Source: Escherichia phage Ec_MI-02
DNA: 64,000 nt
Direction: 5' to 3' (one strand)
Sequence record: OP856590.1
The notes under the pieces were generated by a model. That model searched no databases. It had not been told where the DNA came from and saw nothing but the letters and a program-made list of their open reading frames with translations. Both the position numbers and the translations under genes were made by a program. Below, one piece after another: positions 1 through 64,000 of this stretch (positions are counted from its first letter, which is position 1; every line of letters starts with the position of its first letter).

Positions 1-11
1 AATTTTCCTTA

Positions 12-2189
12 TTAGGCCGCAAGGGCCTTCATAGTTTTAGCGATTTGGGAAACTTCATCATCACTTAAAGAGTTGCGATAACTGATGAAGTCGGAAACGA
101 TACGGAATTTCTTGGTAAACTCAGCAACCATTTTATCACTGTTTTTTGAAGCATTATATGATAGTGTTTCAAAAAGATTAGTTACTGTCCAGATATCATG
201 ACCGATGGTATCTTTTCCACCATTGAAATATATACCCTGCAATGAACTAACCATATTACCAAGGCGAGTATATTCTTCAGAAACTTCATCTACACTGAAG
301 TACTTCATCATAAAATCGAGTTCAGGATACTTGATAATTTTATCAATATATCGTTTAGCTGAACTTGAATAACCTACATACTTATCATAATCTACAGCAT
401 CAAAAGCATCTACATATAAATCACGCAGAGTTTCAAAAATACATTGGCACTGACCAAGTTCTTTTATCTTTTTCTGCAAAAGCGGACGAATAACATAAAA
501 TTCATTAATGCCAATAAGATTAGCCATACGAGTCAAAATACTCGTAGATGGATTACAAAGCGATGTAGTGCCATCCATAGAGAAAATATCAGAACGATGC
601 ATGTATGCTACGTAACCAGTAATTTCATCTGCTTCTGATGTGAGCGTAAACAGTTCCTCTTTTTCCCAGCGCCCGTCTTTAATTTCAAACTTAAATGCAG
701 TAGCAGCTTTAGGACGAGGAGCTTTACTTTTAACTGCCTTCGGAATATAACTTTTAACTAAAGCTTCAATTTCTGACAAATAATGAATGTTAACTTCATC
801 ACTTTCAAACATTGCCATAATATCAGGAAGTAAATCAATCTGCGATTCTACTTCCGGATTAATAAACAGAAGACGCTCATTATGATGAATATTCAAAGTG
901 TTATTAAATTCACTATCATCTAACGCATGCGCTAATCCACGGACAATATTAACACGATTTTTAATATTATCAATAACGATATTGATTTTTGTTGTATTAA
1001 TACCAAACAGACGATAACTTGATGCAACGGCTGAAGTTTCATGACTTTGCTTAATGCGTTTCAGTCGAGGGTCAAGATTTACTTCATACACAACTCCTGC
1101 ATTGCATAGTTTACTATCAGGTTCAAACATGCTTTGCATCTTCTTATATGACAGATTTTTAGTCGTAAATTTGACTGAATTACTAATCATATAATCTCGA
1201 GCAGAATATCCCATCTTCATCAATTCACGGTATGTATGACGAGGAGATGTAGATTCTTTAAATCGTTTTACATCTTCATTGAATGCCTTCTCACTAAGCT
1301 CTTTAACACGCTCAATAATATTTTTACGAGTACGATCATCTAGTGAAAGAGCTTCGCGTGATGGAGCAATATCCAGTGAACCCATTGGAAACTTAATGTA
1401 ATTCACTTCATTGCGGATGCTTAACCAGTTACGGTCTCTAATAACGCCATCGATAGGATAAACAATACCACCATAGATAGCATACAATCCACCACGATCT
1501 GGCCAATATCTTTCTGGATTTACGCCGTAATAGTCATCAAAATCCGGAAAATAATCAATTTCGCGGTCAAGACCATTAATGATAGCCAAATCTTTGAATG
1601 GTCGCATGATATAAGAAACTTCATAAGCAAAGTTTCTAAAGTCCTTTTCTTCAACTGGAACTACGATTTCAATACCAGTTTTATCATCTGGACCCATTTC
1701 TTTTACGAACGTAGGTTTAATTTGCGGACCATCTCCATCCATGTAAGCTATATAACCACGAATTTCACCTTTATGATACGAAGTAATACTAAATGTATCA
1801 GTATAACTAAACGGAGATTTAGAACCTAAACCAAATCCACCAATGAAATCATTAGATTCAGCCTTAGATGAACTAAAGTATGAATTATACAACCCAGGAG
1901 AATTATCATCACCCTGAATATCAAAATCGCTCATACCCGGACCAAAATCTCGGCAAACAAATCGCGGATCTAATCGTCCTGGAACTTGAATGATAAATTT
2001 TTCAGGATTTCCGTTGAGAGCATGGGCATCAATCATGTTGGTAATCAATTCACGGACTACTGCGCGAATCTTGTTTGTATACAAATCAGATGACAGAATT
2101 TTGAATACTTTAGGAGATGCTGTGATGCTAAATGCTTTTGATTTAGAACCATTACCAAGAATTGTTTCTTTTTCAGTGGTGATAATCAT
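12..2189 (-). CDS. rIIA: rIIA membrane-associated protein (725 aa)
   Basis: 725 aa, same length as T4 rIIA; ATG confirmed at 2187-2189; sits directly downstream of rIIA.1 and gene 39/60 as in T4. Confidence 0.9.
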
Positions 2190-2199
2190 AATTTCCTCA

Positions 2200-2403
2200 T
2201 TAATTCATATTGCGTTTAATAACTTCGGCAACTTCTAGTAGTTCATCTTTAGTTGCGGTGTCGGATTGAATTTTATCTCTAATATCCTTAAAGCGGTTTT
2301 TAAACTCTTCGGCTTCTCCCATATCGAAAAAGCGTTGAATGATTCTATATTCTCGATGAACTGCTTTATCAAAAAGTTCTAAATTTACTTTATATGATTT
2401 CAT
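2200..2403 (-). CDS. rIIA.1: small hypothetical protein at the rIIA.1 position (67 aa)
   Basis: ATG start; between topoisomerase gene and rIIA; early promoter immediately upstream. Confidence 0.6.
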
Positions 2404-2428
2404 TTCAATATCCTCATTTGCCCAATTA

Positions 2429-2458
2429 ATTATACCACATCCTTGTGGTAAAGTAAAC
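2429..2458 (-). promoter_or_regulatory. T4 early-type promoter (GTTTAC -35, TATAAT -10) for rIIA.1/rIIA
   Basis: minus strand GTTTAC-N18-TATAAT; near-identical copy at 48083..48112. Confidence 0.6.
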
Positions 2459-4275
2459 TACTGGCTCATCCATTCTTTACGAAGGTCAGCATTATCTCCC
2501 ATGAGCATTTCAAAAAGCTCTTTCCAATTCTCAGGAAGTTTAACAACATCATATACCGGGTTTTGAATCATCTCACGATATTCAGATTTTTCCAAAGAGC
2601 CAAGTCCCTTAATATAACGGATGCTATGTTTAGGTAGAGCATCTTTGGCACTCTCATATTCAGCGACTGTATAAAACCATTCTTGTTTTTTACCGACCTG
2701 AGCGATGATTACAGGAGTTTTGACGAAACGAATTCTTCCTTGTTCAAACAGTTCTGGCCAATTACTAAAAAATCCGAGCAGAGAAGGATAAATGCTTCCT
2801 AGACCATCGTGGTCAGCATCGGTCATAATAGCAATATTATGATAATTCAAGTTTTCGGCTTTTTCACCAAGAACTAATCCAGTGATTGCGCAAATATCAA
2901 ACAGTTCTTTGTTTTTAAGCATATCAGCATATGACATACCCCAACTGTTGAGAACTTTACCACGTAATGGATAACCACCGTGAAGTTCTTTATCACGAAC
3001 ATCAATAAGATATCCGATAGCAGAATCACCCTCAGTCAAGAAAAGAGTCGTGTCAGCATCTTTACCACAAAGATTCGCTTTAATATGTTTATGAACCTTA
3101 GCTTTAGAGGCCTTTTTAGCTGCTTTAGTTTCTGCTGCTTTTTCTGCTGCCAATTTACGAGCCAAGGCAGCTTCAATAATTGGCATTAAAATTGCTTCAT
3201 TGTTTAAAATAGCGCGTGAAATCTTTTTAGCATCAAGCTGAATATGACTACGAATTTCACCAAATGGAGAAGTCAAACGCTCTTTAGTCTGAGCATCAAA
3301 TCGCATGTTTTTCATATCACGAACAAACATAACGATAGTCAAACATTCTTTAACACGTGCTTTAGTTACATCAATTTTGAACTTACGTTTGATTTGTGGA
3401 ATAAGGTCTTCACAAATATCATCCATAACACAGTCAATGTGATGACCACCATTCTTAGTATGAATGTTATTGACGTATGTTAATTGACGAAAACCATCCG
3501 GTGAACGACCAACCGCAATAGAACAATTTTCTTGTTCTTGAACAATAGCATGCTCATCATATTGGCGTGCATATTTCTTAAAATTACCCTGAACCTTTTT
3601 ACCGTTAAAGGTAAATTGAATATCAGGATAAACTACTGCAAGTGTCTGGAGACGATCTAGTGTAATGTCAAGATAAACCTGAGATAGCTCATTAGTTTCA
3701 AATGACATAAAATCAGGAATGAAAGTAACACGAGTTCCTTTCCATTTTCCAGGAATATCTTCCCATGATTTATTTTCCATGCCATTTGAACAACGAACTA
3801 CAATATTATTTTGACCGTCGCCAGTTTCACCGACAAACATTACAGAAAAAATGTTAGTTAAACTAGAACCAACACCGTTCATACCGCCAGTGACGCGTTC
3901 TTTATCATCACCGAAGTTACCACCTGCTTTTGGAATAGTCCAGGCAGCAACAGGACCAGGAATTTCTTCGCCGGTAGGTGTTTTAACCATCGCTTGTGGA
4001 ATACCACGACCGTTATCTTCAACTGTTACTTGATTGTTTTTAATAGTAACATTAATTTTATTCGCGAATTTAAACTTAGTACGAATACCTTCATCTACTG
4101 AGTTATCGATAATTTCATCAATAAGCTTAACAAGACCAGGTACATACTGAACACTTTCCCATTTACCAAACAGAAAGCGCTCATGCATTTCATTAGCAGA
4201 AGAGCCAATATACATGCCGCTACGCTTTTTGATATGTTCAATATCGCTCAGAATTTTAATTTCATTCTTAATCAT
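2458..4275 (-). CDS. 39: DNA topoisomerase II large subunit, fused gp39+gp60 (605 aa)
   Basis: GyrB-like ATPase start MIKNEIKILSDIEHIKKRSGMYIGSS; continuous ORF; track start at 4278 is GTG, ATG one codon later. Confidence 0.9.
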   Translation of the reverse strand: MIKNEIKILSDIEHIKKRSGMYIGSSANEMHERFLFGKWESVQYVPGLVKLIDEIIDNSVDEGIRTKFKFANKINVTIKNNQVTVEDNGRGIPQAMVKTPTGEEIPGPVAAWTIPKAGGNFGDDKERVTGGMNGVGSSLTNIFSVMFVGETGDGQNNIVVRCSNGMENKSWEDIPGKWKGTRVTFIPDFMSFETNELSQVYLDITLDRLQTLAVVYPDIQFTFNGKKVQGNFKKYARQYDEHAIVQEQENCSIAVGRSPDGFRQLTYVNNIHTKNGGHHIDCVMDDICEDLIPQIKRKFKIDVTKARVKECLTIVMFVRDMKNMRFDAQTKERLTSPFGEIRSHIQLDAKKISRAILNNEAILMPIIEAALARKLAAEKAAETKAAKKASKAKVHKHIKANLCGKDADTTLFLTEGDSAIGYLIDVRDKELHGGYPLRGKVLNSWGMSYADMLKNKELFDICAITGLVLGEKAENLNYHNIAIMTDADHDGLGSIYPSLLGFFSNWPELFEQGRIRFVKTPVIIAQVGKKQEWFYTVAEYESAKDALPKHSIRYIKGLGSLEKSEYREMIQNPVYDVVKLPENWKELFEMLMGDNADLRKEWMSQ

Positions 4276-4302
4276 CACTTATCCTCGTTTGGTTTCGGGA
4301 AT

Positions 4303-4327
4303 ATTATACTCCGGTAATCATAAAGCT
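4303..4327 (-). promoter_or_regulatory. MotA-dependent middle promoter for gene 39
   Basis: minus strand aGCTTTA MotA box, 12 nt, TATAAT. Confidence 0.55.
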
Positions 4328-4346
4328 AAAGGCCCGAAGGCCTTTT
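4328..4346 (-). terminator. GC hairpin with UUCG loop
   Basis: AAAGGCC-UUCG-GGCCUUU on minus strand. Confidence 0.5.
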
Positions 4347-4605
4347 ATTTAAAACGGATAGTCGAATCCTTGAAGAATAGACCAGAACATACGGTTCCTT
4401 CTACTTTCTGCCCGGTAGGTCCAATAGCACGAAATCCAGTATGTTGGAAGTCATTTTCAGAGCAACCGAACCAGTTATATCCAGTGATTTCAATATTAGT
4501 AAAACCGCTTGAAGACAAAACTTTGGTTGCATTATCAGCATCAGTACATCCTACTAAAGATACTGCTAATACTAATGCCGCGATAGAACGATTAACATAT
4601 TTCAT
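4345..4605 (-). CDS. small lipoprotein-like protein (86 aa)
   Basis: track start is TTG; ATG at MKYVNRS; signal peptide with LVGC lipobox-like motif. Confidence 0.45.
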   Translation of the reverse strand: MKYVNRSIAALVLAVSLVGCTDADNATKVLSSSGFTNIEITGYNWFGCSENDFQHTGFRAIGPTGQKVEGTVCSGLFFKDSTIRFK

Positions 4606-4609
4606 AATT

Positions 4610-4981
4610 TCACTCAAATTTAATGGCTTGAAGGAGACTAATAATTCTCAAGCGGCTTCTTTCATCTTTAACTGTAAAAGAAAGAGGGTCGCCAGATTTC
4701 ATAGTGATAGTGCATTCAAAATCAAAATCTTCAGGAACTTCTTCGAAGAAGTCAAATTCTTCGTCATAAATTAGAACATTACTCTGAAAACTGTGAAGAA
4801 TTTTTCCATCATTTCCAGATGCTGTACTAATCATTGTAACATTATGGCCTTTCATATCTTCAACGATAAATTCGCTTGTAGATATTACGGCATTAATAGA
4901 ACCATTCCTATAAATAGAAGAAAGCAGATATTTCTTTTCTTCACCTTCGCGAACACGATATTTCTTACCGATTTTAAACAT
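4610..4981 (-). CDS. hypothetical protein (123 aa)
   Basis: ORF; track start is GTG, ATG two codons later. Confidence 0.5.
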   Translation of the reverse strand: MFKIGKKYRVREGEEKKYLLSSIYRNGSINAVISTSEFIVEDMKGHNVTMISTASGNDGKILHSFQSNVLIYDEEFDFFEEVPEDFDFECTITMKSGDPLSFTVKDERSRLRIISLLQAIKFE

Positions 4982-4983
4982 AA

Positions 4984-5160
4984 TCACCCTTTAAGTAAGT
5001 CGTAAAAACCACCATTCACATGCTTAGGAGCAGAAGGCCGACGAGTAGACAGACGATGACATTTAGGGCAAACATCATTTTCTCGTTCAGAAATCTTTTT
5101 AATTTTTTCATATTCATGCCCGCAATCTTCGGATTGGCATTTATAATCATACATTGGCAT
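4984..5160 (-). CDS. small zinc-ribbon protein (58 aa)
   Basis: not in track (<60 aa); ATG MPMYDYKCQSEDCGHEYE...CPKC, two CxxC pairs; fills gap between neighbours. Confidence 0.4.
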   Translation of the reverse strand: MPMYDYKCQSEDCGHEYEKIKKISERENDVCPKCHRLSTRRPSAPKHVNGGFYDLLKG

Positions 5161-5162
5161 AA

Positions 5163-5582
5163 TTATTCCTTAAAGTGTGCTTTCAACATCTGATACAAGG
5201 ACCATGCCTGTTCATTATTTTCAATAGTAACTTTCATGACAGGAAATGCTGTGAAATCTTCTATTTGTTCTTGCTCTTCCTGCTCTTGCTCTTCAGCTGC
5301 CTGATATGGATTTTCAACTTCATCAAAGAACTCAGCTTCGTTAGTAGAAAGCCAGATAAAGTTTTCGTCAAGGATATCGCCATGTTTTGCATATCCAATT
5401 GTGCCAGTAGATGACATAATTTTAGTAGGACGCCCAAGATAATCAGCATCTAAAATTTTAAAAGGTTCCATGCCTAAACGTCGTGCATAGATTCCGTTAT
5501 CAGTATGGTCTTTAATAAAATTTTCTTGAGCTTGTTTATTTTTAAATTGATACCATTTATTAACTTCAAATCTAATAGCCAT
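5163..5582 (-). CDS. hypothetical acidic protein (139 aa), goF-position
   Basis: ATG start; TAATG overlap with downstream gene; position matches T4 goF but identity not verified. Confidence 0.5.
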
Positions 5583-5797
5583 TAATAAATTTCCTTCCAG
5601 TAAGTTGTACCGTCTTCAGTGATTTCACGGAATACACCGTAAATTGGTTGTTTATCACCAACCTTTTCATACACATAAACCGAAGTCAAGTGAGTAAACT
5701 TAACGGTATGTTCCTTTTGAACTACTACCAAATCTGGATCGAATAATACATCTTCAAATTCATCATTAGTGCAATTCTGAACAATTTTACGTTTCAT
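5582..5797 (-). CDS. hypothetical protein (71 aa), cef-position
   Basis: ATG start; size and position as T4 cef; identity unverified. Confidence 0.45.
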
Positions 5798-5810
5798 TAC
5801 AATTTCCTCA

Positions 5811-6080
5811 TTAATTGAACATTGGAGCGATGCGTTTCAGAAGAGTAGCAGCACCTTTGGCGAATTTTACATCATGAAAAACAGTTTCTTCTTCCGTTAC
5901 AACACGAGCTTTAATGTTTTCACAATCCCAATTTTTACGAACAATCTTCAAAAGCTGCAGTAAATCTTTACATTCAGCAATATCGATAACACATCCACGA
6001 GAATCTTCCATTATCGCACGATAACCATAAGCCATACCATAATCGTTGAAAGATTGTTCGATGATAATTAAGTTTTCCAT
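5811..6080 (-). CDS. hypothetical protein (89 aa)
   Basis: track start TTG; ATG preceded by GGAGAA SD. Confidence 0.5.
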   Translation of the reverse strand: MENLIIIEQSFNDYGMAYGYRAIMEDSRGCVIDIAECKDLLQLLKIVRKNWDCENIKARVVTEEETVFHDVKFAKGAATLLKRIAPMFN

Positions 6081-6177
6081 TTTATTCTCCAAATTGTTTT
6101 CTGTATCAGTAGTTGATATTGATATAGTACCATAATCAACTACTGATGTATATAGTTTTATGAAAAAATTTTAAACT

Positions 6178-6675
6178 TTATGCATAGCGGGCTTTACTAT
6201 AGTGTTTAATCCAACTTTCAGGAATGACTTTGTATGTTCCTAAAAATACTGCGTTGTACAACTTAACGCCATCTTCTACCCACTGATCGGTAATGTATGC
6301 ACACATAGCGCGAGTACGATGTTTTTGAACAACCCCTTCCTCATCTTCAGTAAATTCGAATTCATAAGGAGCAACGAACTTAATAGCTTGACCGAGTTTC
6401 CACTTAAAGTCTACACCTACATGCGAAGTATCAATCGTTTCAATTCCTTTAGCAGGAACAGCTTTCAAAAACGCAGACTCAAGAAATTTAGCACGAACAT
6501 AACCAAACTGAGGTTTAGACTTTCCATCTTTAGGAATGATACGCACTTTTACTTCAGAATCTTCATCTTTAACACCATGTTTAAGCTGAATGCTTACAAT
6601 TTCAACCAATTTTCCTGCTGCTTTAGAGCGGGATTTATCAGATACACGAGCTAATTCACCAATATTAATAATCAT
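6178..6675 (-). CDS. hypothetical protein (165 aa), paralogue of 6752..7294
   Basis: ATG start; C-terminal YITDQWVEDGVKLYNAVF shared with neighbour. Confidence 0.6.
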   Translation of the reverse strand: MIINIGELARVSDKSRSKAAGKLVEIVSIQLKHGVKDEDSEVKVRIIPKDGKSKPQFGYVRAKFLESAFLKAVPAKGIETIDTSHVGVDFKWKLGQAIKFVAPYEFEFTEDEEGVVQKHRTRAMCAYITDQWVEDGVKLYNAVFLGTYKVIPESWIKHYSKARYA

Positions 6676-6751
6676 AGTTATCTCTCACTTGTTAAAAAGA
6701 TTTTATACTCCACAGGACCATTATACTCTGGTCCCAAGAGTTTGTAAACTA

Positions 6752-7294
6752 TTAATTCAAAATAGCTACCACTGCACTACGAGGTACTACGCTAAAATCA
6801 CCTGCATGAACAACGTTCAGAAGTTCAACACCATCTTCAATCCACTGGTCTGTTACCCAACCACAGACCGAAATAAATGGGGTCTTAATAGCTACAGCAC
6901 GAGTCAAAAGGTCAGTAGGATCGCATTCTTGAAAGAGGATGAACTCTGCTTCAAAGACTATAGTTTTAATTACTTCATCATTATCTAAGCGTTGTGCTCG
7001 AATCACGTAAGCTTTATTCTTATCATGCCAGTTACTTTTTGAAAAACTTTTAACCACAAACTCGCCTTCACCAAAAACACTAGTCAATGCTTTATAACCC
7101 AAACTTAGTTCAGTAGTTTTAATTTCAGTTTCAACCAGTTTGTAGATTTTACCAATTTCGATGGTCCGAGCAGTCATAAAAGTTTCCTTAATTTCTAATG
7201 GTTTAACAAGAGTACCGTACATGCTTGCTATATCCATATCAAGCAGCTTATATACAGGATTCGGTGTGCATTCAGGATTATAATTAAATTTCAT
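6752..7294 (-). CDS. hypothetical protein (180 aa), paralogue of 6178..6675
   Basis: ATG start; C-terminal WVTDQWIEDGVELLNVVH motif. Confidence 0.6.
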   Translation of the reverse strand: MKFNYNPECTPNPVYKLLDMDIASMYGTLVKPLEIKETFMTARTIEIGKIYKLVETEIKTTELSLGYKALTSVFGEGEFVVKSFSKSNWHDKNKAYVIRAQRLDNDEVIKTIVFEAEFILFQECDPTDLLTRAVAIKTPFISVCGWVTDQWIEDGVELLNVVHAGDFSVVPRSAVVAILN

Positions 7295-7296
7295 AA

Positions 7297-7797
7297 TTAT
7301 CTCATTTCAATAAAATCTACAAGTTCAGCATGGGATTTACGGAACATTACTTGGTGTCCGCCAATGATAACTTCATCTTCAGGAACTTCGTATACAGCAA
7401 GATAAAATCCTTTAGAAGATAATTCTTCACGTTCTTCTCGTGTGAACCATCTCATCATATCATATTCGCTAGCGAAAGCAAAATGATAAAGAGCTATAAA
7501 CCATCCTGGAATATGATATTCTACTCCAACATAATCTTTCTTGAACTTAGTATTAATTACCGTATTAGCGTTTTTAACTAATAGTTTATCTTCATGCGGT
7601 ACAGGAATTCTTTTATTATCATCACTATGATGCATAAAATTAGGTCTACTATAACCTACCCGTAATAGCCACTCTTCGCTCCATGAATCCATTATACTCC
7701 TGTATGGCGTAATTTGAACGCAAAGATTTCGACGTATTGTTATAGCATCTTCATAATTAAGAATACTAAAAGATGATTCAACACGATAAATTTTCAT
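7297..7797 (-). CDS. hypothetical protein (166 aa)
   Basis: track start TTG lies inside the upstream promoter; ATG at MKIYRVESS with GAGGA SD. Confidence 0.55.
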   Translation of the reverse strand: MKIYRVESSFSILNYEDAITIRRNLCVQITPYRSIMDSWSEEWLLRVGYSRPNFMHHSDDNKRIPVPHEDKLLVKNANTVINTKFKKDYVGVEYHIPGWFIALYHFAFASEYDMMRWFTREEREELSSKGFYLAVYEVPEDEVIIGGHQVMFRKSHAELVDFIEMR

Positions 7798-7822
7798 TTT
7801 ATTATCCTCAGTAGCTATGGTG

Positions 7823-7854
7823 TTATAATACCACAACTAACCGAGGAAGTAAAC
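7823..7854 (-). promoter_or_regulatory. T4 early-type promoter
   Basis: GTTTAC-N18-TATTAT upstream of 7297..7797. Confidence 0.5.
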
Positions 7855-7860
7855 AACTTT

Positions 7861-8544
7861 TTATCGTTTTGTTGGAAGAGACAGAGGATCGCACTCTTCC
7901 TCTGACGGAGCATCTTCAAGACCCATAGCATATCGCAAAGCATACTTCATCATCAGGATGTCTTTCGCACAGTCATGAATAGAATCATGTGCAACGAACC
8001 CGTCTAAAGTTCCCTTTGGAAGAGGACATGTGGTCATATCACGAACAAGCAGAAGTGCTTCAATTCTGGTACGAATATCACGCTGATTCCAGAATTTACA
8101 TGGTTCTAACTTAAATGTATCAAGCTCATTCTCGGAAACGCCGTTAAGACGTTGAATATCGCGAATGAGATCAACTAAAATAGGAAAATCAAACGACATT
8201 CCACGGCACCAGCCTTGAGATTTCCAAGGATCGATGTTATGTGCATTGATGTAATCATTAAATTTTGCAATACCATCGATAGTGCTTACATCTTCATCTG
8301 ATGGTGCAATATTTTTTCGAGCTTCAGGAGATTGGTTTTTCCACCATTCGATAGTGCTTTTAGTAAAAAGACGATGTCCTTTTTGGCTTTTTAAATCAAA
8401 TTTGATTTTAATGCCACGTGAAACTAATTCATCAAATGTTTCAACTACTTCTGGATTAGGGTCAAAGGCAATAACAGCCAAATCAATAACAGCTGCCTTT
8501 TCACCGCTTCCCATTGTTTCAAAATCTATAATAAAATCAAACAT
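7861..8544 (-). CDS. dexA: exonuclease A (DEDDh 3'-5' exonuclease, 227 aa)
   Basis: 227 aa as T4 DexA; N-terminal DFETMG exonuclease motif; position upstream of dda block. Confidence 0.85.
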   Translation of the reverse strand: MFDFIIDFETMGSGEKAAVIDLAVIAFDPNPEVVETFDELVSRGIKIKFDLKSQKGHRLFTKSTIEWWKNQSPEARKNIAPSDEDVSTIDGIAKFNDYINAHNIDPWKSQGWCRGMSFDFPILVDLIRDIQRLNGVSENELDTFKLEPCKFWNQRDIRTRIEALLLVRDMTTCPLPKGTLDGFVAHDSIHDCAKDILMMKYALRYAMGLEDAPSEEECDPLSLPTKR

Positions 8545-8786
8545 TAAATTTTCCTCGCTAAATCGCGAATTTGACCTACAGTATAATCTTGGATATAAAC
8601 TTTATTAATGGGCTCATCAATAAATTTTGCCATAGATTCAATATCTTTTTGTATCTCTTCAAGACTGTATACTATCTTTAAAGCTTTTTCGCGAATAGTA
8701 ACATTATCAGGTCCTGAATTTTCTTGGATGACAGCTTTAACATTTGTCATAAGAGATTTAAACTGCTGCAAACTTAATTCAATCAT
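8544..8786 (-). CDS. hypothetical protein (80 aa)
   Basis: track start GTG; ATG at MIELSLQQ; 8-nt ATGATTGA-type overlap with upstream gene. Confidence 0.45.
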   Translation of the reverse strand: MIELSLQQFKSLMTNVKAVIQENSGPDNVTIREKALKIVYSLEEIQKDIESMAKFIDEPINKVYIQDYTVGQIRDLARKI

Positions 8787-9039
8787 TAATAACCGCCTTA
8801 TAAAGATGGCTAATTTCACCTAAAACATAATCACTGATTGTAACAGTTTTCACTTCACCGCAAAAGAATTCTAATGCAATCAAATCTCGTTCAATTTCTT
8901 CCAATTGAAGCATTAACTTGCCTGATTCAATTTTCACGTTTTTGCGATTTTTACTATAAGCTATTTCATAAATTTCGCTTACTTTATCTTGAAGAAGATA
9001 AAACTGGTCTTTAGTTATTTCCACGAATAGCTTCCTCAA
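8779..9039 (-). CDS. hypothetical protein (about 81-86 aa)
   Basis: ORF; start uncertain (TTG at 9039 or GTG at 9024 with AGGAAG SD); LEEIERDL motif shared with 8544..8786. Confidence 0.4.
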   Translation of the reverse strand: MRKLFVEITKDQFYLLQDKVSEIYEIAYSKNRKNVKIESGKLMLQLEEIERDLIALEFFCGEVKTVTISDYVLGEISHLYKAVIND

Positions 9040-9271
9040 ATTTAATCAGCAACTTACAGACACTTTCATCTAATGTAATTACCGTATCTGTATTACTGTG
9101 ATATGATTGTTTTTCAATTCGTTTAATTGCTAGTATAGTATCACTTATAAGATTAAGCTTATAAAGGAGCTCAGCTCCTGTTACCATAACACTGAGATTA
9201 TCTTGCTTATCAGTATGCTTCTTTATACCATCTATTAGACGATTTAAATATTTTGAATTGATGTTAATCAT
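9011..9271 (-). CDS. hypothetical protein (86 aa)
   Basis: ATG start; tiles between neighbours. Confidence 0.45.
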   Translation of the reverse strand: MININSKYLNRLIDGIKKHTDKQDNLSVMVTGAELLYKLNLISDTILAIKRIEKQSYHSNTDTVITLDESVCKLLIKFEEAIRGNN

Positions 9272-9277
9272 ATATCC

Positions 9278-10597
9278 TCACACATAAAACACATCATAAC
9301 GACCACGAGTGACACCAACATAAAGAAGCTGCTGAGCCAATTCAGCATCTGCATAATGAATGCAAGGCGTATAAATGAAAGCACGGTCTACAGACATACC
9401 CTGAGCTTTATGGAATGTTGATGCAGGAAGTGCTTTCACTTTACTAAACTGTGATTTAGCATCCCAAAAATCACTCCACGGAGCTTTTCCACCTTTATTC
9501 CAATTTTTATAAGTTTCTGCCGTTTTACCTAAAAATAAGTTAAACTTATACAGCTCTTCATCAGATGAAATTATTTTAATCTTTTCACGATAATATTCAT
9601 CATCGCCGTAAGTTTCTACTGTTAAATCCCAATGACGAATTAGATATTCTCCGGGAACACCACGAGCTTTAACAAACGTTGATGTATACTCTGCTTCTAT
9701 AATACGAACTAATTGTCCGTTATTAAAAATAATTTCTGACACAGGCTTTCCATCAATTTTATATGTTTTAATTAATGGTTCCTGCATTACGATAATTTCA
9801 CCGACAATAAAATCTTTATCAGTTTCAAAAATCTTTTTGCGAATAATGCTATTTAACTTATCAACAGATTTATTCGTAAATGCCATTACGCGATTTTCAA
9901 ACAAATCATCTAGTGATTTTACGATTGAAAAATAATTTACCATAAAATCGCGTAAAGCGGTATCACCTGTAAATCCACGTACTCCATGCCCGTCAACAAC
10001 TTTATCATAAATCCACTTACCGTTACGAACATCAGTAGCTACATCAATAATAGGAGCATTACTGCGTTTAACTTCAGTGAGTTCACACTGATAAAAATCT
10101 TTATGTGTAAAGAACGGACTGATATAAGCGGTGTTTTCTCCTGGGTCAACAGGTCTAATTTGCTTATTATCGCCTATTCCAATTATAGTACACCACGGCG
10201 GGATAGTTGAAAGCAGAATTTTGAATAGCTTTCTATCATACATTGACACTTCATCGCAGATTAATACTCTACATTTAGCTAAATCCGGTACTTCTTTTTG
10301 TTCAAAAAGAACGTTTTCTTCATATGTTACCGGGTTAATTTTGAGAATACTGTGAATAGTACTCGCTTCTTTCCCTGACAGTTTTGAAAGAATCTTTTTA
10401 GCTGCATGAGTAGGAGCTGCTAAAATAATGCCAGTTTCGCCCGTAGATATTAAGGCTTCAATGATGAACTTAGTAAGAGTAGTCTTACCAGTACCAGCAG
10501 GTCCATTAATAGTTACATGATGTTTCTTTTCTTTAATAGCCTTCATAACAATGTTAAAGGCATTTTTCTGGCCTTCGGTCAAATCATCAAATGTCAT
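9278..10597 (-). CDS. dda: Dda DNA helicase (SF1, 439 aa)
   Basis: 439 aa; Walker A GPAGTGKTT; MTFDDLTEGQKNAF start; ATG confirmed. Confidence 0.9.
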   Translation of the reverse strand: MTFDDLTEGQKNAFNIVMKAIKEKKHHVTINGPAGTGKTTLTKFIIEALISTGETGIILAAPTHAAKKILSKLSGKEASTIHSILKINPVTYEENVLFEQKEVPDLAKCRVLICDEVSMYDRKLFKILLSTIPPWCTIIGIGDNKQIRPVDPGENTAYISPFFTHKDFYQCELTEVKRSNAPIIDVATDVRNGKWIYDKVVDGHGVRGFTGDTALRDFMVNYFSIVKSLDDLFENRVMAFTNKSVDKLNSIIRKKIFETDKDFIVGEIIVMQEPLIKTYKIDGKPVSEIIFNNGQLVRIIEAEYTSTFVKARGVPGEYLIRHWDLTVETYGDDEYYREKIKIISSDEELYKFNLFLGKTAETYKNWNKGGKAPWSDFWDAKSQFSKVKALPASTFHKAQGMSVDRAFIYTPCIHYADAELAQQLLYVGVTRGRYDVFYV

Positions 10598-10905
10598 CGT
10601 AAATTCCCTGCAATTGGTATACTAACAATACGCCCAGTATCTAAAATTCGCTGATATAATCTTTGTGTGTCTACGTCAGGCTTAACATGTTTAACTTCTA
10701 TTTTATTAAACCAAAATTTACGTGGAGTCTCAACTAATCTTGGAATTCCCTTACCTAAAGCTAGTTGATACTGCTCTTTAAGAGTGGTAAATACTTTATC
10801 AGCAATCTTCCATTCAAAAAATACAGCAGGACGATGTTCATCAAGCGGAACTGGCGCCGTAAATCCGTCTTTGTCTCGGTAAACTATCGCATATACATAA
10901 ACCAT
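10594..10905 (-). CDS. hypothetical protein (103 aa)
   Basis: ATG start; ATGA overlap with dda. Confidence 0.55.
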   Translation of the reverse strand: MVYVYAIVYRDKDGFTAPVPLDEHRPAVFFEWKIADKVFTTLKEQYQLALGKGIPRLVETPRKFWFNKIEVKHVKPDVDTQRLYQRILDTGRIVSIPIAGNLR

Positions 10906-10906
10906 A

Positions 10907-11653
10907 TTATCCTCGGATAAGTTTAAAAATTGAACAATTTAGCGGATATCCTCTTTTCAGTTTAAGTTTATCAATAAAAGACAAGTTTTGATACCGCTCT
11001 ACACCTTGAATAATTTTATCACACATATCATATTGCATTTCTGCTTCTGACAACTTTTTCACAGTTTTCCAATCCGAGCCTTTAAGAAGAACGTTCAATT
11101 TAACAACTTCAGCGCCTTCTGCTATGCGAGAACCATCAATACGAGCTTTGAGTGCTATAATCGTTAGCTTAATGTCAGAGGTTTGTTTTGATTTAGAAAG
11201 CTGAGAAATGTGTTCAATTCGGTTTTCACGTTTTTTCTGTATAGCTTTAATTTGATTATAAGTCTTTTTGATTTTAGCCCATTTCTTTTCATCTAAATTT
11301 AGTTTATGAACTTTTTTCGCAGATGAACGACCAATTCGCAAAGCAAATAAATCACGCTTTTCAATCAACTCTTCTAAAGTATAATCAGAACGAAATGTAT
11401 TATACTTTTTCTTTACTGCAATAACATTCCCTTTAATGTATCCAACGTTATTATCAAAACGTTCTAATGATAATTTCTCTCCTTCAATACGATTATCAAA
11501 AGATTCTCCCGAGTAAGCACAAACTTTCTGATCTAAAATGTTCTTAATGTAATTGAAGTCTAAGTTAAAATCTTTAGAACGTCTTTTAGCAGATGCCTGA
11601 GTATGCTCTAGACGACGTTTAATTTTACGAATTTGATTTTTAGACAGTTTCAT
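10907..11653 (-). CDS. lysine-rich hypothetical protein (248 aa) at the srd position
   Basis: ATG start; between dda and modA as T4 srd; contains CAYSG...GYIKGNV HNH-like motif; identity unverified. Confidence 0.45.
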   Translation of the reverse strand: MKLSKNQIRKIKRRLEHTQASAKRRSKDFNLDFNYIKNILDQKVCAYSGESFDNRIEGEKLSLERFDNNVGYIKGNVIAVKKKYNTFRSDYTLEELIEKRDLFALRIGRSSAKKVHKLNLDEKKWAKIKKTYNQIKAIQKKRENRIEHISQLSKSKQTSDIKLTIIALKARIDGSRIAEGAEVVKLNVLLKGSDWKTVKKLSEAEMQYDMCDKIIQGVERYQNLSFIDKLKLKRGYPLNCSIFKLIRG

Positions 11654-11688
11654 ATTTTTCTCACATCTTACGGACGGTTAACTACTTA

Positions 11689-11719
11689 TACTATAACATT
11701 TTTACTTTAACTTGTAAAC
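11689..11719 (-). promoter_or_regulatory. T4 early-type promoter upstream of srd-position gene
   Basis: GTTTAC-N17-TATAGT. Confidence 0.5.
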
Positions 11720-11776
11720 AACTTTGTGTAAAAATGCTTTAAAACTTTCATGGTATAATGAATCTAAGTCCTTCCA

Positions 11777-12379
11777 TTATAGATTAAATCCTTCAAAATC
11801 AAGAGTATAGATAGTGTATGTTGAACACTTTTTATACTCATATCTATCTGCAATTCTAAATACACTTCCAGCCGGTATCATTACTTCTTGTTCATCTGAA
11901 ACTAATTCCATATTACGATAACGATGACTATCCGGAAACTTAAAGTTTGGATTGTATTCTTTACAGCGTAGAGCTTTTATAGCATACTCCTGGAAATTGA
12001 ATACCATAGGAGCTTTGAATTCAAAAATAACTTGCGTGTTATATTCTAATCCAGAAGCAAAATGTAGAGCTATATTTTTATCATATGAAGCTGATACTAC
12101 TTTATCAAATGTAATAATATCAATTCCTTGATTTAACACCTGCTTAGTCTCAACTGGAACACCTCTCCAAAGAGGTTTATCGTTTGGAACCAAACGAGAT
12201 TTGATTATTTCATTTAACCAAGAATGATCGTCTGGCTTATTAGTAATACAATGAATTAAAAGTTCAATTTCGGATAAATTAAATCCTTCAGAAAGTAATT
12301 CTTCACGAATAGAAGCACGCACAGATGCATCCATTGATTTGATTTTAAAATCTTTTAATTGCATTGCTGAATATTTCAT
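11777..12379 (-). CDS. modA: ADP-ribosyltransferase ModA-like (200 aa)
   Basis: 200 aa, tandem with 207 aa paralogue as T4 modA/modB; ATGA overlap. Confidence 0.7.
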   Translation of the reverse strand: MKYSAMQLKDFKIKSMDASVRASIREELLSEGFNLSEIELLIHCITNKPDDHSWLNEIIKSRLVPNDKPLWRGVPVETKQVLNQGIDIITFDKVVSASYDKNIALHFASGLEYNTQVIFEFKAPMVFNFQEYAIKALRCKEYNPNFKFPDSHRYRNMELVSDEQEVMIPAGSVFRIADRYEYKKCSTYTIYTLDFEGFNL

Positions 12380-12999
12380 TCAACTACCTCAATATCATAC
12401 ACTTTAAATGTTCCAAACGAATCGTGTAATTTTTCTTTTGAAATAGAAGTTATTTTATACTTTCCAATTGGAATCATCCATTCTTGTTCACGTACAATCA
12501 TCATTAAGTTATCAGTACGTTCTGAATCTAATCCATCAGTATCTTCATATGTATACTTAAACTCGGTATTAGGAGAAGAAAGTATAATATCGCTGATATG
12601 GTCAGAATAATTAAAAGCTTTATCAGTTTTTAAGCGAAATATTATTTCAGTGAAATACTCAACATAAGAAAAACCGCATGCTGTGTGCAAACTAGTAGTA
12701 AATGAATCTACTCTGTTCGTTGAAAACACTTCTCCAACTTGTAAATCTTTAATGAGTTCTTTTGTCGATTTTGATATACCACGATATAGCTGATAAGGTG
12801 ATTTAGTTAAATGCTTTTTAACGATTTTATTCAACTGCCAATGAAGGGCTTCATTCTTTTTGGCTTCCATACATTGCCAAAGAATTGACTGTTCAAAGTC
12901 AGTAAATTTTTCACAGACCTTTTTATACATATCATATTGAAAATCAACGCTTTCAGCTTTTATAGATAACTGTTCAACATCTGCAAGATTAATAATCAT
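12376..12999 (-). CDS. modB: ADP-ribosyltransferase ModB-like (207 aa)
   Basis: 207 aa; paralogue of modA; early promoter upstream. Confidence 0.7.
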   Translation of the reverse strand: MIINLADVEQLSIKAESVDFQYDMYKKVCEKFTDFEQSILWQCMEAKKNEALHWQLNKIVKKHLTKSPYQLYRGISKSTKELIKDLQVGEVFSTNRVDSFTTSLHTACGFSYVEYFTEIIFRLKTDKAFNYSDHISDIILSSPNTEFKYTYEDTDGLDSERTDNLMMIVREQEWMIPIGKYKITSISKEKLHDSFGTFKVYDIEVVE

Positions 13000-13025
13000 G
13001 ATAGCCTCCGTATACTTCAGAAGCT

Positions 13026-13054
13026 ATCATATCATCGCTAGAAAGGAAAGTAAA
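13026..13054 (-). promoter_or_regulatory. T4 early-type promoter upstream of modB
   Basis: GTTTAC-N17-TATGAT. Confidence 0.5.
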
Positions 13055-13066
13055 CAACTTTTTGAA

Positions 13067-13249
13067 TTATTTTGCCCAGGGAGCCCAAGGCGGAGGGTCA
13101 AGATGGTATGAAGCTAGTTCTTCTAGAAGAGCATCTGGGGCTTCAATTCCATAATTCTGTAATACTATACGGTACTCTTTCTTATAATCACTAGAATCAT
13201 TCTGGATATTCGTAGAATGATTATCTTCTAACATCTCAAATAAATCCAT
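13067..13249 (-). CDS. hypothetical protein (60 aa)
   Basis: ATG start; small acidic ORF. Confidence 0.4.
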   Translation of the reverse strand: MDLFEMLEDNHSTNIQNDSSDYKKEYRIVLQNYGIEAPDALLEELASYHLDPPPWAPWAK

Positions 13250-13257
13250 ATTAATTC

Positions 13258-13728
13258 CTAGCGATAAAAACCAAAATGACGATTAGCTTCAATAATCTTT
13301 CTTTCTTCTTCGGACATTCTCCAGCGTAGTCCAACATCAAAATGAGCCCAGACCATCTTAACAAATGCATTTATATCTTTAATATCTTCAATAATGAATG
13401 TTTTACTTTTAGAAGGTTGACTAGCTAATTTAACTTTATCGTCTTCAAACAGGTCAAAAAGACCATATTCATGAGCTCTTTTATAGCCTTTAATAGTTAA
13501 AGCTTCAGAAGAAGAAAACGGTGAATCAGTATTCTGCAAAATATCTTCAGTATGCTTTATAATTAGAATAACATTTTCTGGATATTTTCTTTCTTTTATA
13601 TCTTTAATTAAAATATCCGGATTTTCTGCTAAAGGAATAATTAATGAGCACTCTTTATCAAGTGTATTTACTGATTTACCTTCTTTAGACATAAATTCTA
13701 TTGAATAATGTTTTGCTACTTCAATCAT
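13258..13728 (-). CDS. hypothetical protein (156 aa)
   Basis: ATG start. Confidence 0.55.
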
Positions 13729-13885
13729 GTGATTTCCTTTTGCCTACTAATGGACCGTCAGGAATTTTGTTTTCCTGAATGTATTTCTCATTTTCTTCCA
13801 TCATTTTACTACCGATTTTAAGAAGCAAATCTAAGGCTTCATTTGCTTTATCCTTAGCCTCTTCTAACGTCATATCTTTGTTCAT
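13721..13885 (-). CDS. small hypothetical protein (54 aa)
   Basis: not in track; [21 protein letters not shown]; ATGA overlap upstream and 8-nt overlap downstream. Confidence 0.3.
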
Positions 13886-14085
13886 GATTTATCCCCATAG
13901 ATGTCTCTCATCAATTTAAGCGCTGAGCGTTCTAATTTCTTTTCTTTCTCAGCACTAATCATTGATTTCATCCATTCTTCTGATTCGTTCTGTATTTCTT
14001 TATTTGCCTGTTCAACCCAACCATCATCAATATACATTGAGTTTGGTCTACTGAACCATTCAAGCATCTTCTTCAGAACTTTCAT
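13882..14085 (-). CDS. hypothetical protein (67 aa)
   Basis: ATG start. Confidence 0.45.
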
Positions 14086-14545
14086 TTGTTTTACCTAAAA
14101 CAATAGTAGGAGCATCGTCAAATTCATGAATTTTTAGCAATTTTGGATTTAAATTATTCCATACATAATAAATAAAGTATGATAAAGCATCTTCACTCGC
14201 AATTATAAATTTATTTCCTTTATCTATTTTCCAGTCATATACTGAATCGTACGAATAAAAAGATAAAGGGTTATCATTATATTGTTCTGCGCTAACATTA
14301 ATGTATTCGGATTTAGTAAATGCTTCAATTGCTCTAAACGGACTATTTGACACAGTTTCAATAATTCCGATCTTTTTAAGTTTTATTTCAGCATCTTCTG
14401 GAACTGGCATTGAAACGAAATTTTCTACGAGATACATAGGGTTACGATAACCCTTATCAATCATTACGGCTACAGTAATTGGAACGTCTTTAGCAAACGA
14501 CATACTATTACTGCTAATATACATTTCAAACAAAATCGCTTCCAT
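14060..14545 (-). CDS. hypothetical protein (161 aa), possible mrh equivalent
   Basis: track start TTG; ATG at MEAILFEMY with GAGGAAA SD; length matches T4 Mrh by memory only. Confidence 0.45.
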
Positions 14546-14553
14546 AATTTTCC

Positions 14554-14892
14554 TCAATCACAAGATGTAGATGAACAACTAGAATCACAAGAACTTCCAC
14601 ATGAATCGCCCGTCCACACATGAACAGGAACATTAGTATCATATGAATCAGAACTAGACTGTGTATTCTGCGTATTAGATGATGTAGGTGTTGACCAGCG
14701 CCAAGGATTTTTATAATATTCTTGGGCTTCTTCATAAGTCATAGTAACTGCTTCTACTGTTCCATCTCCCATATAAACATATTCAACTACAGTTAAAGGA
14801 AGGTAGTCGTTTGAAATAGGAACTACACCTTCTCCGGGAGTTGTAGAGAAAAAATCCGTAAAGAAACTTTTAAACCAATTAAAGATAAACAT
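14554..14892 (-). CDS. hypothetical protein with Cys/Ser-rich C-terminal tail (112 aa)
   Basis: ATG start; C-terminus [17 protein letters not shown]. Confidence 0.5.
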
Positions 14893-15098
14893 TACAAAAA
14901 GCCTCTCTTGAATTCGACTTGCTTTTCGCCATAATCATATCGAATCTCTGCATTAAATTCGACAGAACCATCTGCGTACATCATAAATGAATGCACAACA
15001 ACTTCTGTAGACCATGGCTGCAGTTCATATTTCTTCATTACATGCCGTGAAATGATAATATCTAAATCTTCATTTGGTTTAATCCATCGATTTAACAT
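14892..15098 (-). CDS. hypothetical protein (68 aa)
   Basis: ATG start; early promoter at 15125..15154 upstream. Confidence 0.5.
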   Translation of the reverse strand: MLNRWIKPNEDLDIIISRHVMKKYELQPWSTEVVVHSFMMYADGSVEFNAEIRYDYGEKQVEFKRGFL

Positions 15099-15124
15099 AG
15101 TGCTCTCCTCTATAAGATAATTCT

Positions 15125-15154
15125 ATTATACCATACTCGTTGTGGAAAGTAAAC
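15125..15154 (-). promoter_or_regulatory. T4 early-type promoter
   Basis: GTTTAC-N18-TATAAT; copy of the module at 56381..56411. Confidence 0.6.
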
Positions 15155-15164
15155 CGGTAAAATG

Positions 15165-15189
15165 AAAAAAGGACTCCCCGAAGGAGTCC
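15165..15189 (-). terminator. rho-independent terminator after soc
   Basis: GGACUCC-UUCGG-GGAGUCC followed by UUUUUU on minus strand. Confidence 0.7.
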
Positions 15190-15197
15190 TTGAATTA

Positions 15198-15434
15198 TTA
15201 ACCACCTATTTCTGTAGGCGTAAACATTGCAGCATTCTTAGTTTTCCAAGTTGCTGCATCGGAAACTACATCAGAATAAGCTGCTTTTTCTGACGGAAAG
15301 ATTTGATAATGAGAATCTGCAATACGGTGTTCATTTGAATATACATCAAATGCTACAGAAACTTCCATACCTTTAACTTCTTTGCCTTCACCTGCTGGAT
15401 GAGTAAAGGTCTTGATGTTAACGAAACCACCCAT
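15198..15434 (-). CDS. soc: small outer capsid protein Soc-like (78 aa)
   Basis: VNIKTF...SVAF...HYQIFPSEKAAYS resembles T4 Soc; late promoter TATAAATA and AAGGAG SD upstream; terminator downstream. Confidence 0.7.
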   Translation of the reverse strand: MGGFVNIKTFTHPAGEGKEVKGMEVSVAFDVYSNEHRIADSHYQIFPSEKAAYSDVVSDAATWKTKNAAMFTPTEIGG

Positions 15435-15465
15435 AATAAACTCCTTTATTGTTTAATTACAGATG

Positions 15466-15473
15466 TATTTATA
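15466..15473 (-). promoter_or_regulatory. T4 late promoter TATAAATA for soc
   Basis: exact TATAAATA on minus strand about 30 nt upstream of soc ATG. Confidence 0.7.
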
Positions 15474-15643
15474 TCAGTCTTCAATGAAAACTTGTGCCAG
15501 GAATTCATGTTCATCTTGAATTTGTTTATATAAAGCCATTACAGCATTTATATTAGAGCTATCTACTTTAAGCTGATAGGCATACCACTCGTGTAAATTA
15601 ATTAAAGCTTTTTGTCGTCTAATAAATTCTTCTTTGGATATTT

Positions 15644-15844
15644 TCATTTTGAATGCTCTATAATTAATTTTAAGGCTTCTTTACTGACAAAAATTTCATC
15701 AAGACCTTCTTCTACACCCCAATCAACTGCACGAAGCTGATTAGATAAGAGCTCGTATGTGAGCTCTTTGTCATAATTTTTAAATAGCTGGTCAATACGT
15801 TTCTTGTGGGCTTTCTTAAGCTGGCGTTTATTTAAACGAGCCAT
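15644..15844 (-). CDS. hypothetical protein (66 aa)
   Basis: ATG start; ATGA overlap with gene 56. Confidence 0.5.
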   Translation of the reverse strand: MARLNKRQLKKAHKKRIDQLFKNYDKELTYELLSNQLRAVDWGVEEGLDEIFVSKEALKLIIEHSK

Positions 15845-16362
15845 TAATAACCTCGGTCTTGACGAGCGAAGTTTTCAGCATTTTTCAGATAATAAAGTTT
15901 AAAGATTTCTTCAGCTGACATTCCAAGAGCAATAAATTTATTCATGAAAAAGTGAAATTGATCAATCAATTCAAATTTAATTTCAAGTTGATCTTCAGGA
16001 GATAAATCTTGAATTTTCTTGGATTGCATTTCAGAATAACGTTTCTTCCAAGGTTTCCATACAGCAGAAGCTTCTTTTTCGCCATTACTCATACCACCAA
16101 GAGAAGTATATAGCTCGCGAGTTTCGTCTGCGATATAATCGTCTTGGTTTCGCAGCCAAGCAAGAACTTCTCCTGCAGTTTCAAGTGAATCGGGATGACG
16201 ATTTGTTTCTGGTTTATCATTAGCCAAACGAATCTGTAAATGCCGCTGCATATCAAGCATAACTTGCAGTGGGTCAATATTGTGCATAATATTCTCAGCA
16301 TATGCACGATTTGCTTTATCAACACCTTCGATCAAATGAGCGCATTCATTAAAGTAAGCCAT
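15844..16362 (-). CDS. 56: dCTPase/dUTPase gp56-like (172 aa)
   Basis: position between soc and 61; track ORF (203 aa) trimmed to first ATG with AAGGA SD; identity by position and size. Confidence 0.6.
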   Translation of the reverse strand: MAYFNECAHLIEGVDKANRAYAENIMHNIDPLQVMLDMQRHLQIRLANDKPETNRHPDSLETAGEVLAWLRNQDDYIADETRELYTSLGGMSNGEKEASAVWKPWKKRYSEMQSKKIQDLSPEDQLEIKFELIDQFHFFMNKFIALGMSAEEIFKLYYLKNAENFARQDRGY

Positions 16363-16433
16363 TATTTTTCCTTTCAATTCATGGGTTAGTAGATTAATTA
16401 TACAATAAATATATAAAGCAATAAGGAGGATAT

Positions 16434-16634
16434 ATGGTACAAAAATTAATGGCACTTGTTAATGCCATAAAAGGTAATAAAAAACGTATAGCTTTTACTA
16501 TTTCTGCTATGATAGGAATTTTACTCTGGAATTTTGTTTTATCACCAATTGCTATTGCTCATGGTGTTAATATTCCAGTAATTACTCTTGATACATTCGT
16601 AGATTTAGCATTTGCTTTAGTTGGGTTAATTTAA
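16434..16634 (+). CDS. small single-pass membrane protein (66 aa), plus strand
   Basis: ATG 4 nt after AAGGAGG SD; hydrophobic helix AFTISAMIGILLWNFVLSPIAIA; convergent with gene 61 (stop codons overlap). Confidence 0.45.
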   Translation: MVQKLMALVNAIKGNKKRIAFTISAMIGILLWNFVLSPIAIAHGVNIPVITLDTFVDLAFALVGLI

Positions 16635-17659
16635 ATCTTAGCATATTTAGATAGCCGCATTTTAGCCATCAACCCTTGGGCAATATTATTTTTCATATAT
16701 TCCATAATTTGTTTAGGGGTTGCACCTTCCTTTCTAATCATATCATTAACATCTTTTGATTTCCAGGGAGATTTATCCCAAAACATAACCCTTTCTCCTG
16801 CATCAACTAATTTAGTCATTCGTTTAATAGTGTCAGGGTGACGAGGTTCATTATCTAAAACCCACACACGTCTATCTTTAAATGGAACAATTTCTAGGTC
16901 TAATTGACCGCCCGTAATAGCTATACCATTTTCAATAAAAAGTGAATCTATAGGTCCTTCTAGAACATATACATCACCATCTTTGACTCGTTCAACTCCA
17001 TAAATTTTTGTTGCCTCAGGATAAGCTTTGATGGTGATATATTTTTGAGGAGCATCTTTCTTTAATGCACGTCCTTGAAAAGACTCAGCTTTTCCATTAG
17101 CATTATAAATTGGAATAACAAGACGAGGCTCAGGTATTTCCTTTTTATATGTTCCTGGCGCTATACTATTAACTAATTTAGGCCATTCGGTTGTAAACCA
17201 AAGATATTTCCATTTATCCTTTGGAATACAACGAGCTTTTACATATTTTATAATTGGATGGTCTTCCGCCAATTTATCTAATCTAATGCATGACGGAAGA
17301 GATTTAATTATTTTCTTCTCAGGTTGTTTAGGAAGTTCTTTAGGTTTTTCTACTGGACGACTTTTACCTTTTTCTTTTCTTATTTCAAAGATATATTCAC
17401 GATATAAATCAGGTTCAAACTCCTTTAAATATATTCCGATTGGTGCATGATAGTTACAGTTATAACAATGAATATTTCCTTCATTATTATCGCCATAATA
17501 CCATCCACGGGCTTTATTTTGGTCGGTTTTTGAATCTCCACAAACAGGGCATCTAAACCGTAATTTAAAAGTTGAACTATTATTTACTTGTGCGAATTTA
17601 GGTAAATGAGCTAATGCACGGTATGCAAACTCATTATCAATCCAAGGTATTGATGACAT
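16631..17659 (-). CDS. 61: DNA primase gp61 (342 aa)
   Basis: 342 aa; N-terminal zinc ribbon CPVCGDSK...CYNC; ATG confirmed. Confidence 0.9.
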   Translation of the reverse strand: MSSIPWIDNEFAYRALAHLPKFAQVNNSSTFKLRFRCPVCGDSKTDQNKARGWYYGDNNEGNIHCYNCNYHAPIGIYLKEFEPDLYREYIFEIRKEKGKSRPVEKPKELPKQPEKKIIKSLPSCIRLDKLAEDHPIIKYVKARCIPKDKWKYLWFTTEWPKLVNSIAPGTYKKEIPEPRLVIPIYNANGKAESFQGRALKKDAPQKYITIKAYPEATKIYGVERVKDGDVYVLEGPIDSLFIENGIAITGGQLDLEIVPFKDRRVWVLDNEPRHPDTIKRMTKLVDAGERVMFWDKSPWKSKDVNDMIRKEGATPKQIMEYMKNNIAQGLMAKMRLSKYAKI

Positions 17660-17661
17660 TT

Positions 17662-17826
17662 TTACTCTTCTTTTTCTTTAGATTCCTCTTTTTTCTTTTT
17701 AGGAATCTGTTCAGGACCTTTATTTACTACAGCGCCTGACGTTGTTCCAGTGGAGATATTTTCAGGATTACCACCTGAATCTCCAGCTACCATATCTTCT
17801 TTGATAAATTCTTTATATGTTTTCAT
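17662..17826 (-). CDS. small hypothetical protein (54 aa) with capsid-targeting-like N-terminus
   Basis: not in track; ATG MKTYKEFIKEDMVAG...; directly upstream of gene 61. Confidence 0.4.
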   Translation of the reverse strand: MKTYKEFIKEDMVAGDSGGNPENISTGTTSGAVVNKGPEQIPKKKKEESKEKEE

Positions 17827-17827
17827 A

Positions 17828-18184
17828 TTAACCTCTATTCATAAAAGCATTAAAAATTTGGTCATCAATCGATGGAATAGCAACTTTTTCTGCGTCATTT
17901 AGCAAATCATTAATTTCATCAGATAGCATAACGCATGTACCTTTATTTCCTGTAATTGTTACTGCACAATTACGAACGTTTTCTTTATCAAATTTTAGGT
18001 TAATATTTTCGTAGTGAAAATCCTTTAATGCCGAATATATTTTTAAAATGAAATTGTCTTTTACTACAATAAACCCAACCTCACTATTAAAACGCGGTTC
18101 ATGGAAGCTGTAATAAATCTTTTCATCTATAAAATCGTATGAAATTTTTTCCATTTTTAAATATGAAAATTCAGAACTATACAT
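17828..18184 (-). CDS. hypothetical protein (118 aa)
   Basis: ORF track coordinates kept; printed sequence near the start is inconsistent with the track translation by 1 nt. Confidence 0.5.
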   Translation of the reverse strand: MYSSEFSYLKMEKISYDFIDEKIYYSFHEPRFNSEVGFIVVKDNFILKIYSALKDFHYENINLKFDKENVRNCAVTITGNKGTCVMLSDEINDLLNDAEKVAIPSIDDQIFNAFMNRG

Positions 18185-18196
18185 ACTAACCTCTAA

Positions 18197-18490
18197 TTAC
18201 TCACCTACCACTTCAGCGATGATATTTTTATTATTAAAGTTTTTATCGCAATACAGAACATAATTATACTGCATTACACCACCAGACTTAAGCTGTTTTT
18301 GTACTTCAGCTTTCATTTCAGGACGGTCACGCTCAACGATATTCATAATATCTGCTTCAATTTGAGTTTCAACTTCAGTCTGATCTGCAGTCATAGACCA
18401 TTCACACAAATCTTTGTCATAACCCGCCATAGCAGGCTGAGCAGCGCAAGAAGATAAGGCAAAAATTGCAGCAAAGATAAATTTTTTCAT
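18197..18490 (-). CDS. sp: Spackle periplasmic protein (97 aa)
   Basis: 97 aa with cleavable signal peptide; position between 61 and 41. Confidence 0.7.
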   Translation of the reverse strand: MKKFIFAAIFALSSCAAQPAMAGYDKDLCEWSMTADQTEVETQIEADIMNIVERDRPEMKAEVQKQLKSGGVMQYNYVLYCDKNFNNKNIIAEVVGE

Positions 18491-18515
18491 GATAATCTCC
18501 TCAGTAGTTTATGTT

Positions 18516-18546
18516 TATAGTATCTCAATTTTCAACAAAAGTAAAC
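18516..18546 (-). promoter_or_regulatory. T4 early-type promoter upstream of sp
   Basis: GTTTAC-N18-TACTAT. Confidence 0.45.
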
Positions 18547-18593
18547 ACTAGTAGAAGCAAACAGACAAATTGTAATAATTGGTGATTTCAGTT

Positions 18594-18776
18594 TCATTCT
18601 TCTCCTCCTTCATGTTGATGAACATATTCTTTTTCAAGTCTAGAGCACAAGTTTTCATATTCAACTAATAAAAATGAATCAAGTGCGTTATTTCTATGCT
18701 GACACCGTTCTTGTAAAGAATCCATCTCTGAACGTTGTTCTTGTGTTAATAATTGATAACCTGATACTTTAGACAT
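18594..18776 (-). CDS. hypothetical protein (60 aa)
   Basis: ATG start; early promoter upstream. Confidence 0.5.
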   Translation of the reverse strand: MSKVSGYQLLTQEQRSEMDSLQERCQHRNNALDSFLLVEYENLCSRLEKEYVHQHEGGEE

Positions 18777-18805
18777 TTTGTTCTCCGCAATTAGCTGATA
18801 GAATT

Positions 18806-18835
18806 ACTATAACACAACTCTATCAGCTTGTAAAC
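18806..18835 (-). promoter_or_regulatory. T4 early-type promoter
   Basis: GTTTAC-N18-TATAGT. Confidence 0.45.
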
Positions 18836-18837
18836 TA

Positions 18838-19080
18838 CTATTTTACTAGCATCAATAACTGTTTCTCTAACTTGACGATTTTACGAAAGTATCTTTTGCA
18901 TTGGCGAATCTGTCGCTTCGTAGGACGTACAGCAAACTTAATAAATTCCACTCGACCAAATGGAGGACTTTCTTCTGCTGGAATATCTAGCACCAATTCC
19001 CACGTATCTGCAATAAGTGCTTTGAATTGTGTATTTTTCCTGACGTTATACGGAGTAGGTTTAAATAAAACAATATGCAT
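18838..19080 (-). CDS. hypothetical basic protein (80 aa)
   Basis: ATG start; early promoter upstream. Confidence 0.5.
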   Translation of the reverse strand: MHIVLFKPTPYNVRKNTQFKALIADTWELVLDIPAEESPPFGRVEFIKFAVRPTKRQIRQCKRYFRKIVKLEKQLLMLVK

Positions 19081-19081
19081 A

Positions 19082-19264
19082 TTATCCTCGGCAATCTACT
19101 TCACATACTTTCTTGTCATCAATGAAAGCTTTAACTAATGCTTTATTAACTTCAGCATATTGAGTAGTAGCCCATTGAACGTCATCTTTCATCATTGTGA
19201 TTTCTTTAGTAAACATGCTTTCGTTCTTAAACCACCCCATAAAAACTACCTTTACCAATTCCAT
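19082..19264 (-). CDS. hypothetical protein (60 aa), possible dmd-like antitoxin
   Basis: ATG start; 60 aa, immediately upstream of gene 41 interval where T4 encodes dmd; identity unverified. Confidence 0.45.
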   Translation of the reverse strand: MELVKVVFMGWFKNESMFTKEITMMKDDVQWATTQYAEVNKALVKAFIDDKKVCEVDCRG

Positions 19265-19293
19265 AACAATCTCCTCATTTAACCAACAAGACT

Positions 19294-19323
19294 ACTATAC
19301 CATAGTCTTGTCAGCTTGTAAAC
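19294..19323 (-). promoter_or_regulatory. T4 early-type promoter
   Basis: GTTTAC-N18-TATAGT. Confidence 0.5.
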
Positions 19324-20750
19324 TAAAATTTTAATTCATTTGCCAAAGCATCTAACTGAGCTCGAGTGGATTCATTTCTTTGATAGCGATTCTGCTCAGC
19401 CTGAATCTGTTGTGAACCTGCTACTTCACTCACTTCAGTTGGAGTAGAATCTTGTTCAATTTCTACCCATTTCTGATTTCCTTTTTGAACACCCATCAAA
19501 AACTTATTCCATTTGTTCTTATCGCCATATCGTGATTTGATTTGCTTAATGAGTTGTTGTTCAGCAGCTGCTAACTCCTCAGTTTCAATGACCGCAAGCA
19601 TAAAATCAGCTGTTGCTGGAAGACCAGCAGATTCTGCAATATCGCTCATGTTAACATCAGAAGAATCCCAAGCTTGTTTGCCGACCTGTGCTGCAGTCCA
19701 AAGAACAGTTTCGGTTTCAACAGCCAGAGCACGCAATTCCTCTGCAATAGCTTTAACAGTTGTGTAACTATTTTCTGAATAAACTCTAATGCGGCAAGAT
19801 TTACAAATACCTAGATAGTCGACAATAATGATTGTTGGAATAAAATTCTTCTTGAGCTTCAATTCGTTTAAAAGAGATCGAAATGTATTAGCGTCTGCTC
19901 CACCAGTAGGATATTGCTTAACGATTAAACGACCGAGAGTAGATTTCTCACGCCATTTTTCCATTTTTCCTTTATATTCAGCGTAAGAAATATGCCCATC
20001 ATCAATGTCATCAAGAGAAACATCAAGCATATTAGCATCAATACGTTTAGCACAAACTTCTTCTGCCATTTCCATGGAAATGTAAAGAACATTGTGTCCG
20101 AGCTGCAAATAATCTGCTGCCAATGAACACAATCCTAATGACTTACCAACGTTAACACCAGCCATTAAAACATTCAGTGTTCCAGTTTCAGCTCCGCCTT
20201 TAGTAATTTTATTTAGAATTTTGAGTTTAAATGGAACCTTACGAGCTTTATTCATATAAGATAGCCAACGTGCTTCGTAGTCATCCATCCAATCATGACC
20301 AACGTAACTATCAAATGAAATTGATAATGCTTGGCGCATGATGTCAGGAATAGCACCAACATCCGGCATTTTCTTATTTCGTTTTTCCGGAGGAAGCTCA
20401 GCATTAGTTTGAATTTCAATTATTTTAGATGTGGCGTTAAACATCGCCCTTTGCTGAACATATTTTTCTGTTTCTTTTACTAACCAGCTGTGGTCTTCTG
20501 GAGAATCGGCTAGTTTCGAAATAAGTGTTTTTACACCAGAATATTCTGTTTCAGTAAATGAACTATTTTCTAATGCAACATTTAACGCATTAATAGATGG
20601 AACGCTATGGTACTCATTAACATGAGATTTAATTAATTTGAATGTATTTTTAGCTGGACCACTTTCAAAATATTCTGAATCCATATATGGCCAAACTTTT
20701 GAAAAATAAGCTTGATCAAATATGAGATGAGAAAGAATAATTTCTACCAC
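19323..20750 (-). CDS. 41: replicative DNA helicase gp41 (DnaB-like, 475 aa)
   Basis: 475 aa; Walker A GVNVGKS; track start codon is GTG. Confidence 0.9.
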   Translation of the reverse strand: MVEIILSHLIFDQAYFSKVWPYMDSEYFESGPAKNTFKLIKSHVNEYHSVPSINALNVALENSSFTETEYSGVKTLISKLADSPEDHSWLVKETEKYVQQRAMFNATSKIIEIQTNAELPPEKRNKKMPDVGAIPDIMRQALSISFDSYVGHDWMDDYEARWLSYMNKARKVPFKLKILNKITKGGAETGTLNVLMAGVNVGKSLGLCSLAADYLQLGHNVLYISMEMAEEVCAKRIDANMLDVSLDDIDDGHISYAEYKGKMEKWREKSTLGRLIVKQYPTGGADANTFRSLLNELKLKKNFIPTIIIVDYLGICKSCRIRVYSENSYTTVKAIAEELRALAVETETVLWTAAQVGKQAWDSSDVNMSDIAESAGLPATADFMLAVIETEELAAAEQQLIKQIKSRYGDKNKWNKFLMGVQKGNQKWVEIEQDSTPTEVSEVAGSQQIQAEQNRYQRNESTRAQLDALANELKF

Positions 20751-20759
20751 ACTTACTCC

Positions 20760-21104
20760 TTAAAAGAATTTAAATTTTTTCTTTGGCCTTTTATTAAACG
20801 CATCTTGTAGTTGCATTGTAATACATTTTTCTACATGAGGAGCTAACTCAGCTTTTCTTTCTTGGTCAAGAACAGCAAAGTCCATTACGACTTTTCCATC
20901 AACCCAATCTAATTTTGTCACATACGCGATGTGTGTAGAACCGTCTTCTAGTTTAATGACAATCTCCTGGATAACATTTTCCATGGCAGATTTAATTATC
21001 TTAAGAGATTCATTAAAAAGACGTTCTTTTCTTTCTTCTTCCCCCTCCGAAGAGGGGGATTCATCGATAATTTCTAGATCTAAATCTAAATCATCTTTAT
21101 TCAT
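20760..21104 (-). CDS. 40: gp40 head vertex assembly chaperone-like (about 114 aa)
   Basis: between uvsX and 41; track start 21122 is GTG overlapping uvsX, ATG at 21104 with weak SD chosen. Confidence 0.55.
   Translation of the reverse strand: MNKDDLDLDLEIIDESPSSEGEEERKERLFNESLKIIKSAMENVIQEIVIKLEDGSTHIAYVTKLDWVDGKVVMDFAVLDQERKAELAPHVEKCITMQLQDAFNKRPKKKFKFF
21041..21058 (-). other. stable GC hairpin with UUCG loop inside gene 40 coding sequence
   Basis: CCCCCUC-UUCG-GAGGGGG (7 bp stem). Confidence 0.6.
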
Positions 21105-22278
21105 TAAATTCTTCCATATCACTTAACTGATCTAGGTCAGTTTCTAAATCAGCTGCTGATTTACTTTTACTTTCTGGAGATTTAAATTTTTCAACCTTTG
21201 AGTTAATCAATTCATCAACTTCAGCTTCAACAATTTCATTACTATCAATAGCACCTAACTGATAAGCACGTTTAATAGCATCTCGGAATGGCTGATGCTT
21301 AAATAAAGGACCCCAGAATGTAGTGCAGTTAGTATCTTTTGCACGCCAAGATTTTTCTTCGCGAATCATCTCACCGGTTTCTTCGTCAAGAAATTCACGA
21401 GCATACCAGCCATTTTTAGGTTTTACCACAAATCCTAATTCTAGAGCCATATCTAACAATCCAGAATAAGGATCGATGCCACCGTCAAATTTAACATCAA
21501 TAAAGAATTTACTTTTTTCTTTGACGGTACGAGATTTTTCTACATTTAGAACAAATTGATACCCCTGAAGATCAGAACCATCTTTAATCTGGCGCTTACC
21601 GATAATGAATACGGTATCAGCCGAATACATTACGCCTGTACCACCTGTCATCACGGTTTTACTAAACATTTCAATTGTTTCAATTGTATGGTTAACCGCA
21701 ACGCATGGAATGTTTTTAATACTAAAATAAGGAGTAACAATACGGAATAATGACTTCAGTGATTTAGCACGAGTCATATCTGCCACAGATTTTTCATTCA
21801 AGGCATCTTCCGTTTCTTTCTTAGAAGCCATATTACCGATTGAGTCGATGAATACAATAACTTTTTCACCGCGCTCAATAGCTTCAAGCTGATTCACCAT
21901 ATCAATTTTCAGCTGTTCAACTGACTGGATTGGTGTATGAATTACTCGTTCCGGGTCAACTCCCATGGATCGCAAATAAGCTGGAGTAATACCAAATTCG
22001 CTATCATAGAATAGACATACCGCGTCAGGATATTTGTTCAAATACGCCGCAACCATAGTCAAAGACATATTTGATTTAAAGTGTTTAGAAGGACCTGCAA
22101 AAATGGTTAAACCAGACTGCATACCACCATCAATCGCACCAGAAATAGCGATATTAAGCATTGGGATTTTTGTACGGATTACATCCTTTTCATTAAAGAA
22201 TTTAGATGTAGTCAGTTCAGCAGTCATTTTAGAAGTGGAAGCTTTAATCAAACGGGATTTTAAATCTGCAATAGACAT
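21097..22278 (-). CDS. uvsX: UvsX recombinase (RecA-like, 393 aa)
   Basis: RecA fold motifs; MSIADLKSRLIKASTSK start; ATG confirmed. Confidence 0.95.
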   Translation of the reverse strand: MSIADLKSRLIKASTSKMTAELTTSKFFNEKDVIRTKIPMLNIAISGAIDGGMQSGLTIFAGPSKHFKSNMSLTMVAAYLNKYPDAVCLFYDSEFGITPAYLRSMGVDPERVIHTPIQSVEQLKIDMVNQLEAIERGEKVIVFIDSIGNMASKKETEDALNEKSVADMTRAKSLKSLFRIVTPYFSIKNIPCVAVNHTIETIEMFSKTVMTGGTGVMYSADTVFIIGKRQIKDGSDLQGYQFVLNVEKSRTVKEKSKFFIDVKFDGGIDPYSGLLDMALELGFVVKPKNGWYAREFLDEETGEMIREEKSWRAKDTNCTTFWGPLFKHQPFRDAIKRAYQLGAIDSNEIVEAEVDELINSKVEKFKSPESKSKSAADLETDLDQLSDMEEFNE

Positions 22279-22355
22279 TCATTTTTTCCATAGGCATCAT
22301 TATATTTTCCTCACTGGTTAAAGATAGAGTAATTATAACACAATAAATTTAGGCA

Positions 22356-23198
22356 TTAATCAACTGCTATTGGATGAATAGCATTAAACTTATGAAACGC
22401 TTCTGATTTTTCTTTGCGCGAAACACACATGCGAAGAACCTTTAATGGCTCGTCTTCTTCACCCAACGATTTTCTCTTTTCGATATTCGATGTTTTCCAA
22501 CGAGCTTGCTCTGGAAACTCTCTATTGATTTGCTCAAGAGCTCTATTATGTTTTGAATTACTACGAATTGAACTACACCCGCCAGGAGCTTGTGCTTTTC
22601 CAGATACAACCAGATATTTGAACAAGGCCAAATGCGGATAACCTTGATTAATTAAATTGAGAAATGCATACATATCTTCGCATAAATCAATTTTTCCATA
22701 CCCAATTTGTTCTGTTGTAAGTTTCCCGAGGTCATACCAAGTATTCGTGAATCCATATGAATTTTCACGATAATTACCCCAAGATGAAGTAATTTTAAAA
22801 ATAGGCAGACGAGCATGACCATGATAATACCCGCAATCCATGGCATCTTCAACGTATTGAATCAATTCATAGAACTGTTCACGAGTTAATTGATTAATTT
22901 TATCTACGCAGCGACGATCATCTTTCTTTCGCATTGAACTCATACGAATAGTAGTATCATCATCAATCATCCAAATTCGTTGACCTGCATACATATCAGT
23001 AATTGCTTTACGAGTACCAGCAATTCCGTTAACATCATCAGGAATAGTTATAATTTTAGCTCTAGACCCGTAAGCGTTATAATAAGCTTTTTCTTCGTGT
23101 TCACGTACTACAATATGAGGTTCATAATCAGTCGGAAACATATCAAGGGCAGAAACTGCCCCTACGCGTTGATAGCTTGGAATTACGAATTGAATCAT
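22356..23198 (-). CDS. glycosyltransferase at the beta-gt locus (280 aa), probable HMC-DNA glucosyltransferase
   Basis: between uvsX and 42; WMIDDDT DxD-like motif; not the 351 aa T4 beta-gt; track start GTG, ATG two codons later with ATGA overlap to 42. Confidence 0.6.
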   Translation of the reverse strand: MIQFVIPSYQRVGAVSALDMFPTDYEPHIVVREHEEKAYYNAYGSRAKIITIPDDVNGIAGTRKAITDMYAGQRIWMIDDDTTIRMSSMRKKDDRRCVDKINQLTREQFYELIQYVEDAMDCGYYHGHARLPIFKITSSWGNYRENSYGFTNTWYDLGKLTTEQIGYGKIDLCEDMYAFLNLINQGYPHLALFKYLVVSGKAQAPGGCSSIRSNSKHNRALEQINREFPEQARWKTSNIEKRKSLGEEDEPLKVLRMCVSRKEKSEAFHKFNAIHPIAVD

Positions 23199-23935
23199 TT
23201 CCACTCACCTTTATAATCTTTTTTCACAATATGAGTTTCGCCAGTATTCCACCAATGATCAACCAAGTAAAAATGACGAGAATATACATGAAGACTTCCA
23301 ACATTCCATATAATAGAACCTGCTTTATACTGACGAGTTGAATCGCCTGCATTCAAGTCAGATACTAATTTATCTAGTACGTATTTTTGCCATGCATAAT
23401 CATTACGGAATCCGAAGACCACGTCATTTGAACGCATGCTTACTACTGCATTGACTTTCTTATCACGAATCAGGTACTGCACTGTATTAGTACACATGAA
23501 ATCTGACATACCATCTTTATTGTAGTCAAACTGCATGGATGGACGAGTATAAATCATGATACCACGCCGAGAATCAGGATTTTGACCAAGTTCAGCTAAA
23601 CACATATCATACTGGGCATAGTTATCTTCTGACCAGATGGCCCAACCATAATTCGAGTTAATTTCGCCTTTAGAAGATGCTACCTGCTGCCAAATCTTCG
23701 GTGTTTCACCCGGAATATCTTTAACAAACAAACTTTTAGATTTATACCATTCAAGTTCACGTTGAATGTATTCATCATTAAGAGCGCCAAAAATAAACGG
23801 TTCATCTGCTACAAATGATGCACCAATAATTTCAATAGTTTTAACACCAGTTTTATCAACTACGAAATCTTTTTCTTTTAATGCAAGCCCCAAATGAAGA
23901 CGGATTTCTTCAACTGTCATAGAGTCACTAATCAT
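23195..23935 (-). CDS. 42: dCMP hydroxymethylase gp42 (246 aa)
   Basis: 246 aa; thymidylate-synthase-like fold; ATG confirmed. Confidence 0.9.
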   Translation of the reverse strand: MISDSMTVEEIRLHLGLALKEKDFVVDKTGVKTIEIIGASFVADEPFIFGALNDEYIQRELEWYKSKSLFVKDIPGETPKIWQQVASSKGEINSNYGWAIWSEDNYAQYDMCLAELGQNPDSRRGIMIYTRPSMQFDYNKDGMSDFMCTNTVQYLIRDKKVNAVVSMRSNDVVFGFRNDYAWQKYVLDKLVSDLNAGDSTRQYKAGSIIWNVGSLHVYSRHFYLVDHWWNTGETHIVKKDYKGEWK

Positions 23936-23942
23936 TTAAACC

Positions 23943-24092
23943 TCAATTGATACATTCATATTTAACTTGTAACAGTAATAAACTCCAACCTAAAATAATA
24001 GTTGGAATCATAAGAGGAACCGTTACACTATAGTATATACTTATTATAATCATCAAGATTAAAAGCAACACTGCTATAATTTTGCTTTTCAT
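23943..24092 (-). CDS. small hydrophobic peptide (49 aa)
   Basis: not in track; ATG overlaps imm stop (ATGA); MKSKIIAVLLLILMIIISIYY... Confidence 0.3.
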   Translation of the reverse strand: MKSKIIAVLLLILMIIISIYYSVTVPLMIPTIILGWSLLLLQVKYECIN

Positions 24093-24340
24093 TCCTTCTC
24101 TCTGATGATAATTACCTGATTTGGCTGCGCAGACTTTTTAGTTTCACCAGCAATTGACCAAATAAATGTAATAAACCAACCAATAATTGACCAGTTAAAC
24201 AGTAAAGACGTGAAAAAGATTCCTACTGTCGATTTTGATCCACGCATCAAGGCAATAAACCATGGAAGCATGTATATAATAATAGCCAACACACCTGAAA
24301 CTAAAACCATAAAAATTGAACCTGCTACTAAAGTTTCCAT
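24089..24340 (-). CDS. imm: Imm superinfection immunity membrane protein (83 aa)
   Basis: 83 aa two-TM protein; position downstream of gene 43 block. Confidence 0.75.
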   Translation of the reverse strand: METLVAGSIFMVLVSGVLAIIIYMLPWFIALMRGSKSTVGIFFTSLLFNWSIIGWFITFIWSIAGETKKSAQPNQVIIIREKE

Positions 24341-24347
24341 CTTTTCC

Positions 24348-24728
24348 TCACTTAGTCAAATTTTTTACGCATGAATTATAAGAATTCACTACATACTCCA
24401 TCGGAGCATTTTTACCTGTACGCCACTGGTAATTATTAGCCCAATTTGCCCAAAGCACGGCACAGTAGTTTTCAATTTTTTCTTCGCGTGTAATTACATC
24501 CGAATTACGATATGCTTGAGCATATTCATCTGGACGAATAGCTTCGTCAAAATTCGCCTGCATTTGTTCTACTGTTTGCTTTGGAGCTTCTTTATAACAC
24601 TTGACATTAGGATTATAAAATTTGCTTGAACAGTTTACAATTTTTCCTACATCAGACTGATTTACTACCGGTCCTTGAGCTACACAACCAGTAAGACCTA
24701 ATGCAATAACCAAAATAGCGATTTTCAT
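24348..24728 (-). CDS. lipoprotein (126 aa), imm.1 position
   Basis: track start TTG; ATG MKIAILVIALGLTGC lipobox with GGAGAA SD. Confidence 0.55.
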   Translation of the reverse strand: MKIAILVIALGLTGCVAQGPVVNQSDVGKIVNCSSKFYNPNVKCYKEAPKQTVEQMQANFDEAIRPDEYAQAYRNSDVITREEKIENYCAVLWANWANNYQWRTGKNAPMEYVVNSYNSCVKNLTK

Positions 24729-24800
24729 TTCATTCTCCAAATCCGTATTAGTTGATAGTTGTATAGTACCACAGAGGAACGGTCTTGTAAACAGTTTTGT
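24721..24800 (-). repeat. promoter/5'UTR cassette repeat (copies at 51031..51085 and 52451..52530)
   Basis: about 47 nt plus about 27 nt near-identical to 52451..52530, including RBS and start region. Confidence 0.7.
24762..24792 (-). promoter_or_regulatory. T4 early-type promoter upstream of imm.1-position gene
   Basis: GTTTAC-N18-TACTAT; part of repeated cassette. Confidence 0.5.
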
Positions 24801-24873
24801 GAAAAAATTTTTAGGGAATCCAAAGGGTCCAGAATCATCTCTTTTTCATAAGTATAGATTTATATTACTTGTA

Positions 24874-24896
24874 TGAAAAAGGGACCCGGAGGTCCC
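24874..24896 (-). terminator. rho-independent terminator after gene 43
   Basis: GGGACC-UCCG-GGUCCC followed by UUUUUC. Confidence 0.65.
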
Positions 24897-24909
24897 TAGA
24901 TTTATTCTA

Positions 24910-27606
24910 TCAGCCAAACAGGAAGTCTAACGAAGCTTTTTCTTCATAGTCCATACCTGCCGATTCACACATACCCGCAAGCGGTTTAACAAACGATTTT
25001 TGGAACAAGGTTGAGTAGTCAATCCAAGACAGTACGTCAGAACGAATTTCTTTTGGAAGTTCTGTGCCCGACGGCCAAGCAATACACTTGTCACCAAATG
25101 GATTTCCTTCACGTAATGGAAGAACCATTACTTTATTTCCATCCAAAATTGGAGCTACACCTAGACCACTAACAGCTCGACGATAAGTTAGCACACCACG
25201 AATATGGAACGGGCATTTAAATCCTGGCCAACCTTTATCATCATATTTCGCTATATCGTTCGCAGTTTTTACTTCAGCAATAACTTTATAGTCAAGTTGA
25301 CGATATTCTTTCTCGAAGTTCTTGTAATATTCTTGGACAGACTCTTCACCTTCCTGAAGAATACGACGAATACTTTCTTCGAGAGCTTCTTGTACTGCTT
25401 TTGGTGTTGAACTCTGCTGAGTTTCCATACCCATGATTTTTAGATGCGGTTCAGCAAATCGCTTATCTTCCATATCATAAACGTTCAGAGCATAACGTTT
25501 TTTCGCTTTCCAAAATCCACCGACACCCTTTGAACCAAGCGGAGGGCAAGAAATAGCTTCACGGTCCATATGCATCAGATGCTCGCGGTTATTCATATAA
25601 TCACATAACTCACGATATGCAACATCAATCATAGGTTCCATCTTTTTCTTACCAAACTGATTCATGAATTCAACTAAATCATTTTGTTCTTTAAAGCGAT
25701 CAAGACCTACTTTTTCAATAACTTTATCTACACAAACATATACCGAATCAGTATCACCTGCTGCGATGAAATCTTCACCATTAGTTCCACATACTTTATT
25801 CAGATATTCATTAATTTTGCGAGCAATCCACTGAATACCGACTTGACCGAAAATTGTGATAGCAGTAGCATTTCGCAAATCATAGTAACGGAAATGAATA
25901 TTACCAAGAGCACCATAAAGACTGTTAATAAGAATTTTACGGTTCAGCTGATTTGTGTTAGCAAGTGTAGCTGCTTTTTCACATTCTTCAATCAGACTAT
26001 TGAGAACAGATTCAGTATAATTCGATAGTTCATTTAAGAAATCATCACTGAACTTAACATATCGTTCAACTTCTGGTTTAGTTGAACAAGACCCTGCGCC
26101 TTTCATAATAATCTTTTTAATAGCTTCGGCATTCATTTCTTCCGCGAACATTTTCTTTTTCCAATCTTTACGCTGGAAAAATACTTTAGCGATTTCCTTT
26201 GGAATGATACCTTCTTGATGCTTATCATACATCCATCCATTCGGAGAACAAGAATATTCATCACTTGGCTTAGGAGCTGTTCCTGCGATATATTCATGAA
26301 TTGGATGAACTTTAAACTGCCCACGAATAGTCTCAGGACTAATGTTAACCTGACGAATAATGCTAGGATACAGAGACGTCAAGTCAAAACTCATAATGTA
26401 TCGACGAGCAATTGGTTTAGGTTCAAACACAAATGCACCTGGAAAACTTTGTTTAATGTGCGAACCTTGTTGAGGAATAACCTTATGTTCACATTTCAGT
26501 GAGTTAAAAATAATAGCATCCCAAGTTTTAATAGGGCTCATTACACCAGAAAAAGGCATTTTAGCGTAATAAGACATACTTAAAACTAGATCGATAAACC
26601 CACGAATTTTATCAATTGCTTGAACTGATTCTACGTCAATGATGTTATAACTAATGTATCGCTGATGATTAGTCTCACGAAGTTTATTAATAGGACCATC
26701 GTACGGTAATTTACCTTTTTTGGTTTCATGTTGAGCAACTGATTCCAAAGAGAACGATGGCAAATTAGTAAATGCGAATTTCTTGTACAAATCTAAATAA
26801 TCAAGAATAGATACGCCATCAATAGAATAAATTTCTTTGCTACCGTACATATTTTGAATTAGTTTAGATTTTACTCGACCGATTGGAGAGAAGCGTTTCA
26901 TACTACGTTCACCGAGAACCATTTTAACACGATTCATGATATACGGAACGTCAAATCCCTCAATATTCCAACCGGTAAAAATAGCAGGTCGTTTCTGTTC
27001 CCAGAGATTAATATATTCCATGAGCATATCACGCTCATTATCAAATGGCATATAAATTACTCGGTCAAGAATTTCTTGAGGAACTTCATCACCACCTTCA
27101 CAGTCAAGCTTAGCAGCTAACTTTGCATCCCATTTTGATACTGAACCGTACATTGAATTCAACAAATCAAAGACGTAAAAACGATCATCAATTGAATCAT
27201 AATGAGTGATAGCATCAATTTCATATTCTGCTTTCATTGGGTCAGGAAATTTATCACCGGTAACCTCAATGTCACAGTTAGCTACACGAACAAATTTTCG
27301 GTCATAAACAATTTCTGAACCATATGTATCACTGATATAAGCGAGTTTAAAATCGTTCATACCAAGAGCTTCGAGACCGATGTCTTCCATTCGCTTCATC
27401 CAGTCTCGTGCATCTTTCATTGATGGAAATTTTTGAGGAGCACAGTTTTTACCATAAATGTCTTTGTACTTTGACTCTTCCTTACAATGCCTAAACATAG
27501 TCGGAAGATATTCTACTTCACGAGTACGTTCCTTTCCATTTTCATCAATATAACGCTCAACAATATTATTTCCGACTGTTTCGATAGAGATATAAAATTC
27601 TTTCAT
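24910..27606 (-). CDS. 43: DNA polymerase gp43 (family B, 898 aa)
   Basis: 898 aa; exo and pol motifs (DIE, DTDS); ATG confirmed. Confidence 0.95.
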   Translation of the reverse strand: MKEFYISIETVGNNIVERYIDENGKERTREVEYLPTMFRHCKEESKYKDIYGKNCAPQKFPSMKDARDWMKRMEDIGLEALGMNDFKLAYISDTYGSEIVYDRKFVRVANCDIEVTGDKFPDPMKAEYEIDAITHYDSIDDRFYVFDLLNSMYGSVSKWDAKLAAKLDCEGGDEVPQEILDRVIYMPFDNERDMLMEYINLWEQKRPAIFTGWNIEGFDVPYIMNRVKMVLGERSMKRFSPIGRVKSKLIQNMYGSKEIYSIDGVSILDYLDLYKKFAFTNLPSFSLESVAQHETKKGKLPYDGPINKLRETNHQRYISYNIIDVESVQAIDKIRGFIDLVLSMSYYAKMPFSGVMSPIKTWDAIIFNSLKCEHKVIPQQGSHIKQSFPGAFVFEPKPIARRYIMSFDLTSLYPSIIRQVNISPETIRGQFKVHPIHEYIAGTAPKPSDEYSCSPNGWMYDKHQEGIIPKEIAKVFFQRKDWKKKMFAEEMNAEAIKKIIMKGAGSCSTKPEVERYVKFSDDFLNELSNYTESVLNSLIEECEKAATLANTNQLNRKILINSLYGALGNIHFRYYDLRNATAITIFGQVGIQWIARKINEYLNKVCGTNGEDFIAAGDTDSVYVCVDKVIEKVGLDRFKEQNDLVEFMNQFGKKKMEPMIDVAYRELCDYMNNREHLMHMDREAISCPPLGSKGVGGFWKAKKRYALNVYDMEDKRFAEPHLKIMGMETQQSSTPKAVQEALEESIRRILQEGEESVQEYYKNFEKEYRQLDYKVIAEVKTANDIAKYDDKGWPGFKCPFHIRGVLTYRRAVSGLGVAPILDGNKVMVLPLREGNPFGDKCIAWPSGTELPKEIRSDVLSWIDYSTLFQKSFVKPLAGMCESAGMDYEEKASLDFLFG

Positions 27607-27666
27607 AGATATTCCTTAGTTTATAGCCCGAGTTATTAGGCTCTTGATATATTATACTCCAAATAA

Positions 27667-27680
27667 GGGGCCGAAGCCCC
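27667..27680 (-). terminator. GC hairpin with UUCG loop after regA
   Basis: GGGGC-UUCG-GCCCC then UUAUUU. Confidence 0.5.
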
Positions 27681-27684
27681 TTGC

Positions 27685-28053
27685 TTAATTACCAATCGTA
27701 TATTTTGGAACGAGTTTCCATTCATGTTTTTGTTTAAAAGAAATAACTCGGAAGTTATTAGTTAAATCTTTCATAAAAGTTCTTTGACCAGGAACGATTT
27801 CAATCAGTCCCCAATCTTCTAACAGCCACGCAATCGAATCACGACGAACTTCATCTTCTTCTGTCATTTCAACCTGGCGACCATCCATACGAAGCATTTC
27901 TTTAAAATGAACGATATAGTATAGTCCTTTTTTCTGAAGAATGTGGCAGGACTGATACAGAACTTTATCTTTATTATTAGCAATTCCCATACGAGTCAAA
28001 GTTTCTTTTACTTTCAGAAAATCTTCAGGTTTTTTAAGAGTAATTTCAATCAT
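27685..28053 (-). CDS. regA: RegA translational repressor (122 aa)
   Basis: 122 aa; directly downstream of gene 62; ATG confirmed. Confidence 0.85.
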   Translation of the reverse strand: MIEITLKKPEDFLKVKETLTRMGIANNKDKVLYQSCHILQKKGLYYIVHFKEMLRMDGRQVEMTEEDEVRRDSIAWLLEDWGLIEIVPGQRTFMKDLTNNFRVISFKQKHEWKLVPKYTIGN

Positions 28054-28054
28054 T

Positions 28055-28618
28055 TTACCATTCCAATGCTAGTTTTTTGAGTTGTTTCTGTTCTTTTACG
28101 TTCTTAGTCACTTCTTTCAAAAAATCATCCGTGACTAAACCTTTTAGTTCTTTTAATACTAAAGGAAGTTTTCCATTTTTAGTAAGAATTGATTTATAGT
28201 TAATTGCATCATTTGTATTAACTTGATACCGCTTAGCAAGTAACTTAATAATCAATACTTCAGTAGAATCTTCGACCAGTTTTGCCCATTTACCATATCT
28301 TTTACCACGAGGAACAGCAGCCATCAGATAATTAAAATGGGCTTCATCGCTTAAACCTGATCCAATTAAATTCATAGCATATACAGCTGGCATGCATTCA
28401 GGAAATTGTGATAATGCATTCTCAACCATGTATTTTGAATAATCTTTTTGAGCAATAGAGCATTTAGTTTTATTATTAATAGCTCCAATTATTTCAAAAA
28501 ATTCATTTTCAGCTTTTTCCTTAAAAGAATCAGCAGCAGATTGGACAGCTGTCCAATCTTTTGAATACCAAGCAACTTGATGCTCGTTTAATTGAATATC
28601 ATCTTCAAATAAGCTCAT
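28055..28618 (-). CDS. 62: clamp loader small subunit gp62 (187 aa)
   Basis: 187 aa; between 44 and regA. Confidence 0.8.
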
Positions 28619-28619
28619 A

Positions 28620-29579
28620 TCACTTCCACTGCATTTCGCATGCTAATTGAATGAAAAGATATGCTAAATGCAATTCCGTATTAGCCGCAATTCCATGATA
28701 CTGGTTATTTTCACCAACAATTTCATACATACGAATAATACTTTGCGGAGTTACGCGTGTATAGATTTCTTCGGCAAGTTTACCTACAAACCACGAATAA
28801 TCAGCTGCATATTTTGGTGCTAAAGCTCTGAGCTGTTTAACATCTTTATTTTTGAGAGACTCAAGAACATCATCAATAGCACCACGATCGTTAGTAACCA
28901 GTGATAAAATACCAGCATCCAAAACACCTTTAGATGAATAACTATCGAGCTCACCAATAGTTTTACGAAAATCAGGAAAATTCTTTTTAACCAAAGCTGC
29001 TACAACTTTCATATCAGCTATAGCAATTCCTTCATGCTTGCAGATTTCAGTCAATCGACGAATCATCTGCTTCATCATTTCAATTTTATCTTCATCGGTC
29101 GGTTGACCGAATGTAATAACTCGGCAGCGTGACTGAAGCGGTTTAATAATACCATCAATATTGTTAGCAGTAATAATAATACTACAGTTTGAACTATAAG
29201 CTTCCATAAAGGAACGAAGATGTCGCTGAGACTCTGCTAACCCTGAGCGGTCAAATTCATCAATAACGATTACTTTTTGACGACCATCAAATGAAGCTGC
29301 ACTAGCAAAATTAGTCAAAGGACCACGAACGAAATCAATTTTACAGTCTGATCCATTCACAAACATCATATCAGCATTTACATCATGACACAATGCTTTT
29401 GCTACAGTTGTTTTACCTGTTCCTGGAGAAGGAGAATGAAGAATAATATGTGGAATTTTACCTTTACTTGTAATAGATTTAAAGGTTTCTTTATCAAAGG
29501 CGGGAAGAATACATTCATCGATAGTAGATGGACGATATTTTTGTTCAAGAATGTGTTCTTTTTCATTTACAGTAATCAT
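28620..29579 (-). CDS. 44: clamp loader AAA+ subunit gp44 (319 aa)
   Basis: Walker [11 protein letters not shown]; track start TTG trimmed to ATG with GAGGAAAT SD, giving the T4 length. Confidence 0.9.
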
Positions 29580-29610
29580 AATTTCCTCATTCAAGTTTTA
29601 GTGTAAATTT

Positions 29611-29626
29611 AAGGGCCGAAGCCCTT
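29611..29626 (-). other. GC hairpin with UUCG loop between genes 45 and 44
   Basis: AAGGGC-UUCG-GCCCUU; weak U tract. Confidence 0.45.
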
Positions 29627-29628
29627 TA

Positions 29629-30315
29629 TTAAAAGTCGTGGGTAGAATCAGCTTCAAGAGCTACTACATAATTCGCGTGTTCACCTTCAAATTTAGCAGC
29701 ACCTTGTTTACCTTTTGCCCAAAGCAGAAGTTTATAATTTCCTGGTTGCATTTTCATATTTGCCATATTGATAATGAAATTAAATGTATTTTCACCATCA
29801 TAATCACCAAGAGTCAAAGAATATTTAACACGGGTCAAAGCAGAATCTTCTACTTTATTAAAACCGTTAATTACGATTTTACCTTCTTTTACTGTGATAG
29901 CAATTGTATCAATCTGCAGACCGCGAGATACACGCAACAGCTGTTGAAGGTCTTCAGCTTTAATTTCGGTAACAACAGATGCTACCGGGAATGGAATTGG
30001 TTTATTAGGAGCAACTACTGTGCTCGGATCAGCTGCTGGCCAAAAAATTGTTGAACGAGCATCAGCAATTTTAATATTTCCATCTTCTGACTGGGAAATT
30101 TCTGCATCGTCATTAACTAGGGACAGAATACCGAGAAAACCGTTCAAATCGTAAATTGCTACATCAAAATCAATAGTGTCAGAAATATTTGCTTCCGCAT
30201 AAGTTGTACCATTAACTGCGCGAGTCATAATAAATTGACCAGATTTAAGCATAATGCCAGAGTTAATAGTAGCGAAATTTTTAAGCAGAGCAGTAGTATC
30301 TTTAGACAGTTTCAT
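29629..30315 (-). CDS. 45: sliding clamp gp45 (228 aa)
   Basis: 228 aa; upstream of gene 44. Confidence 0.85.
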   Translation of the reverse strand: MKLSKDTTALLKNFATINSGIMLKSGQFIMTRAVNGTTYAEANISDTIDFDVAIYDLNGFLGILSLVNDDAEISQSEDGNIKIADARSTIFWPAADPSTVVAPNKPIPFPVASVVTEIKAEDLQQLLRVSRGLQIDTIAITVKEGKIVINGFNKVEDSALTRVKYSLTLGDYDGENTFNFIINMANMKMQPGNYKLLLWAKGKQGAAKFEGEHANYVVALEADSTHDF

Positions 30316-30370
30316 GTAATTTCCTTCAATTCAAATGAGATTTAATTTTATAACTAATTTAATAAAGCAA

Positions 30371-30760
30371 TTAACGATTAAAATCGGCAGCAATTGTTTC
30401 CGCAACAAGTTGAGCAGCAACAATTAGACGTTCATCTGCATTACCGCAATAATCATCTTCAAGACGTTCACCACATGAAGTCATAATAAATTTAGCACCA
30501 GCATTTAAAGATTCTGTCGTATGTTTGCGCATTAGTTCAATCCATTTATTACTTACTTCACGATCGATAGCTTCATAATACGCATGACGAGCAGGTGCAG
30601 ATTTAATTTTATTCTGAATAACTTCCATCGCGTTATCAGAAAGAGACAAAACCCATGCTCGACGAATTTTATTTTGGTTTTGTGGATTTGAATCAGAACG
30701 CACGTGTTTTGGCTGAATATCTTTTACATCAACAGTATAATTCACAGTAATTTTAGTCAT
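30371..30760 (-). CDS. rpbA: RNA polymerase binding protein RpbA (129 aa)
   Basis: 129 aa; between 46 and 45. Confidence 0.6.
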
Positions 30761-30769
30761 AATACACCT

Positions 30770-30958
30770 TTAGTCATAATAATCAGTAACAGTCCAAGCT
30801 TCATTTCTGTTGGACATTATTTTCGTATATTCTGCTTTAAATGCATTCTTAAGCATAGATTCAGTAACTATATGCTCTTCATTAGAAAAATTATTTCTCA
30901 GAATATATCGTTTTATTTCAGGAATAGTTAATAGATGCTGTCCAGTTGAATATTCCAT
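30770..30958 (-). CDS. hypothetical protein (62 aa)
   Basis: ATG start. Confidence 0.45.
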   Translation of the reverse strand: MEYSTGQHLLTIPEIKRYILRNNFSNEEHIVTESMLKNAFKAEYTKIMSNRNEAWTVTDYYD

Positions 30959-31013
30959 GTTTTTCCTCCATAGAGATTATACTCTAATAAATTAAAGCAT
31001 AATCTCTTATAAA

Positions 31014-32696
31014 TTAAACCATTACAGTAAATCGACCAACTTTCTTCATTTGAAGATGCTGACCATATGCTTGCGGGTCGTGGTCTCTATGTGAAATAAC
31101 AAAAACATTAGTATTTTTTAAACTATCTAAAATAGTTGAAATAGCTTTTACACCTTCAACATCAGTTGCTGAATCAAAAACTTCATCGAGAATTAGTGTG
31201 TTTATTTTAACACCTGAAACTTTTTCAGCAATATCACGCCAAGTAAATAGAAGAGCAATATCAATTCGTGCTTTTTCGCCTTGACTAAATGAAGCATAAC
31301 TAAAATCTTCACGACCGCGGGATTTAATTGTCTCATTAAATTCTTCATCTAATGTAAACACATAATCCGCTTCCATTATTTTAAGATAATGGTTAATCTG
31401 CTTATTAAATAATGGAATGTACTTTTTAATAATAGCACCTTTAATACCAGAATCTTTGAGCATATCAGTCAAAATTCCTCTGTGGTATTTTTCCATTACT
31501 AAATTAGTTTTTGTCTTAACAATTTTATCAAGTTCTTCTTGAAGCAGTGCTATTTCATCAGCATGGTCAATAAACTCGGATGATGCTTTTTCTATAGCTG
31601 CTTTAACTTTTTTAGCTTTATCTACAGTCGTGATTAGAGATTGCTTTTTATTACGAATATCATTCGCCAACGTCTGCTGGGTTTTAATATTATCTCGGTA
31701 TTCATCAACGAGAACTTTTAAATTATCACGATGTGTTGAAAGCTGTTCAAACGAATGCGTGCATTCAGAAACTTTATCTTTAATTTTAGAAACAACTTTA
31801 TCACCGGAACTTAATTGTGACAAACAGGTTGGACATAATCCACCTTCGTGATACATATTAATGACTTTATTATACGAGTCAATTTTTGATTTAATTAAAA
31901 ATGCTTCTTGACCGATTTTATTAAATGCATCAGTCGGGTCTTCATCCAAAACAATATTAACTAATCTTTCATTAGCTTCTTCTATTTCCGATTTTAGCGT
32001 TCTAGCTTCTTTTGCCAAATCATCATACATATTCTGTAGACGAGTAAGGTTATCACCAGTTAATTTTTTCTGGCGTTCAACGTTATCATTATATATTTTA
32101 ATTTGTTGGATAATACTATCTTTTTTAACATCAAGCACTTGGTTTTGTGAATTTAATTCACGTATTAGTGCTTTATTAAGCTTATCCATTTCAGCTAATG
32201 TTCCTACCTCGAGCAGGTCTTCCACAAGCTTTCTTCGTGCAGGGGTCGACAAACCCATGAAAGGGGTATACCCTGCTGTACCAAGGACAACAATCTGCTT
32301 GAAACTGGCATATGACATTCCGATAAGCTGTTCAAATTCTGCTTGGAAATCTTTACTGCTGGCAGATTCATTAAGACGTGTACCGTTAACGGTGATTTCG
32401 AAAACGTTTGGTTTTTGTCCTCTTTTGATATAGTACTTTTTCTCATCATATTCCATCCACAGTTCAACTAAAAGTTCTTTCTTATTTGTGCTGTTTATTA
32501 ATTGACCTTTCTTTACATCACGAAATGGCTTGCCAAAAAGCCCAAATGTGATGGCTTCTAACATAGTAGACTTACCACCGCCATTTCGTCCAGTAATAAG
32601 AGTTTTTTGAACCTTATCTAGTTGAATGTCAATAGGATTTCCACCTACTGACATTATATTTTGATACCTAACTCGGTTTAGTTTAAAATTCTTCAC
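31014..32696 (-). CDS. 46: recombination endonuclease subunit gp46 (SbcC/Rad50-like, 560 aa)
   Basis: Walker A GRNGGGKST; coiled coil; CPTC zinc hook; GTG start codon. Confidence 0.85.
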   Translation of the reverse strand: MKNFKLNRVRYQNIMSVGGNPIDIQLDKVQKTLITGRNGGGKSTMLEAITFGLFGKPFRDVKKGQLINSTNKKELLVELWMEYDEKKYYIKRGQKPNVFEITVNGTRLNESASSKDFQAEFEQLIGMSYASFKQIVVLGTAGYTPFMGLSTPARRKLVEDLLEVGTLAEMDKLNKALIRELNSQNQVLDVKKDSIIQQIKIYNDNVERQKKLTGDNLTRLQNMYDDLAKEARTLKSEIEEANERLVNIVLDEDPTDAFNKIGQEAFLIKSKIDSYNKVINMYHEGGLCPTCLSQLSSGDKVVSKIKDKVSECTHSFEQLSTHRDNLKVLVDEYRDNIKTQQTLANDIRNKKQSLITTVDKAKKVKAAIEKASSEFIDHADEIALLQEELDKIVKTKTNLVMEKYHRGILTDMLKDSGIKGAIIKKYIPLFNKQINHYLKIMEADYVFTLDEEFNETIKSRGREDFSYASFSQGEKARIDIALLFTWRDIAEKVSGVKINTLILDEVFDSATDVEGVKAISTILDSLKNTNVFVISHRDHDPQAYGQHLQMKKVGRFTVMV

Positions 32697-32956
32697 AAAA
32701 GATTCCTTTTAATGTATCTTTTAGACCATTCTATCATATCATCATAATCTAAAAAGTATTCATCAAATTCAGCCATGCAAACAACACCTTGTGCTGCTTT
32801 TGATGTGATATAAATTATTCCAACATATCTAGAATCTTCTTCGGTGTAATCAATATTTGCTATGAATTCATCGTTAATGTCAAATGTCGAAAACTTCACA
32901 GTATGCATCCTTAATACAAGATACAGCCATATCTTGTAATGATTTAGGTGTATCAT
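32693..32956 (-). CDS. hypothetical protein (87 aa)
   Basis: ORF; overlaps upstream ORF, start uncertain. Confidence 0.4.
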   Translation of the reverse strand: MIHLNHYKIWLYLVLRMHTVKFSTFDINDEFIANIDYTEEDSRYVGIIYITSKAAQGVVCMAEFDEYFLDYDDMIEWSKRYIKRNLL

Positions 32957-33143
32957 TATCTAAAATGTTGAAGTTAAAAGATACAGCCCAGTCAGTGCAG
33001 ACCGTAACCTTTTTAATACAATTATCTTCAACCTCTAGCGGTTCAAACCAATATTCAATAATTTCTTTATGCCCAATATCATCTTTTACTTCGCATTCAA
33101 AATGCTGACTCATCATAACATTTTTAAATTCATCAAAAGTCAT
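32880..33143 (-). CDS. hypothetical protein (87 aa)
   Basis: ATG start; ATGA-type overlap with gene 47. Confidence 0.45.
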   Translation of the reverse strand: MTFDEFKNVMMSQHFECEVKDDIGHKEIIEYWFEPLEVEDNCIKKVTVCTDWAVSFNFNILDNDTPKSLQDMAVSCIKDAYCEVFDI

Positions 33144-34159
33144 TGTGTTGCCTCTACATATAACTGATTTGCATATTGAATAAGTGCTTCGCGATCAGAA
33201 TCAGTGATGTCTGGAATTGCATTAATGTATTCTTCCATCAACGTCTGAAGAGATTGAACTTCAACTTCTTCACTATCATCTGACTCGACAGAGTTATCAA
33301 TCTTTGACACAACTCGTAATGAATGCACAACTTTTTCTAGTTCAGATTCGAACTTCGTTAGATTTTTGTCTACTTCAGTTACTATAACACGTACTGATAG
33401 ATTTGTAAAATCTTTATAGTCAATTTTTCCTTTAAATGGATAATGAATTCTACGATGCCAGGTAGTGTTGTTTGGAATAAATTCCATTCGTTCTGTTTCT
33501 GTATCAAACATCCAGAACCCACGAGGGTCATTCTCGTCACCTGCAGTTAGTGTCCATGGTGTCCCAATATATCTGACGTTAGCAGCCTCAGAAATAGTAT
33601 GGAAGTGACCAGACCACACCTCTTTATAAGTCTTAAGGAAATCAGGTTCAAGACCGTGAGATTTCATTCCTTTATAAAAATAAAATCCATTCAGCTCCCA
33701 GTGACCAACACAAAAAGAAGCAGATGAAGTTTTGATGTGTTCAAGAATTTCACCAGTATTTTCTTCACACATCCAAGGAATTAAATCAATCAAACATCCG
33801 TCAAAATCTACTGTAGTAGGCTTATCATATACTTTAACATTAGGGTATTTAGCCAAAAGCTCAGTAGAAGCATTTGGATGCATTACATTTTTGTAGTGGA
33901 GATCGTGATTTCCTACAATAGTATGTAATGTGATTCCAGCGTCATCAAGCATTTGAACTATTTCACGAGCAAACTCCATAGTTTTATGTGTGATTGCTTT
34001 TCGCACATCAAAAATATCACCATATTGAATCCATACAGTAATTCCATTTTTCTTAGAATATTCTATCGCTTGCTTAATTCCATCAATTTGAATACCGCGA
34101 ATCCACTCATCATCAGCTTTAACGCCTAAATGCCAATCACCCAAGTTTAGTATTTTCAT
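33140..34159 (-). CDS. 47: recombination nuclease subunit gp47 (SbcD/Mre11-like, 339 aa)
   Basis: calcineurin-like phosphoesterase motifs GDWHLG, GNHD; 339 aa. Confidence 0.9.
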   Translation of the reverse strand: MKILNLGDWHLGVKADDEWIRGIQIDGIKQAIEYSKKNGITVWIQYGDIFDVRKAITHKTMEFAREIVQMLDDAGITLHTIVGNHDLHYKNVMHPNASTELLAKYPNVKVYDKPTTVDFDGCLIDLIPWMCEENTGEILEHIKTSSASFCVGHWELNGFYFYKGMKSHGLEPDFLKTYKEVWSGHFHTISEAANVRYIGTPWTLTAGDENDPRGFWMFDTETERMEFIPNNTTWHRRIHYPFKGKIDYKDFTNLSVRVIVTEVDKNLTKFESELEKVVHSLRVVSKIDNSVESDDSEEVEVQSLQTLMEEYINAIPDITDSDREALIQYANQLYVEATQ

Positions 34160-34760
34160 GGTGTCTTTTCCATCCCAATTTAGCTGCTTTTGAAACTAGT
34201 TCTTTAATTTTTCCTTTTGTCCATTCAGGACCAGGAGGTTCATGACATAACATTTGCTTAACTCCGTTATTATACCATTTTTTACCTTTATTATGTGATG
34301 AAGCTTTAAATTTATTTGACCTTCCTTTTACATAACCTTCTGGAATATAAGGTAAAAAGGCAGATTTTCCTGTTAATGGATCATGTGAATGTATATTTCC
34401 TTTACAATTATGAGAACCATATAATGGATGATTTTGTCCTTTATTATCTCTTCCAAATGAACCTTTTGGAGCAGCATATGACATATTAAAGAATAATGGA
34501 TTTTTAACTGCATCGTGCAATCGTTGATAATATAACTCGCATTTAATAGCTTCTTCACGCGTATCAAATTCAGCTAAAATGCATGAATCAAATAAATGAG
34601 GATTATCTGAAAGCTCTTTATTATAAATTTTCTTATACTTTTTAGATAAAACTGACCCATGATATCCAGCTAAATGCCTATCTAAAGATGTAGATCCAAT
34701 ATAAAAAGGAGGAAGTTTATCTCCACTATATATGGTTAAATAAGTTATATATTTTTTCAT
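34137..34760 (-). CDS. GIY-YIG family homing endonuclease-like protein (seg-like, 207 aa)
   Basis: N-terminal TIYSG...FYIGST...R..H...E motif; C-terminal NUMOD3-like GKKWYNNG; overlaps gene 47 start by 23 nt. Confidence 0.65.
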   Translation of the reverse strand: MKKYITYLTIYSGDKLPPFYIGSTSLDRHLAGYHGSVLSKKYKKIYNKELSDNPHLFDSCILAEFDTREEAIKCELYYQRLHDAVKNPLFFNMSYAAPKGSFGRDNKGQNHPLYGSHNCKGNIHSHDPLTGKSAFLPYIPEGYVKGRSNKFKASSHNKGKKWYNNGVKQMLCHEPPGPEWTKGKIKELVSKAAKLGWKRHHENTKLG

Positions 34761-34897
34761 ATATCAAGAACCGTCATTGAAATGCAAAATAAAATTATTG
34801 AAATAAATCCATCTGGAGTGCTAAAGAACCCAATCCAACATGCTCTAGTGAATAGATAAAATGCAAGAAAAAGTATCACATATCCAAGAAATATCAT
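34757..34897 (-). CDS. possible hydrophobic micro-ORF (46 aa)
   Basis: not in track; ATGA overlap with seg-like gene; but its ATG lies inside the -10 of the middle promoter. Confidence 0.2.
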   Translation of the reverse strand: MIFLGYVILFLAFYLFTRACWIGFFSTPDGFISIILFCISMTVLDI

Positions 34898-34920
34898 TAT
34901 ATCAAACTCCGTATAAAGCT
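34896..34920 (-). promoter_or_regulatory. MotA-dependent middle promoter
   Basis: aGCTTTA, 12 nt, TATAAT on minus strand. Confidence 0.5.
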
Positions 34921-34938
34921 AAAGGGCCGAAGCCCTTT
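34921..34938 (-). terminator. GC hairpin with UUCG loop after a-gt
   Basis: AAAGGGC-UUCG-GCCCUUU. Confidence 0.55.
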
Positions 34939-36139
34939 ATTTTGTAATAATGTCAAACTGTTCTTTAAAGCAGAAGCTTGAATCTTGATGTTGATACAAA
35001 AATTCATACGCTTTTTCTCGCTCACGGTCATAAAGAGCTCGGTCAGATGACAGTTCTTTAATACGCTCGAATGTTGATTCCATATCATTTTCATCAAACC
35101 AAACGATACCGCTATCATGCGAAATTAGCGGAGTATTATCAACACGGAATTTTAAATTTTCGCCAGTAGATTTCCAAAATACCGGAATTGTTCCACATGC
35201 ACCAAGCTCGAGATGAGTATATTCTAAAGAACGTTGTAGATATTTTTTATCCAACTTACTCAACTGATAACCAAATCCGGATTTACTCATACGTTCAAGC
35301 ATTTCGCTATTTACATAACGGTCAAGAATTTGCGTTGGCAAATTAGGAGCAATTTTAATTTGGTCTACTTGATGAAGACGATAATATTCGTATGGAATTC
35401 CTTTTTCTTTAATAGGAATGAACGCAGGAGAACGTTCCAGACCTTCCATAATAGTACTTAGCCCAGCAGGTTTAAGATGTTTTTCGTGAAAATCAAACAT
35501 CTGATAAAAACCTTTCCATGTAGTCGTACGACCAATCCAACGGTTGACATTCATATTAATTTCAGAAACATCTTTCCAGTATGTTGATCGAACCTTCGCA
35601 ATATCCATAGGAGGCTGAAAGTTGTATACAGTCGGTGCTTCTTCAATATCATCAAACAGAGAAACTGTTTCTGGATACCATTCTTTCATCAAAACTTTAT
35701 TAAAATCGCCATTATCAGAATGGCTAAAAATAACATCAGCTCGACGAACAGTTTCTTCTAATCCCAAATTTCGGCGCAAAGAAAGAGAAGAATGGTCATG
35801 TTGATAAACTACAACACGAACCGAAGGTTTAATGTTATCAATAATTTTTTTATAGTTATTAATAGTGTCTTCTTCGACTGAAGTAGCAGGAACTGAATTG
35901 ATAATTAGAATATCACAATCATTTACCAGCTTAAGTGTTTTATCGTATTCTTTTGCCAATAAAACCGGAATTGAAAATGATTTATAATCATGCGCGCAAT
36001 TACGGGTAAATGATTTATCTTTAGCATAAACCAAAGTTACTTCATGACCATTTTTAATAAACCAATCACGTTGCTCGAGAGAAAATTTAGTTACGCCGCA
36101 ACCTTCAAGACCTCGAGCCATAAAAATGCATACTTTCAT
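34937..36139 (-). CDS. a-gt: DNA alpha-glucosyltransferase (400 aa)
   Basis: 400 aa; MKVCIFMARGLEGCGVTKFS start; ATG confirmed. Confidence 0.85.
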   Translation of the reverse strand: MKVCIFMARGLEGCGVTKFSLEQRDWFIKNGHEVTLVYAKDKSFTRNCAHDYKSFSIPVLLAKEYDKTLKLVNDCDILIINSVPATSVEEDTINNYKKIIDNIKPSVRVVVYQHDHSSLSLRRNLGLEETVRRADVIFSHSDNGDFNKVLMKEWYPETVSLFDDIEEAPTVYNFQPPMDIAKVRSTYWKDVSEINMNVNRWIGRTTTWKGFYQMFDFHEKHLKPAGLSTIMEGLERSPAFIPIKEKGIPYEYYRLHQVDQIKIAPNLPTQILDRYVNSEMLERMSKSGFGYQLSKLDKKYLQRSLEYTHLELGACGTIPVFWKSTGENLKFRVDNTPLISHDSGIVWFDENDMESTFERIKELSSDRALYDREREKAYEFLYQHQDSSFCFKEQFDIITK

Positions 36140-36163
36140 TTAATATCCTCATTGTTTTGGTTT

Positions 36164-36187
36164 ATTTTACCAAAAATTTATAAAGCA
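36164..36187 (-). promoter_or_regulatory. MotA-dependent middle promoter for a-gt
   Basis: tTGCTTTA, 11 nt, TAAAAT. Confidence 0.4.
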
Positions 36188-36191
36188 ATAT

Positions 36192-36207
36192 AGGAGCCGA
36201 AGCTCCT
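36192..36207 (-). terminator. GC hairpin with UUCG loop
   Basis: AGGAGC-UUCG-GCUCCU. Confidence 0.45.
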
Positions 36208-36382
36208 ATCCGCATAATACACCATACAGAGGCTCATTAGAGCTTCTAAATTTTATACGCTTATATGTTATAGTTCCTTCTGCTTTAGCTTTATCATGAG
36301 ACTCTTTAAAGCGTCTCATCATTTCTACTTTAGAGGAACGAATTTTATTATAATCTATTTCAGAAGTCTGGGTGTTCATCTT

Positions 36383-36589
36383 TCACAGTTGCCACCATTT
36401 TTTGACTTGATAAGAATCAACCCACACTTTCATATTAGGGTCTGCTCTTACAATAGGAGGATTAACTTCTTTAATTGAACTATCGTGGTATTCTTTTTCA
36501 GAAATTTTCACACAAAGATGACCATTCAAAGATTCAGTAAATCCTGCATTAATTTTAAGACGCTTGAATTTTACGCGTGTAAGCATCAA
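36383..36589 (-). CDS. hypothetical protein (68 aa)
   Basis: ORF; overlaps upstream ORF end. Confidence 0.4.
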   Translation of the reverse strand: MMLTRVKFKRLKINAGFTESLNGHLCVKISEKEYHDSSIKEVNPPIVRADPNMKVWVDSYQVKKWWQL

Positions 36590-36872
36590 TCATATCCTCA
36601 ATCTGCGATCTAGTAGTCTTCCAAAGAATACTAATGAGTTCATCGTTATATGGCTGTTTTAAAATATCCCGACTTTTCTTGATAGCATATTCGTATTGAG
36701 CGAAATTATTGTTTTCAGCTGCAATCTGAGCGTGCTTATAAAGACGATTCAGTTCGCGTTTGTTTTTAGACAATAACTTATTTGCTTTTCTTTCTGCTTC
36801 AAGACGGTTCTTTTCTTCAATAGAAGAAATAAGCTTTTCCACTTCATCATTAATTTCGGGTTTATCAGTCAT
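36555..36872 (-). CDS. hypothetical protein (105 aa)
   Basis: ORF, helical/charged. Confidence 0.5.
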   Translation of the reverse strand: MTDKPEINDEVEKLISSIEEKNRLEAERKANKLLSKNKRELNRLYKHAQIAAENNNFAQYEYAIKKSRDILKQPYNDELISILWKTTRSQIEDMIDAYTRKIQAS

Positions 36873-36873
36873 A

Positions 36874-37092
36874 TTATTTCTCTAATATAAAATAAAAATC
36901 ATCATCTGTTAAATGATACCGATAGTTTAATTCTACACCATTAGATTTAAAAGCGGTATCATACGGATTTTCTGGATCAATATCAATGTCAAGAGCTAAA
37001 ACTTCCCTGAGATACATTTTAAGTAAATAGGGAATAGCTTCAACTTCAGGTATTTCTTCCAAGAATCCGGAGAGGTTAATCGTTAGCCTCAT
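36874..37092 (-). CDS. hypothetical protein (72 aa)
   Basis: ORF downstream of gene 55. Confidence 0.45.
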
Positions 37093-37633
37093 ATAAAAAA
37101 TCCAAACTAGGAGAATCGTCTACAACACTTTTCTTTTCAGCCCCCGGTGTTCTATAGGTTGATTCTTCGTAATGCGTCATTTTATCGTAGATGTCTTGAA
37201 TAAAAGTTTCATCCACTAACGCAACCATATCGTCGTCACGACTGTCATAGACATTGTGAACGAAGTAACTGTATTTCTTTGCAACTTCCTTACGTTCTTT
37301 TTTAATACGTTGGACGAATGCATTAAAACAAGCTTGAGTTATATATGCATGTGGGTTTTTATATTTCGTTTCATCAAAATTATGAAGCCCCTTAATAGAA
37401 GCTTCTATACCATCTGCAATCATTTCTTGTTTCCAAGATTGGGTGTATCCTGAAAAGTTGAAACGTTTAGATAAGCCTTCTGCAATAAGCATAATGGCTA
37501 ATCCGATAGTATCATTCTGACGAACTACTTTATTTGGGTCTTTATTATTTGCTAATTCTGTTTTCCAATCAATAATAGCTTGTAAAAGCTCTTTATTGTT
37601 TACGTAATTATATTTAGGCTTAGTTTCTGACAT
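37076..37633 (-). CDS. 55: late sigma factor gp55 (185 aa)
   Basis: track start GTG; ATG two codons later gives the T4 length. Confidence 0.85.
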
Positions 37634-37711
37634 TTTCACCTCTTAGCTCAATTCATAGATCTATTATATCATAATATTTGAAGATCTATCTTAAAGCATA
37701 GAGGATATCAG

Positions 37712-37981
37712 TTATCTAAGTAAGCAGTATGCTTGGAACACTTTCTCCATCATCTTTTTAAATTCATGAATATCTATATAATGACTAGTTAAATCAGCAT
37801 GATATAAAAAATCTAAAAACTTTTCATGCGTGCTAACATATTCGCTTTCATTTAATTCAGAAACATGGCTTTCCCAATATCCAACACCAGTCTTATTTGG
37901 GAAAAATGAAATTTTCATATATTGATCAACATAGAAAATGCCATAATTTTCAATAGTAATAGAAATATTAATAAATTTCAT
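37712..37981 (-). CDS. hypothetical protein (89 aa)
   Basis: ORF. Confidence 0.45.
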   Translation of the reverse strand: MKFINISITIENYGIFYVDQYMKISFFPNKTGVGYWESHVSELNESEYVSTHEKFLDFLYHADLTSHYIDIHEFKKMMEKVFQAYCLLR

Positions 37982-38199
37982 GCATTCATCAACTTAGCCG
38001 CTTCAAGAGCTGCATCTAGTGAATCAAACTGGTCAACGTATTCAATCAACTCGCCATAATTAGCGTATAACCACCATTGGCTAAATTCATACTCAAGGAT
38101 GAATCCATTTCCTTCAATTTGAGTTAAGCCAATGCCATTTGTATTTACTTCATATCCGGCAAGACGCAAATCGTTAATAAGAGCTTCGTTCATATTCAT
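37978..38199 (-). CDS. hypothetical protein (73 aa)
   Basis: ORF; ATGA overlap. Confidence 0.45.
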   Translation of the reverse strand: MNMNEALINDLRLAGYEVNTNGIGLTQIEGNGFILEYEFSQWWLYANYGELIEYVDQFDSLDAALEAAKLMNA

Positions 38200-38522
38200 A
38201 CCTTAGCAATTTTCAGGTCAGCAAATTTTTTCTTGCGTTGATTTTTCATACGACGAATAGTTTTATCGGAAATTTCATGCTTTTGATAAGCTTTAGATTC
38301 TACACCAAAAGCTTTAACATCAAATTCTGACAAGATATATTGAACCAACAATTCACGGACAGTATTGCGCCCAATTTTCTGATCATTCTGTTTCATCGTC
38401 TGATGAAGCTCTTTTTCCCATTTATCCAAAATTTGAGGAGTTACAATATCGCCTTTTTCTAGCAAAGAAACTACTTTATCATATGCATAAGAATTGATGG
38501 CGTTTTTAATTTGAATAGTCAT
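38196..38522 (-). CDS. hypothetical protein (108 aa)
   Basis: ORF; terminator upstream. Confidence 0.5.
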   Translation of the reverse strand: MTIQIKNAINSYAYDKVVSLLEKGDIVTPQILDKWEKELHQTMKQNDQKIGRNTVRELLVQYILSEFDVKAFGVESKAYQKHEISDKTIRRMKNQRKKKFADLKIAKV

Positions 38523-38560
38523 ACATTATCCTCAATTACATTAAAATTTTATTATCCAAA

Positions 38561-38577
38561 AAGGGCCGAAGCCCTTA
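38561..38577 (-). terminator. rho-independent terminator
   Basis: AAGGGC-UUCG-GCCCUU followed by UUUUUGG. Confidence 0.55.
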
Positions 38578-38775
38578 GCTAAACTTTTTGGCACCCTTCC
38601 AGCCTTCGTACATCATTGCGGCTGATATTAATATTGCTCCTGAGCAACTTGAATATTTGTGATTCCAAAACCAGTTTAGAAAAATTTCGTCATCAATACC
38701 TTGGGCTATCATATTTTCAAAGAACTGACGACGAGCTTCAGCAATTCGTTGCGATAATTTAGATTCAGGATTCAT
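38575..38775 (-). CDS. hypothetical protein (66 aa)
   Basis: ORF. Confidence 0.45.
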   Translation of the reverse strand: MNPESKLSQRIAEARRQFFENMIAQGIDDEIFLNWFWNHKYSSCSGAILISAAMMYEGWKGAKKFS

Positions 38776-38907
38776 TTAAATTTTCCAGTTACCATTTTCA
38801 TCAATAAATTTAATCCAGTCATTTACTGACCACTTGGTCGTATCGCCCTTTGGAGCAACATTTAAAGTGTATAATCCTTGTTTAAAAAGCATGCGTTTGA
38901 TATTCAT
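38776..38907 (-). CDS. small hypothetical protein (43 aa)
   Basis: track ORF trimmed to ATG with GAGGAAAA SD to remove overlap with upstream gene. Confidence 0.35.
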   Translation of the reverse strand: MNIKRMLFKQGLYTLNVAPKGDTTKWSVNDWIKFIDENGNWKI

Positions 38908-38914
38908 ATTTTCC

Positions 38915-39208
38915 TCAGCTGTAACGATAGCACTCGTTTGATTTGCGCTTAGCAACTCGTTGAGAAGTATTATAATCAAAATCATCATCAATGTAAACTG
39001 ATTTTTTCAACTTTCTTACTTCACCACGTAATTGGCGATTTAGCTCATCTTTAACTTCTGAGTCAATGCCTTTCATTCTACGCCATTTATCTGAGCGAAA
39101 AATGTTTTCAACCATATCTTTATGACTTACACCATCAGGAGCTTTACGCTTTCCGAAATAGTCATAATCACGAACTTTTAAGTCTTTACGACGATACGTT
39201 TTACCCAT
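38915..39208 (-). CDS. basic hypothetical protein (97 aa)
   Basis: track start GTG; ATG with AAGGAAAT SD. Confidence 0.5.
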   Translation of the reverse strand: MGKTYRRKDLKVRDYDYFGKRKAPDGVSHKDMVENIFRSDKWRRMKGIDSEVKDELNRQLRGEVRKLKKSVYIDDDFDYNTSQRVAKRKSNECYRYS

Positions 39209-39377
39209 GGAGTTTAATTTCCTTAGCAACTGAACTAAATACAACACGATCGCAAATCATCTGTTTATTCCATTTAAGTACAGTATAATGAACATCTAGA
39301 TCATCTACTGCTGTAACAATAACAATATGTCCGTTAACACGATAATACTGATCTCTTTTAATCTCTTTATCAACCAT
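39201..39377 (-). CDS. small hypothetical protein (57 aa)
   Basis: not in track; promoter - GAGGAT SD - ATG arrangement. Confidence 0.4.
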   Translation of the reverse strand: MVDKEIKRDQYYRVNGHIVIVTAVDDLDVHYTVLKWNKQMICDRVVFSSVAKEIKLHG

Positions 39378-39407
39378 ATCAAATCCTCAAAGGCAATTCA
39401 TATGTTA

Positions 39408-39437
39408 ATAATACCACAGTTTGAACTTCTTGTAAAC
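39408..39437 (-). promoter_or_regulatory. T4 early-type promoter
   Basis: GTTTAC-N18-TATTAT. Confidence 0.45.
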
Positions 39438-39535
39438 AACTTTGTGAAAATTATTTTAGGGAACGATAAGAAGGGAACGATAGCTTAGAATGGTAATATA
39501 CGGAATGTGAGAAAGAAAGGCCCAGAGGGCCCGTC

Positions 39536-39844
39536 TTAATCTTCTATGATATCTCTATCATATCCAAGTGAAATGAGAGTTTCTTTGAAGTGTTTAATAT
39601 TCTTTTGTCTAGAATCATTAATGAAAATGACTGGATAACGAATGTTAAGAGATGTGAATCCAGCGCGTTTAGCAAGAGATACAATCAGTGGACGATCATA
39701 CTCAATCTTACCATTATTTGTAAGAACTTTATAGAAAGTAAAAGGAGCATTGAGCTCCTTTAGAAGTTTTGTAACTGATTGACATCCAGGACAACGACCT
39801 ACTTCATCTGGAATTCCATAGACTTCAATCTTGTTCTGTTTCAC
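39536..39844 (-). CDS. nrdH: NrdH glutaredoxin-like protein (102 aa)
   Basis: CPGC redox motif; GTG start with AAGGAA SD (no internal Met); UUCG-type terminator downstream. Confidence 0.75.
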   Translation of the reverse strand: MKQNKIEVYGIPDEVGRCPGCQSVTKLLKELNAPFTFYKVLTNNGKIEYDRPLIVSLAKRAGFTSLNIRYPVIFINDSRQKNIKHFKETLISLGYDRDIIED

Positions 39845-39846
39845 AA

Positions 39847-40059
39847 CTATTCCTTACTAAGAGCAGCATTCAGCTTATTAGTAATTTTATCCAGACGCTC
39901 ATTGAACTCACTAGAAGACAGTCCTTTTTCTGGAGAAATCAAACTAATCACGAAAAATATAGCAATAAAAGGAATAAGGAAAATAGCTCCAACTGCCATA
40001 AACAAAAAGAACGTTACAGTTGTAAGAAAATCAGCTAAACCTTTACGAAATTTATACAT
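39847..40059 (-). CDS. small membrane protein (70 aa)
   Basis: ATG start; one TM helix. Confidence 0.5.
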   Translation of the reverse strand: MYKFRKGLADFLTTVTFFLFMAVGAIFLIPFIAIFFVISLISPEKGLSSSEFNERLDKITNKLNAALSKE

Positions 40060-40174
40060 ATTTTACCCTTAATTGATTAACCAAGCATTGATAAGCACTA
40101 AACTATATTGCGAATAAAATTCTGGACCAAAATGAAAAACCATATCATTTATAGTGTCCATAATATAATTCAAT

Positions 40175-40645
40175 TTAATCATGTTTCCACACCCCATCGG
40201 TATTTGACCAAAGTCGCTGATTATCTGATCCTCGCCACAACTTTTTGGTCGGAAGATTTTTCTCATACTTCCCATCAATAATAACATCAACATATTTAAG
40301 CATTTCTAGTTGTTTAATATCTTCAAATTTATATCCTGTCCACAACCAAATGCTTTTATTTGGATAAAGATTTTTTACTGTTTGAACAATGCAATGAATA
40401 ACATCTCGGTTATCAGGATAGAGAGGGTCTCCTCCAGTTATAGTTAATCCTTCTATATAATCATTATTCAAACATTTAATTAATTGTTCCAGCGTTTCAC
40501 CAGTGAATGGAACACCGTTTCTAGCATTCCATGTTGATTTATTATAACACCCTTCGCATTTATGCAAACAACCTGTAACGAAAAGAACAGTTCGGCACCC
40601 AGGACCATTAACAAAGCAACACGGATATATTCTGTCATAATTCAT
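40175..40645 (-). CDS. nrdG: anaerobic ribonucleotide reductase activating protein NrdG (156 aa)
   Basis: radical-SAM cluster CLHKCEGC; 156 aa. Confidence 0.85.
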   Translation of the reverse strand: MNYDRIYPCCFVNGPGCRTVLFVTGCLHKCEGCYNKSTWNARNGVPFTGETLEQLIKCLNNDYIEGLTITGGDPLYPDNRDVIHCIVQTVKNLYPNKSIWLWTGYKFEDIKQLEMLKYVDVIIDGKYEKNLPTKKLWRGSDNQRLWSNTDGVWKHD

Positions 40646-41474
40646 TTATATATTTCCAATTATAGCCTTCAACACTTTTACGTTCGCCATTTAAACATTT
40701 TAAAATATTTCCTTTGCTAGAAATATTAAAATATTTTGCTGCGTCTGGTATATAATTAAATGTTTTTAAAAGAACACCATCTTTGTATGCGCCAAATAAA
40801 TTAAGAGTATATTTTTCTCGAAGACGCTGATGTTTCCTTTTCATAACCTCAGGATTTGCATACGCCAGCTTTAATGAATTTCTATGTTTTTCTTTTACTT
40901 CAGGTTTTTGCATTGCTAACTTAGTTAGCCTGGAAATTTTATTTCTAACTTTATCAGTTTTCATTGCATTTGACAAATTTAATAAAGTTTTATTTCTAAC
41001 TTCAGGTTTTTGCATTGCTAACTTAGTTAGTTCGCTATGTCTTTTTCTAAAATCGTCATCTTTCCATATATTTTTCGATAATTTTGACATAGAGCGGTGA
41101 AATAATTCCCTTTCTTTGGAATACAGTTTAAAAATTTCATCCAATTCATCAGTATTAAATCTATCAGTATTCGAGTTTATCATTCTATGAAAGGCATAAC
41201 ACATTTTACTATTACTTGTTTTAGCTAAATAGTAATGAGCCAATGCATGGTCATAATATGACAAATTAACAATATTCCATTTATCTGTTTTATATTCAGG
41301 AAATATAGATTTGGGAAGCACGTGATGTGCTTCCGTTTTCCCCTTTATTTTAGGATTATTATAATTTTTTATTATCAAATCAACATATGACAATAATAAA
41401 TCATTATTTTCTTCAAATATTAAAGTTAATTTATCATTCACAAAATCACAGGGATAAAATCTATCGTAATTCAT
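40635..41474 (-). CDS. HNH homing endonuclease-like protein (mob-like, 279 aa)
   Basis: HNH motif AHHVLPKS...NIVNLSYYDHALAH; inserted between nrdD and nrdG; N-terminus MNYDRFYPC mimics nrdG start. Confidence 0.7.
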   Translation of the reverse strand: MNYDRFYPCDFVNDKLTLIFEENNDLLLSYVDLIIKNYNNPKIKGKTEAHHVLPKSIFPEYKTDKWNIVNLSYYDHALAHYYLAKTSNSKMCYAFHRMINSNTDRFNTDELDEIFKLYSKERELFHRSMSKLSKNIWKDDDFRKRHSELTKLAMQKPEVRNKTLLNLSNAMKTDKVRNKISRLTKLAMQKPEVKEKHRNSLKLAYANPEVMKRKHQRLREKYTLNLFGAYKDGVLLKTFNYIPDAAKYFNISSKGNILKCLNGERKSVEGYNWKYINEL

Positions 41475-43288
41475 TGGTGTTTAACCCTATGCATGATTTC
41501 TTTATTTTTTCCAAGATTAAATCCGCGTTCATTCGGATTTCCCAAATAACCACATGTTCTTCTTATTGTGTTCATCTTTTTAGGATCAGTTTCTCCACAA
41601 ATAGAACAAACAAACCCGTTTTCAGTAGGAGTCATTTCATGGGTACTTCCACACGTAAAACATTTATCTACTGGCATGTTAACACCAAAATAATCTAAAT
41701 GTTGTGCAGCATAATCCCATACAGCCTCAAGACCTTTTAGGTTATTTTTCATATCAGGAAGTTCAACATAAGAAATGTGACCACCTGTCGCAATGAAATG
41801 ATATGGTGCTTCGCGAGAAATCTTTTCAAACGGAGTGATATTTTCTTCTACTGAAACATGGAAACTGTTAGTGTACCATCCTTTATCAGTAACATCTTTT
41901 ACACTTCCATATTTTTCAGTATCAAGTTTACAGAAGCGATAACAAAGGTTTTCAGCAGGTGTAGAATACAAACTAAAAGCAAAACCGGTTCTTTCAGTCC
42001 ACTGCTTAAGACGAGCATTCATTTTAGTTAAAATTTCTTGTCCAATATCACGACCGACAAGAATATTCAATTCGTGAATACCAATGTATCCCAAAGACAC
42101 TGAACTTCTACCGTTTTTAAATAACTCAATTATATCATCATCGGGTTTAAGACGAACCCCGAATGCACCTTCTTGGTAAAGAATAGGAGCAACAGTCGCT
42201 TTAACTCCTTTTAAAGAATTAATTCTACACATCAAAGCTTCAAAGCATAAATCCATTCGCTCATTGAACAATTCGGCAAATTTTTGTTCATTGAACTGTG
42301 TTCCAATATAAGAATCTAACGCAATGCGAGGAAGATTCAGTGTTACAACACCAAGATTATTACGTCCATCAAGAATTTCATTACCAGTCGAATCTTTCCA
42401 TACGCTCAAGAAACTACGGCAACCCATTGGAGAAACAGGAATAGATGAACCGGTGATAGCTTTATTGTTCTTAGCTGAAATAATATCAGGATACATTCTT
42501 TTGCTTGCACATTCTAGAGCAAGCTGCTTAATATCATAGTTCGGATCGTCTTTATAAAGATTAACGCCTTCTTCAACAAACATAACAAGCTTAGGGAAAA
42601 TAGGAGTTATCCCATCGCGACCAAGACCTTTAATACGATTTTTCAGAATTGCTTTCTGAATCATTCGTTCAGTCCAGTCAGTTCCCGTACCAAATGTAAT
42701 TGTTACAAAAGGCGTTTGTCCGTTTGAACTAAAGAGAGTATTTACTTCATATTCATAAGCTTGGAATGCATCGTATACGTCTTTTTCTGTTTTAGATTGG
42801 GCATAATTCAACGCATCAGCGATTTGCCATTTTTCTGCGTCCTCAATATGTTTTGCATAGGTGCGTTTAACATAAGGAGAAAGTACTTTATCTACATTCG
42901 CAAAAGTCGTTCCACCGTATTGGTGAGAAGCAACCTGTGCAGTAATTTGTGCCATAATTGCAGTAGCGACGCCGATTGATTTAGGAGTTTCAATCTGCGC
43001 ATTACCGAGCTTAAATCCGTTCTCAAGCATTCCTTTTAAATCTACTAAACAGCAATTAGTAAATGGAAGAGCAGGGGAATAATCAATATCGTGGAAATGG
43101 ATAATTCCGCTTTCATGCGCTTTCATAATAAAAGACGGGACCATATTTTTGGCAATGTGTTTAGACACAATACCGGCCATAAGGTCCCGTTGAGTTGGAA
43201 AAACACGAGAATCTTTATTAGCATTCTCGTTCAAAAGGTCTTTATTAGTTTTATGAATCAATCCTTCAATTTCTTTTTCAATTGTCAT
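41471..43288 (-). CDS. nrdD: anaerobic ribonucleoside-triphosphate reductase NrdD (605 aa), intronless
   Basis: 605 aa contiguous ORF; C-terminal glycyl radical and zinc ribbon (CFTCGS...CSICG). Confidence 0.95.
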   Translation of the reverse strand: MTIEKEIEGLIHKTNKDLLNENANKDSRVFPTQRDLMAGIVSKHIAKNMVPSFIMKAHESGIIHFHDIDYSPALPFTNCCLVDLKGMLENGFKLGNAQIETPKSIGVATAIMAQITAQVASHQYGGTTFANVDKVLSPYVKRTYAKHIEDAEKWQIADALNYAQSKTEKDVYDAFQAYEYEVNTLFSSNGQTPFVTITFGTGTDWTERMIQKAILKNRIKGLGRDGITPIFPKLVMFVEEGVNLYKDDPNYDIKQLALECASKRMYPDIISAKNNKAITGSSIPVSPMGCRSFLSVWKDSTGNEILDGRNNLGVVTLNLPRIALDSYIGTQFNEQKFAELFNERMDLCFEALMCRINSLKGVKATVAPILYQEGAFGVRLKPDDDIIELFKNGRSSVSLGYIGIHELNILVGRDIGQEILTKMNARLKQWTERTGFAFSLYSTPAENLCYRFCKLDTEKYGSVKDVTDKGWYTNSFHVSVEENITPFEKISREAPYHFIATGGHISYVELPDMKNNLKGLEAVWDYAAQHLDYFGVNMPVDKCFTCGSTHEMTPTENGFVCSICGETDPKKMNTIRRTCGYLGNPNERGFNLGKNKEIMHRVKHQ

Positions 43289-43758
43289 TTTAAACTCTTT
43301 CTAAGCTGCTTCTTAAATGAAGCTATTAATTGTGTTTTAGTGTCAGATTCATTATATTCAAATCCTCTTTGAAGCATCTCAGCCATCATTTCCTCTTTTC
43401 CTAAACGAGAAAATTCCTTTGATTTATCTCCAACGAAGTTAGGGTGAATATTATTTTGGGTGTAATCGGATTTTAAATAAGTAAGTAAATTTTCTAACCA
43501 TTCAAGATAATCAACGCCTTGCCCCTTTAAGCCAGAACGATTAAATTTGTGTTTCATTTGACCTTCCGCTGCATTGCAGAGATTACAGAGCAATCCACGT
43601 ACCTTTCCTGCTTTTGGTCCATTTAATTCATGGTCATGGTCAAGGTGATTAGCTTGAACATCAGGATTTAGTTCTCGTTGGCAAATTAAGCATTTACCGT
43701 TTTGTGCGTTATAAAATTTCTGTTTTTCTTCTTTGTATAATTTGCCAGTCAATAACAT
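43285..43758 (-). CDS. 49: endonuclease VII (Holliday junction resolvase, 157 aa)
   Basis: 157 aa; zinc motif CLICQ...CNLCN. Confidence 0.9.
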   Translation of the reverse strand: MLLTGKLYKEEKQKFYNAQNGKCLICQRELNPDVQANHLDHDHELNGPKAGKVRGLLCNLCNAAEGQMKHKFNRSGLKGQGVDYLEWLENLLTYLKSDYTQNNIHPNFVGDKSKEFSRLGKEEMMAEMLQRGFEYNESDTKTQLIASFKKQLRKSLK

Positions 43759-43803
43759 AATAAAACCCTTACCTTGAATAGATAAGGGTATTTATTATTT
43801 TCA

Positions 43804-43977
43804 AGTATTGTAAAACATTCGATGCAATCGCTTATATTGCCGAATCATCTTTTTAGTAGGACGAGAATAAGTTCCTACACAAGTGGTCATATTAGAGTCG
43901 GTAGGACTTCCTTTAATAAAAAGTTTCCAAACCTTACCACCATTTAACTTTTCAGTATAAATTAATTCGGTTTTCAT
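43804..43977 (-). CDS. small hypothetical protein (57 aa)
   Basis: not in track; TAATG coupling with upstream gene; MKTELIYTEKLNGGKVWK. Confidence 0.35.
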
Positions 43978-44423
43978 TAAAACGCTCGGTCAGAAAAAGA
44001 ATTTTGAGTTTCAAGCCATTCAATATATTCTGCCGCAGCTTGCATCAAATTTCCTTCATAACCATCGTTATTTTCTTGTGCAGCTAATTTAGCTAATGCA
44101 TATGAAATGCGTTCACCTTGAAAAGCGGCTTTAGGTTTATGAATAACTTGATCAACTCGTTCTACGACCTCTTCAATTTCGCCATTTTCTACTGATTCAG
44201 TATTCCATAAGCACCAATAGGCAGTTGGCTTATCGTAGATGTTAATAATCTTTCCACCAGAAAGTTCAATTTCAATAATTCCAGTATCAGGTTCTATATC
44301 ATCTTCACATTCTTTTACAAGTTCACGAACTTTAAAGACAGTACCTGCACCAAGTTCCGGCCAGTAATTACACAGCTCTTTATCAGCACGATTAATTTTA
44401 AACCACTTATCTACTGCAATCAT
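43977..44423 (-). CDS. hypothetical protein (148 aa)
   Basis: track start TTG; ATG with GGAGATGG SD. Confidence 0.5.
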   Translation of the reverse strand: MIAVDKWFKINRADKELCNYWPELGAGTVFKVRELVKECEDDIEPDTGIIEIELSGGKIINIYDKPTAYWCLWNTESVENGEIEEVVERVDQVIHKPKAAFQGERISYALAKLAAQENNDGYEGNLMQAAAEYIEWLETQNSFSDRAF

Positions 44424-44546
44424 ATCCCATCTCCATATCAATTAAGTCGTTTATCGTTGGTTCATTATATACTGTTTCTTCATCAGTGTAAACCGGTTCT
44501 TCCGGCTCTGGCTCTACAGTTTCCCATCTAGCCGCCCACCAAGGTT

Positions 44547-44867
44547 TTATAGCGTAATCCATTCTCGTATTGTCTGAGTTACTACACGTTCATGGGGCTC
44601 GACTAGTTCAACAGTCGGAACTGCATAATACCAGTCAGAATGGTAAGAACCTGAGCGAGTTTCATTTACAGACACATGAACGTTATGTTTTGGACTAAAA
44701 TAAACACACTGACGATATTGGCATTTGCCATCTTGTACCCAATCTTCTATTTCGACAGGTTTAAGATAATCCGAAAAATCGAAATCATAATTTTCTGAAA
44801 ATCCATCATGGTCTTCGATGATTTCGCTCAGAACTGCATCAACATCTAATTTATTTTCAATATTCAT
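44547..44867 (-). CDS. hypothetical protein (106 aa)
   Basis: ATG start. Confidence 0.5.
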   Translation of the reverse strand: MNIENKLDVDAVLSEIIEDHDGFSENYDFDFSDYLKPVEIEDWVQDGKCQYRQCVYFSPKHNVHVSVNETRSGSYHSDWYYAVPTVELVEPHERVVTQTIREWITL

Positions 44868-44877
44868 TTTTCACCAA

Positions 44878-45087
44878 TTAATTTCGCAATTTATTAAGTT
44901 CTTCATAATCAATCCAGGATTCTAGTCCTGATGGCAAATCAGATTCAATTTCCCAAAGAAGTTCTTCAATTTTCTGAAGACGATCTAGTTCTTCAGCTGG
45001 AATAGTAACCATTGATGGAGCTCTTGATACACTAATATCGTAAATCATATTTACCCCAGTTTGACCATACAATCGCCATATTTCCAT
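44878..45087 (-). CDS. hypothetical protein (69 aa)
   Basis: ATG start. Confidence 0.45.
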   Translation of the reverse strand: MEIWRLYGQTGVNMIYDISVSRAPSMVTIPAEELDRLQKIEELLWEIESDLPSGLESWIDYEELNKLRN

Positions 45088-45266
45088 TTAGAAATAGACT
45101 TTTCACCATTAGAATAATAAACTTCGAGTTTAGCGCGGCCATTTTTAATTTGAATAACCTTTGCTGTCATCAAAGTTCCATATCCATAATAAACTGCAAC
45201 CTCATCACCTACATATACCGCGCTTCCGCGGTAGTCATGGATATAATCAGTTCTTTCGAGCATCAT
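45051..45266 (-). CDS. hypothetical protein (71 aa)
   Basis: ATG start. Confidence 0.45.
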   Translation of the reverse strand: MMLERTDYIHDYRGSAVYVGDEVAVYYGYGTLMTAKVIQIKNGRAKLEVYYSNGEKSISKWKYGDCMVKLG

Positions 45267-45526
45267 TTAAAGTATTCCCGCAATTGATCAAATCCACCAA
45301 TATGACTTCCATCAGGAGCAAATACTTGTGGCATTGTCAAACCAATTTGAGTATCACGACCTAGTTTCGTCAGAAGCTCAGCGATTTTCTCATCATCAAA
45401 AACACCTTTTTCCGGCATAATATTGATAAATTCAAACGGCTGTTTCTTCACAGTCAAAAGACGTTTTGCATTATCGCAATACACACATTTGTGGATGTTG
45501 CTATCATAACCATATACTTTAAACAT
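45263..45526 (-). CDS. nrdC: glutaredoxin/thioredoxin NrdC (87 aa)
   Basis: 87 aa; CVYC redox motif. Confidence 0.8.
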   Translation of the reverse strand: MFKVYGYDSNIHKCVYCDNAKRLLTVKKQPFEFINIMPEKGVFDDEKIAELLTKLGRDTQIGLTMPQVFAPDGSHIGGFDQLREYFK

Positions 45527-45527
45527 A

Positions 45528-45770
45528 TTATTCCTTAATTCCTAGTACTTGTTTAAAAGTCTCGTCGTAATCAAGACTTTGGCCCGTTTGTTCTTTATGT
45601 TTGTATATAATATCACTTACTTCTGATAGCATATTTTTATATGAACGAGTTAAAGCAGATTTAAGCACGCTGTATCTATCAGGAAATTTACCATGTTCAT
45701 TATAATACGCTATTGCTAATTCACGGACTGCCTTTTCAGCAGTCTCCATATATTCTTTACGCTTTGTCAT
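45528..45770 (-). CDS. hypothetical protein (80 aa)
   Basis: ATG start. Confidence 0.5.
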
Positions 45771-46074
45771 TTTCTTCTCGGTTAAATCGGTGTTTGCAAT
45801 GACGGCATTTATAACGAAGAATACTAGTCTGCCAATGAATTAATTGAACCTGTTCAGTACCGCATTCAGGGCAATTAGGAACGTTTTTAGAAGCCCTTTC
45901 GCGACGTTCAACCATAGCCATAATAGCATCCCATGCTGGAGGTTTAAAATCTAAATCGTCACAACCATGAATCTTTCCACGCATTTCCAGATCGTCTTCT
46001 TCACCAGCCATAATAATTTTAATTAGACTGGAATTACTTGAAGCTGCAATATCTTCTAATAAGCGCTTTTTCAT
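45757..46074 (-). CDS. zinc-ribbon hypothetical protein (105 aa)
   Basis: CPECG...CRHCKH. Confidence 0.5.
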
Positions 46075-47000
46075 TTCAATACCTCAATAGCATTACGTAA
46101 ACCATTTGCTTTTGCATTAAGAGCTTTTAACAATTTGGTGTGTTCGGCAATCTGGGCTTCAACTTCAATTAAACGAGCATTGAGATATTCACGTTCTTCG
46201 CTCAGGTTATCAACCTTTTCTACTTTAGGTTCTTTTACAACTGGCTTATACGTATTAGGGTTCTTCAGTTTAATTAGAATGCGTGAGCTGTATAACATTG
46301 AACCATTATCTTCGGTTTCATCATACATTTCCACTACGTCCATAATTTTTAACATCATGCGAAGTTTATAAGACAACGAACGAATAGTTTTGTTGTGCTT
46401 ATTAATTTCTTTAGCTGTCATGGTGCCGAGATTACGTGAGTAATAATAAGGAACCTGGATATTAATTAATACTGATGAACCACCTGGCTTGTGTGTTACT
46501 TCATCAGCAATAACCCAATCCTTAACATGAACTGTATTTGTACGGTCATCGCCTGCGGTAAATAGTTTGCGAGCATGCTTAAAAAGCATATTCACTTGGG
46601 TATTGAATTGACAAGCAAATTTATCAGCAAATTTAGTTTCAGGAATGGTAGATAACCAATCAGCTAAATGGGTCTTTTTAACATCGTTAACAATAGTAAA
46701 TTCAACCAAATCGGTTATAGATGTCGCAGATTTAATGAAGCTCGGCTTCATAAAGTTTTTAATGTTATCGTGAGCTACAGTAGAAGATAACATACGAGAA
46801 CGTTTAAACCATTCAAGCAAATTGCCTAACGAATGAGAATAAGCGTTTTGAGTATCTTTACAGATATGATTTTCCTGGCCAACATATTGAAGGAAATCAC
46901 GAAGAATATTATTGATTACTGCTCTGTGTCCGATCTGATAATTACGGTGTTTAGTAATAAGACTGTCAAAATAATCAATATAATGTTTACGAGTTTTCAT
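46071..47000 (-). CDS. coiled-coil paralogue family member 1 (309 aa)
   Basis: ATG; C-terminal coiled coil; member of four-gene tandem family. Confidence 0.6.
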   Translation of the reverse strand: MKTRKHYIDYFDSLITKHRNYQIGHRAVINNILRDFLQYVGQENHICKDTQNAYSHSLGNLLEWFKRSRMLSSTVAHDNIKNFMKPSFIKSATSITDLVEFTIVNDVKKTHLADWLSTIPETKFADKFACQFNTQVNMLFKHARKLFTAGDDRTNTVHVKDWVIADEVTHKPGGSSVLINIQVPYYYSRNLGTMTAKEINKHNKTIRSLSYKLRMMLKIMDVVEMYDETEDNGSMLYSSRILIKLKNPNTYKPVVKEPKVEKVDNLSEEREYLNARLIEVEAQIAEHTKLLKALNAKANGLRNAIEVLK

Positions 47001-47052
47001 GTTCTTCTCACTTGGTTAATGATTTATACTCCGAGCCATCCTTGGCTTTAAA

Positions 47053-48054
47053 TTACTTAATTAATTGTAAAGCTTGTTCAAGACGATCCAGGCGATTAAC
47101 AGATTCTTCCCAAATCTTTTTAGCCTGCTCATATTCTTTCTGCGCTTTATTAGAAATTTCTAGAACTTCCTTATAAGCTTTTTCTAATGCAATAACTTCT
47201 GAACGAATTTCTACTGGTTCAGGTGAATCATCAAGATTATCCATTAGTTCCTCAAGGGTAGTTTCTTCTTTAGGAGTATTCACAATTTCATCACATTTTT
47301 GTTGGTAAATTTCTTTATCAGTCGGTGAGTACGCACACTTTACTTCACGGAGACTAACTACAATTTTATATCCTTCCCAACCGCATATATTCTTAAAAGG
47401 ATAAGTATGAATATTTTCTACTGTTTCCATACAAAGTAATGCAGTCTCTAATTGACGAGTTATATCGCTAGCAATTGAGAAAAATTTATTGATGTTCTTT
47501 TGATTAGCTTCTGGTGTAAAAAATTCATAATTCACAAAAATAGCTGCTTTATTTTTATCAAGTTCATATTCTTTTATGATAATCATATCAGAAGCCCAAG
47601 GATGAATTTGACGATAATCGCCATAGCATAATTTAGAAGCTGATTTTAGAATTTGCTTTTTGAAAAGTCTGAAATTACTAATCCAACGACGAGTAAAAAT
47701 ATTATCAGGATCTTCTTTAATATTACGATGATATGAATTAACATCACCGAACCAATTATATCCTACTACATCTTTAGTTCGTTTAATTTCTTTCCCAAAT
47801 TTACCGAGAATATCTTGATTAACTAAATATGAAAGAAGACGAGACCTTTTAAAGGTTTCCTTAATATCATCTTTATATTCGCGACTAGAAATTTTATGAA
47901 CTTCATGAATAAATTTGCTTGAAGAAACAATACTTGCATCAGTATTATTGAGCCACTGATTGATAATAGAAAGAACACTATTCTGACTAGACATAGGTTT
48001 AACTTTATCATCAATAACGCTATTGAATGATTTGATATATTCGTTACGAGTCAT
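47053..48054 (-). CDS. coiled-coil paralogue family member 2 (333 aa)
   Basis: track start TTG lies in promoter; ATG MTRNEYIKSF with GAGGAG SD; motif FRLFKKQILKSASKL. Confidence 0.6.
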   Translation of the reverse strand: MTRNEYIKSFNSVIDDKVKPMSSQNSVLSIINQWLNNTDASIVSSSKFIHEVHKISSREYKDDIKETFKRSRLLSYLVNQDILGKFGKEIKRTKDVVGYNWFGDVNSYHRNIKEDPDNIFTRRWISNFRLFKKQILKSASKLCYGDYRQIHPWASDMIIIKEYELDKNKAAIFVNYEFFTPEANQKNINKFFSIASDITRQLETALLCMETVENIHTYPFKNICGWEGYKIVVSLREVKCAYSPTDKEIYQQKCDEIVNTPKEETTLEELMDNLDDSPEPVEIRSEVIALEKAYKEVLEISNKAQKEYEQAKKIWEESVNRLDRLEQALQLIK

Positions 48055-48082
48055 ATTAATCTCCTCAGTAGAAAGTAAGAAC

Positions 48083-48112
48083 ATTATACCACATCCTTGT
48101 GGCAAAGTAAAC
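48083..48112 (-). promoter_or_regulatory. T4 early-type promoter
   Basis: GTTTACTTTGCCACAAGGATGTGGTATAAT; 29/30 identical to 2429..2458. Confidence 0.6.
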
Positions 48113-49134
48113 TAGTTCAGTGCATTTAGTGCATTGTTCAGTTTAGAACGTTGCTTTGTCAGATTTTGAACCCTTGACTGAGCTTGTTCTAACACCTTTT
48201 CAGCTTCTAGCACTTCATTGGTCGCTTTAACGAGTTCATCATCTACTGCCTTAAGAGACTTCTTAATCGCGTCAGCGTGCCATTTTTCTACAGGTTTAAA
48301 ATTTGAATTTTCAGTAGGAAGAAAACTCACTTTATTAAGTTTACATGCATCTATATTGCTTGAGCTATACATCCAAAATTTAGGATCGTTTGATGAGTAA
48401 TTGGATAAATTTAAGTTATCTTGCACTTCCTGCTTTTTCTCTTGCGGGATTTCGTCCTTTCTCAAAAAATCGTATTTAAATGAAACGATCATATCAAGTT
48501 CATATGTTGTTGTGTCTAATTTAAATCGCTCAAAACGAGGTAAAATCTTAGACTGAACAGCGGCAACAACATCCATATACTTAAATGCTTCTGTCAACTG
48601 CGATTTAAGGCATTCGCAAATTGAAAGAGAATTTTTTGTATTAGGTTTAAAGCTAATTCGCGCAGTTCTGTTATTTTCTTTTAATGGTCTTACTTCCATC
48701 TGAAGAGTATAACCATCAAATTTCAGGTTCTTTAAGTTAATGTCAGAACCTTTTAATCGACTAGCAGTCGACAAAATTTGCTTTAATTGTCTACGGAACA
48801 GAGCAATAAATCTCCATTCAATACGATAATGATTTGGATTGAAAAATCCAGATGATAAATCGACCTTACTTTGACCAACGCCTTGAACAAATAGAGGATT
48901 TTTATAATCAATAGTTTTACAGAAATCTGTGAGCTGCTCACGAGCAGTCATTTGTGTAATATACCCCGCTTTACTAAAATTACTCACCCATTCACTGCTA
49001 TTTAGATATTTAAAGTGATGAATAGCACGATTAACTTTATCAGGGTCTAAATTATTTTCACACAAAAATGTCATAACATTACGAGTATCGCTGGCAGTAC
49101 GAACCATATCTTCAATTTGAGAACGAGTTTTCAT
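48112..49134 (-). CDS. coiled-coil paralogue family member 3 (340 aa)
   Basis: ATG; motif FRRQLKQILSTASRLKG; C-terminal coiled coil. Confidence 0.6.
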   Translation of the reverse strand: MKTRSQIEDMVRTASDTRNVMTFLCENNLDPDKVNRAIHHFKYLNSSEWVSNFSKAGYITQMTAREQLTDFCKTIDYKNPLFVQGVGQSKVDLSSGFFNPNHYRIEWRFIALFRRQLKQILSTASRLKGSDINLKNLKFDGYTLQMEVRPLKENNRTARISFKPNTKNSLSICECLKSQLTEAFKYMDVVAAVQSKILPRFERFKLDTTTYELDMIVSFKYDFLRKDEIPQEKKQEVQDNLNLSNYSSNDPKFWMYSSSNIDACKLNKVSFLPTENSNFKPVEKWHADAIKKSLKAVDDELVKATNEVLEAEKVLEQAQSRVQNLTKQRSKLNNALNALN

Positions 49135-49142
49135 GGTGTTCC

Positions 49143-50033
49143 TTAAGATTTAAGTAAATCAATAATTTTAATTAACTTTTCACGCTCAGATTTAGCTTTA
49201 CTACTCAATCCAGATAGTCTGAAAATTTCATCATCATATTGTTGAATGGAAATATTCAGCTCTTCAATCTGTTTATTAAAATAATCAATTTGTTCAGAAT
49301 GTTTTTCGTTACTACGAACTGGTACAGGTTTTGTAGGCAATTTAGTTGAACTGGATTCATCCGGGCGATAAATTAAAATACAACTTGAACCAATAGGGCA
49401 TTTTGCACCAGATGAATATTCTAATGTTCCAGCTTCTTTTAAAACTTCAAAAGCTAAACAGAGATGATGACCCATATTGACATAATCTGTAGAGTGAGCT
49501 CTGATGTAATAATCAATGCCACGAGTACTAAATTTAAAGCATTTAAGGTCTTCTGTATTATTGGTCTTAAAAATCATTTGTTTATCTAGACCTTTAGCTA
49601 ATCGAGCGCCTAATGCTAATAATCGTCGTTGATTTTCCCACAAATCCGCAATCATTTGATCGAATGATAATTTTGGCATTAGTCGACCATAAAGGTCATA
49701 TCCTTTATTATAATTACGAAGGATTTCACTCGCGTTAATACGAGACAATGCTCCAATTTTATTAAGGGCTTTCATAATGCGATTAGATAAACTCATTCCA
49801 GACCCATTTGTTCGCTGCAAATGTTTTTCTAATCCAAATCCAATATCAACTTTAAACTTATCTAAAATTTCTGCATGAACATCTCTGTCAATAACATTCA
49901 AATCCAAAGTTGGGTTAAATCTATGAAAAAATTTATCCGGCTCTCCACGGCGAAATACAGTCCATTCATTCATCATTTTTTTATTAACTAAAGATTTAAT
50001 TACTGCATTGACATTATTAATTACTACTGACAT
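49143..50033 (-). CDS. coiled-coil paralogue family member 4 (296 aa)
   Basis: track start TTG; ATG MSVVINNV with GAGGAAAA SD; motif ENQRRLLALGARLAKG. Confidence 0.6.
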   Translation of the reverse strand: MSVVINNVNAVIKSLVNKKMMNEWTVFRRGEPDKFFHRFNPTLDLNVIDRDVHAEILDKFKVDIGFGLEKHLQRTNGSGMSLSNRIMKALNKIGALSRINASEILRNYNKGYDLYGRLMPKLSFDQMIADLWENQRRLLALGARLAKGLDKQMIFKTNNTEDLKCFKFSTRGIDYYIRAHSTDYVNMGHHLCLAFEVLKEAGTLEYSSGAKCPIGSSCILIYRPDESSSTKLPTKPVPVRSNEKHSEQIDYFNKQIEELNISIQQYDDEIFRLSGLSSKAKSEREKLIKIIDLLKS

Positions 50034-50040
50034 ATTTTCC

Positions 50041-50442
50041 TCACTCAATTTTACTAATTACGCGAAATAAGATTGAACAGACTATATAAGTACCGCATAT
50101 AGACTGAACTAATGCCATTCCAAAGAACCAAATAATATTATCAAACCATGTCTGTTTTACGTCGAAAGGACGTAAACTTACAGTAATATTATCACCTTTT
50201 TCTATTGAAGAATACATCTCTGGGGAAATATATTCACTAAATCTATAACCGTCTTTGAGTTCATATACGGCAATAAACGATAAACTAGACCCTTTTCCTT
50301 GTGTTCCTGTAATGGTATTAACTACAGTAACATCATAATCTTTATAATGCATATAATCATTAATTGCGTAATAACCATATGCAATTACTACACATAAACA
50401 ACATATCAATAAATTCAATCTTTTAATTATCAACTGTTTCAT
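50041..50442 (-). CDS. membrane protein (133 aa, two TM helices)
   Basis: ATG; hydrophobic N- and C-terminal segments; middle promoter upstream. Confidence 0.55.
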   Translation of the reverse strand: MKQLIIKRLNLLICCLCVVIAYGYYAINDYMHYKDYDVTVVNTITGTQGKGSSLSFIAVYELKDGYRFSEYISPEMYSSIEKGDNITVSLRPFDVKQTWFDNIIWFFGMALVQSICGTYIVCSILFRVISKIE

Positions 50443-50471
50443 AATAATCTCAATTAAAAGGGCTTAGAACC

Positions 50472-50496
50472 ATTATACCATCCTTGGTATAAAGCG
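50472..50496 (-). promoter_or_regulatory. MotA-dependent middle promoter
   Basis: cGCTTTA, 12 nt, TATAAT. Confidence 0.45.
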
Positions 50497-50497
50497 G

Positions 50498-51025
50498 TTA
50501 TGCGAGTACCGTCTTTAACCGTTCTTCAAACTTCCGAAGAGTATTTTGGCGTTCAGCTCTTTGCTTTTTGTAAGTTTCAATACGCTCTGAAATGAGAGTG
50601 TATCGTTCATTTACTGATTCTTTCATAAAATCAGGAATTTGACGAGAAGCTTTAATCTCGTCAAATTTATCAATAACAGCTTGCTCTTCAGCAATTAAGT
50701 TATCATACATTAAAATATCTTTCTTGATGAACTCAATATCTTCTTGAGTTACACGAGATAATTTAGATGCTTTATCCTTTTTGTACTGTTCGTTAGTATC
50801 ACGAGACCAGTGTAATGTACGATTTTTATTCGTATTCTTATAAATTTCTACAATACCAATCTCATCAATAATAACGATCCAATTCCAACGGGATTTGTAA
50901 ATTTGTCCTCCATCAACAGTGATTTCACCTCCGATTGAGATGTCATTAAAGAACTTGCTTTGTGCTTCAGATTTAAATTTACCATCGTTGTAATTTACCA
51001 AGTTGAAAATATCTTTAGCGTTCAT
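50498..51025 (-). CDS. hypothetical protein (175 aa)
   Basis: ATG; early promoter upstream. Confidence 0.55.
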   Translation of the reverse strand: MNAKDIFNLVNYNDGKFKSEAQSKFFNDISIGGEITVDGGQIYKSRWNWIVIIDEIGIVEIYKNTNKNRTLHWSRDTNEQYKKDKASKLSRVTQEDIEFIKKDILMYDNLIAEEQAVIDKFDEIKASRQIPDFMKESVNERYTLISERIETYKKQRAERQNTLRKFEERLKTVLA

Positions 51026-51052
51026 TTTCTGTTCCTCCGTAGTTGATAGTTG

Positions 51053-51083
51053 TATAGTACCACAGAGGAACAGTCTTGTAAAC
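51053..51083 (-). promoter_or_regulatory. T4 early-type promoter
   Basis: GTTTAC-N18-TACTAT; repeated cassette. Confidence 0.5.
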
Positions 51084-51085
51084 CA

Positions 51086-51388
51086 CTAAAAGAAACTTCT
51101 TTCACAATTTTTTCCACTGAACCAGGCGCTCACTGCTTTCTTGGTCTCAGGAGCAGTGTTATCCATAAACCATTCAAAGGCAGCCTTTTTATGATTCTGG
51201 AGGGCTTCTCGGGCTTTAATCTGCTCACGGTCTATTAACACTAACATATGAGCCTTTCTTGTCACCATGGGCTTCTTATGATTTTTTGAATACTCCCAGT
51301 CATTTGTCCATCGCATTGTTGTTGCGAACTGAAATACTGCTTCTTTAATTTTAGTTTCGTAAATTTCACGAGCCTTTGAGTATAACAT
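51086..51388 (-). CDS. hypothetical protein (100 aa)
   Basis: second ATG chosen (GGAGGT SD). Confidence 0.5.
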   Translation of the reverse strand: MLYSKAREIYETKIKEAVFQFATTMRWTNDWEYSKNHKKPMVTRKAHMLVLIDREQIKAREALQNHKKAAFEWFMDNTAPETKKAVSAWFSGKNCERSFF

Positions 51389-51489
51389 CACTACCTCCAT
51401 TCATCAGTTTAATTCTAGTCATCTTTTTAATGGCAGTCCATATAATCTATTTCTGAACTGCCTTTTTGTCATAGAAGTCCTCTTATGAA

Positions 51490-52458
51490 TTATTTCAAAA
51501 GAGTAACCTCAGCAATTTCTTCCCAACCGTTTTTGTCGGTCATAATAAAGTCAGCAAGATAAAGAGCAGTACGCAGTGAAACATTGCGTAAACGATTAAC
51601 ATTAACTTTCATCCATGATAATGCTTTATAAGTTTCTTCATCAGAAAGACCGCGCTTTTGCATCATGTCAGTTGAAAGAATAACATCTTCAACCCTGACC
51701 ATAATTTCTTCATTAGTGTGAACACCCAAATCTAAATAAACCGAGCGGGACACTAATGCTTGTAAATGTGGAGCAAGTTTAGTACCACGGTCTAATTCGC
51801 GGTCAATGTCAACGTTTGTGATAAAAACAATCGTTCCTTTAAATTCAAACTCACGCTCAATGCCTTTTTCTTCTAAGTAAGAAGACGCAGTGCTCCAGCA
51901 GACTTTACGGGTCTCTCCAGTGTCCAGAGCGGCTTTTAGAAGATTAAGAATGTCCATATCAGAGAAAACATCTACATCATCAATCAAAAGGACAGAATTC
52001 TCTTCACGATTATTCCAAAGCTGCTCATAAAGACCAATACCAGAGATTTTACCATTAATGCTTTTATATTCAATGTATCCAATATCATTTGCTTTATTTA
52101 AAGCTTTATCTAAAGAATACGTTTTACCAATACCTGCTGCGCCAGAGATAATTAATGAACGAATATTTCCGTTAATAATACCATTCGTCATCATTCCCAT
52201 AACATTAAATCTTTTATTAATGCGGGTTTTCATATCTTCATATGATTCTTTAACTTCTTCAACTTTTACACCATCATATGAAATATCTGATTTGTAAACC
52301 CAAACACCGCGACGTTTACCGTCAATTTCAACAAAAACTTTACCATCTCCTTGTGCATCTACCGGAGCATTATCTGGGAACCATTCGCCTAAGAGCTCAA
52401 AAGTTCCAGAGATTTCTTTACCGAAGTAGATACCCTTATTGATAGTTACAGTTTTCAT
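51490..52458 (-). CDS. P-loop AAA-type ATPase (322 aa)
   Basis: Walker A GAAGIGKT, Walker B VLLIDDVD; track start TTG trimmed to ATG. Confidence 0.7.
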   Translation of the reverse strand: MKTVTINKGIYFGKEISGTFELLGEWFPDNAPVDAQGDGKVFVEIDGKRRGVWVYKSDISYDGVKVEEVKESYEDMKTRINKRFNVMGMMTNGIINGNIRSLIISGAAGIGKTYSLDKALNKANDIGYIEYKSINGKISGIGLYEQLWNNREENSVLLIDDVDVFSDMDILNLLKAALDTGETRKVCWSTASSYLEEKGIEREFEFKGTIVFITNVDIDRELDRGTKLAPHLQALVSRSVYLDLGVHTNEEIMVRVEDVILSTDMMQKRGLSDEETYKALSWMKVNVNRLRNVSLRTALYLADFIMTDKNGWEEIAEVTLLK

Positions 52459-52491
52459 TTTATTCTCCAAATCCGTATCAGTTGATAGTTG

Positions 52492-52522
52492 TATAGTACC
52501 ATAAAGCTTTATGCTTGTAAAC
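52492..52522 (-). promoter_or_regulatory. T4 early-type promoter upstream of AAA ATPase gene
   Basis: GTTTAC-N19-TACTAT; repeated cassette. Confidence 0.45.
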
Positions 52523-52552
52523 CGTTTTGTGAAAAAATTTTGAAATAAAAAA

Positions 52553-52570
52553 GGGAGCCCGAAGGCTCCC
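52553..52570 (-). terminator. rho-independent terminator after NTase-like gene
   Basis: GGGAGCC-UUCG-GGCUCCC followed by UUUUUUAUUU. Confidence 0.7.
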
Positions 52571-52572
52571 TA

Positions 52573-53586
52573 TCATTTATAATAACTTCGATGGTTTTCA
52601 AGATAAACCCTCTCAAGGAAGTCATCCCAGAAACCCATGTCTACTTTTTGCTGCATACCGTTCTTAGAAGCTTCAATGGATGCTGCTTCTACTTGATCGA
52701 CCACATCTTCCAAAAACTCTTGAACAGTTTTAAATGGATGTTTACCCAACTTCACGTCGAGAATAAATGGAGCGTCTTGAAGTGGATAGACTAAGTCACC
52801 AGTTTTGTAAATTTCCAATAGTTGGAGTCCACCACGGCAAGCATGACTCAGAGCTTTCCAGTCAATGCCCTCATTCGCTTCAGCCTTACGAGCACGTTCG
52901 CCGTATTCAGCATCAAGTTTATTCAAAGACTGCTTAAGCTCAATAAGAGAAAGCGTTGTTTGATATTTACGACCCAACACAGTGTAGAACGTTTGTGGAC
53001 CTGTTTTCTCATGATTATGGAATACCCATTCACAGAATTCGTTCTCTGGAAGACGATGCTTAATATCTTCAACTTTAGTTCGACGCTGCTTAATGGAACC
53101 GTCTTCTTGGTAATCAACCCATTGCTCAGGGATTTGATTAACTACTTTCAACACATCACGTAATGCGGCCAAACGAGAACCCTTAACACCGTATTTAGAA
53201 GCTTGCTTGCGAACATATCCTAAGTAGGATTTCATGTTGGTCGTATAAAAACGAGAACGATTGTCTTGAATAAACTTCCATACATCAGGCAAATCAGATT
53301 TAACTACTAGTTCCGGTGGAGTGTGGAGCATATCCAATGCTACAGTTTCACCATCTGCTGCTAATTTAAAGAAATACTTAAGACTGTATAGTTCATGGTC
53401 AATATCATCTTTAGTGTTTTTAGATGATGTGTTGTTAGTGTTTTTACTCATATGCTCTTTAACATTTCCGATAAGAATATCGCGAGCACGAGGAACAAAG
53501 ATTTCTTTAAAATCTACATCAGATTCTGGAGTAGAAGTTCCATAAAGATGACTACCAAAATAGCTTTTCATTACTGTTTTCATCAT
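52573..53586 (-). CDS. Pol-beta superfamily nucleotidyltransferase-like protein (337 aa)
   Basis: N-terminal FGSHLYGTSTPESDVDF (hG[GS]x9-13 DhD) plus downstream DDIDHE acidic motif. Confidence 0.55.
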   Translation of the reverse strand: MMKTVMKSYFGSHLYGTSTPESDVDFKEIFVPRARDILIGNVKEHMSKNTNNTSSKNTKDDIDHELYSLKYFFKLAADGETVALDMLHTPPELVVKSDLPDVWKFIQDNRSRFYTTNMKSYLGYVRKQASKYGVKGSRLAALRDVLKVVNQIPEQWVDYQEDGSIKQRRTKVEDIKHRLPENEFCEWVFHNHEKTGPQTFYTVLGRKYQTTLSLIELKQSLNKLDAEYGERARKAEANEGIDWKALSHACRGGLQLLEIYKTGDLVYPLQDAPFILDVKLGKHPFKTVQEFLEDVVDQVEAASIEASKNGMQQKVDMGFWDDFLERVYLENHRSYYK

Positions 53587-54044
53587 TCAGCCTTATATTC
53601 AATAACAGGACATACTTTAGCTTTACGCGCTTTTAAAAATTCGACGATAATAGATTTCTTGGGTTGAATAGGAGGTAAACCTTTATACGCCCTATCAATA
53701 TTTTCTACATGTAAAGCATAATCCTTTTTCCATTTATAATCTTTATATTTTTCATGTAGTTGTGCAGGAATAACAAATGAACCAATAATAAGTAAAACAA
53801 GCAAAATGGCAAGTATAAATGCTGATGGAATAAGAGTCCATAAACTACCAAAAATAAGCCATTTCTGTATGATTTCTGCACAGATAATAGTTAGACCTGC
53901 GAGTATAGTACATCCGAAAAAAGAAACGAAAAATGTAGGGATAACAATAGACCAAAAATATGCACAAAGTGTCTTAGGTCGTTTCCATTCGTCGTTAAAC
54001 ATTTTGAATAATTTATAATGCCAAGAGTTTTCATTAATAATCAT
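53583..54044 (-). CDS. membrane protein (153 aa)
   Basis: two long hydrophobic helices; ATGA-coupled to the NTase-like gene. Confidence 0.55.
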   Translation of the reverse strand: MIINENSWHYKLFKMFNDEWKRPKTLCAYFWSIVIPTFFVSFFGCTILAGLTIICAEIIQKWLIFGSLWTLIPSAFILAILLVLLIIGSFVIPAQLHEKYKDYKWKKDYALHVENIDRAYKGLPPIQPKKSIIVEFLKARKAKVCPVIEYKAE

Positions 54045-54046
54045 AA

Positions 54047-54568
54047 TTATCCTTTCATTGAAGGTGTAACAGTTGTTAAATACTTAATCATAGCTTCAGC
54101 TTCTGATTTTGATAATGAAATTTCTCCATTATTTTGACGAATAGAAATAAAATCCGGATGACGGTCACCACCAGCTTTTAAAACACACATATAAGTATCA
54201 GTTTCATCTTCAATATTTGAAATGATTGAAGCAGTTCCACATGAATGTGGTTTTTGATAAACTAATACAGCTTTTCTTCCACCGTTTGACTGTTCATAAA
54301 CTTTTAATACATCAAACAAATCACTTCTTTTATCAATAGCTAAGATGTTGTTTTCATCTTCAATATTAAATCCTTCGGATACTTCATAAAGTGTCACCCA
54401 TAAATCACCTATATCGATAGTAGCATTTCCTTTTCCACGACTTTCAAGAATGTGACAAATTTTCTTAATTTCATCATAACTCATTTTAATAATATCATCT
54501 CCTTGACTAAGGAAGATGTCATTTTTAAATTCAACGCGAATTAAACCACTTCCACTTGAAATAAACAT
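54047..54568 (-). CDS. hypothetical protein (173 aa), paralogue of 54575..55108
   Basis: shared GFNIE and C-terminal KYLTTVTPSM motifs. Confidence 0.55.
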   Translation of the reverse strand: MFISSGSGLIRVEFKNDIFLSQGDDIIKMSYDEIKKICHILESRGKGNATIDIGDLWVTLYEVSEGFNIEDENNILAIDKRSDLFDVLKVYEQSNGGRKAVLVYQKPHSCGTASIISNIEDETDTYMCVLKAGGDRHPDFISIRQNNGEISLSKSEAEAMIKYLTTVTPSMKG

Positions 54569-54574
54569 ATTTCC

Positions 54575-55108
54575 TCACTTTGAAATCATAGTTGGAATGA
54601 CAGAATCAAGATAAGTCTTTAGCGCAATAGCTTCGTCTTTGGTAAATGTGACAATATGCGATCGAAAATCATCAATTTGACGAATAGTTAAGACATCTCC
54701 ATCTTCATAACATTTTGATACGTTTAAAACAGTTTCATCATTCTGATTGCAAGCGTTAGTAATAATAGCATTGCAATTTTTAAACCATTTTAAACTATGT
54801 TTTCTTTCATTAGAATAATAAAAATATTTAATCTTATCTATAAAACTGTCCCAATGAATAACTGATAGGCATATTGACTCGCTTTCAATATTAAATCCTG
54901 GGCATGAAGAATAAAAATGAATTTTATGCTCATCATTAATGCTTACAATTTTATCAGTATAAGGATTTTCAATTTGGGTTAAATGAATGATTTCACTAGG
55001 CGTAAAATACATCATATCATCTTCTTGCGTCAAACGATACATATTATTTACTTTTTCTATAGCTAATTCACCAAAAAGTGAACTAACTTCTAGTACTAAT
55101 CGTTTCAT
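54575..55108 (-). CDS. hypothetical protein (177 aa), paralogue of 54047..54568
   Basis: second ATG chosen (AAAGGA SD); C-terminal KTYLDSVIPTM. Confidence 0.55.
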   Translation of the reverse strand: MKRLVLEVSSLFGELAIEKVNNMYRLTQEDDMMYFTPSEIIHLTQIENPYTDKIVSINDEHKIHFYSSCPGFNIESESICLSVIHWDSFIDKIKYFYYSNERKHSLKWFKNCNAIITNACNQNDETVLNVSKCYEDGDVLTIRQIDDFRSHIVTFTKDEAIALKTYLDSVIPTMISK

Positions 55109-55109
55109 A

Positions 55110-55388
55110 TTAATCCTTTTTATTGGCATGAATTTGTTTTAAAATTTTAGAGTATTCCTTTGTATCAGATTTACGCACAATCGATACACTATAAGGCATA
55201 CTATCGGTGTCTTTTATAAAACGTTCCAAATGACACTCTAACAAAATTTCTGGGTTATAAATCGTGTACATCAAATTACCTGTTGCTCCACGATATTGAC
55301 AGATTTCTACTGATTGAGCGTCATTCCACAATTTTGTTAAGACTAAATCACCTACTTCTAATTTCGGAAAGCTCACATTATTCACCAA
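55110..55388 (-). CDS. hypothetical protein (92 aa)
   Basis: ORF; start codon uncertain (TTG/GTG). Confidence 0.4.
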   Translation of the reverse strand: MVNNVSFPKLEVGDLVLTKLWNDAQSVEICQYRGATGNLMYTIYNPEILLECHLERFIKDTDSMPYSVSIVRKSDTKEYSKILKQIHANKKD

Positions 55389-55569
55389 TTAAAGTTTCAA
55401 TTAATTCTCTTAACTTAAAAGCTTGTTCACTTGTCATTACATACTCCTTTGAATAATATCAATAATATTGTTCACCAGATTATAAGTAAACATTGGGTAA
55501 TTATATTGAATCATCACATACACAACAAACAAAACTTTCATTCTCTTCTCCTTGGCAGTTGACAAGATT

Positions 55570-55599
55570 ACTATATCATAACCTTGCCAACTTGTAAAC
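55570..55599 (-). promoter_or_regulatory. T4 early-type promoter
   Basis: GTTTAC-N18-TGATATAGT. Confidence 0.5.
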
Positions 55600-55601
55600 C
55601 A

Positions 55602-55775
55602 TTAAATGACGTTTTCAATAAAATTCTGAAGCTTTGTGTGAGCATCAACCATAATTTTCATTTCTTCCTTTGCGAAAGCTGTACCTCTTTCTCGAGCAGA
55701 ATACTCATAGTCAGAAACTGCATTAGCATATTCTTCAATTAGCTTCATTAAAAACATCTGCTTTTCAGTTTTCAT
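55602..55775 (-). CDS. small hypothetical protein (57 aa)
   Basis: not in track; ATG with GGTGGA SD. Confidence 0.3.
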   Translation of the reverse strand: MKTEKQMFLMKLIEEYANAVSDYEYSARERGTAFAKEEMKIMVDAHTKLQNFIENVI

Positions 55776-55959
55776 TATTCCACCTAATCATTTCAAGATA
55801 TTGAACTAACTTAGCTTTGGATTTATCCAAATCCTTTTTAGCTGCTTCTATACCATCATATGAATATCCTTCACAATGCTCAACTGCCAATTGGTATGAA
55901 TCTATTTCAATATCACGTGCTAATTTAATGATTTTTTCAAACTGTTCACGTGTTAGCAT
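55765..55959 (-). CDS. small helical protein (64 aa)
   Basis: ATG; MxTREQ family start. Confidence 0.45.
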   Translation of the reverse strand: MLTREQFEKIIKLARDIEIDSYQLAVEHCEGYSYDGIEAAKKDLDKSKAKLVQYLEMIRWNNEN

Positions 55960-55961
55960 AC

Positions 55962-56165
55962 TTAAACTCTCGTATTATGATCGATAATTTCATCAAGAAA
56001 CATATCTAAAGCTTCTACAGCATTATCAACTTTAGCTTCAAATTTTTCAATACCTTTATTTGCAATGCCTGACGAAAACCAGGCAAAGTCACTAAGTTCC
56101 TCATCTGCTTTGCGAATTAAAGCTACCAATTCTTTAATTTTATCTGCTTGTTCAATGCTAATCAT
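55962..56165 (-). CDS. small helical protein (67 aa)
   Basis: trimmed to ATG with TAATG coupling. Confidence 0.45.
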   Translation of the reverse strand: MISIEQADKIKELVALIRKADEELSDFAWFSSGIANKGIEKFEAKVDNAVEALDMFLDEIIDHNTRV

Positions 56166-56353
56166 TATTCCACCACATATGAAAGAGAGAATATTGCACA
56201 CGCCATGTGAGTTGCAGCTTCATCACACATATCATAACGTTTCTTAAGAAGTTCTACAAGTTCTTCACTAGTAACTTCATCCATGTCGACGAAAAAATCA
56301 CCATTAATGATGACGTAGATATTTCCTTCTTGATTGAGTGCTTCAATTTTCAT
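56165..56353 (-). CDS. small acidic protein (62 aa)
   Basis: track ORF ran through promoter; [11 protein letters not shown] with AAGAGGAG SD. Confidence 0.45.
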
Positions 56354-56380
56354 GATGTTCTCCTCTTTATCCGATAGTTG

Positions 56381-56411
56381 TATAGTATCACAGCTCAAAT
56401 GGAAAGTAAAC
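56381..56411 (-). promoter_or_regulatory. T4 early-type promoter (copy of the 15.1 kb module)
   Basis: GTTTAC-N18-TACTAT; adjacent degenerate UUCG hairpin. Confidence 0.5.
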
Positions 56412-56450
56412 CGGTAAAATGAAAAAAGGACTCCCCGAAGGAGACTAATG
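56400..56450 (-). repeat. promoter-terminator module repeat (copy of 15141..15189)
   Basis: about 45 nt near-identical: ggaaagtaaaccggtaaaatgaaaaaaggactccccgaaggag. Confidence 0.7.
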
Positions 56451-56837
56451 TTATTCGAGGGAAAGAAGATATTTGCTCTGGTAAAACATCCCAGTAATAT
56501 CATCTATCGTGCTTTGAATGGCTGGAGGCATTTCTTTATAAATGCTGTTAGATTGGTCTAGTATGCGATCAATCATTTTAATTGTGTCGGTAGGAAGTTT
56601 ACTGGCATCTGGAATAGAAGGCGTGTATTTTCTACCAGAATACCCTAAATATTGCTCACCAAATTTATCAATCAAATCTGGCAACTCAGAGAAAATAAAA
56701 TCGTATGCTTTGTGTCTAGCATAACTTTTAGTTTCAAAATGTGCAGAATGAAAATAAGCTTGTGCAGCCATTAATAAACCTAAGTATTCATCTGCCTTTG
56801 AAGGTTTTCCACTTTGTGAAAAGTCGCTGAATTTCAT
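56451..56837 (-). CDS. hypothetical protein (128 aa), rI.-1 position
   Basis: ATG; immediately downstream of rI. Confidence 0.55.
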
Positions 56838-57127
56838 TCAGTCTCCAATTTAATGTTCATAATTCTAGCGTATGATTGTGCCATCTCCGCGCCTCGCTCT
56901 ATACATTCAAAATCGGAAGAGCACGGGTCATTTTTATAAGTCGTTCGCATAAAACTATAGAACTGTTCAGATGATTCTACGCTTTTATTTTCAAAAAGCA
57001 TATAAACATGTCTAATACCAGATTCCATAAATTTATCAAAATGAGGATCGACATTCGCTTCAATCGGTGGAGATAAAACAAACGCTAATCCTAGCATGGC
57101 AAATAGTGCCGTTGCTTTTAAGGCCAT
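56834..57127 (-). CDS. rI: antiholin RI (lysis inhibition, 97 aa)
   Basis: 97 aa; N-terminal signal-anchor MALKATALFAMLGLAFVL; position next to tk as in T4. Confidence 0.7.
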   Translation of the reverse strand: MALKATALFAMLGLAFVLSPPIEANVDPHFDKFMESGIRHVYMLFENKSVESSEQFYSFMRTTYKNDPCSSDFECIERGAEMAQSYARIMNIKLETE

Positions 57128-57139
57128 AAAGGCCTCCTA

Positions 57140-57352
57140 TCATTTTTGTCCTGTATTTACTTTATGCCGATGCACGGCCTTAACTTTATCAAGGTATTTT
57201 TCAAAATTTCGCAATCTAGTATAGTCTGCCGGAGATTGGTTGAGTGATACTTCTCGACGCAAAGCTGAAATGATATTTCCAACTTCCCTACGAATTTCAT
57301 CTAATTGAAGAACAGTAAGATTGCGAAGTTGCTTTTCAGTTAATTGTAGCAT
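57140..57352 (-). CDS. hypothetical protein (70 aa), rI.1 position
   Basis: ATG; late promoter TATAAATA upstream. Confidence 0.5.
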
Positions 57353-57377
57353 ATATACCCCTTTAGTTAGATAAACC

Positions 57378-57385
57378 TATTTATA
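57378..57385 (-). promoter_or_regulatory. T4 late promoter TATAAATA upstream of rI.1/rI
   Basis: exact TATAAATA on minus strand about 25 nt upstream of ATG at 57352. Confidence 0.6.
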
Positions 57386-57394
57386 ACTTTTGCA

Positions 57395-57976
57395 CTAACC
57401 GAGCTTTTTAGTTAATTCATTCCAGTGTTTTCTACACAAAGAAACATAAATTTCATCACCAATACAGATTTGATTACCTTCTTTAACTGGTGTTCCATCT
57501 TCCATTAATCGAGCTGTCATAATCGCTTTTTTACCACAATGACAAACTGCTTTTAGTTCAATAAGTTTATCTGCAATCGCCAAAAGTTCTTTAGAACCTT
57601 CAAATAATTTTCCAGCGAAATCAGTCCTTAGACCATAAGCCATAACAGGAACATTATATGTATCAACAATTCGGCTTAATTGATGCACCTGTTCAGTTTT
57701 TAAAAACTGGGCTTCATCTACAAATACACAATGAATATCTTTTTGTGCTTCTGCCCATTTATAGAACTCAAAAATATCCATATCATCCGTAATAATATTC
57801 GCTTCCTGTTTAATTCCAATGCGAGAAACGACTTCACAGACAGAATCGCGAGTATCAATAGCAGGCTTAAGAACTAATACACCCATTCCGCGTTCTTTAT
57901 AATTGTGTGCAGCAGTCAAAAGAGAAGCAGATTTTCCAGCATTCATTGCTGCATAAGTAAAAATTAAACTCGCCAT
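57395..57976 (-). CDS. tk: thymidine kinase (193 aa)
   Basis: P-loop NAGKSASLL; C-terminal zinc motif CHCGKK...C..H; 193 aa. Confidence 0.9.
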   Translation of the reverse strand: MASLIFTYAAMNAGKSASLLTAAHNYKERGMGVLVLKPAIDTRDSVCEVVSRIGIKQEANIITDDMDIFEFYKWAEAQKDIHCVFVDEAQFLKTEQVHQLSRIVDTYNVPVMAYGLRTDFAGKLFEGSKELLAIADKLIELKAVCHCGKKAIMTARLMEDGTPVKEGNQICIGDEIYVSLCRKHWNELTKKLG

Positions 57977-57977
57977 C

Positions 57978-58166
57978 TTAGTCCTTAGTTAAATTTTCTA
58001 AATATGTTTCTAAATCATTTTCAGCTTTATCGATAGATTTTACTAATTCGTAATATGTTTTGGCATCTCCGTATTCAGAAGATATTTCAAAAGACAAATC
58101 CTTTTCTAAACTAATAATTTCACCAACTAAAAATAATATTTCGTTCTTTTGTTCGCGAGTAATCAT
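57978..58166 (-). CDS. small helical protein (62 aa)
   Basis: ATG; paralogous to 58163..58348. Confidence 0.45.
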   Translation of the reverse strand: MITREQKNEILFLVGEIISLEKDLSFEISSEYGDAKTYYELVKSIDKAENDLETYLENLTKD

Positions 58167-58348
58167 AAGGAATTTATATAATTAATAAGTTCTTGTTCTT
58201 TATCGTCGAAATCTTTACACAGTTCTTCGTATTCGTCGGTATTAAAAGGACCGCATTCATCACAAACTTTTTCCAATTCGCTATTTTTATCCATAACTTC
58301 GTGAATAAGAGAAAATAGTCTGTCTTTTTGTTCTTTGCTTAGGCTCAC
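58163..58348 (-). CDS. small helical protein (61 aa)
   Basis: GTG start; similar to neighbour. Confidence 0.4.
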   Translation of the reverse strand: MSLSKEQKDRLFSLIHEVMDKNSELEKVCDECGPFNTDEYEELCKDFDDKEQELINYINSL

Positions 58349-58521
58349 AGTATGTCAATCCCCAAAAGTTTTAAAATGACTCGTTTCTGATTCATAACCG
58401 CTACGATTGAATGACCGTTGGGGTCTTTTTGACCTGATCCAATTATAAATCCTTTTTGCGCAGAAAGTTCAATCAAAACATCAAGTTCACGTAATAATTG
58501 ATATTTTAGATCATCGTTCAT
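58345..58521 (-). CDS. small hypothetical protein (58 aa)
   Basis: not in track; ATG MNDDLKYQLLREL; GTGA overlap downstream. Confidence 0.35.
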   Translation of the reverse strand: MNDDLKYQLLRELDVLIELSAQKGFIIGSGQKDPNGHSIVAVMNQKRVILKLLGIDIL

Positions 58522-58724
58522 TTTGGTTTACCTTCTTTAACGAAATCAGGATAAGGATAAAATCCTGAATAAAATCCTTCACCTTTATGATTGATGCATC
58601 CTTTATTAGAACAATAGCACCAATAATCGAAATCACAAGCCATTTCATCATTACATAAAGCAAAAACAACCGGCCATTCACACTTTTCGCAGTGGGCATT
58701 TTTAAGAATACTAGTTTGGCTCAT
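58518..58724 (-). CDS. Cys-rich small protein (68 aa)
   Basis: trimmed to ATG with ATGA coupling; seven Cys in CEKCEW...CNDEMACDFDYWCYC...C. Confidence 0.45.
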   Translation of the reverse strand: MSQTSILKNAHCEKCEWPVVFALCNDEMACDFDYWCYCSNKGCINHKGEGFYSGFYPYPDFVKEGKPK

Positions 58725-58933
58725 AACCATGTAACCTTTAAGCAATATTCTTCTACATGTTGTTTACGACCTTTCTTATCAATAAAGGTATATTCAACGA
58801 ATGTTCCAATATAGTCTTTATCTACATCATGTGGACTATTAATTGGGCATTTAGTACGGCAAATGCGTTCCCATTGACGAATAATTTCCACTTTGTTTTT
58901 AGGATCAAACGGATGCGGGTAATGTACTTTCAT
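58721..58933 (-). CDS. hypothetical protein (70 aa)
   Basis: ATG. Confidence 0.45.
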   Translation of the reverse strand: MKVHYPHPFDPKNKVEIIRQWERICRTKCPINSPHDVDKDYIGTFVEYTFIDKKGRKQHVEEYCLKVTWL

Positions 58934-59384
58934 AATCCACCACTATTAAATCAATATCAGGAGTAAACATGTCAATTAATTTAGAAACCTTATCCCAATC
59001 ACCACCAGCAATACCGCAACCTATGCGTGGAATGTAAATTACTGGTTTAAACAAAAGGGTTTCTGCCTGTAGATTTAATTCTATCATGCAATTTACTAAA
59101 GCACCATAATCAAGATTAGGACCCGGTTCGTATTGCGTATACAAATTATAGCACATACTAAATCCTGTAGGATTATGTTTAAAAACAATAGACATATCGC
59201 CTAATTTATCACGAGAACCGTACTCGGTAGTGGTTTTATCTATTTCTAAAATTTTGGGATAGGCTCTTGCTAATTGACCCGCTACGCCAGAGCCCATTGT
59301 GTGGAAGCAATTGCACCCGTGCGCAATAATATTACCTTGAAGAAATAGGGCGACAATATCGCCCTTGATATATTTTACAATCAT
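58905..59384 (-). CDS. macro-domain protein (159 aa), predicted ADP-ribose binding/hydrolase
   Basis: macro motif IAHGCNCFHTMGSGVAGQLA and C-terminal GCGIAGGDW. Confidence 0.65.
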   Translation of the reverse strand: MIVKYIKGDIVALFLQGNIIAHGCNCFHTMGSGVAGQLARAYPKILEIDKTTTEYGSRDKLGDMSIVFKHNPTGFSMCYNLYTQYEPGPNLDYGALVNCMIELNLQAETLLFKPVIYIPRIGCGIAGGDWDKVSKLIDMFTPDIDLIVVDYESTLPASV

Positions 59385-59728
59385 CTAGTACTCAATCCTC
59401 GATTATAAGAATCTACTAAACGGTCAACCATTGAATGACAAGCGGCTTTATCTTTCTCCTCCGCAACTGAACATTCTAAGGTATTCCACTTTTTAGCATA
59501 TCGCTTTAACAATGTATCATTTTTGTATCTGCTTGATTTATCTCTTTCTCCGTCTTTATATGCATATATTAATTTCTGTGCAAATTCAGCTTGGCATGCT
59601 TTATTTTTCCCGCAATAATCCGCGGCAGTACGATTTACATACTCTCTAATTTCAGTATATGATGTATCTGCTGATGCAGAAGCAGAAAATGAAATTAATC
59701 CTATACATAAAACCAAAATTTTAGTCAT
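59381..59728 (-). CDS. secreted hypothetical protein (115 aa), vs-position
   Basis: signal peptide; 115 aa as T4 vs by memory; identity unverified. Confidence 0.45.
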   Translation of the reverse strand: MTKILVLCIGLISFSASASADTSYTEIREYVNRTAADYCGKNKACQAEFAQKLIYAYKDGERDKSSRYKNDTLLKRYAKKWNTLECSVAEEKDKAACHSMVDRLVDSYNRGLSTR

Positions 59729-60266
59729 TTACTATTTCCAAAAGTTTATTATTTTTAAGGTAATTAGCCTTTTCTAGGACTTCAGAAGCATATTTAGAAC
59801 CTGCTTTAACATTCCATCCCGAATTATAAGAGGATATTGCTTTTCTTATATCGCCCTTATGTATATTTAACCAATAAGAAAGTTCAATGTACGCCCAGGA
59901 AGCTGAATTGGACCGTTTATTCAACATTCTTTTTATTTCAGCATCGGTCATATTATAACCAAGTTCCTTAACTCTTGCTCGCATGGTCGGCAAATAATTT
60001 TGGAACATTCCATAGGCATGATGCTTTGGTTTAGATTTTAAATTAACTCCGGCAGAGCTTTCTTGCCATAAAATAGCAGCCATTATATGACCCAATCCGC
60101 TCTTGTGGATATTTTTGTGTGTTTTATATTTTCCATCCTTAGAAAATTGTTCCCCGAATTGATATGCGTAACGCATGTTATCGAGTTGGACATTACTGAA
60201 AGTATGCTCGGAGCTATGTGCCATCATTGAAATGGCCAATAGACCAGCGAGTAGTGCTTTTCTCAT
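59721..60266 (-). CDS. secreted lytic transglycosylase/lysozyme-like protein (181 aa)
   Basis: signal peptide; Slt-like core ILWQESSAG...YGMFQ. Confidence 0.55.
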   Translation of the reverse strand: MRKALLAGLLAISMMAHSSEHTFSNVQLDNMRYAYQFGEQFSKDGKYKTHKNIHKSGLGHIMAAILWQESSAGVNLKSKPKHHAYGMFQNYLPTMRARVKELGYNMTDAEIKRMLNKRSNSASWAYIELSYWLNIHKGDIRKAISSYNSGWNVKAGSKYASEVLEKANYLKNNKLLEIVND

Positions 60267-60273
60267 GCTTACC

Positions 60274-60735
60274 TCATTGAGTTTTAATTACTGCTTTAGA
60301 AGCCTTTCCTGGTAAACGACGACTGTTGATAATTGCCATCCTGCATTGAAGCGACGGGTCTTTGAACTTTGCATTAGGTTTACAAACTGTAAATCCAAGC
60401 CAAAGATTTCCATCTGTGATTTCTAAACGCCCAGGACGATATTCAACCCCATCAATAAAATCCTCGTCAATGTCAGGACGCGGAGGCATACTCAGGAATT
60501 CATTAACTTCTAAAACATGGTCTTTTATTTTGTGGAATAATTCAAAAACATATGTCTCATCAATCTCCCGTTGAATTGCACGATCAAGAAGATGCTGAGA
60601 ATATTTTAGATGAAACGATGAGACCCCTGCTGCTTTTGATGCCTCACGAATCTCATTGTTAATTTGACGAAACTCCGACTCAAAGTGACGACGAAGCTTA
60701 TTTCGACGGATAAAAACTTCTGTGTTGATAGTCAT
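60274..60735 (-). CDS. regB: RegB endoribonuclease (153 aa)
   Basis: 153 aa; position upstream of vs block; early promoter with perfect TATAAT upstream. Confidence 0.8.
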   Translation of the reverse strand: MTINTEVFIRRNKLRRHFESEFRQINNEIREASKAAGVSSFHLKYSQHLLDRAIQREIDETYVFELFHKIKDHVLEVNEFLSMPPRPDIDEDFIDGVEYRPGRLEITDGNLWLGFTVCKPNAKFKDPSLQCRMAIINSRRLPGKASKAVIKTQ

Positions 60736-60762
60736 GTTATTCTCCTCTTAACTGATAGAAAA

Positions 60763-60792
60763 ATTATACCACAGTCAAGAGGAAAAGTAAAC
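60763..60792 (-). promoter_or_regulatory. T4 early-type promoter for regB
   Basis: GTTTAC-N18-TATAAT. Confidence 0.6.
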
Positions 60793-60794
60793 AG

Positions 60795-61073
60795 TTATTC
60801 TTTAAATCTAATCAATTTATTCATAGACTTTGAAACTTCTGCACGGACCTCATGCAGGTTTTTAAGCTGTTCAAGACGTTGCTCATAGTAAGCAATTTCA
60901 TCTTCTTCAAGACAGTCCTGTGAATCTTCTTTAAGATAACGCGCATAGTCCTGGAAAGCTTTACGGACTACTTCTTGGAAGTCATCAAGACTTTGAATTT
61001 TCTTAGGAGCAACAGATACACGACGAGGGGCAGTATAATACTCATAACCAAACCCTGCGCTTAATTGAGCCAT
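60795..61073 (-). CDS. hypothetical protein (92 aa)
   Basis: track start GTG; [11 protein letters not shown] with TAATG coupling. Confidence 0.5.
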
Positions 61074-61339
61074 TAATATTTTTCCTCTGGTTGGAACACA
61101 GCACGACAAGCCCACATACTGGCTTCTTTGAGTTTCGTTTTAGCAATAGTTAACTGATCGAGGCTTTCAGCATAATTCTTCGCGAATTCACAGTCTTCAC
61201 AATTATCTAGTGCTTCCCAAAATTCATCGTATAAAGCGTCAAAGATAAGTCCTAAACGAACTTCAGCATCTTTGATAGCATTCACTTTACCGATTTTCTC
61301 TTCAGTATGTGGCTTATAACCTTTAATATCTTCAATCAT
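61073..61339 (-). CDS. small helical protein (88 aa), vs.4-position candidate
   Basis: trimmed to ATG (GAGGAAG SD, ATGATTGA overlap); fourth ORF above vs counting regB. Confidence 0.45.
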
Positions 61340-61553
61340 ATTTGACTTCCTCACCAGTACATAAATCATATTCAACTAAACGAATAGGTTCATGAATGCC
61401 ATATCCTTGAACAGAAATTTCTGTCGTAGGATAAATTCCATCAATATCACCCATGGTCCATGCTTCATTAAATTGCTGTTCGCCTGAATTACTAAACCAC
61501 TCGGCGAAAGCATTTAACACATCTTTAGAACCTTCAATAATTATCTTTGCCAT
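61332..61553 (-). CDS. hypothetical protein (73 aa)
   Basis: ATG; TAATG coupling. Confidence 0.5.
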   Translation of the reverse strand: MAKIIIEGSKDVLNAFAEWFSNSGEQQFNEAWTMGDIDGIYPTTEISVQGYGIHEPIRLVEYDLCTGEEVKYD

Positions 61554-61915
61554 TACAAGCTCTCAGTAAAGGTACGAGCGATAACGTCGCGCTGCTGTTC
61601 CGGAGTCAGAGAGTTAAAGCGAACTGCATAACCGGATACACGGATGGTCAGCTGCGGATATTTTTCCGGATGCTTAACTGCATCTTCCAGAGTTTCACGA
61701 CGCAGAACGTTAACGTTCAGGTGTTGACCACCTTCAATTTTAACTGTAGGATGTGATTCAATTTCAATTTCACGGGTGTGCAAACCGTAGAAAATTTCTG
61801 GGTCTACAAAAGAGTCCTCTTTAAAGGTTTTAGAAACAATAATTCGTGCTTGAATACCATCTTCAAAATAAATAGTACCTTTATGTGTGCCTTCAAGAAT
61901 TTGATATGCTTTCAT
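61553..61915 (-). CDS. autonomous glycyl radical cofactor GrcA/YfiD-like (120 aa)
   Basis: C-terminal [24 protein letters not shown] glycyl-radical signature. Confidence 0.7.
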
Positions 61916-61921
61916 ATAACC

Positions 61922-62251
61922 TCAATTAGAAAATAAATTTATCCAAGACTGTTCTTTAATTAAAAATGGCTCAGAATCATATGCCATTAAACTTTGGGTG
62001 ATTAGTCCTTTAAAAGGTCCATCAATAAATTCCATGGTAAAATATGGAATTTTATTCATTAATCTTGCATTAGGAGCAGTACACAAAACTCTGCATCCTT
62101 TGAATACACCTTTTTGTAATTTGTATTGCTTAGGATAAAATTCGCTCAAGACATTATTATTTGCCAAAATTTCAAAATGATTCACCAATTTATTTTTAAT
62201 AGTTTTTGGCGAAAAATAAAGATATTCGAAAAGCTGTGTGTCTGTCATCAT
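61922..62251 (-). CDS. hypothetical protein (109 aa)
   Basis: track ORF trimmed to ATG with ATGA coupling. Confidence 0.5.
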   Translation of the reverse strand: MMTDTQLFEYLYFSPKTIKNKLVNHFEILANNNVLSEFYPKQYKLQKGVFKGCRVLCTAPNARLMNKIPYFTMEFIDGPFKGLITQSLMAYDSEPFLIKEQSWINLFSN

Positions 62252-62835
62252 TGCATTCCGATCACAAAAAATTGAGGACGAGTAATACCACCGGTGCAAC
62301 ATTTACTATTGCAACAGTATTGTACAGTTTCAATATGAATATCGTAAATTTTATCCATATCGGGAGATTTAACAGGCTCATCGATTATATACAAAATCCG
62401 CGAAAGCGATAAACCTCTGAACTTGCTGCCTCTATTACCGATAAAACTACGGACAGAATCAGTAAATAAACGAAAACGTATATCATCACTAGAATAACGA
62501 GAAAATTCTTTTTTAATGTGGCCTGCAGAAATTTTAGCGTAAGCTGAAGTATTAGAAAGAACAATAACTGTTCCACCGTCATACAGCCAATTAGCAGCAA
62601 AGTTAGTCACAGCAGTTGATTTACCAGATTGGCGTCCACCATCTAGTCGAAGTGTACAATATTGTTTAAGCAAGTCTTCAAATGGTGGAATATAATCGTT
62701 TTTACAAATTTCTTCTACTCTAGCATCAGAATGGTGTGTAAAAGCATTCATCAGGGATAGATAAGGACCAGTTAAAAATGTTCTCATTTTATTCTCTCTA
62801 AATTTGGGCCATTCCATGGCGCATGAATTGTCCAT
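62248..62835 (-). CDS. P-loop NTPase-like protein (195 aa or 179 aa from second ATG)
   Basis: Walker A GGRQSGKST; start ambiguous (62835 or 62787). Confidence 0.55.
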   Translation of the reverse strand: MDNSCAMEWPKFRENKMRTFLTGPYLSLMNAFTHHSDARVEEICKNDYIPPFEDLLKQYCTLRLDGGRQSGKSTAVTNFAANWLYDGGTVIVLSNTSAYAKISAGHIKKEFSRYSSDDIRFRLFTDSVRSFIGNRGSKFRGLSLSRILYIIDEPVKSPDMDKIYDIHIETVQYCCNSKCCTGGITRPQFFVIGMQ

Positions 62836-62940
62836 TTCTGTATTTACCCATTACCGCACTTGGGCTCGACCTTATTACAGGTTGGCGGGAATCCCTCATA
62901 GAATCATGAGGTCCAGCTTGTTCCCATATTTCTTATTTGC

Positions 62941-63414
62941 TTATTTGAATGATTTGACGTACTGAATAGAGCCTTTGCTATTCACGAAAGCGATTTTACC
63001 ATTTTTGTTATACATGGTAGCAGTACGCTGATAACCATAAGTTTGTTTACCAGATTGATAACCAACTAATGCGAAATTATCTTCACCCATTTTATTCTGC
63101 TTAGCGCGGATACGTTCATGACCGTGTGCCATAAGAACCTTAGCGTCGCCAGTTGCAATGGATCTACGAGTTTTTTCATCTTCAACTGTATTAACAAAAT
63201 CGTCAAATGAATCAAATTTAGCATGAGATTTATTATACAGTTTTCCATCTACTGCATAATTATATCCCTGTACATCCATCTCAACTTCTGTACCATCATC
63301 CAATACAGCAGTGATTTTTTGACCTTTTTTAAATTTCAAAAGATCAGTAAAAGATTCAGCGATAATTTGAGAATTAATAGCTGCTTCAGTGATAAATTCT
63401 TGATATGTTTTCAT
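62941..63414 (-). CDS. internal-protein-like protein with capsid targeting sequence (157 aa)
   Basis: N-terminus MKTYQEFITEA matches the T4 internal protein CTS; basic protein. Confidence 0.6.
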   Translation of the reverse strand: MKTYQEFITEAAINSQIIAESFTDLLKFKKGQKITAVLDDGTEVEMDVQGYNYAVDGKLYNKSHAKFDSFDDFVNTVEDEKTRRSIATGDAKVLMAHGHERIRAKQNKMGEDNFALVGYQSGKQTYGYQRTATMYNKNGKIAFVNSKGSIQYVKSFK

Positions 63415-63423
63415 GTGTTTCCT

Positions 63424-63840
63424 TTAAATGTAAATAGTTTTACCGTAGTATTTATACCAGTATGGCTTCATTAAAATTTTTTCATCGAGTCGTTGTTGAC
63501 TCAACTTAATAGCTGATTTGCATGGATTATAATCATTTTTCCATTCTGCTGGAATATCGCTGATGTCAGGAACTTCAGTATCTTTTATACTAAACCCACG
63601 TTTTAAGCATTCCGTTATAATGTCTGATTGACGCTTTCGCAAAAATTCTAACTTATCGTAAAAGAACGTGACATGACCAGAACCTAAAATAAACTCGGAA
63701 GATATTTTAAAATCTTTAACCCGCTTACCATTTGCAACATGTTTACGAACTATACCAAAAACACGCGGCAGTTCACGGTATTCTGCGATTAAATGTTGAT
63801 CAGCAAGTTCAGATACTAAAGTCAAATTAATACGAGTCAT
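63424..63840 (-). CDS. denV: endonuclease V (pyrimidine dimer DNA glycosylase, 138 aa)
   Basis: 138 aa; [17 protein letters not shown] start; ATG confirmed. Confidence 0.9.
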
Positions 63841-63864
63841 TTTATCCCTCCAAGTAACTGTTAA

Positions 63865-63895
63865 TATACTATCACAATTCTAGGAGAAAGTAAAC
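63865..63895 (-). promoter_or_regulatory. T4 early-type promoter upstream of denV
   Basis: GTTTAC-N18-TAGTAT between e stop and denV start. Confidence 0.45.
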
Positions 63896-63899
63896 AACT

Positions 63900-64000
<101 letters not shown>

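Follow-up and report, generated by a model that had tools for sequence, protein, structure and literature searches.

Gene dam.1 of T4-like phages: a conserved gene, missing from the T4 reference annotation, for a predicted late single-pass membrane protein

The plus-strand ORF between genes 56 and 61 of Escherichia phage Ec_MI-02 is an ordinary copy of the T-even gene dam.1 (phrog_2024) and is thus already known. In the explanation that best accounts for the results overall, and that is considered likely, dam.1 encodes a membrane protein that is probably produced late in infection and, as a more tentative part of the proposal, may bind through its helix and modulate an event at the cell envelope. 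Added here to the existing record are the breadth of conservation (at least nine genera), a conserved late-promoter footprint, a predicted topology together with an invariant motif, and the omission of the gene from the T4 reference. The window is the whole stretch of 64,000 nt of record OP856590.1 that was analyzed, and the coordinates in Table 1 refer to it.

Table 1. Positions in the window of dam.1, the adjacent genes and the associated signals.
Feature	Position	Strand	Description
dam.1 coding sequence	16434..16634	+	ATG at 16434, TAA at 16632-16634; 66 aa plus stop
dam.1 Shine-Dalgarno sequence AAGGAGG	16423..16429	+	followed by ATAT and then the ATG (4-nt gap)
Predicted gp55-type late promoter AATAAATA	16404..16411	+	A(-13) variant of TATAAATA
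Predicted MotA-dependent middle promoter of gene 56	16397..16422	-	aligns to T4 P(M) 16.53 (X01416)
Gene 56 (dCTPase/dUTPase)	15844..16362	-	172 aa; phrog_173, E 2e-44; divergent from dam.1
Gene 61 (DNA primase)	16631..17659	-	phrog_47, E 2e-106; convergent with dam.1
Terminator-like hairpin with T-run	16449..16468	-	within dam.1 codons 6-12; 3 G-C pairs, weak

Results

Organization of the dam.1 locus

The deduced product of dam.1 is the 66-residue sequence MVQKLMALVNAIKGNKKRIAFTISAMIGILLWNFVLSPIAIAHGVNIPVITLDTFVDLAFALVGLI, encoded on the strand opposite to that of all the neighboring genes. Since an in-frame stop codon lies directly 5' of position 16434, this ATG is the earliest start open to the gene. 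The Shine-Dalgarno sequence AAGGAGG occurs three times in the whole 64-kb window when both strands are counted. At the 3' end the tetranucleotide TTAA at 16631-16634 is common to the stop codons of dam.1 and gene 61, the stop codon of the latter being the reverse complement of 16631-16633. An earlier sequence-only reading of the same DNA had described the ribosome binding site 4 nt 5' of the ATG, the 66-residue ORF and the overlapping stops, all of which were confirmed on the sequence. No paralogue of dam.1 was found within the window, and the strand complementary to dam.1 carries no annotated gene.

Gene 56 starts with the ATG at 16362, in agreement with its annotation in PP01, ECP2301 and T4. 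A 203-aa minus-strand ORF at 15844..16455, which the sequence-only reading had regarded as artefactual, is a GTG-started upstream extension of gene 56 and nothing more, the gene encoding 172 aa in all three of these phages. In T4 and T4T the gene dam is present between gene 56 and dam.1, whereas the window lacks it; no dam-like sequence, including a relocated dam, was detected anywhere in the window. The T4 annotation and the window search therefore agree with the suggestion, voiced with reserve in the earlier reading, that T4 carries dam in an interval from which it is missing here. The dam-less junction from gene 56 to gene 61, of the type present in the window, is widespread; it was matched contiguously by 345 phage records, and the T4-type junction from dam to the ORF by 180.

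Other differences from T4 were observed in the vicinity. In place of the homing endonuclease gene segF of T4, the window has two small ORFs of 57 and 66 aa between soc and gene 56 (15474..15844, minus strand), which are labeled "soc.2", "head protein" or "virion structural protein" in relatives. The gene 61.2 homologue (17828..18184, minus strand) encodes 118 aa in the window and PP01 and 208 aa (627 nt) in T4 and ECP2301.

Annotation and distribution of dam.1

The gene is annotated in T4T (HM137666.1, 17724..17924) as dam.1, with the product "Dam.1 hypothetical protein" (ADJ39749.1). In hundreds of other records the product is labeled "hypothetical protein", and in the T4 records NC_000866, AF158101 and MT984581 the ORF is left unannotated. 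The T4 copy (NC_000866.4, 17738..17938) is 92% identical to that of the window and matches it in length and in location, ending against the 3' end of gene 61 on the other strand, as is also the case for T4T. The product encoded in the window is identical in sequence to deposited proteins. The exact T4 Dam.1 sequence had no NCBI accession among 15 billion proteins. The literature searched, which covered ribosome profiling of T4, ORFs missing from annotations and the start sites of T4, contained no discussion of dam.1. In the record of the closest relative, ECP2301 (L002, OR880646.1), the product names over 2135..3360 look offset by one gene, such that the 66-aa ORF bears the name "DNA primase" and the primase itself, of 342 aa, is a "hypothetical protein".

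Residues 2-66 of the product aligned with positions 1-65 of the 65-position phrog_2024 profile ("unknown function") with an E value of 8.2e-31. A tblastn search found dam.1 in 692 phage records, in 500 of which the identity was at least 90%, so that the conservation in close relatives on which the sequence-only reading had made its proposal depend was found. The primase gp61 was found at 95% identity or more in 501 records; comparison of the two counts indicates that nearly every Tequatrovirus record retains dam.1.

Diverged copies were present at the same site and in the same orientation in at least eight genera beyond Tequatrovirus, and therefore in at least nine in all. They fall into subfamily A (48-68% identity), from Mosigvirus, Gaprivervirus and metagenomic relatives, and subfamily B (18-28% identity), from Dhakavirus, Marfavirus, Kanagawavirus, Karamvirus, Gelderlandvirus and Jiaodavirus, both of which matched phrog_2024. 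The comparison of the 56-61 interval across T-even phages that had been proposed showed that relatives keep the gene in the same place and orientation: gene 56 or dam, then dam.1 on the opposite strand, then a convergent gene 61, is the order in T4, PP01, ST0, VR25, JS98 and CIP9 as well as in Marfa, PEi26, CkP1, Q7622, SEA1, W1W2-10 and metagenomic contigs. The stop codons of dam.1 and gene 61 overlap in most lineages. The Gaprivervirus VR25 has a tandem pair with one copy from each subfamily (L004, 2495..2901). In TH40 (L006) a second copy lacks an intact ORF and is apparently decayed. The gene was missing in Biquartavirus, Lazarusvirus and Slopekvirus, in which a co-directional gene directly follows the primase. 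A profile search of 1.84 billion representative proteins returned six matches, all of them family members or truncated or frameshifted copies, and revealed no wider family.

Evidence for protein coding

The +1 frame of dam.1 is open in 16 of 16 lineages, and each of the other frames in four at most. Mean pairwise differences at codon positions 1, 2 and 3 were 0.52, 0.34 and 0.65 respectively, the second position being the most conserved. Between genera, where the proteins share 18-54% identity, synonymous differences approach saturation (pS 0.56-0.86) and nonsynonymous differences are fewer (pN 0.23-0.39); the window and T4 copies differ with a dN/dS (omega) of 0.29. These patterns indicate that dam.1 is under purifying selection at the protein level. 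Together with the match to phrog_2024, the conservation across genera and the topology prediction, they uphold the earlier proposal of a genuine plus-strand gene for a micro-protein predicted to cross the membrane once, and we are highly confident that dam.1 is a real gene for a membrane protein.

It is barely credible that the ORF is unexpressed and open by chance, with its conservation owed to the 3' untranslated region of gene 61 or to promoter and terminator signals of the minus strand. It is true that the 5' end of the locus coincides with a terminator-like minus-strand hairpin and the gene 56 middle promoter, and that the ORF is not annotated in the T4 RefSeq record. The open frame in all 16 lineages, the protein identity retained between genera, the conservation of the second codon position and the tandem paralogue in VR25 all count against this explanation. 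The hairpin, which possibly ends gene 61 transcripts, was seen in T4 and the window and was missing from other genera; since it is restricted to Tequatrovirus, a minus-strand terminator is rejected as the cause of the conservation.

Expression signals

The T4 late promoter is TATAAATA, occupying positions -13 to -6 (PMC1524935). The octamer AATAAATA is located 22 nt 5' of the dam.1 ATG; it differs from this sequence by A at -13, a T to A change found in 9 of 50 listed T4 late promoters (PMC2988020) at a position that is weakly conserved across T4-like phages in general (PMC1524935). The implied transcription start would be near 16417, with a leader of about 17 nt and a TATAAATA-type box approximately 6 nt 5' of that predicted start, as in T4 late genes. 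The sequence-only reading had noted an imperfect late-type motif upstream, and the class of motif was correct; the octamer it chose, TATATAAA at 16410-16417, is rejected as the late box in favor of AATAAATA 6 nt upstream, which is both the better match and conserved.

The motif WATAAATA is depleted about three-fold in the window, with 8 sites observed against 26.4 ± 5.3 expected. Five of the eight are located 22-34 nt 5' of ORF starts, namely those of soc, dam.1, a 70-aa ORF and two ORFs of 157 aa, one of which is gene 49-like and is presumably gene 49. Like dam.1, soc and the gene 49-like ORF are late genes within early regions and combine a late box at this distance with a Shine-Dalgarno sequence; dam.1, the promoter of which is predicted, is unlike them in having the A(-13) variant and in lying opposite to all its neighbors. 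The eight sites include those at 4909, 14167 and 61867 on the plus strand and at 43796, 57385 and 63456 on the minus strand. Three plus-strand sites lacking an ORF could be the starts of antisense late RNAs, judging from the motif. A preprint on T4 dRNA-seq gives 150 T4 start sites of which 22 are antisense (bioRxiv 10.1101/2024.04.04.588121).

In 11 of 14 lineages NATAAATA is present 16-22 nt 5' of the dam.1 ATG within flanking sequence that is not conserved, and CIP9, Marfa and Q7622 have a perfect TATAAATA. ATAAATA is missing in three lineages (L007, CkP1 and SEA1), the last two of which retain TTAAATA. The depletion of WATAAATA, the location of its sites ahead of ORF starts and the recurrence in 11 of 14 lineages indicate that AATAAATA is beyond chance. 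A strong Shine-Dalgarno sequence (AAGGAGG, AAGGAG, AGGAGG or GGAGG) lies 4-8 nt 5' of the ATG in all 14. No sigma-70-like plus-strand promoter was found near dam.1, and the fold of the 5' end of its mRNA was not significant (z -0.46). These signals suggest that dam.1 is probably made late in infection, a conclusion held somewhat less firmly than that of a real gene.

The consensus of the MotA box is well established for T4 middle promoters. On the minus strand the predicted gene 56 promoter has the MotA box ATTGCTTTA (16422 to 16414), an 11-nt spacer and the -10 sequence TATAAT (16402 to 16397), and the late box of dam.1 sits within the spacer. The 71-bp intergenic region thus apparently accommodates a middle and a late promoter that diverge and overlap, an arrangement that results from the absence of dam. 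In ST0 and JS98 the late box is just outside the MotA box rather than inside the spacer. The T4 box is GATAAATA, a less common deviation, and is kept even with dam lying between it and the promoter of gene 56.

No plus-strand intrinsic terminator was found after dam.1 before position 20837, a distance of about 4 kb, and a late dam.1 transcript is inferred from the sequence to run antisense into gene 61. It is conceivable, if improbable, that this late RNA, antisense to gene 61 and passing over the middle promoter of gene 56, is what matters most and that the peptide is secondary. The convergent layout with stops overlapping in most lineages, the extent of DNA free of terminators and the position of the late box are in accord with such a role. 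An RNA-only function would leave unexplained both the purifying selection on the protein and the strong Shine-Dalgarno sequence in 14 of 14 lineages; the RNA may have an antisense role in addition to that of the peptide.

Predicted properties of Dam.1

The protein is predicted to comprise an amphipathic N-terminal helix (residues 2-13), the basic cluster KGNKKR, a transmembrane helix at approximately residues 19-42 and a short conserved periplasmic tail. A single transmembrane-competent segment (19-mer) was found in each member of the family. The C-terminal hydrophobic stretch is too short and too polar to span the membrane, above all in subfamily B. There are 5-7 Lys and Arg residues on the N side of the segment and 0-1 on the C side, from which the positive-inside rule predicts a cytoplasmic N-terminus and an external C-terminus. 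The AlphaFold2 model has helices at residues 2-13, 16-42 and 52-63 with a mean pLDDT of 75. Beside Met1, five residues do not vary among 15-16 diverse members: W32, N33, P38, G44 and P48. They are grouped in the juxtamembrane segment and in the half of the helix nearer the periplasm, and the half nearer the cytoplasm varies freely. An invariant Asn within a transmembrane helix promotes helix-helix association.

Pfam and NCBIfam scans with five diverse members gave no match at E values up to 10, and a profile search of the PDB gave chance matches only (E of 0.7 or more). Foldseek returned nothing from the PDB and, from BFVD, family members only (OE5505 and CIP9).

The size, hydrophobicity and apparently late production of Dam.1 would suit a protein that forms pores in the manner of a holin or pinholin and promotes lysis unaided, and one UniProt entry, the 63-aa allele of phage OE5505, is labeled "Holin"; no support for the label was found. 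Holins typically cross the membrane two or three times, or once with a large domain in the periplasm, and end in a charged tail. Dam.1 has a single competent segment and a 24-residue periplasmic tail, and its C-terminus is hydrophobic and devoid of basic residues, in contrast to the charged cytoplasmic tail that is usual in holins. No holin match was obtained in Pfam, NCBIfam or PHROG (E up to 10, 10 and 1 respectively), and no endolysin gene is nearby, the neighbors of dam.1 being genes 56 and 61. The T4 holin is the product of gene t, and since t-null phage fail to lyse, a redundant holin is argued against. Overall, a pore-forming role is very improbable.

A membrane anchor or chaperone for late assembly, for example in initiation of the prohead at the inner membrane, is conceivable but improbable. 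T4 proheads begin on the inner membrane, a late promoter suits morphogenesis, and T2 and T6 records carry the label "putative head morphogenesis protein". That label is unsupported, no homology to head proteins having been found, and the most conserved residues face the periplasm, not the cytoplasm in which the prohead lies. We know of no such locus from decades of T4 head genetics. A superinfection-exclusion protein of the T4 Imm or Sp type, for which homology and early expression would be expected, finds no support, there being no PHROG or Pfam link and a late-type motif in place of a sigma-70-like promoter.

Discussion

The results are best accommodated by Dam.1 as a late membrane protein that acts through its helix, for which the following sequence of events is proposed. 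Transcription by gp55-RNA polymerase would begin late in infection at the AATAAATA box (16404-16411), producing a transcript with a short leader and a near-perfect Shine-Dalgarno sequence from which efficient translation of the 66-aa product is expected. Dam.1 would then cross the inner membrane once, its basic N-terminus remaining in the cytoplasm and approximately 24 residues reaching the periplasm. Its helix may bind another copy of itself or a different membrane protein, encoded by the phage or by the host. Such binding could modulate a late envelope event, whether the timing of lysis, lysis inhibition or a membrane-bound step of assembly.

Small single-pass regulators that bind through a helix include the T4 antiholin RI and the bacterial proteins MgrB and AcrZ. 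Dam.1 resembles this class, as a functional analogy, in size, in having a single helix with an Asn inside it and in conservation at one face of the membrane; in contrast, no relation of sequence or fold to these proteins was detected, and the periplasmic domain of RI is larger. Since there is no homology to proteins of known function, the functional part of the proposal is conjecture. That a small late protein tunes a late envelope event by binding another envelope protein via its helix and juxtamembrane segment is accordingly worded here as a tentative suggestion. Still more speculative, and on balance unlikely, is the idea that Dam.1 is an unrecognized late component of the inner membrane, for example one whose helix binds the holin T and antiholin RI system, the spanins or an envelope protein of the host. 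The gene may have escaped study because the T4 annotation and the proteome lists derived from it omit dam.1 and because digestion of the protein with trypsin yields hardly any peptides that can be used, a single hydrophobic one of 48 residues being left.

Few viruses have been studied as thoroughly as T4, yet a gene that T4-like phages of at least nine genera have conserved is omitted from its RefSeq record and from AF158101. Resources built gene by gene on the T4 annotation have probably skipped dam.1, and placing the gene in that annotation again would be a small, concrete correction. If the proposed role in the control of lysis or in another envelope process is true, Dam.1 would be a new component of a textbook system.

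Follow-up and report, generated by a model that had tools for sequence, protein, structure and literature searches.

In phage T4, dmd (61.5), tifA (61.4) and adfA (61.2) lie between genes 61 and 41 in an interval named the anti-TA island; transcription of dmd-tifA there is driven from an early promoter that precedes dmd (Srikant et al. 2022, PMC9391042). PeSL cassettes of T4-like phages (defined in PMC4122927) are repeated copies of an early promoter overlapping a hairpin; they flank small ORFs and mark the boundaries of indels (Arbiol 2010; Comeau 2014). The T4 internal proteins IPI, IPII and IPIII and the polymorphic internal proteins with a capsid-targeting sequence (CTS) are hypervariable, laboratory-dispensable virion components with a MKTY-EFI-E leader and a Lys-rich body. 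According to the summary in PMC9026906, Mullaney & Black mapped Y4 and F7 of the leader as targeting residues and I8 and E10 as processing residues. The propeptide of gp23 comprises 65 residues, and in the unexpanded head residues 66–105 of gp23* are disordered and lie on the inside, facing the core (PMC9546572).

Gene content and promoters of the interval between genes 61 and 41

The window, a 64,000-nt stretch of a Tequatrovirus (T4-like) genome, contained six minus-strand ORFs at 17662..19264 (Table 1). An earlier reading made from the sequence alone (the sequence-only reading) had placed five small ORFs plus sp between the primase and helicase genes, and its coordinates were exact. Since each of the six ORFs matched a PHROG family (E 1e-34 to 1e-72), they are genuine genes and not chance ORFs. 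No NCBIfam family was found for any of the six proteins. The earlier claim that each gene has its own early promoter or is tightly coupled agreed with two strong early-promoter matches, a third promoter-like site and intergenic gaps of 1–12 nt (dmd/tifA, 1 nt; sp/61.2, 12 nt; 61.2/61.1, 1 nt; 61.1/61, 2 nt between the 61.1 stop codon and the gene 61 ATG). Its placing of dmd and, with less certainty, of adfA and tifA in this interval of T4 was also correct (PMC9391042). The interval is a T4-type early anti-defence (anti-TA) island and, because it corresponds to the published T4 island, is not new in itself; the new part is the reading of gp61.1 given below.

Table 1. Features in and next to the interval (window positions)
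Feature	Position	Strand	Remarks
Gene 61 (primase), downstream flank	16631..17659	-	named primase in ime09 and T4
Gene 61.1	17662..17826	-	54 aa, MKTYKEFIKEDMVAGDSGGNPENISTGTTSGAVVNKGPEQIPKKKKEESKEKEE; phrog_1823 E 7e-34
61.1 codons 43–54, Lys/Glu tail	17665..17700	-	KKKKEESKEKEE; wider family: basic K/R cluster
61.1 codons 11–42, core	17701..17796	-	homologous to start of mature gp23* (gp23 residues 66–97)
61.1 codons 1–10, CTS-like leader	17797..17826	-	MKTYKEFIKE; ends in predicted gp21 site I8-K9-E10|D11
61.2 (adfA locus), short allele	17828..18184	-	118 aa
sp (spackle)	18197..18490	-	97 aa, periplasmic, with signal peptide
Promoter-like site upstream of sp	18517..18546	-	GTTTAC 18541–18546, 18-nt spacer, TACTAT 18517–18522
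Accessory ORF without T4 counterpart	18594..18776	-	60 aa, MSKVSGYQLL...
PeSL-type cassette before 60-aa ORF	18782..18845	-	early promoter overlapping hairpin, then Shine-Dalgarno
61.4 = tifA (ToxN inhibitor)	18838..19080	-	80 aa
dmd (61.5)	19082..19264	-	60 aa; antitoxin-like RnlA/LsoA inhibitor
PeSL-type cassette upstream of dmd	19270..19333	-	early promoter 19294–19322 overlapping hairpin
Gene 41 (replicative helicase), upstream flank	19323..20750	-	

When the ORFs were aligned with the T4 61.x proteins, the correspondence proposed in the sequence-only reading held for dmd, tifA and 61.1, which were nearly identical, and in part for 61.2, whereas the 60-aa ORF was no 61.x gene. Dmd was identical to T4 Dmd at all 60 positions (Pfam Dmd, PF17587, E 1.6e-46) and, given this identity and the published T4 work (PMC9391042), presumably inhibits the RnlA/LsoA toxins. 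TifA was identical to T4 gp61.4 at 74 of 76 positions (Pfam DUF7279, E 2.1e-20) and is probably co-transcribed with dmd across the 1-nt gap; it was shorter than its T4 homologue (80 vs 85 aa) and differed in the last four C-terminal residues. Sp had the characteristics of Spackle, with 94/97 residues identical to T4 Sp and a match to T4_Spackle (PF25676, E 2.8e-45).

The 61.2 allele, found in about 300 Tequatrovirus records and matching phrog_4122 over its full length, corresponded to only the C-terminal half of T4 AdfA. At 118 aa it was not a full-length two-part AdfA (about 208–211 aa). Anti-DarT activity cannot be assumed for it, because the match to Pfam AdfA (PF23813, E 2.5e-8) was confined to profile positions 114–211 of 211 and the identity to T4 gp61.2 residues 109–208 was 35%, with the last 14 residues identical. 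The 60-aa ORF (phrog_37915, E 9.5e-46) had no Pfam or NCBIfam family and was rare: 20 phage records carried it, with identities of 95% or more. The locus thus shared with the T4 island its position, the early promoter upstream of dmd and nearly identical dmd and tifA genes, and differed from it in the truncated, divergent adfA allele and the extra 60-aa ORF. An additional cassette of ime09 was absent from the present phage.

The two strong matches in the promoter scan (19322..19294 and 18834..18806) both overlapped hairpins. Upstream of the 60-aa ORF, the −35 element TTTACA (18829–18834) and the −10 element TATAGT (18806–18811) scored 10/12 with an extended TG, and the hairpin arms were located at 18793–18805 and 18816–18828 (inverted repeat I3). 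The arms upstream of dmd were located at 19286–19294 and 19303–19311. The two cassettes formed a 64-nt direct repeat with 72% identity, and in a DNA alignment the indel relative to ime09 and T4 fell exactly at the cassette before the 60-aa ORF. With an early promoter and stem-loop, repeated and at indel boundaries, the pair was an ordinary instance of PeSL cassettes, and no difference from those described was noted. Such cassettes may have built up the island by swapping small ORFs in and out. The promoter-like site upstream of sp, conserved in an alignment of the present phage, T4 and ime09, was read from the sequence and was not among the strongest consensus-scan matches.

Leader of gp61.1 and its homology to gp23

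Gene 61.1 was preceded by a Shine-Dalgarno sequence (GAGG, 6 nt upstream), and its product was identical to T4 gp61.1 at 52 of 54 positions. The first ten residues, MKTYKEFIKE, were 8/10 identical both to the start of T4 IPII/IPIII (MKTYQEFIAE) and to that of the window's own internal protein (MKTYQEFITE). A six-frame scan of the window yielded only two 10-mers with at least 6/10 identity to MKTYQEFIAE, both at ORF starts, namely in the internal-protein gene at 62941..63414 (9/10) and in 61.1 (8/10). The best match in 20 shuffles of the window never exceeded 6/10; the capsid-targeting-like start of 61.1 is real and not due to chance. All four mapped CTS residues (Y4, F7, I8 and E10) were kept in this ten-residue N-terminal leader, which closed with the (L/I)-x-E signature of a gp21 site (I8-K9-E10), and AlphaFold2 predicted a helix at residues 4–10. 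At the level of sequence, these results bore out the sequence-only reading, which had described a near-match to the internal-protein signal, an I-x-E protease site and a Lys/Glu-rich tail. Its capsid-targeting interpretation stood to the same extent, whereas membership of the internal-protein class was not established, given the missing late promoter and the early transcript.

The late promoter TATAAATA was absent throughout the 61–41 interval, and a search for other late signals of 61.1 gave nothing; the window's internal-protein gene carried the promoter at 63449–63456, 35 nt upstream of the start. In time-resolved omics of T4, the 61.1 transcript was classed as early and the protein was unclassified in the proteome; the late (or early plus late) expression of CTS internal proteins was not found for 61.1. 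The protein was not named in the literature lists of T4 prohead and head components examined, nor mentioned in the T4 head mass-spectrometry paper and supplements examined. Knock-down of T4 61.1 caused no fitness defect. The literature found on gp61.1 function consisted only of gene tables, and the protein was still listed as "unknown" in functional-genomics tables of 2025.

Like the internal proteins, gp61.1 combines the leader and its four mapped residues with Lys-rich sequence and is dispensable in the laboratory. Unlike them, it is conserved across genera, lacks a late promoter, is encoded between genes 41 and 61 outside the internal-protein loci, and has a body of only 44 residues that copies the gp23 N-arm and is no folded anti-restriction protein. 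The internal proteins are virion components; for gp61.1, a place in the virion is a prediction.

The relationship of this body to gp23 had been missed by the sequence-only reading. In BLASTP, residues 2–38 of gp61.1 matched residues 57–93 of T4 gp23 (16/37 identical, E 1e-8), and gp23 was the sole significant match in a PDB search. The gp61.1 family HMM scored 49.6 bits against gp23, whereas the highest score among 1050 controls was 4.4 bits. A compositional artefact was excluded by a local-shuffle control, in which the native gp23 segment scored 55.2 bits and the maximum of 2000 shuffles was 10.8 bits. Seven gp61.1 homologues from six genera all matched gp23 between residues 44 and 106, and reciprocal tblastn gave about 217 second places. 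The alignment was free of gaps and placed I8-K9-E10|D11 of gp61.1 exactly on the maturation cleavage site of gp23, L63-T64-E65|A66. These comparisons make gp61.1 a paralogue of the junction at which the gp23 propeptide meets the N-arm (Delta piece/N-arm, N-fist; residues about 57–101). Shared features were the Phi-x-E|x-x-[VI]-[GA]-G-D context, NIA-G-TSG-V, GP and then basic residues, with the gp61.1 tail aligning with R100-R101. The homologous part of gp61.1 was predicted to be disordered (including by AlphaFold2); the gp23 junction is disordered unless locked into an expanded lattice.

Recent gene conversion from gene 23 was excluded by the nucleotide identity (50% overall, 30% at third codon positions). 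The GDSGG of gp61.1 was also rejected as a serine-protease active site: its Ser varied in the family (S, A, H, C, or Y in neighbouring positions), and gp23 has His. As the homology was limited to gp23 residues 57–101 and the HK97-fold A, P and I domains were absent from the 54-aa protein, a role of gp61.1 as shell subunit is excluded, and its database name, "major capsid domain-containing protein", claims too much.

Conservation and forms of the gp61.1 family

Homologues of gp61.1 occurred in 1396 phage records and fell into 51 clusters at 50% identity. The family was near-universal in T4-like phages and always encoded between genes 41 and 61, a position that did not vary between genera with Escherichia, Klebsiella, Acinetobacter, Aeromonas and Vibrio hosts. 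This conservation throughout the family sets gp61.1, the best-conserved member of the island, apart from the other island genes. The gene was directly upstream of gene 61 in Tequatrovirus (2-nt gap), Ac42, Jiaodavirus and RB43; in Krischvirus and an Aeromonas phage, another ORF intervened. The core consensus was x[MV]VAGD[SA]GGxxxNIA[SA]Gx[TN][ST]Gx[VI]xxxGP, and E10, G15, D16, G27 and G31 were invariant across genera. At the predicted cleavage site, the P1 Glu was invariant (66/66 members) and P3 was hydrophobic in 61/66, in short and long forms alike. The tail contained at least three consecutive K/R in 60 of the 66 members, and the mean net charge over the 16 residues from the Pro of the GP motif was +4.2.

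In distant members, the long forms (about 160 aa; for example those of RB43 and KVP40), a helical domain of about 100 residues replaced the ten-residue leader. An HMM of this domain gave nothing above 7 bits against the window ORFs, gp23, gp24, gp22, gp67, gp68 and gp21, and the idea that the domain duplicates the gp23 propeptide or any sequence of the window was rejected. The domain had no Pfam family and no Foldseek match in the PDB at E below 4, and a related-locus search from RB43 gp61.1 returned close relatives only. In the giant phage SPN3US, head proteins carry propeptides more than 100 residues long, which direct them to the prohead and are removed by the prohead protease. The long forms resemble such proteins, in architecture only, by their domain of about 100 residues before a conserved Phi-x-E site (M-N-E|E).

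Proposed role of gp61.1 and alternative explanations

In our tentative best reading, gp61.1 is disordered, binds to the prohead core and serves as a substrate of the gp21 protease. Made early, it would carry two core determinants, the internal-protein-type targeting helix (residues 1–10) and the gp23-like motif GD-GG...NIA-G-TSG, which in gp23 lies inside the unexpanded prohead against the core. The predicted gp21 site sits between the two, and from this arrangement we infer that gp61.1 could co-assemble with the core and be cut after E10. The product would be a 44-residue peptide DMVAGD...KKKKEESKEKEE (from D11, DMVAGDSGGNPENIS(T/I)GTTSGAVVNK). With its basic cluster, this peptide may remain associated with the DNA after packaging, as a minor internal component; as a second option, it may compete with gp23 N-termini for core or protease contacts.

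Several observations speak against such a core ligand: the transcript is early, there is no late promoter, the protein is absent from the head components listed in the papers examined, and its knock-down caused no fitness defect. The gene also lies beside replication genes and not in head-gene or internal-protein loci. Gene 40, which encodes a head-assembly factor, belongs to the early cluster that holds 61.1 and sets a precedent for an early-made head protein.

We consider it unlikely that, in addition, the internal-protein CTS arose from the final ten residues of the gp23 propeptide, with gp61.1 as the link, and that the whole family, short and long, is a universal, unnoticed prohead-core ligand and gp21 substrate. 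If so, the basic 44-mer could enter the next host together with the DNA, or modulate the engagement of the gp23 N-terminus with the scaffold, which would affect head nucleation or length. Gene 61.1 is one of a small number of unnamed ORFs that practically every T4-like phage retains, and reading it as a copy of the gp23 cleavage junction behind a targeting leader gives this ORF a specific hypothesis. This reading also suggests an origin for the capsid-targeting sequence, a common tool for loading engineered cargo into T4 heads. The GD-GG...NIA-G-TSG element of the gp23 N-arm may be a portable binding element, with scaffold, protease, chaperonin and EF-Tu as candidate partners.

Possible, if on the unlikely side, is a role as a cytoplasmic mimic: early gp61.1 would occupy a factor recognizing the gp23 N-terminal segment before gp23 appears, without ever being taken into the head. 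It would act as decoy, competitor or primer, and the factor could be GroEL/gp31, EF-Tu or a defence that senses the capsid, such as a Lit-type protease. Consistent with this are the exclusively early promoters and the early transcript class of 61.1, its dispensability in the laboratory, as expected of a conditional counter-defence gene, and its island neighbours, which inhibit host toxins by direct binding (PMC9391042). Binding to EF-Tu (Gol/Lit) and the targeting of fusion proteins to GroEL are both documented for the N-terminal quarter of gp23. However, gp61.1 is near-universal and fixed in position across genera, whereas the neighbouring anti-defence genes are variable, and it is not obvious why a decoy should require an invariant site Glu, a hydrophobic P3 or a targeting leader. 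Moreover, gp61.1 ends at about gp23 residue 101 and therefore lacks the strongly conserved AIPNLIAFDICGVQPM stretch of gp23, which we take to be the Gol core.

A link to replication is quite improbable; gp61.1 would then be a nucleic-acid-binding accessory of primase/helicase, or its ORF would mainly serve translational coupling of gene 61, with the likeness to gp23 as a leftover. The conserved placement between genes 41 and 61, directly upstream of gene 61 in several genera, and the basic cluster in 60/66 members would fit, but the ORF intervening before gene 61 in Krischvirus and the Aeromonas phage speaks against this role. The peptide itself, including the gp23-like motif and the cleavage-type site, is conserved beyond what a mere ORF would need, and no known DNA-binding fold was seen, the long-form N-domain being without a Pfam or PDB match. 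The knock-down screen was uninformative on a replication role, because the primase knock-down was itself "Not Fit" (no fitness defect).

Barely credible is a functionless relic of an old partial gene 23 duplication kept by chance: 61.1 is small, unclassified in the proteome and without a knock-down phenotype, but the family spans all the records and clusters given above with its five invariant residues, and its third codon positions are randomized relative to gene 23 while the protein motif is kept, a signature of long-lasting purifying selection on gp61.1.

The gp61.1 leader and the homology of gp61.1 to gp23

The 54-aa ORF of gene 61.1, between the primase (61) and helicase (41) genes, starts with MKTYKEFIKE, which a sequence-only reading had likened to the capsid-targeting sequence (CTS) of internal proteins, including an I-x-E protease site. 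This likeness was upheld. The start was identical at 8/10 positions to MKTYQEFIAE, the N-terminus of T4 IPII and IPIII, and at 8/10 to MKTYQEFITE, and it kept all four positions that mapping had tied to targeting (4 and 7) or processing (8 and 10) (PMC9026906). In the six-frame translation of the whole window, an identity of 6/10 or more to the T4 leader was reached by only two 10-mers, each at an ORF start (gp61.1 and an internal-protein gene), and shuffles gave no more than 6/10. The internal-protein gene encodes 157 aa starting MKTYQEFITE/AAINS (slash, known or predicted cleavage point), lies immediately downstream of denV and is preceded by a late promoter, 35 nt before its start. Because the rest of the protein is not related to T4 IPII or IPIII, the product is, judged from its sequence, a polymorphic internal protein.

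The body of gp61.1 is homologous to the major capsid protein, gp23. A tblastn search with gp61.1 unexpectedly matched gene 23 of Acinetobacter phage 133; in several GenBank records the 61.1 ORF is labelled "major capsid domain-containing protein". BLASTP placed residues 2–38 on T4 gp23 residues 57–93 without gaps (16/37 identical, E 1e-8). A family-core HMM gave T4 gp23 49.6 bits and phage 133 gp23 55 bits; among the controls, 544 ORFs from the window and 500 shuffles of gp23, the top score was 4.4 bits. The native gp23 segment scored 55.2 bits, and 2000 shuffles of that segment did not exceed 10.8. gp23 was the only significant match in a PDB sequence search, and 61.1 homologues from six genera each matched it near the N-terminus, within residues 44–106 (7/7). 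As a reciprocal query, gp23 residues 56–101 found approximately 217 places beyond gene 23. The relationship is evidently ancient, because aligned codons of 61.1 and gene 23 were only 50% identical overall and 30% at third positions.

The prohead protease gp21 removes the first 65 residues of gp23 (PMC9546572). Residues I8-K9-E10/D11 of gp61.1 aligned exactly on gp23 L63-T64-E65/A66, the remainder being the counterpart of the first approximately 36 residues of mature gp23*. This segment of gp23* is disordered inside the unexpanded head, where it probably contacts the scaffolding core, carries head-length mutations and later moves to the outside to become the N-arm and N-fist (PMC9546572). AlphaFold2 predicted a disordered gp61.1 core in short and long family members alike, with a short helix over the leader only. 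After the cleavage site, IPII (L020:1917-2219, the T4 IPII locus) reads A-R-V-G-A-G, gp23 A-E-I-G-G-D and gp61.1 D-M-V-A-G-D; this likeness hints that the internal-protein leader and first mature residues may share ancestry with the gp23 junction.

Distribution and variation of the gp61.1 family

Searched exhaustively with a profile, 1.84 billion representative proteins yielded 51 family clusters. The gene occupied the 41–61 interval in Tequatrovirus, Jiaodavirus, Krischvirus and Pseudotevenvirus, as well as in an Aeromonas Tulanevirus, an Acinetobacter Twarogvirinae phage and the KVP40 group. Among these phages the rest of the island was variably present. Short forms (50–70 aa) mostly started with a CTS-like M-K-x-F-x-E-F-Phi-x-E. 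Long forms (130–165 aa; RB43, Ac42, KVP40) had a confidently predicted helical N-domain of approximately 100 residues, with no homologue in Pfam, the PDB or the same phage. The predicted cleavage site is conserved family-wide: across short and long forms, the position aligned to gp23 E65 was Glu in 66/66, and in 61/66 the P3 residue, before the predicted cleavage point, was L, I, M, F or V. Three or more consecutive K/R followed the GP motif in 60/66.

Three members from distant phages (P0037, P0053 and P0058; 237–251 aa and 149 aa) had the gp61.1 core fused to an extra C-terminal domain opening with a second CTS-like stretch (MNEVSNFKQFVEGLE / MTEMVDFKQFVESLE), and resemble in-frame fusions with a downstream CTS-led gene. 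Relative to T4, the gp61.1 copies of two public metagenome-derived clusters (P0018, P0038) showed a systematic set of substitutions, T>I, S>F/L, P>F and A>V (e.g. MKIFKEFIKEDMVVGDLGGNFENIFIGIILGVVV). Misreading of every C as T would give this pattern, which suggests a bisulfite-type or deamination artefact in assemblies of public reads rather than a genuine variant.

Expression and possible roles of gp61.1

A late-promoter motif precedes the window's internal-protein gene, but none was found in the 61–41 interval. T4 61.1 mRNA falls in the early class, with no proteome class given for its product (PMC9697503 supplement); dCas13d knock-down caused no fitness defect, and the function is listed as unknown (PMC11879866 supplements). 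A literature search found no paper on gp61.1 function.

gp61.1 is a candidate member of the CTS-bearing, gp21-processed head-associated proteins. It would dock on the prohead core and be processed by gp21, a reading we put forward tentatively because expression is early only, no report of the protein in virions was found and the gene lies among replication genes. The main rival, which we consider unlikely, is that gp61.1 mimics the nascent gp23 N-terminus in the cytoplasm; the target could be EF-Tu (Gol/Lit system) or GroEL, both known to bind the gp23 N-terminal region, or alternatively a capsid-sensing defence. Improbable is a role of gp61.1 linked to the primosome, and very improbable that it is a relic.

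The island was already known, as were automatic "major capsid domain-containing" labels given to some gp61.1 copies by annotation pipelines. New relative to the searchable literature are the precise mapping of gp61.1 to the gp23 maturation junction, the presence of this homology together with a leader of internal-protein type, the conservation of a protease-type site among long forms and the near-universality of the family.

Composition of the 61–41 interval

Many Tequatrovirus genomes matched the region at 96–98% identity (closest: ime09, IME339 and PP01), and gene order was as in T4 (56, 61, 41, 40, uvsX, all minus-strand). The predicted small-ORF island was indeed filled by six minus-strand ORFs, all with a PHROG family match (E about 1e-34 or better), and the placing of dmd and, tentatively, adfA and tifA here by the sequence-only reading agrees with Srikant et al. 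(2022), who named it the anti-TA island (dmd; tifA, 61.4; adfA, 61.2). The expected alignment with T4 61.x proteins held for Dmd (60/60 identical), 61.4/TifA (74/76; short C-terminus different) and 61.1 (52/54); Sp was 94/97 identical. At the 61.2 position it was confined to the C-terminal half of AdfA (118 aa vs 208 in T4; 35% identity; Pfam profile positions 114–211), the final 14 residues being identical; this short allele is common (approximately 300 records). It failed for the 60-aa ORF, which has no T4 counterpart and is carried by only 20 phage records. One edge of each variable gene, 61.2 and tifA, was T4-identical, which suggests putative recombination junctions just within their coding regions, beside conserved flanks.

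Each ORF had been credited with its own early promoter or tight coupling. Two strong early-promoter matches (upstream of dmd and of the 60-aa ORF) and junctions of 1–12 nt elsewhere fit this description; the third site, GTTTAC-N18-TACTAT upstream of sp and kept in T4, was promoter-like. Both strong promoters lay in a 64-nt direct repeat (72% identity), overlapping a hairpin in each copy, the same promoter-early stem-loop (PeSL) architecture as described for T4-like phages (PMC4122927). In a three-way alignment, ime09 had one further promoter-plus-ORF cassette, its insertion point coinciding exactly with this repeat, and T4 lacked both cassettes. Given the T4 matches, the PeSL layout and the naming by Srikant et al., the island is real, ordinary and known, with a slightly different mosaic.

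Coordinates of features in the window
Feature	Position (strand)	Remark
Region at T4 dam position	15844..16634	
66-aa ORF	16434..16634 (+)	
Small-ORF island	17662..19264 (-)	
61.1	17662..17826 (-)	
TAATAT	17825..17830 (-)	overlaps 61.1 start codon
61.2, last 14 codons	17828..17872	T4-identical
MotA-box-like site	17843..17851 (-)	AATGCTTTT
60-aa ORF	18594..18776 (-)	
64-nt repeat copies	18782-18845; 19270-19333	
tifA edge	18838..18850	tifA T4-identical save last 4 codons
Internal-protein gene	62941..63414 (-)	
denV	63424..63840	
Late promoter	63449..63456 (-)	TATAAATA

The MotA-box-like site is followed 12 nt further by TAATAT, an arrangement identical in T4. If it is a middle promoter, transcripts would begin inside 61.1 and gene 61 would be expressed without 61.1. 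No homologue of T4 dam was found by tblastn anywhere in the 64-kb window; the place of dam in T4, between genes 56 and 61, is occupied by the 66-aa ORF, which appears hydrophobic and membrane-like and is annotated in ime09 as RB69ORF029w-like.

Follow-up and report, generated by a model that had tools for sequence, protein, structure and literature searches.

The window analysed here is the whole 64,000-nt stretch of DNA from Escherichia phage Ec_MI-02 (OP856590.1), in which uvsX, gene 40 and gene 41 follow one another on the minus strand and a very stable hairpin is found early in the gene 40 coding sequence. The phage is a T4-like Tequatrovirus; searching with 601 nt from around the site hits 653 phage records, among which Shigella phage sb3 is 99.3% identical and a T4 record 96.5%, and the T4 sequence is identical to that of the window across the hairpin and its flanks. 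The genes and the parts of the hairpin are as follows.

21097..22278, minus strand: uvsX, RecA-like recombinase; its stop codon overlaps the gene 40 start
20760..21104, minus strand: gene 40, head vertex assembly chaperone, 114 aa; ATG at 21104, stop codon at 20760-20762
19323..20750, minus strand: gene 41, replicative helicase, downstream of gene 40, GTG start
21041..21058, minus strand: core hairpin, CCCCCUC-UUCG-GAGGGGG in mRNA sense, from the sequence and RNAfold
21058..21052, minus strand: 5' arm of the hairpin, CCCCCUC
21051..21048, minus strand: loop of the hairpin, UUCG
21047..21041, minus strand: 3' arm of the hairpin, GAGGGGG
21040..21059 (21059..21040 in the direction of the mRNA), minus strand: extended 8-bp stem, including a flanking U-A pair

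The plus strand of the core hairpin (21041-21058) reads ccccctccgaagaggggg, and in a 101-nt context RNAfold places the hairpin in the minimum free energy and centroid structures alike. CTTCGG occupies 21047-21052 on the minus strand (CUUCGG, 21052..21047, in the RNA), the UUCG loop is closed by a C-G pair and the arms are stably complementary, as expected of a C(UUCG)G tetraloop hairpin. The original prediction had described a 7 bp G/C stem with a UUCG loop; the hairpin is real, but its core stem is not purely G/C, consisting of six G-C pairs and one U-A pair, and it reaches 8 bp with the flanking U-A pair. The local GC content is 0.35.

The hairpin starts 46 nt past the ATG of gene 40 and 38 nt past the end of the uvsX stop codon. 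It covers codons 16-22 of gene 40 (S-P-S-S-E-G-E), in agreement with its earlier placement inside the acidic N-terminal coding part of the gene, and these residues fall outside the Pfam Phage_head_chap domain of gp40 (residues 44-99). Because uvsX and gene 40 overlap, there is no spacer between them, and the stem-loop is accommodated in the acidic N-terminal codons of gene 40, which tolerate sequence change.

Of the two features of an intrinsic terminator, the G+C-rich stem is present and the U-rich tract directly 3' of it is lacking; the tail, AAGAAGAAAGAA, is A/G-rich. A terminator scan requiring at least 5 T in 8 bases left the gene 40 hairpin unflagged, which bears out the earlier statement that it is no canonical terminator for want of a U tract. 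Nothing in the promoter and terminator scan accounts for the hairpin, no exact late-promoter sequence TATAAATA lies near gene 40, and Rfam gave no covariance-model match up to E = 1 on either strand of 20600-21500. Neither of the T4 records NC_000866 and AF158101 has a regulatory or stem-loop feature annotated at the hairpin.

The ORF adjoining uvsX (22356-23204, minus strand) encodes a protein of 282 aa from the TET-associated glycosyltransferase family (Pfam TAGT, E = 1.7e-9), and the T4 annotation has segA and beta-glucosyltransferase in this position. In its DNA-glucosylation gene the phage is thus unlike T4, and it is without the segA homing endonuclease here.

Stability, codon choice and similar hairpins in the window

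The predicted energy of the hairpin, -16.7 kcal/mol, is the minimum over ~128,000 30-nt segments on both strands of the 64 kb. Its codons TCC, CCC, TCT, TCG, GAG and GGG account for 4%, 1.8%, 36%, 5.5%, 16% and 6.2% of the usage within their respective amino acids in the phage genome; they are mostly the rarest synonymous choices available, and the joint usage probability of the six is 1.4e-7. When residues 11-30 were recoded synonymously with usage weighting, an equally strong fold was obtained in only 19 of 20,000 recodings.

Strong hairpins on the minus strand of the window tend to follow stop codons. Among the 23 with energies of -12 kcal/mol or below, 8 start between -5 and +70 nt from the stop codon of an ORF with 100 aa or more, a zone that makes up 8% of positions (binomial p = 2.7e-4). 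Some of these post-stop hairpins are canonical terminators with U runs, and others lie within the first codons of the next gene. The hexamer CTTCGG is also frequent, with 28 copies in the window versus 12.2 ± 4.0 expected.

Several CTTCGG copies form the loops of strong hairpins on the transcribed strand, for example at 52552-52571, 15169-15191, 27660-27687 and 36185-36213, all on the minus strand. The first of these, AGGGAGCC-UUCG-GGCUCCCU followed by UUUUUAUUU, carries a U run after an ORF stop and resembles a canonical terminator, as does the second (15169-15191), in which the hairpin and U run come right after an ORF stop. Five other minus-strand hairpins of -12.8 to -14 kcal/mol (23144-23164, 28538-28559, 32626-32654, 45212-45239 and 59347-59365) lie 15-60 nt past the stop of the upstream ORF, within the first codons of the next, an architecture like that of uvsX and gene 40; one of the five lies within the glycosyltransferase ORF, 30 nt beyond the stop of gene 42, and another at the 5' end of a gene 46-like SMC/Rad50 ORF.

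Conservation of the fold downstream of uvsX

Approximately 380 of ~500 Tequatrovirus records are identical across 48 nt around the hairpin, and in the most divergent Tequatrovirus matches checked (KMB39 and MLF4) synonymous third-position changes occur just 5' of an intact stem. Tequatrovirus, Mosigvirus, Karamvirus, Jiaodavirus and several IMG/VR contigs form a wider group that shares the encoded peptide P-S-x-E-G, with nucleotide identities as low as 55-63%. In this group the loop varies between UUCG, UCAG, UUUG and GGAA.

A comparison of codon usage at the site in relatives had been proposed with the original prediction, and it reveals fewer synonymous differences at the hairpin than elsewhere in gene 40, those present being paired. 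When 21 gene 40 sequences are aligned by codon with the protein as guide, the fraction of synonymous differences is 0.10-0.26 at the three hairpin codons with four- or six-fold degeneracy, versus 0.45-0.80 at all 19 other conserved columns of that degeneracy. The facing codons change together in this alignment, 17 sequences having CCC/GAG and 3 having CCT/GAA; in Mosigvirus CCU is matched by GAA, a compensatory change from C-G to U-A, and KPV15 has replaced TCC/GGG by TCT/GGA (UCU with GGA), likewise a compensatory synonymous pair.

Covariation is also seen when the alignment is made blind to structure. RNAalifold on such a MAFFT alignment predicts this hairpin alone in the first 120-150 nt of gene 40, with double changes in three of its seven pairs. 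Plain MAFFT on the isolated hairpins misaligned the divergent ones, and artificial constant anchors were then used to force a hairpin-centred alignment; this displays double changes in all seven pairs and 18 extra pair types, but it is circular, being built from folded hairpins, and serves as description only. No uncompensated variant of the gene 40 stem was seen in a pattern scan of IMG/VR, a small sample of 32 matching stretches of which about half are unrelated terminators.

Two relatives show irregular gene 40 frames. In Citrobacter phage CF1 (NC_042067.1; locus L015, ~1490-1530) the 5' arm of the hairpin holds four C rather than five (ACCCCTCTCAGGAGGGGG), which shifts the gene 40 frame so that the protein match begins only at residue 17, and in IMGVR_UViG_2700989062_000001 (locus L016) there is an early stop in the gene 40 frame at 1783. 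Each of the two may come from a sequencing error in a homopolymer or be a true frameshift.

A site for the RegB endonuclease (GGAG) was considered as the conserved feature and rejected, as GGAG is buried in the stem and is missing in Mosigvirus, Entb_45 and IME08.

Across genera, including more distant ones, the stem-loop is rebuilt at the same place from other sequences, as in the following hairpins.

Cronus (Roskildevirus): UCCUCCCC-UUCG-GGGGAGGA
KPV15: UCUCCCUC-GGAA-GAGGGAGA
Gravdalen (Winklervirus): GGAAUCCUC-UGAU-GAGGAUUCC
E. coli phage 212: 12-bp stem with a UAAG loop
phi1_146055: 11-bp stem with a GAAG loop
Entb_45 (Kanagawavirus): GAGGGCC-CUAGU-GGCCCUC
IME08 (Dhakavirus): GAGGGUC-CUAGU-GACCCUC

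Entb_45 and IME08 have the purine and pyrimidine arms in the opposite order to T4, and a compensatory pair distinguishes one from the other. The peptides encoded under the hairpin vary as well (SPSSEGE, SSPSGEE, EESSDEDS, AEGAKAPS and EEGPSGPQ); as they differ while the fold stays, the peptide follows the fold and not the reverse. The tetraloop is replaceable in these sequences, and it is the stem that is conserved.

Roughly 1,100 Straboviridae genomes have gp40, and a profile-based search for the locus added only two loci. The position of the hairpin was compared at 19 Straboviridae loci; uvsX lies directly before gene 40 in 17. In 16 of these 17, the hairpin is the best 30-nt fold in ~1.5 kb and starts 4-60 nt past the uvsX stop, versus a chance expectation of ~0.06 per locus (a zone of ~90 nt in 1,500); the loci are phylogenetically related, so these counts overstate independence, the distinct hairpin sequences numbering at least 10. 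The exception is Acinetobacter phage MD-2021a (locus L028, ~600-720), in which uvsX is directly upstream with a 3-nt gap and no hairpin stands out, the best nearby fold being one of -10.9 kcal/mol within uvsX.

Tevenvirinae have the hairpin inside the gene 40 ORF, 43-61 nt from its beginning. It is found instead in an untranslated spacer between uvsX and gene 40 in Morganella phage MP1, Shewanella phage Thanatos-1 and Aeromonas phage Asswx_1, and the hairpins of Thanatos-1 and Asswx_1 are followed by U-rich tails. Acinetobacter phage W16, where uvsX is not upstream of gene 40, has no notable hairpin at gene 40. In Shigella phage SdyM_006 the strongest hairpin of 4 kb, at -16.7 kcal/mol, lies 113 nt past the uvsX stop, farther from it than at the other loci, and gene 40 contains none. 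The latter genome (vB_SdyM_006, MK295204.1; locus L068, 410-1789) has uvsX and gene 40 separated by a Hef-like homing endonuclease gene that overlaps each of them, and its hairpin, CCUGGGGUG-UCUU-UACCCCAGG, is inside the 5' part of that gene.

Two of the divergent versions indicate which strand folds. The hairpin of phage 212 has a predicted energy of -19.2 in the sense strand and -8.8 in the antisense strand, and that of phi1_146055 -18.0 and -13.0, respectively. The G-U pairs exist in the sense strand only, which points to folding of the mRNA-sense RNA and disfavours a DNA cruciform or an antisense RNA.

The identical sequence CCCCCTCTTCGGAGGGGG, or a variant of it with a TACG or TGCG loop, is also present in unrelated phage contigs (IMG/VR L036, L040, L042, L052, L054, L055 and L060-L062; Erwinia phage ChrisDB, NC_031126.1, 57687-57709), where a T run follows and it is apparently an ordinary intrinsic terminator. 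With this recurrence in unrelated contigs, the hairpin sequence is a recurrent solution and not one unique to gene 40.

The fold is exceptional, is selected at the nucleotide level and is conserved as a structure across genera, and it tracks the uvsX stop rather than the gp40 protein. No report of this comparative pattern, a hairpin kept after uvsX across genera, was found in a limited literature search, and the comparative picture may be new.

The T4 stem-loop and explanations for the hairpin

The 358 nt upstream of T4 gene 41, which are essentially gene 40, were used by Kim et al. 2025 of the Hinton laboratory (PMC12152347). In the legend to Fig. 5B of that paper, a stem-loop is placed in this region immediately 5' of an in vivo RNA 3' end, with Hinton 1989 cited; the original reports of the 3'-end site in gene 40 are, as described there, Hinton 1989, J Biol Chem 264:14432 and 14440. 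When the T4 358-nt region is folded, the hairpin reaches -16.7 kcal/mol and the next best local stem-loop -7.1. As the only strong stem-loop in the region, the hairpin of the window is very likely the T4 stem-loop that precedes the gene 40 3' end. The element itself is already known, the T4 stem-loop and the 3' end having been on record since 1989 by the account of Kim et al. No usable T4 Term-seq data or 3'-end map was found in the literature search.

The same paper reports that the gene 40 RNA 3' end is more abundant in rho-mutant hosts, that the level of gene 41 mRNA depends on transcripts that continue beyond the gene 40 3'-end site, and that extension into gene 41 is restored by GoF(D25Y) (PMC12152347). 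GoF(D25Y) is further described as lengthening the half-life of RNA carrying the 358-nt region, from which its action was concluded to be post-transcriptional, and Rop, an unrelated RNA-binding protein that is not an antiterminator, also rescues growth (PMC12152347). The stem-loop and its 3' end are central to the question of how rho (nusD) alleles and goF mutations alter the mRNA of the gene 41 helicase.

That the feature is functional is almost certain. The preferred reading, given a probability of roughly 0.6, is that the hairpin is a 3'-end-defining, stabilising stem-loop of the uvsX message which limits the expression of genes 40 and 41. Transcripts would start at the uvsX middle promoter or at early promoters upstream, and some would end in the region of genes 40 and 41 through Rho or endonuclease cleavage. 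Exonucleases acting in the 3'-to-5' direction would then shorten these ends as far as the foot of the highly stable C(UUCG)G stem and halt there, leaving a stable mRNA for uvsX alone, with genes 40 and 41 carried by read-through molecules only. The hairpin would in this manner set an expression ratio in which UvsX is high and gp40 and gp41 are low, and it may be the point at which host Rho alleles and phage GoF(D25Y) change gene 41 mRNA levels. In T4, UvsX is needed stoichiometrically and gp41 and gp40 in small amounts, which matches the proposed ratio.

As required of a barrier to 3' exonucleases, a very stable stem-loop is found 38 nt downstream of the uvsX cistron. The stable stem lacking a U tract, its place tied to the uvsX stop and its tolerance of any loop, taken with the T4 reports on the 3' end, Rho, Rop and GoF(D25Y), are best fitted by an exonuclease-blocking stem-loop. 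We infer that exonuclease arrest, and not direct termination, produces the 3' end, and that the element serves to express uvsX and genes 40 and 41 at different levels. The original prediction had offered an RNA processing or stability element as one reading, and this gains support from the in vivo 3' end described for T4 (PMC12152347), from the hairpin being the sole strong stem-loop of the region and from its compensatory conservation. It had also held that a sequence unconserved in relatives, with no transcript ends or pauses at the site, would refute the idea; the fold is kept in relatives, and a 3' end is reported in T4 (PMC12152347).

The main rival is leaky hairpin-dependent termination or pausing, in which the element is a transcriptional attenuator: the nascent hairpin would pause or release RNA polymerase, with or without Rho or NusA, so that a fraction of transcripts would end right behind the stem, and the remaining polymerases would read through into genes 40 and 41. 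A T4 3' end immediately past the stem-loop, with an abundance that shifts with rho alleles (PMC12152347), is what such an attenuator would produce, the intergenic hairpins of Thanatos-1 and Asswx_1 resemble weak intrinsic terminators with their U-rich tails, and in unrelated phage contigs a T run comes after the identical 18-mer, which apparently serves there as an intrinsic terminator. However, the U tract is missing in the window and in most intragenic versions, and hairpins of this kind are normally poor release signals; moreover, the reported action of GoF(D25Y) is post-transcriptional, on RNA half-life, and Rop rescues with no antiterminator activity (PMC12152347). The attenuator is therefore considered unlikely, while being a serious candidate.

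Much less probable is a translational role, in which the stem would hold back or restrict ribosomes near the start of gene 40 and act as a pause or throttle on a protein needed sparingly. The distance of 43-61 nt into the ORF in Tevenvirinae and the rare codons that make up the hairpin would suit it, but stems of this size are unwound by translating ribosomes, and the hairpin is too distant from the start codon to occlude initiation. The hairpin is also absent from W16, which has gene 40 with no preceding uvsX, and a translational pause, the other function suggested originally, is not supported as the conserved one, given that MP1, Thanatos-1 and Asswx_1 have the hairpin in the untranslated spacer upstream of gene 40 and that in SdyM_006 it follows uvsX. 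Least probable of all, to the point of being hardly credible, is the absence of an RNA function, with the palindrome as a by-product of the Pro-Ser...Glu-Gly peptide or as a DNA-level site (a cruciform or the site of a dimeric protein). The codons for Pro (CCN) and Gly (GGN) and for Ser (UCU) and Glu (GAG) are indeed mutually complementary, and the stem is a perfect inverted repeat in DNA. The choice and retention of the rarest synonymous codons, the lack of peptide conservation where the fold is conserved and the position outside the Pfam domain of gp40 all run counter to this view, non-coding versions of the hairpin exist, and the G-U pairs of phage 212 and phi1_146055 weaken the antisense or DNA form.

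A broader form of the preferred stem-loop reading is put forward as an even bet. By this account, a cis element made of structure only would be kept just downstream of uvsX across much of the Straboviridae, in at least 10 independent versions from about a dozen genera, which lie between the genes or are overprinted by the ORF that follows; it would dictate part of the N-terminal peptide of gp40 (PSSEG, SPSGE, EGPSGP and others), form a valve between the abundant recombinase and the helicase gene 41, and be the cis target of Rho alleles and the LSm-like GoF. Selection on the fold, and not on the peptide or the UUCG loop, together with a fold that follows the uvsX stop, argues for a key cis element of the conserved boundary between uvsX and genes 40-41. 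What is added to the T4 work is the evidence that the fold is conserved between genera as a structure and that it is linked to the 3' boundary of uvsX. The natural variants, with their swapped loops, swapped arms and intergenic placements, are ready material for the question of barrier versus terminator, and the locus illustrates cleanly how a compact phage genome can overprint a regulatory RNA structure on coding sequence.

Comparison with known systems

The closest known counterpart is the T4 gene 40 stem-loop itself, which is identical to that of the window in sequence and in its place within the 358 nt before gene 41. The phage of the window is not T4, being ~96.5% identical over the region and carrying another glycosyltransferase beside uvsX, and no difference between the stem-loops is known.

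It was in mRNA of T4 that the UUCG tetraloop was first noticed (Hall 2015, PMC4371310). The hairpin shares with the C(UUCG)G hairpins of T4 the CUUCGG hexamer, the C-G closing pair and a G+C-rich stem; it differs from them in being intragenic, and its relatives have the loops UCAG, UUUG, GGAA, UGAU, UAAG and CUAGU. The T4 hairpins are said to have been described by Tuerk et al. in 1988 (PNAS 85:1364) as lying mainly in intercistronic regions.

Intrinsic terminators resemble the hairpin in having a G+C-rich stem-loop soon after a stop codon, and the same 18-mer with a T run is found in unrelated contigs. In contrast to them, the gene 40 hairpin has no U tract and sits inside a translated ORF, and read-through is needed for the essential gene 41.

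Stem-loops that block 3' exonucleases stabilise segments of polycistronic mRNAs, as known from the REP sequences in malEFG, the hairpins of the puf operon and Rho-terminated transcripts trimmed back to a stem-loop. The gene 40 hairpin differs from these in being embedded in coding sequence and not in a spacer, and its arrest of exonucleases is putative. It is like them in being a stable stem-loop that stands between a strongly expressed gene upstream and weakly expressed genes downstream, for which a U tract is unneeded, and in the 3' end at the base of the stem, as reported for T4 gene 40 (PMC12152347).

Follow-up and report, generated by a model that had tools for sequence, protein, structure and literature searches.

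Which host defences can attack phage DNA depends on the sugar pattern of its cytosines. Among phages that encode glucosyltransferases, the majority state is an alpha-GT (or beta-GT) accompanied by a TET-associated glycosyltransferase (TAGT), whereas the alpha-GT and beta-GT pair of T4 is found in only six of 753 genomes (PMC13216743). When the T6 gene for beta-glucosyl-HMC-alpha-glucosyltransferase (ba-GT, gene ba-gt) is deleted, only alpha-glucosyl-hmC remains, and the DNA of the deletion phage can be degraded by the Brig1 glycosylase, which wild-type T6 DNA resists in vitro (PMC11078745). BapA frees glucose from T6 ba-gt-deletion DNA and not from wild-type T6 DNA (bioRxiv 10.64898/2026.02.25.707755). 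DNA carrying gentiobiosyl-hmC, resistant to Brig1 in vitro (PMC11078745) and not deglucosylated by BapA (bioRxiv 10.64898/2026.02.25.707755), is still targeted by GmrSD-type enzymes (PMC11078745; bioRxiv 10.64898/2026.02.25.707755; PMC13216743). The share of diglucosylated cytosines given in the literature is ∼5% in T2 versus ∼72% in T6. In ten environmental Durham Tequatrovirus phages that encode alpha-GT and TAGT but lack beta-GT, HPLC-MS showed alpha-gentiobiosyl-hmdC every time, at ∼40–67% of C, and beta-glucosyl-hmdC in none (PMC13390438). The T6 TAGT has been placed in GT-A, as a sister to GT2, on the basis of an AF3 model (PMC13216743).

The stretch analysed here (the window) comprises 64,000 nucleotides (64 kb) of Escherichia phage Ec_MI-02 (OP856590.1). 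Beside uvsX it holds a minus-strand ORF that runs uninterrupted over 22356..23204 and would specify 282 aa if started at the GTG at 23204 (ORF listing). An ATG at 23198, two codons 3' of that GTG, yields a 280-aa protein instead, and the T2 annotation uses the identical ATG start and the 280-aa length for its ba-gt orthologue. The first-pass annotation had described a 280-aa protein between uvsX and gene 42, and in this it was correct: the ORF is real and uninterrupted and has the flanks claimed for it (Table 1). Gene 42 is annotated at the equivalent position in T6 and T4, with imm and the DNA polymerase gene 43 beyond it in the window, and the gene order 41-40-uvsX-[ba-gt]-42-imm-43 agrees with that of T6 and T2. 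Base composition is even throughout the region around ba-gt.

Table 1. Coordinates in the window of ba-gt, its neighbours and its proposed partner genes.
Feature	Coordinates	Strand	Evidence
ba-gt (ggt / TAGT), beta-glucosyl-HMC-alpha-glucosyltransferase, 280 aa	22356..23198; stop codon 22356..22358	-	ORF listing, identity, PHROG/Pfam, model
D79-D80-D81 codons, DxD-type motif in WMIDDDT (residues 76–82)	22956..22964	-	Sequence position, alignment
Spacer between ba-gt and uvsX, 77 nt, holding TGCCTAAATTTATTGTGTTATAAT then a GAGG ribosome-binding site for uvsX	22279..22355	-	Read from sequence
uvsX	21097..22278		PHROG 97, E = 1e-109
ATGA overlap, gene 42 stop / ba-gt start	23195..23198	-	Read directly from sequence
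Gene 42, dCMP hydroxymethylase, 246 aa, intact	23195..23935	-	ORF listing; PHROG 160 (thymidylate synthase family), E = 4.9e-67
a-gt, DNA alpha-glucosyltransferase, 400 aa, intact	34937..36139	-	Full-length match to T4 AGT 1XV5, 1Y6F, 1Y8Z, E = 7e-257
Gene 56, dCTPase/dUTPase	15847..16362	-	tblastn of T4 gp56 residues 1–171, 69% identity, E = 3e-76; PHROG 173

When the 280-aa protein was compared by tblastn with 50,697 phage records, 688 matched, 471 of them at an identity of at least 95%. The protein is 98.2% identical to ba-GT of T2 (PV648363) and 97.5% identical to that of T6 (MH550421), over 280 of 280 residues in both cases, and both orthologues are annotated as beta-glucosyl-HMC-alpha-glucosyltransferase. 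PHROG 842, which carries the same designation, matches residues 1–275 (E = 5.7e-89), and Pfam PF20691 (TAGT) aligns to residues 3–207 over profile positions 2–205 of 205, with a score of 38.4 bits where the gathering cut-off is 27.5; NCBIfam has no model for either glucosyltransferase. Full-length similarity and the Pfam score both place the protein in the T2/T6 TAGT family, and so does synteny, in that it occupies the slot between gene 42 and uvsX, alpha-gt is present, and a T4-type beta-gt was not found within the 64-kb window. We hold it very nearly certain that the ORF is an orthologue of the T2/T6 ba-GT (ggt, TAGT PF20691), a GT-A-fold enzyme of DxD type that makes gentiobiosyl-hmC after alpha-GT has acted; the two identities bear out the initial proposal that a different glucosyltransferase, of T2/T6 type, lies at this locus.

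Apart from a stop codon in the T6 record MH550421, the window protein differs from the T2 enzyme by five substitutions and from the T6 enzyme by six, and the three proteins vary at eight positions in total. N41, K92 and I101 are private to the window protein, found in neither T2 nor T6. At the five positions at which the T2 and T6 enzymes differ from each other, it is T6-like at R11 and P251 and T2-like at Y40, D55 and R106, so that the allele mixes residues of both types; the substitutions against T2 and T6 allow no inference of a functional difference. The stop codon in MH550421 is an in-frame TAG at codon 10 of ba-gt (SY*RVG; 4028–4030 of the compared T6 segment), where the window has CAA (Gln). 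The CDS in that record begins at a downstream Met and is 261 aa long, and its product would lose the first GT-A beta-strand. In T6, the classic example of 72% gentiobiosylation, such a stop is unexpected; a mutation in the stock or an error in sequencing may account for it. More distant homologues, at 63–66% identity, adjoin gene 42 in T4-like phages of Klebsiella, Enterobacter, Citrobacter and Salmonella (CC31, S16, Moon and others).

A search of a 5.8-billion-protein collection returned 11 clusters only, and the alignment used for structure prediction comprised nine full-length sequences, extending down to 32% identity. D79, D80 and D81 are invariant across these nine aligned homologues. The AlphaFold2 model is of moderate confidence (mean pLDDT 72.6, pTM 0.74); its N-terminal 80 residues reach a pLDDT of 83–95, and the loops 131–151 and 191–211, which fall below 50, are poorly modelled because the alignment is shallow. 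The DDD stands directly after the beta-strand 74–78 of the model, and a position directly after such a strand is the canonical one for the DxD of GT-A enzymes. GT-A fold matches were found for the model, in agreement with the published placement of the T6 orthologue (PMC13216743), so that a GT-A fold and a conserved acidic motif of DxD type occur together, and the WMIDDDT motif is of the GT-A type, as had been read from the sequence at the outset. From its place in the model, the DDD is predicted to bind the metal and the diphosphate of the UDP-sugar and to have a catalytic role.

Between uvsX and gene 42, T4 has segA and b-gt, the latter encoding 351 aa in the T4 record, as the first-pass annotation had stated. 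That annotation had also proposed an alignment with T4 beta-gt, a full-length match to which would have counted against a different enzyme. Aligned with T4 beta-gt by BLASTP, the window protein gave a best E of 3.4 over eight residues only, and this is no real match, so a full-length alignment is absent. T4 beta-gt and SegA used as tblastn queries found no match in the whole 64-kb window (best E = 1.6). A phmmer search against all PDB chains, which presumably include the T4 BGT structures, gave nothing with E < 0.75 and no glucosyltransferase, its best hits being unrelated RNA-binding proteins. Neither the sequence similarity nor the two-Rossmann-domain GT-B fold that define T4 beta-glucosyltransferase was found in the window protein, and the locus seems ‘different’ because T4 served as the reference.

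With alpha-gt and genes 42 and 56 all present, the window encodes the route to the acceptor of ba-GT, alpha-glucosyl-hmC. That alpha-gt is intact, as was assumed when the gentiobiosyl pattern was first proposed, is confirmed by its end-to-end alignment with T4 AGT (Table 1). In the proposed pathway the product of gene 56 would clear dCTP and that of gene 42 would make hm-dCMP, such that hmC would replace C in replication. Alpha-GT, a GT-B enzyme, would then add an alpha-linked glucose to hmC in duplex DNA, and ba-GT, using UDP-glucose, would add a second glucose by a beta-1,6 linkage to the alpha-glucose, giving gentiobiosyl-hmC; this transfer probably proceeds with inversion of configuration. 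Some hmC should stay unglucosylated, and beta-monoglucosyl-hmC should be absent, as in T2 and T6. The near-identical orthologues, from which the product is taken, support the view that the phage DNA would carry a T2/T6-like gentiobiosyl-hmC pattern. The same pattern had been suggested in the first-pass annotation, and it corresponds to the published product of alpha-GT paired with ba-GT (PMC11078745, PMC13390438, PMC13216743).

Three other accounts of the 280-aa protein were weighed against its being a ba-GT that extends alpha-glucosyl-hmC. The slot is syntenic with T4 beta-gt, and the orthologue is entered in some GenBank records as ‘b-gt’ or ‘putative beta-glucosyltransferase’, two points that would fit a functional analogue of T4 beta-gt that beta-glucosylates bare hmC directly without extending alpha-glucosyl-hmC. 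We regard such an activity as extremely improbable given that the two proteins share no sequence similarity and the fold is GT-A and not GT-B (PMC13216743), that phages of the same genotype have no detectable beta-glucosyl-hmC (PMC13390438), and that T2 and T6 leave ∼25% of hmC bare, which would be unexpected were the enzyme able to accept hmC. Transfer of a different sugar, or through a different linkage, might be considered on the grounds that TAGT is functionally heterogeneous, with solitary homologues in 288 of 753 phage genomes (PMC13216743) and other members in phages that have beta-GT only, arabinosylation pathways or no other glucosyltransferase, and that homologues at ∼65% identity are known from phages of Klebsiella, Enterobacter, Salmonella and Citrobacter. 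However, an enzyme 97.5–98.2% identical to that of T2 and T6, whose function is known from genetics, is very unlikely to have changed its donor or its linkage, and the alpha-gt that would supply its acceptor is intact in the window; this account, too, is scarcely credible.

A third account concerns the amount of product. The gene could be intact and yet a minor contributor, as in T2 (∼5% gentiobiosyl-hmC), leaving the DNA essentially alpha-monoglucosylated. T2 reaches only that low level of diglucosylation with a near-identical enzyme, so the presence of the gene does not fix the extent of diglucosylation, and the window protein is identical to T2 at three of the five positions that separate T2 from T6 (Y40, D55, R106). 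It is identical to T6 at R11 and P251, however, and all ten measured environmental Tequatrovirus phages of the same genotype have ∼40–67% gentiobiosyl-hmC, against which T2 looks like an outlier. We consider a minor contribution unlikely, though deserving of some weight. Because the allele combines T2 and T6 residues, the extent of diglucosylation is not predictable from sequence; the data from the environmental phages suggest that a large gentiobiosyl fraction is the likelier outcome. Durham Tequatrovirus phages without a Dam-like gene had about two-thirds gentiobiosyl-hmC and little alpha-glucosyl-hmC, a relationship that is a correlation only (PMC13390438), and neither the T4 dam methyltransferase nor segF was found by tblastn in the whole 64-kb window. 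There is perhaps a slim chance that N41, K92 and I101, or the mixture of T2 and T6 residues, set the gentiobiosylated fraction; if so, this would help to explain the long-known gap between T2 (∼5%) and T6 (∼72%).

Returning to ba-gt as an orthologue of the T2/T6 gene, its overlap with gene 42 through ATGA has an annotated equivalent in T2 (CDS 2264–3004 and 3001–3843). The overlap suggests that gene 42 and ba-gt are co-transcribed, and thus co-expressed, and that they are translationally coupled. In the spacer that follows ba-gt, TGCCTAAATTTATTGTGTTATAAT resembles a T4 middle promoter (a MotA-box plus a -10) and is a candidate promoter of that type. The site was absent from the list produced by a sigma-70 scan, and the promoter and terminator scan around ba-gt gave counts not above those of shuffled sequence. 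A 9-bp GC-rich hairpin (TAGGGGCAGTTTCTGCCCTTG) at 23144..23164 on the minus strand, over approximately codons 12–19 of ba-gt, was flagged as terminator-like; such sites are no commoner than in shuffled sequence.

Several other loci in the window were recorded in passing. Gene 56 and the primase gene 61 lie only ∼175 bp apart (15844..17659). A 207-aa ORF at 34137..34760 on the minus strand matches PHROG 10820 ‘HNH endonuclease’ (E = 1e-94) and also PHROG 314 ‘homing endonuclease’; it sits between alpha-gt and a 339-aa gene 47-like ORF, and overlaps the start of the latter by 23 nt. A 279-aa homing-endonuclease-like ORF (40635..41474, minus strand; PHROG 655, E = 1e-36) lies between ORFs of 605 and 156 aa, which we take to be nrdD and nrdG. 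The 156-aa ORF, which lies downstream, has an N-terminus (MNYDRIYPCCFVN) almost the same as the first 13 residues of the 279-aa ORF (MNYDRFYPCDFVN), a resemblance that suggests a target segment duplicated at the site where the 279-aa ORF was inserted. Two adjoining minus-strand ORFs of 156 and 165 aa (13258..13728 and 14060..14557) match the Mrh family PHROG 1234 (E = 4e-53 and 3e-61, respectively) and appear to be tandem paralogues.

The result puts this phage in a common modification class, that of alpha-GT with TAGT; the placement helps annotation and the prediction of host range and restriction, and is not new biology: this is a characterised enzyme family in its usual position with its usual partners, the combination of alpha-GT and TAGT is common in Tequatrovirus, with T4 the exception, and all of this is already known. 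Cellular GT-A enzymes of the GT2 family (TarS, TarP, AvpGT and the catalytic domain of cellulose synthase) resemble ba-GT at only 8–16% identity, in a comparison that covers ba-GT up to its C-terminal ∼70 residues, and their acceptors are lipid, teichoic acid or glycan, whereas that of ba-GT is a sugar on duplex DNA. The beta-gt of T4 shares the slot beside gene 42 and is likewise a UDP-glucose-dependent DNA glucosyltransferase that forms a beta linkage, but it has a GT-B fold and takes bare hmC as its acceptor, in contrast to the GT-A fold and the alpha-glucosyl-hmC acceptor of the window enzyme. In sequence the two show no similarity, and the segA of the T4 locus was not found in the 64-kb window. 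By comparison, the ba-GT of T2 and T6 matches the window protein in length (280 aa), in its start and in its slot between gene 42 and uvsX, and likewise has alpha-gt and genes 42 and 56 as partners.
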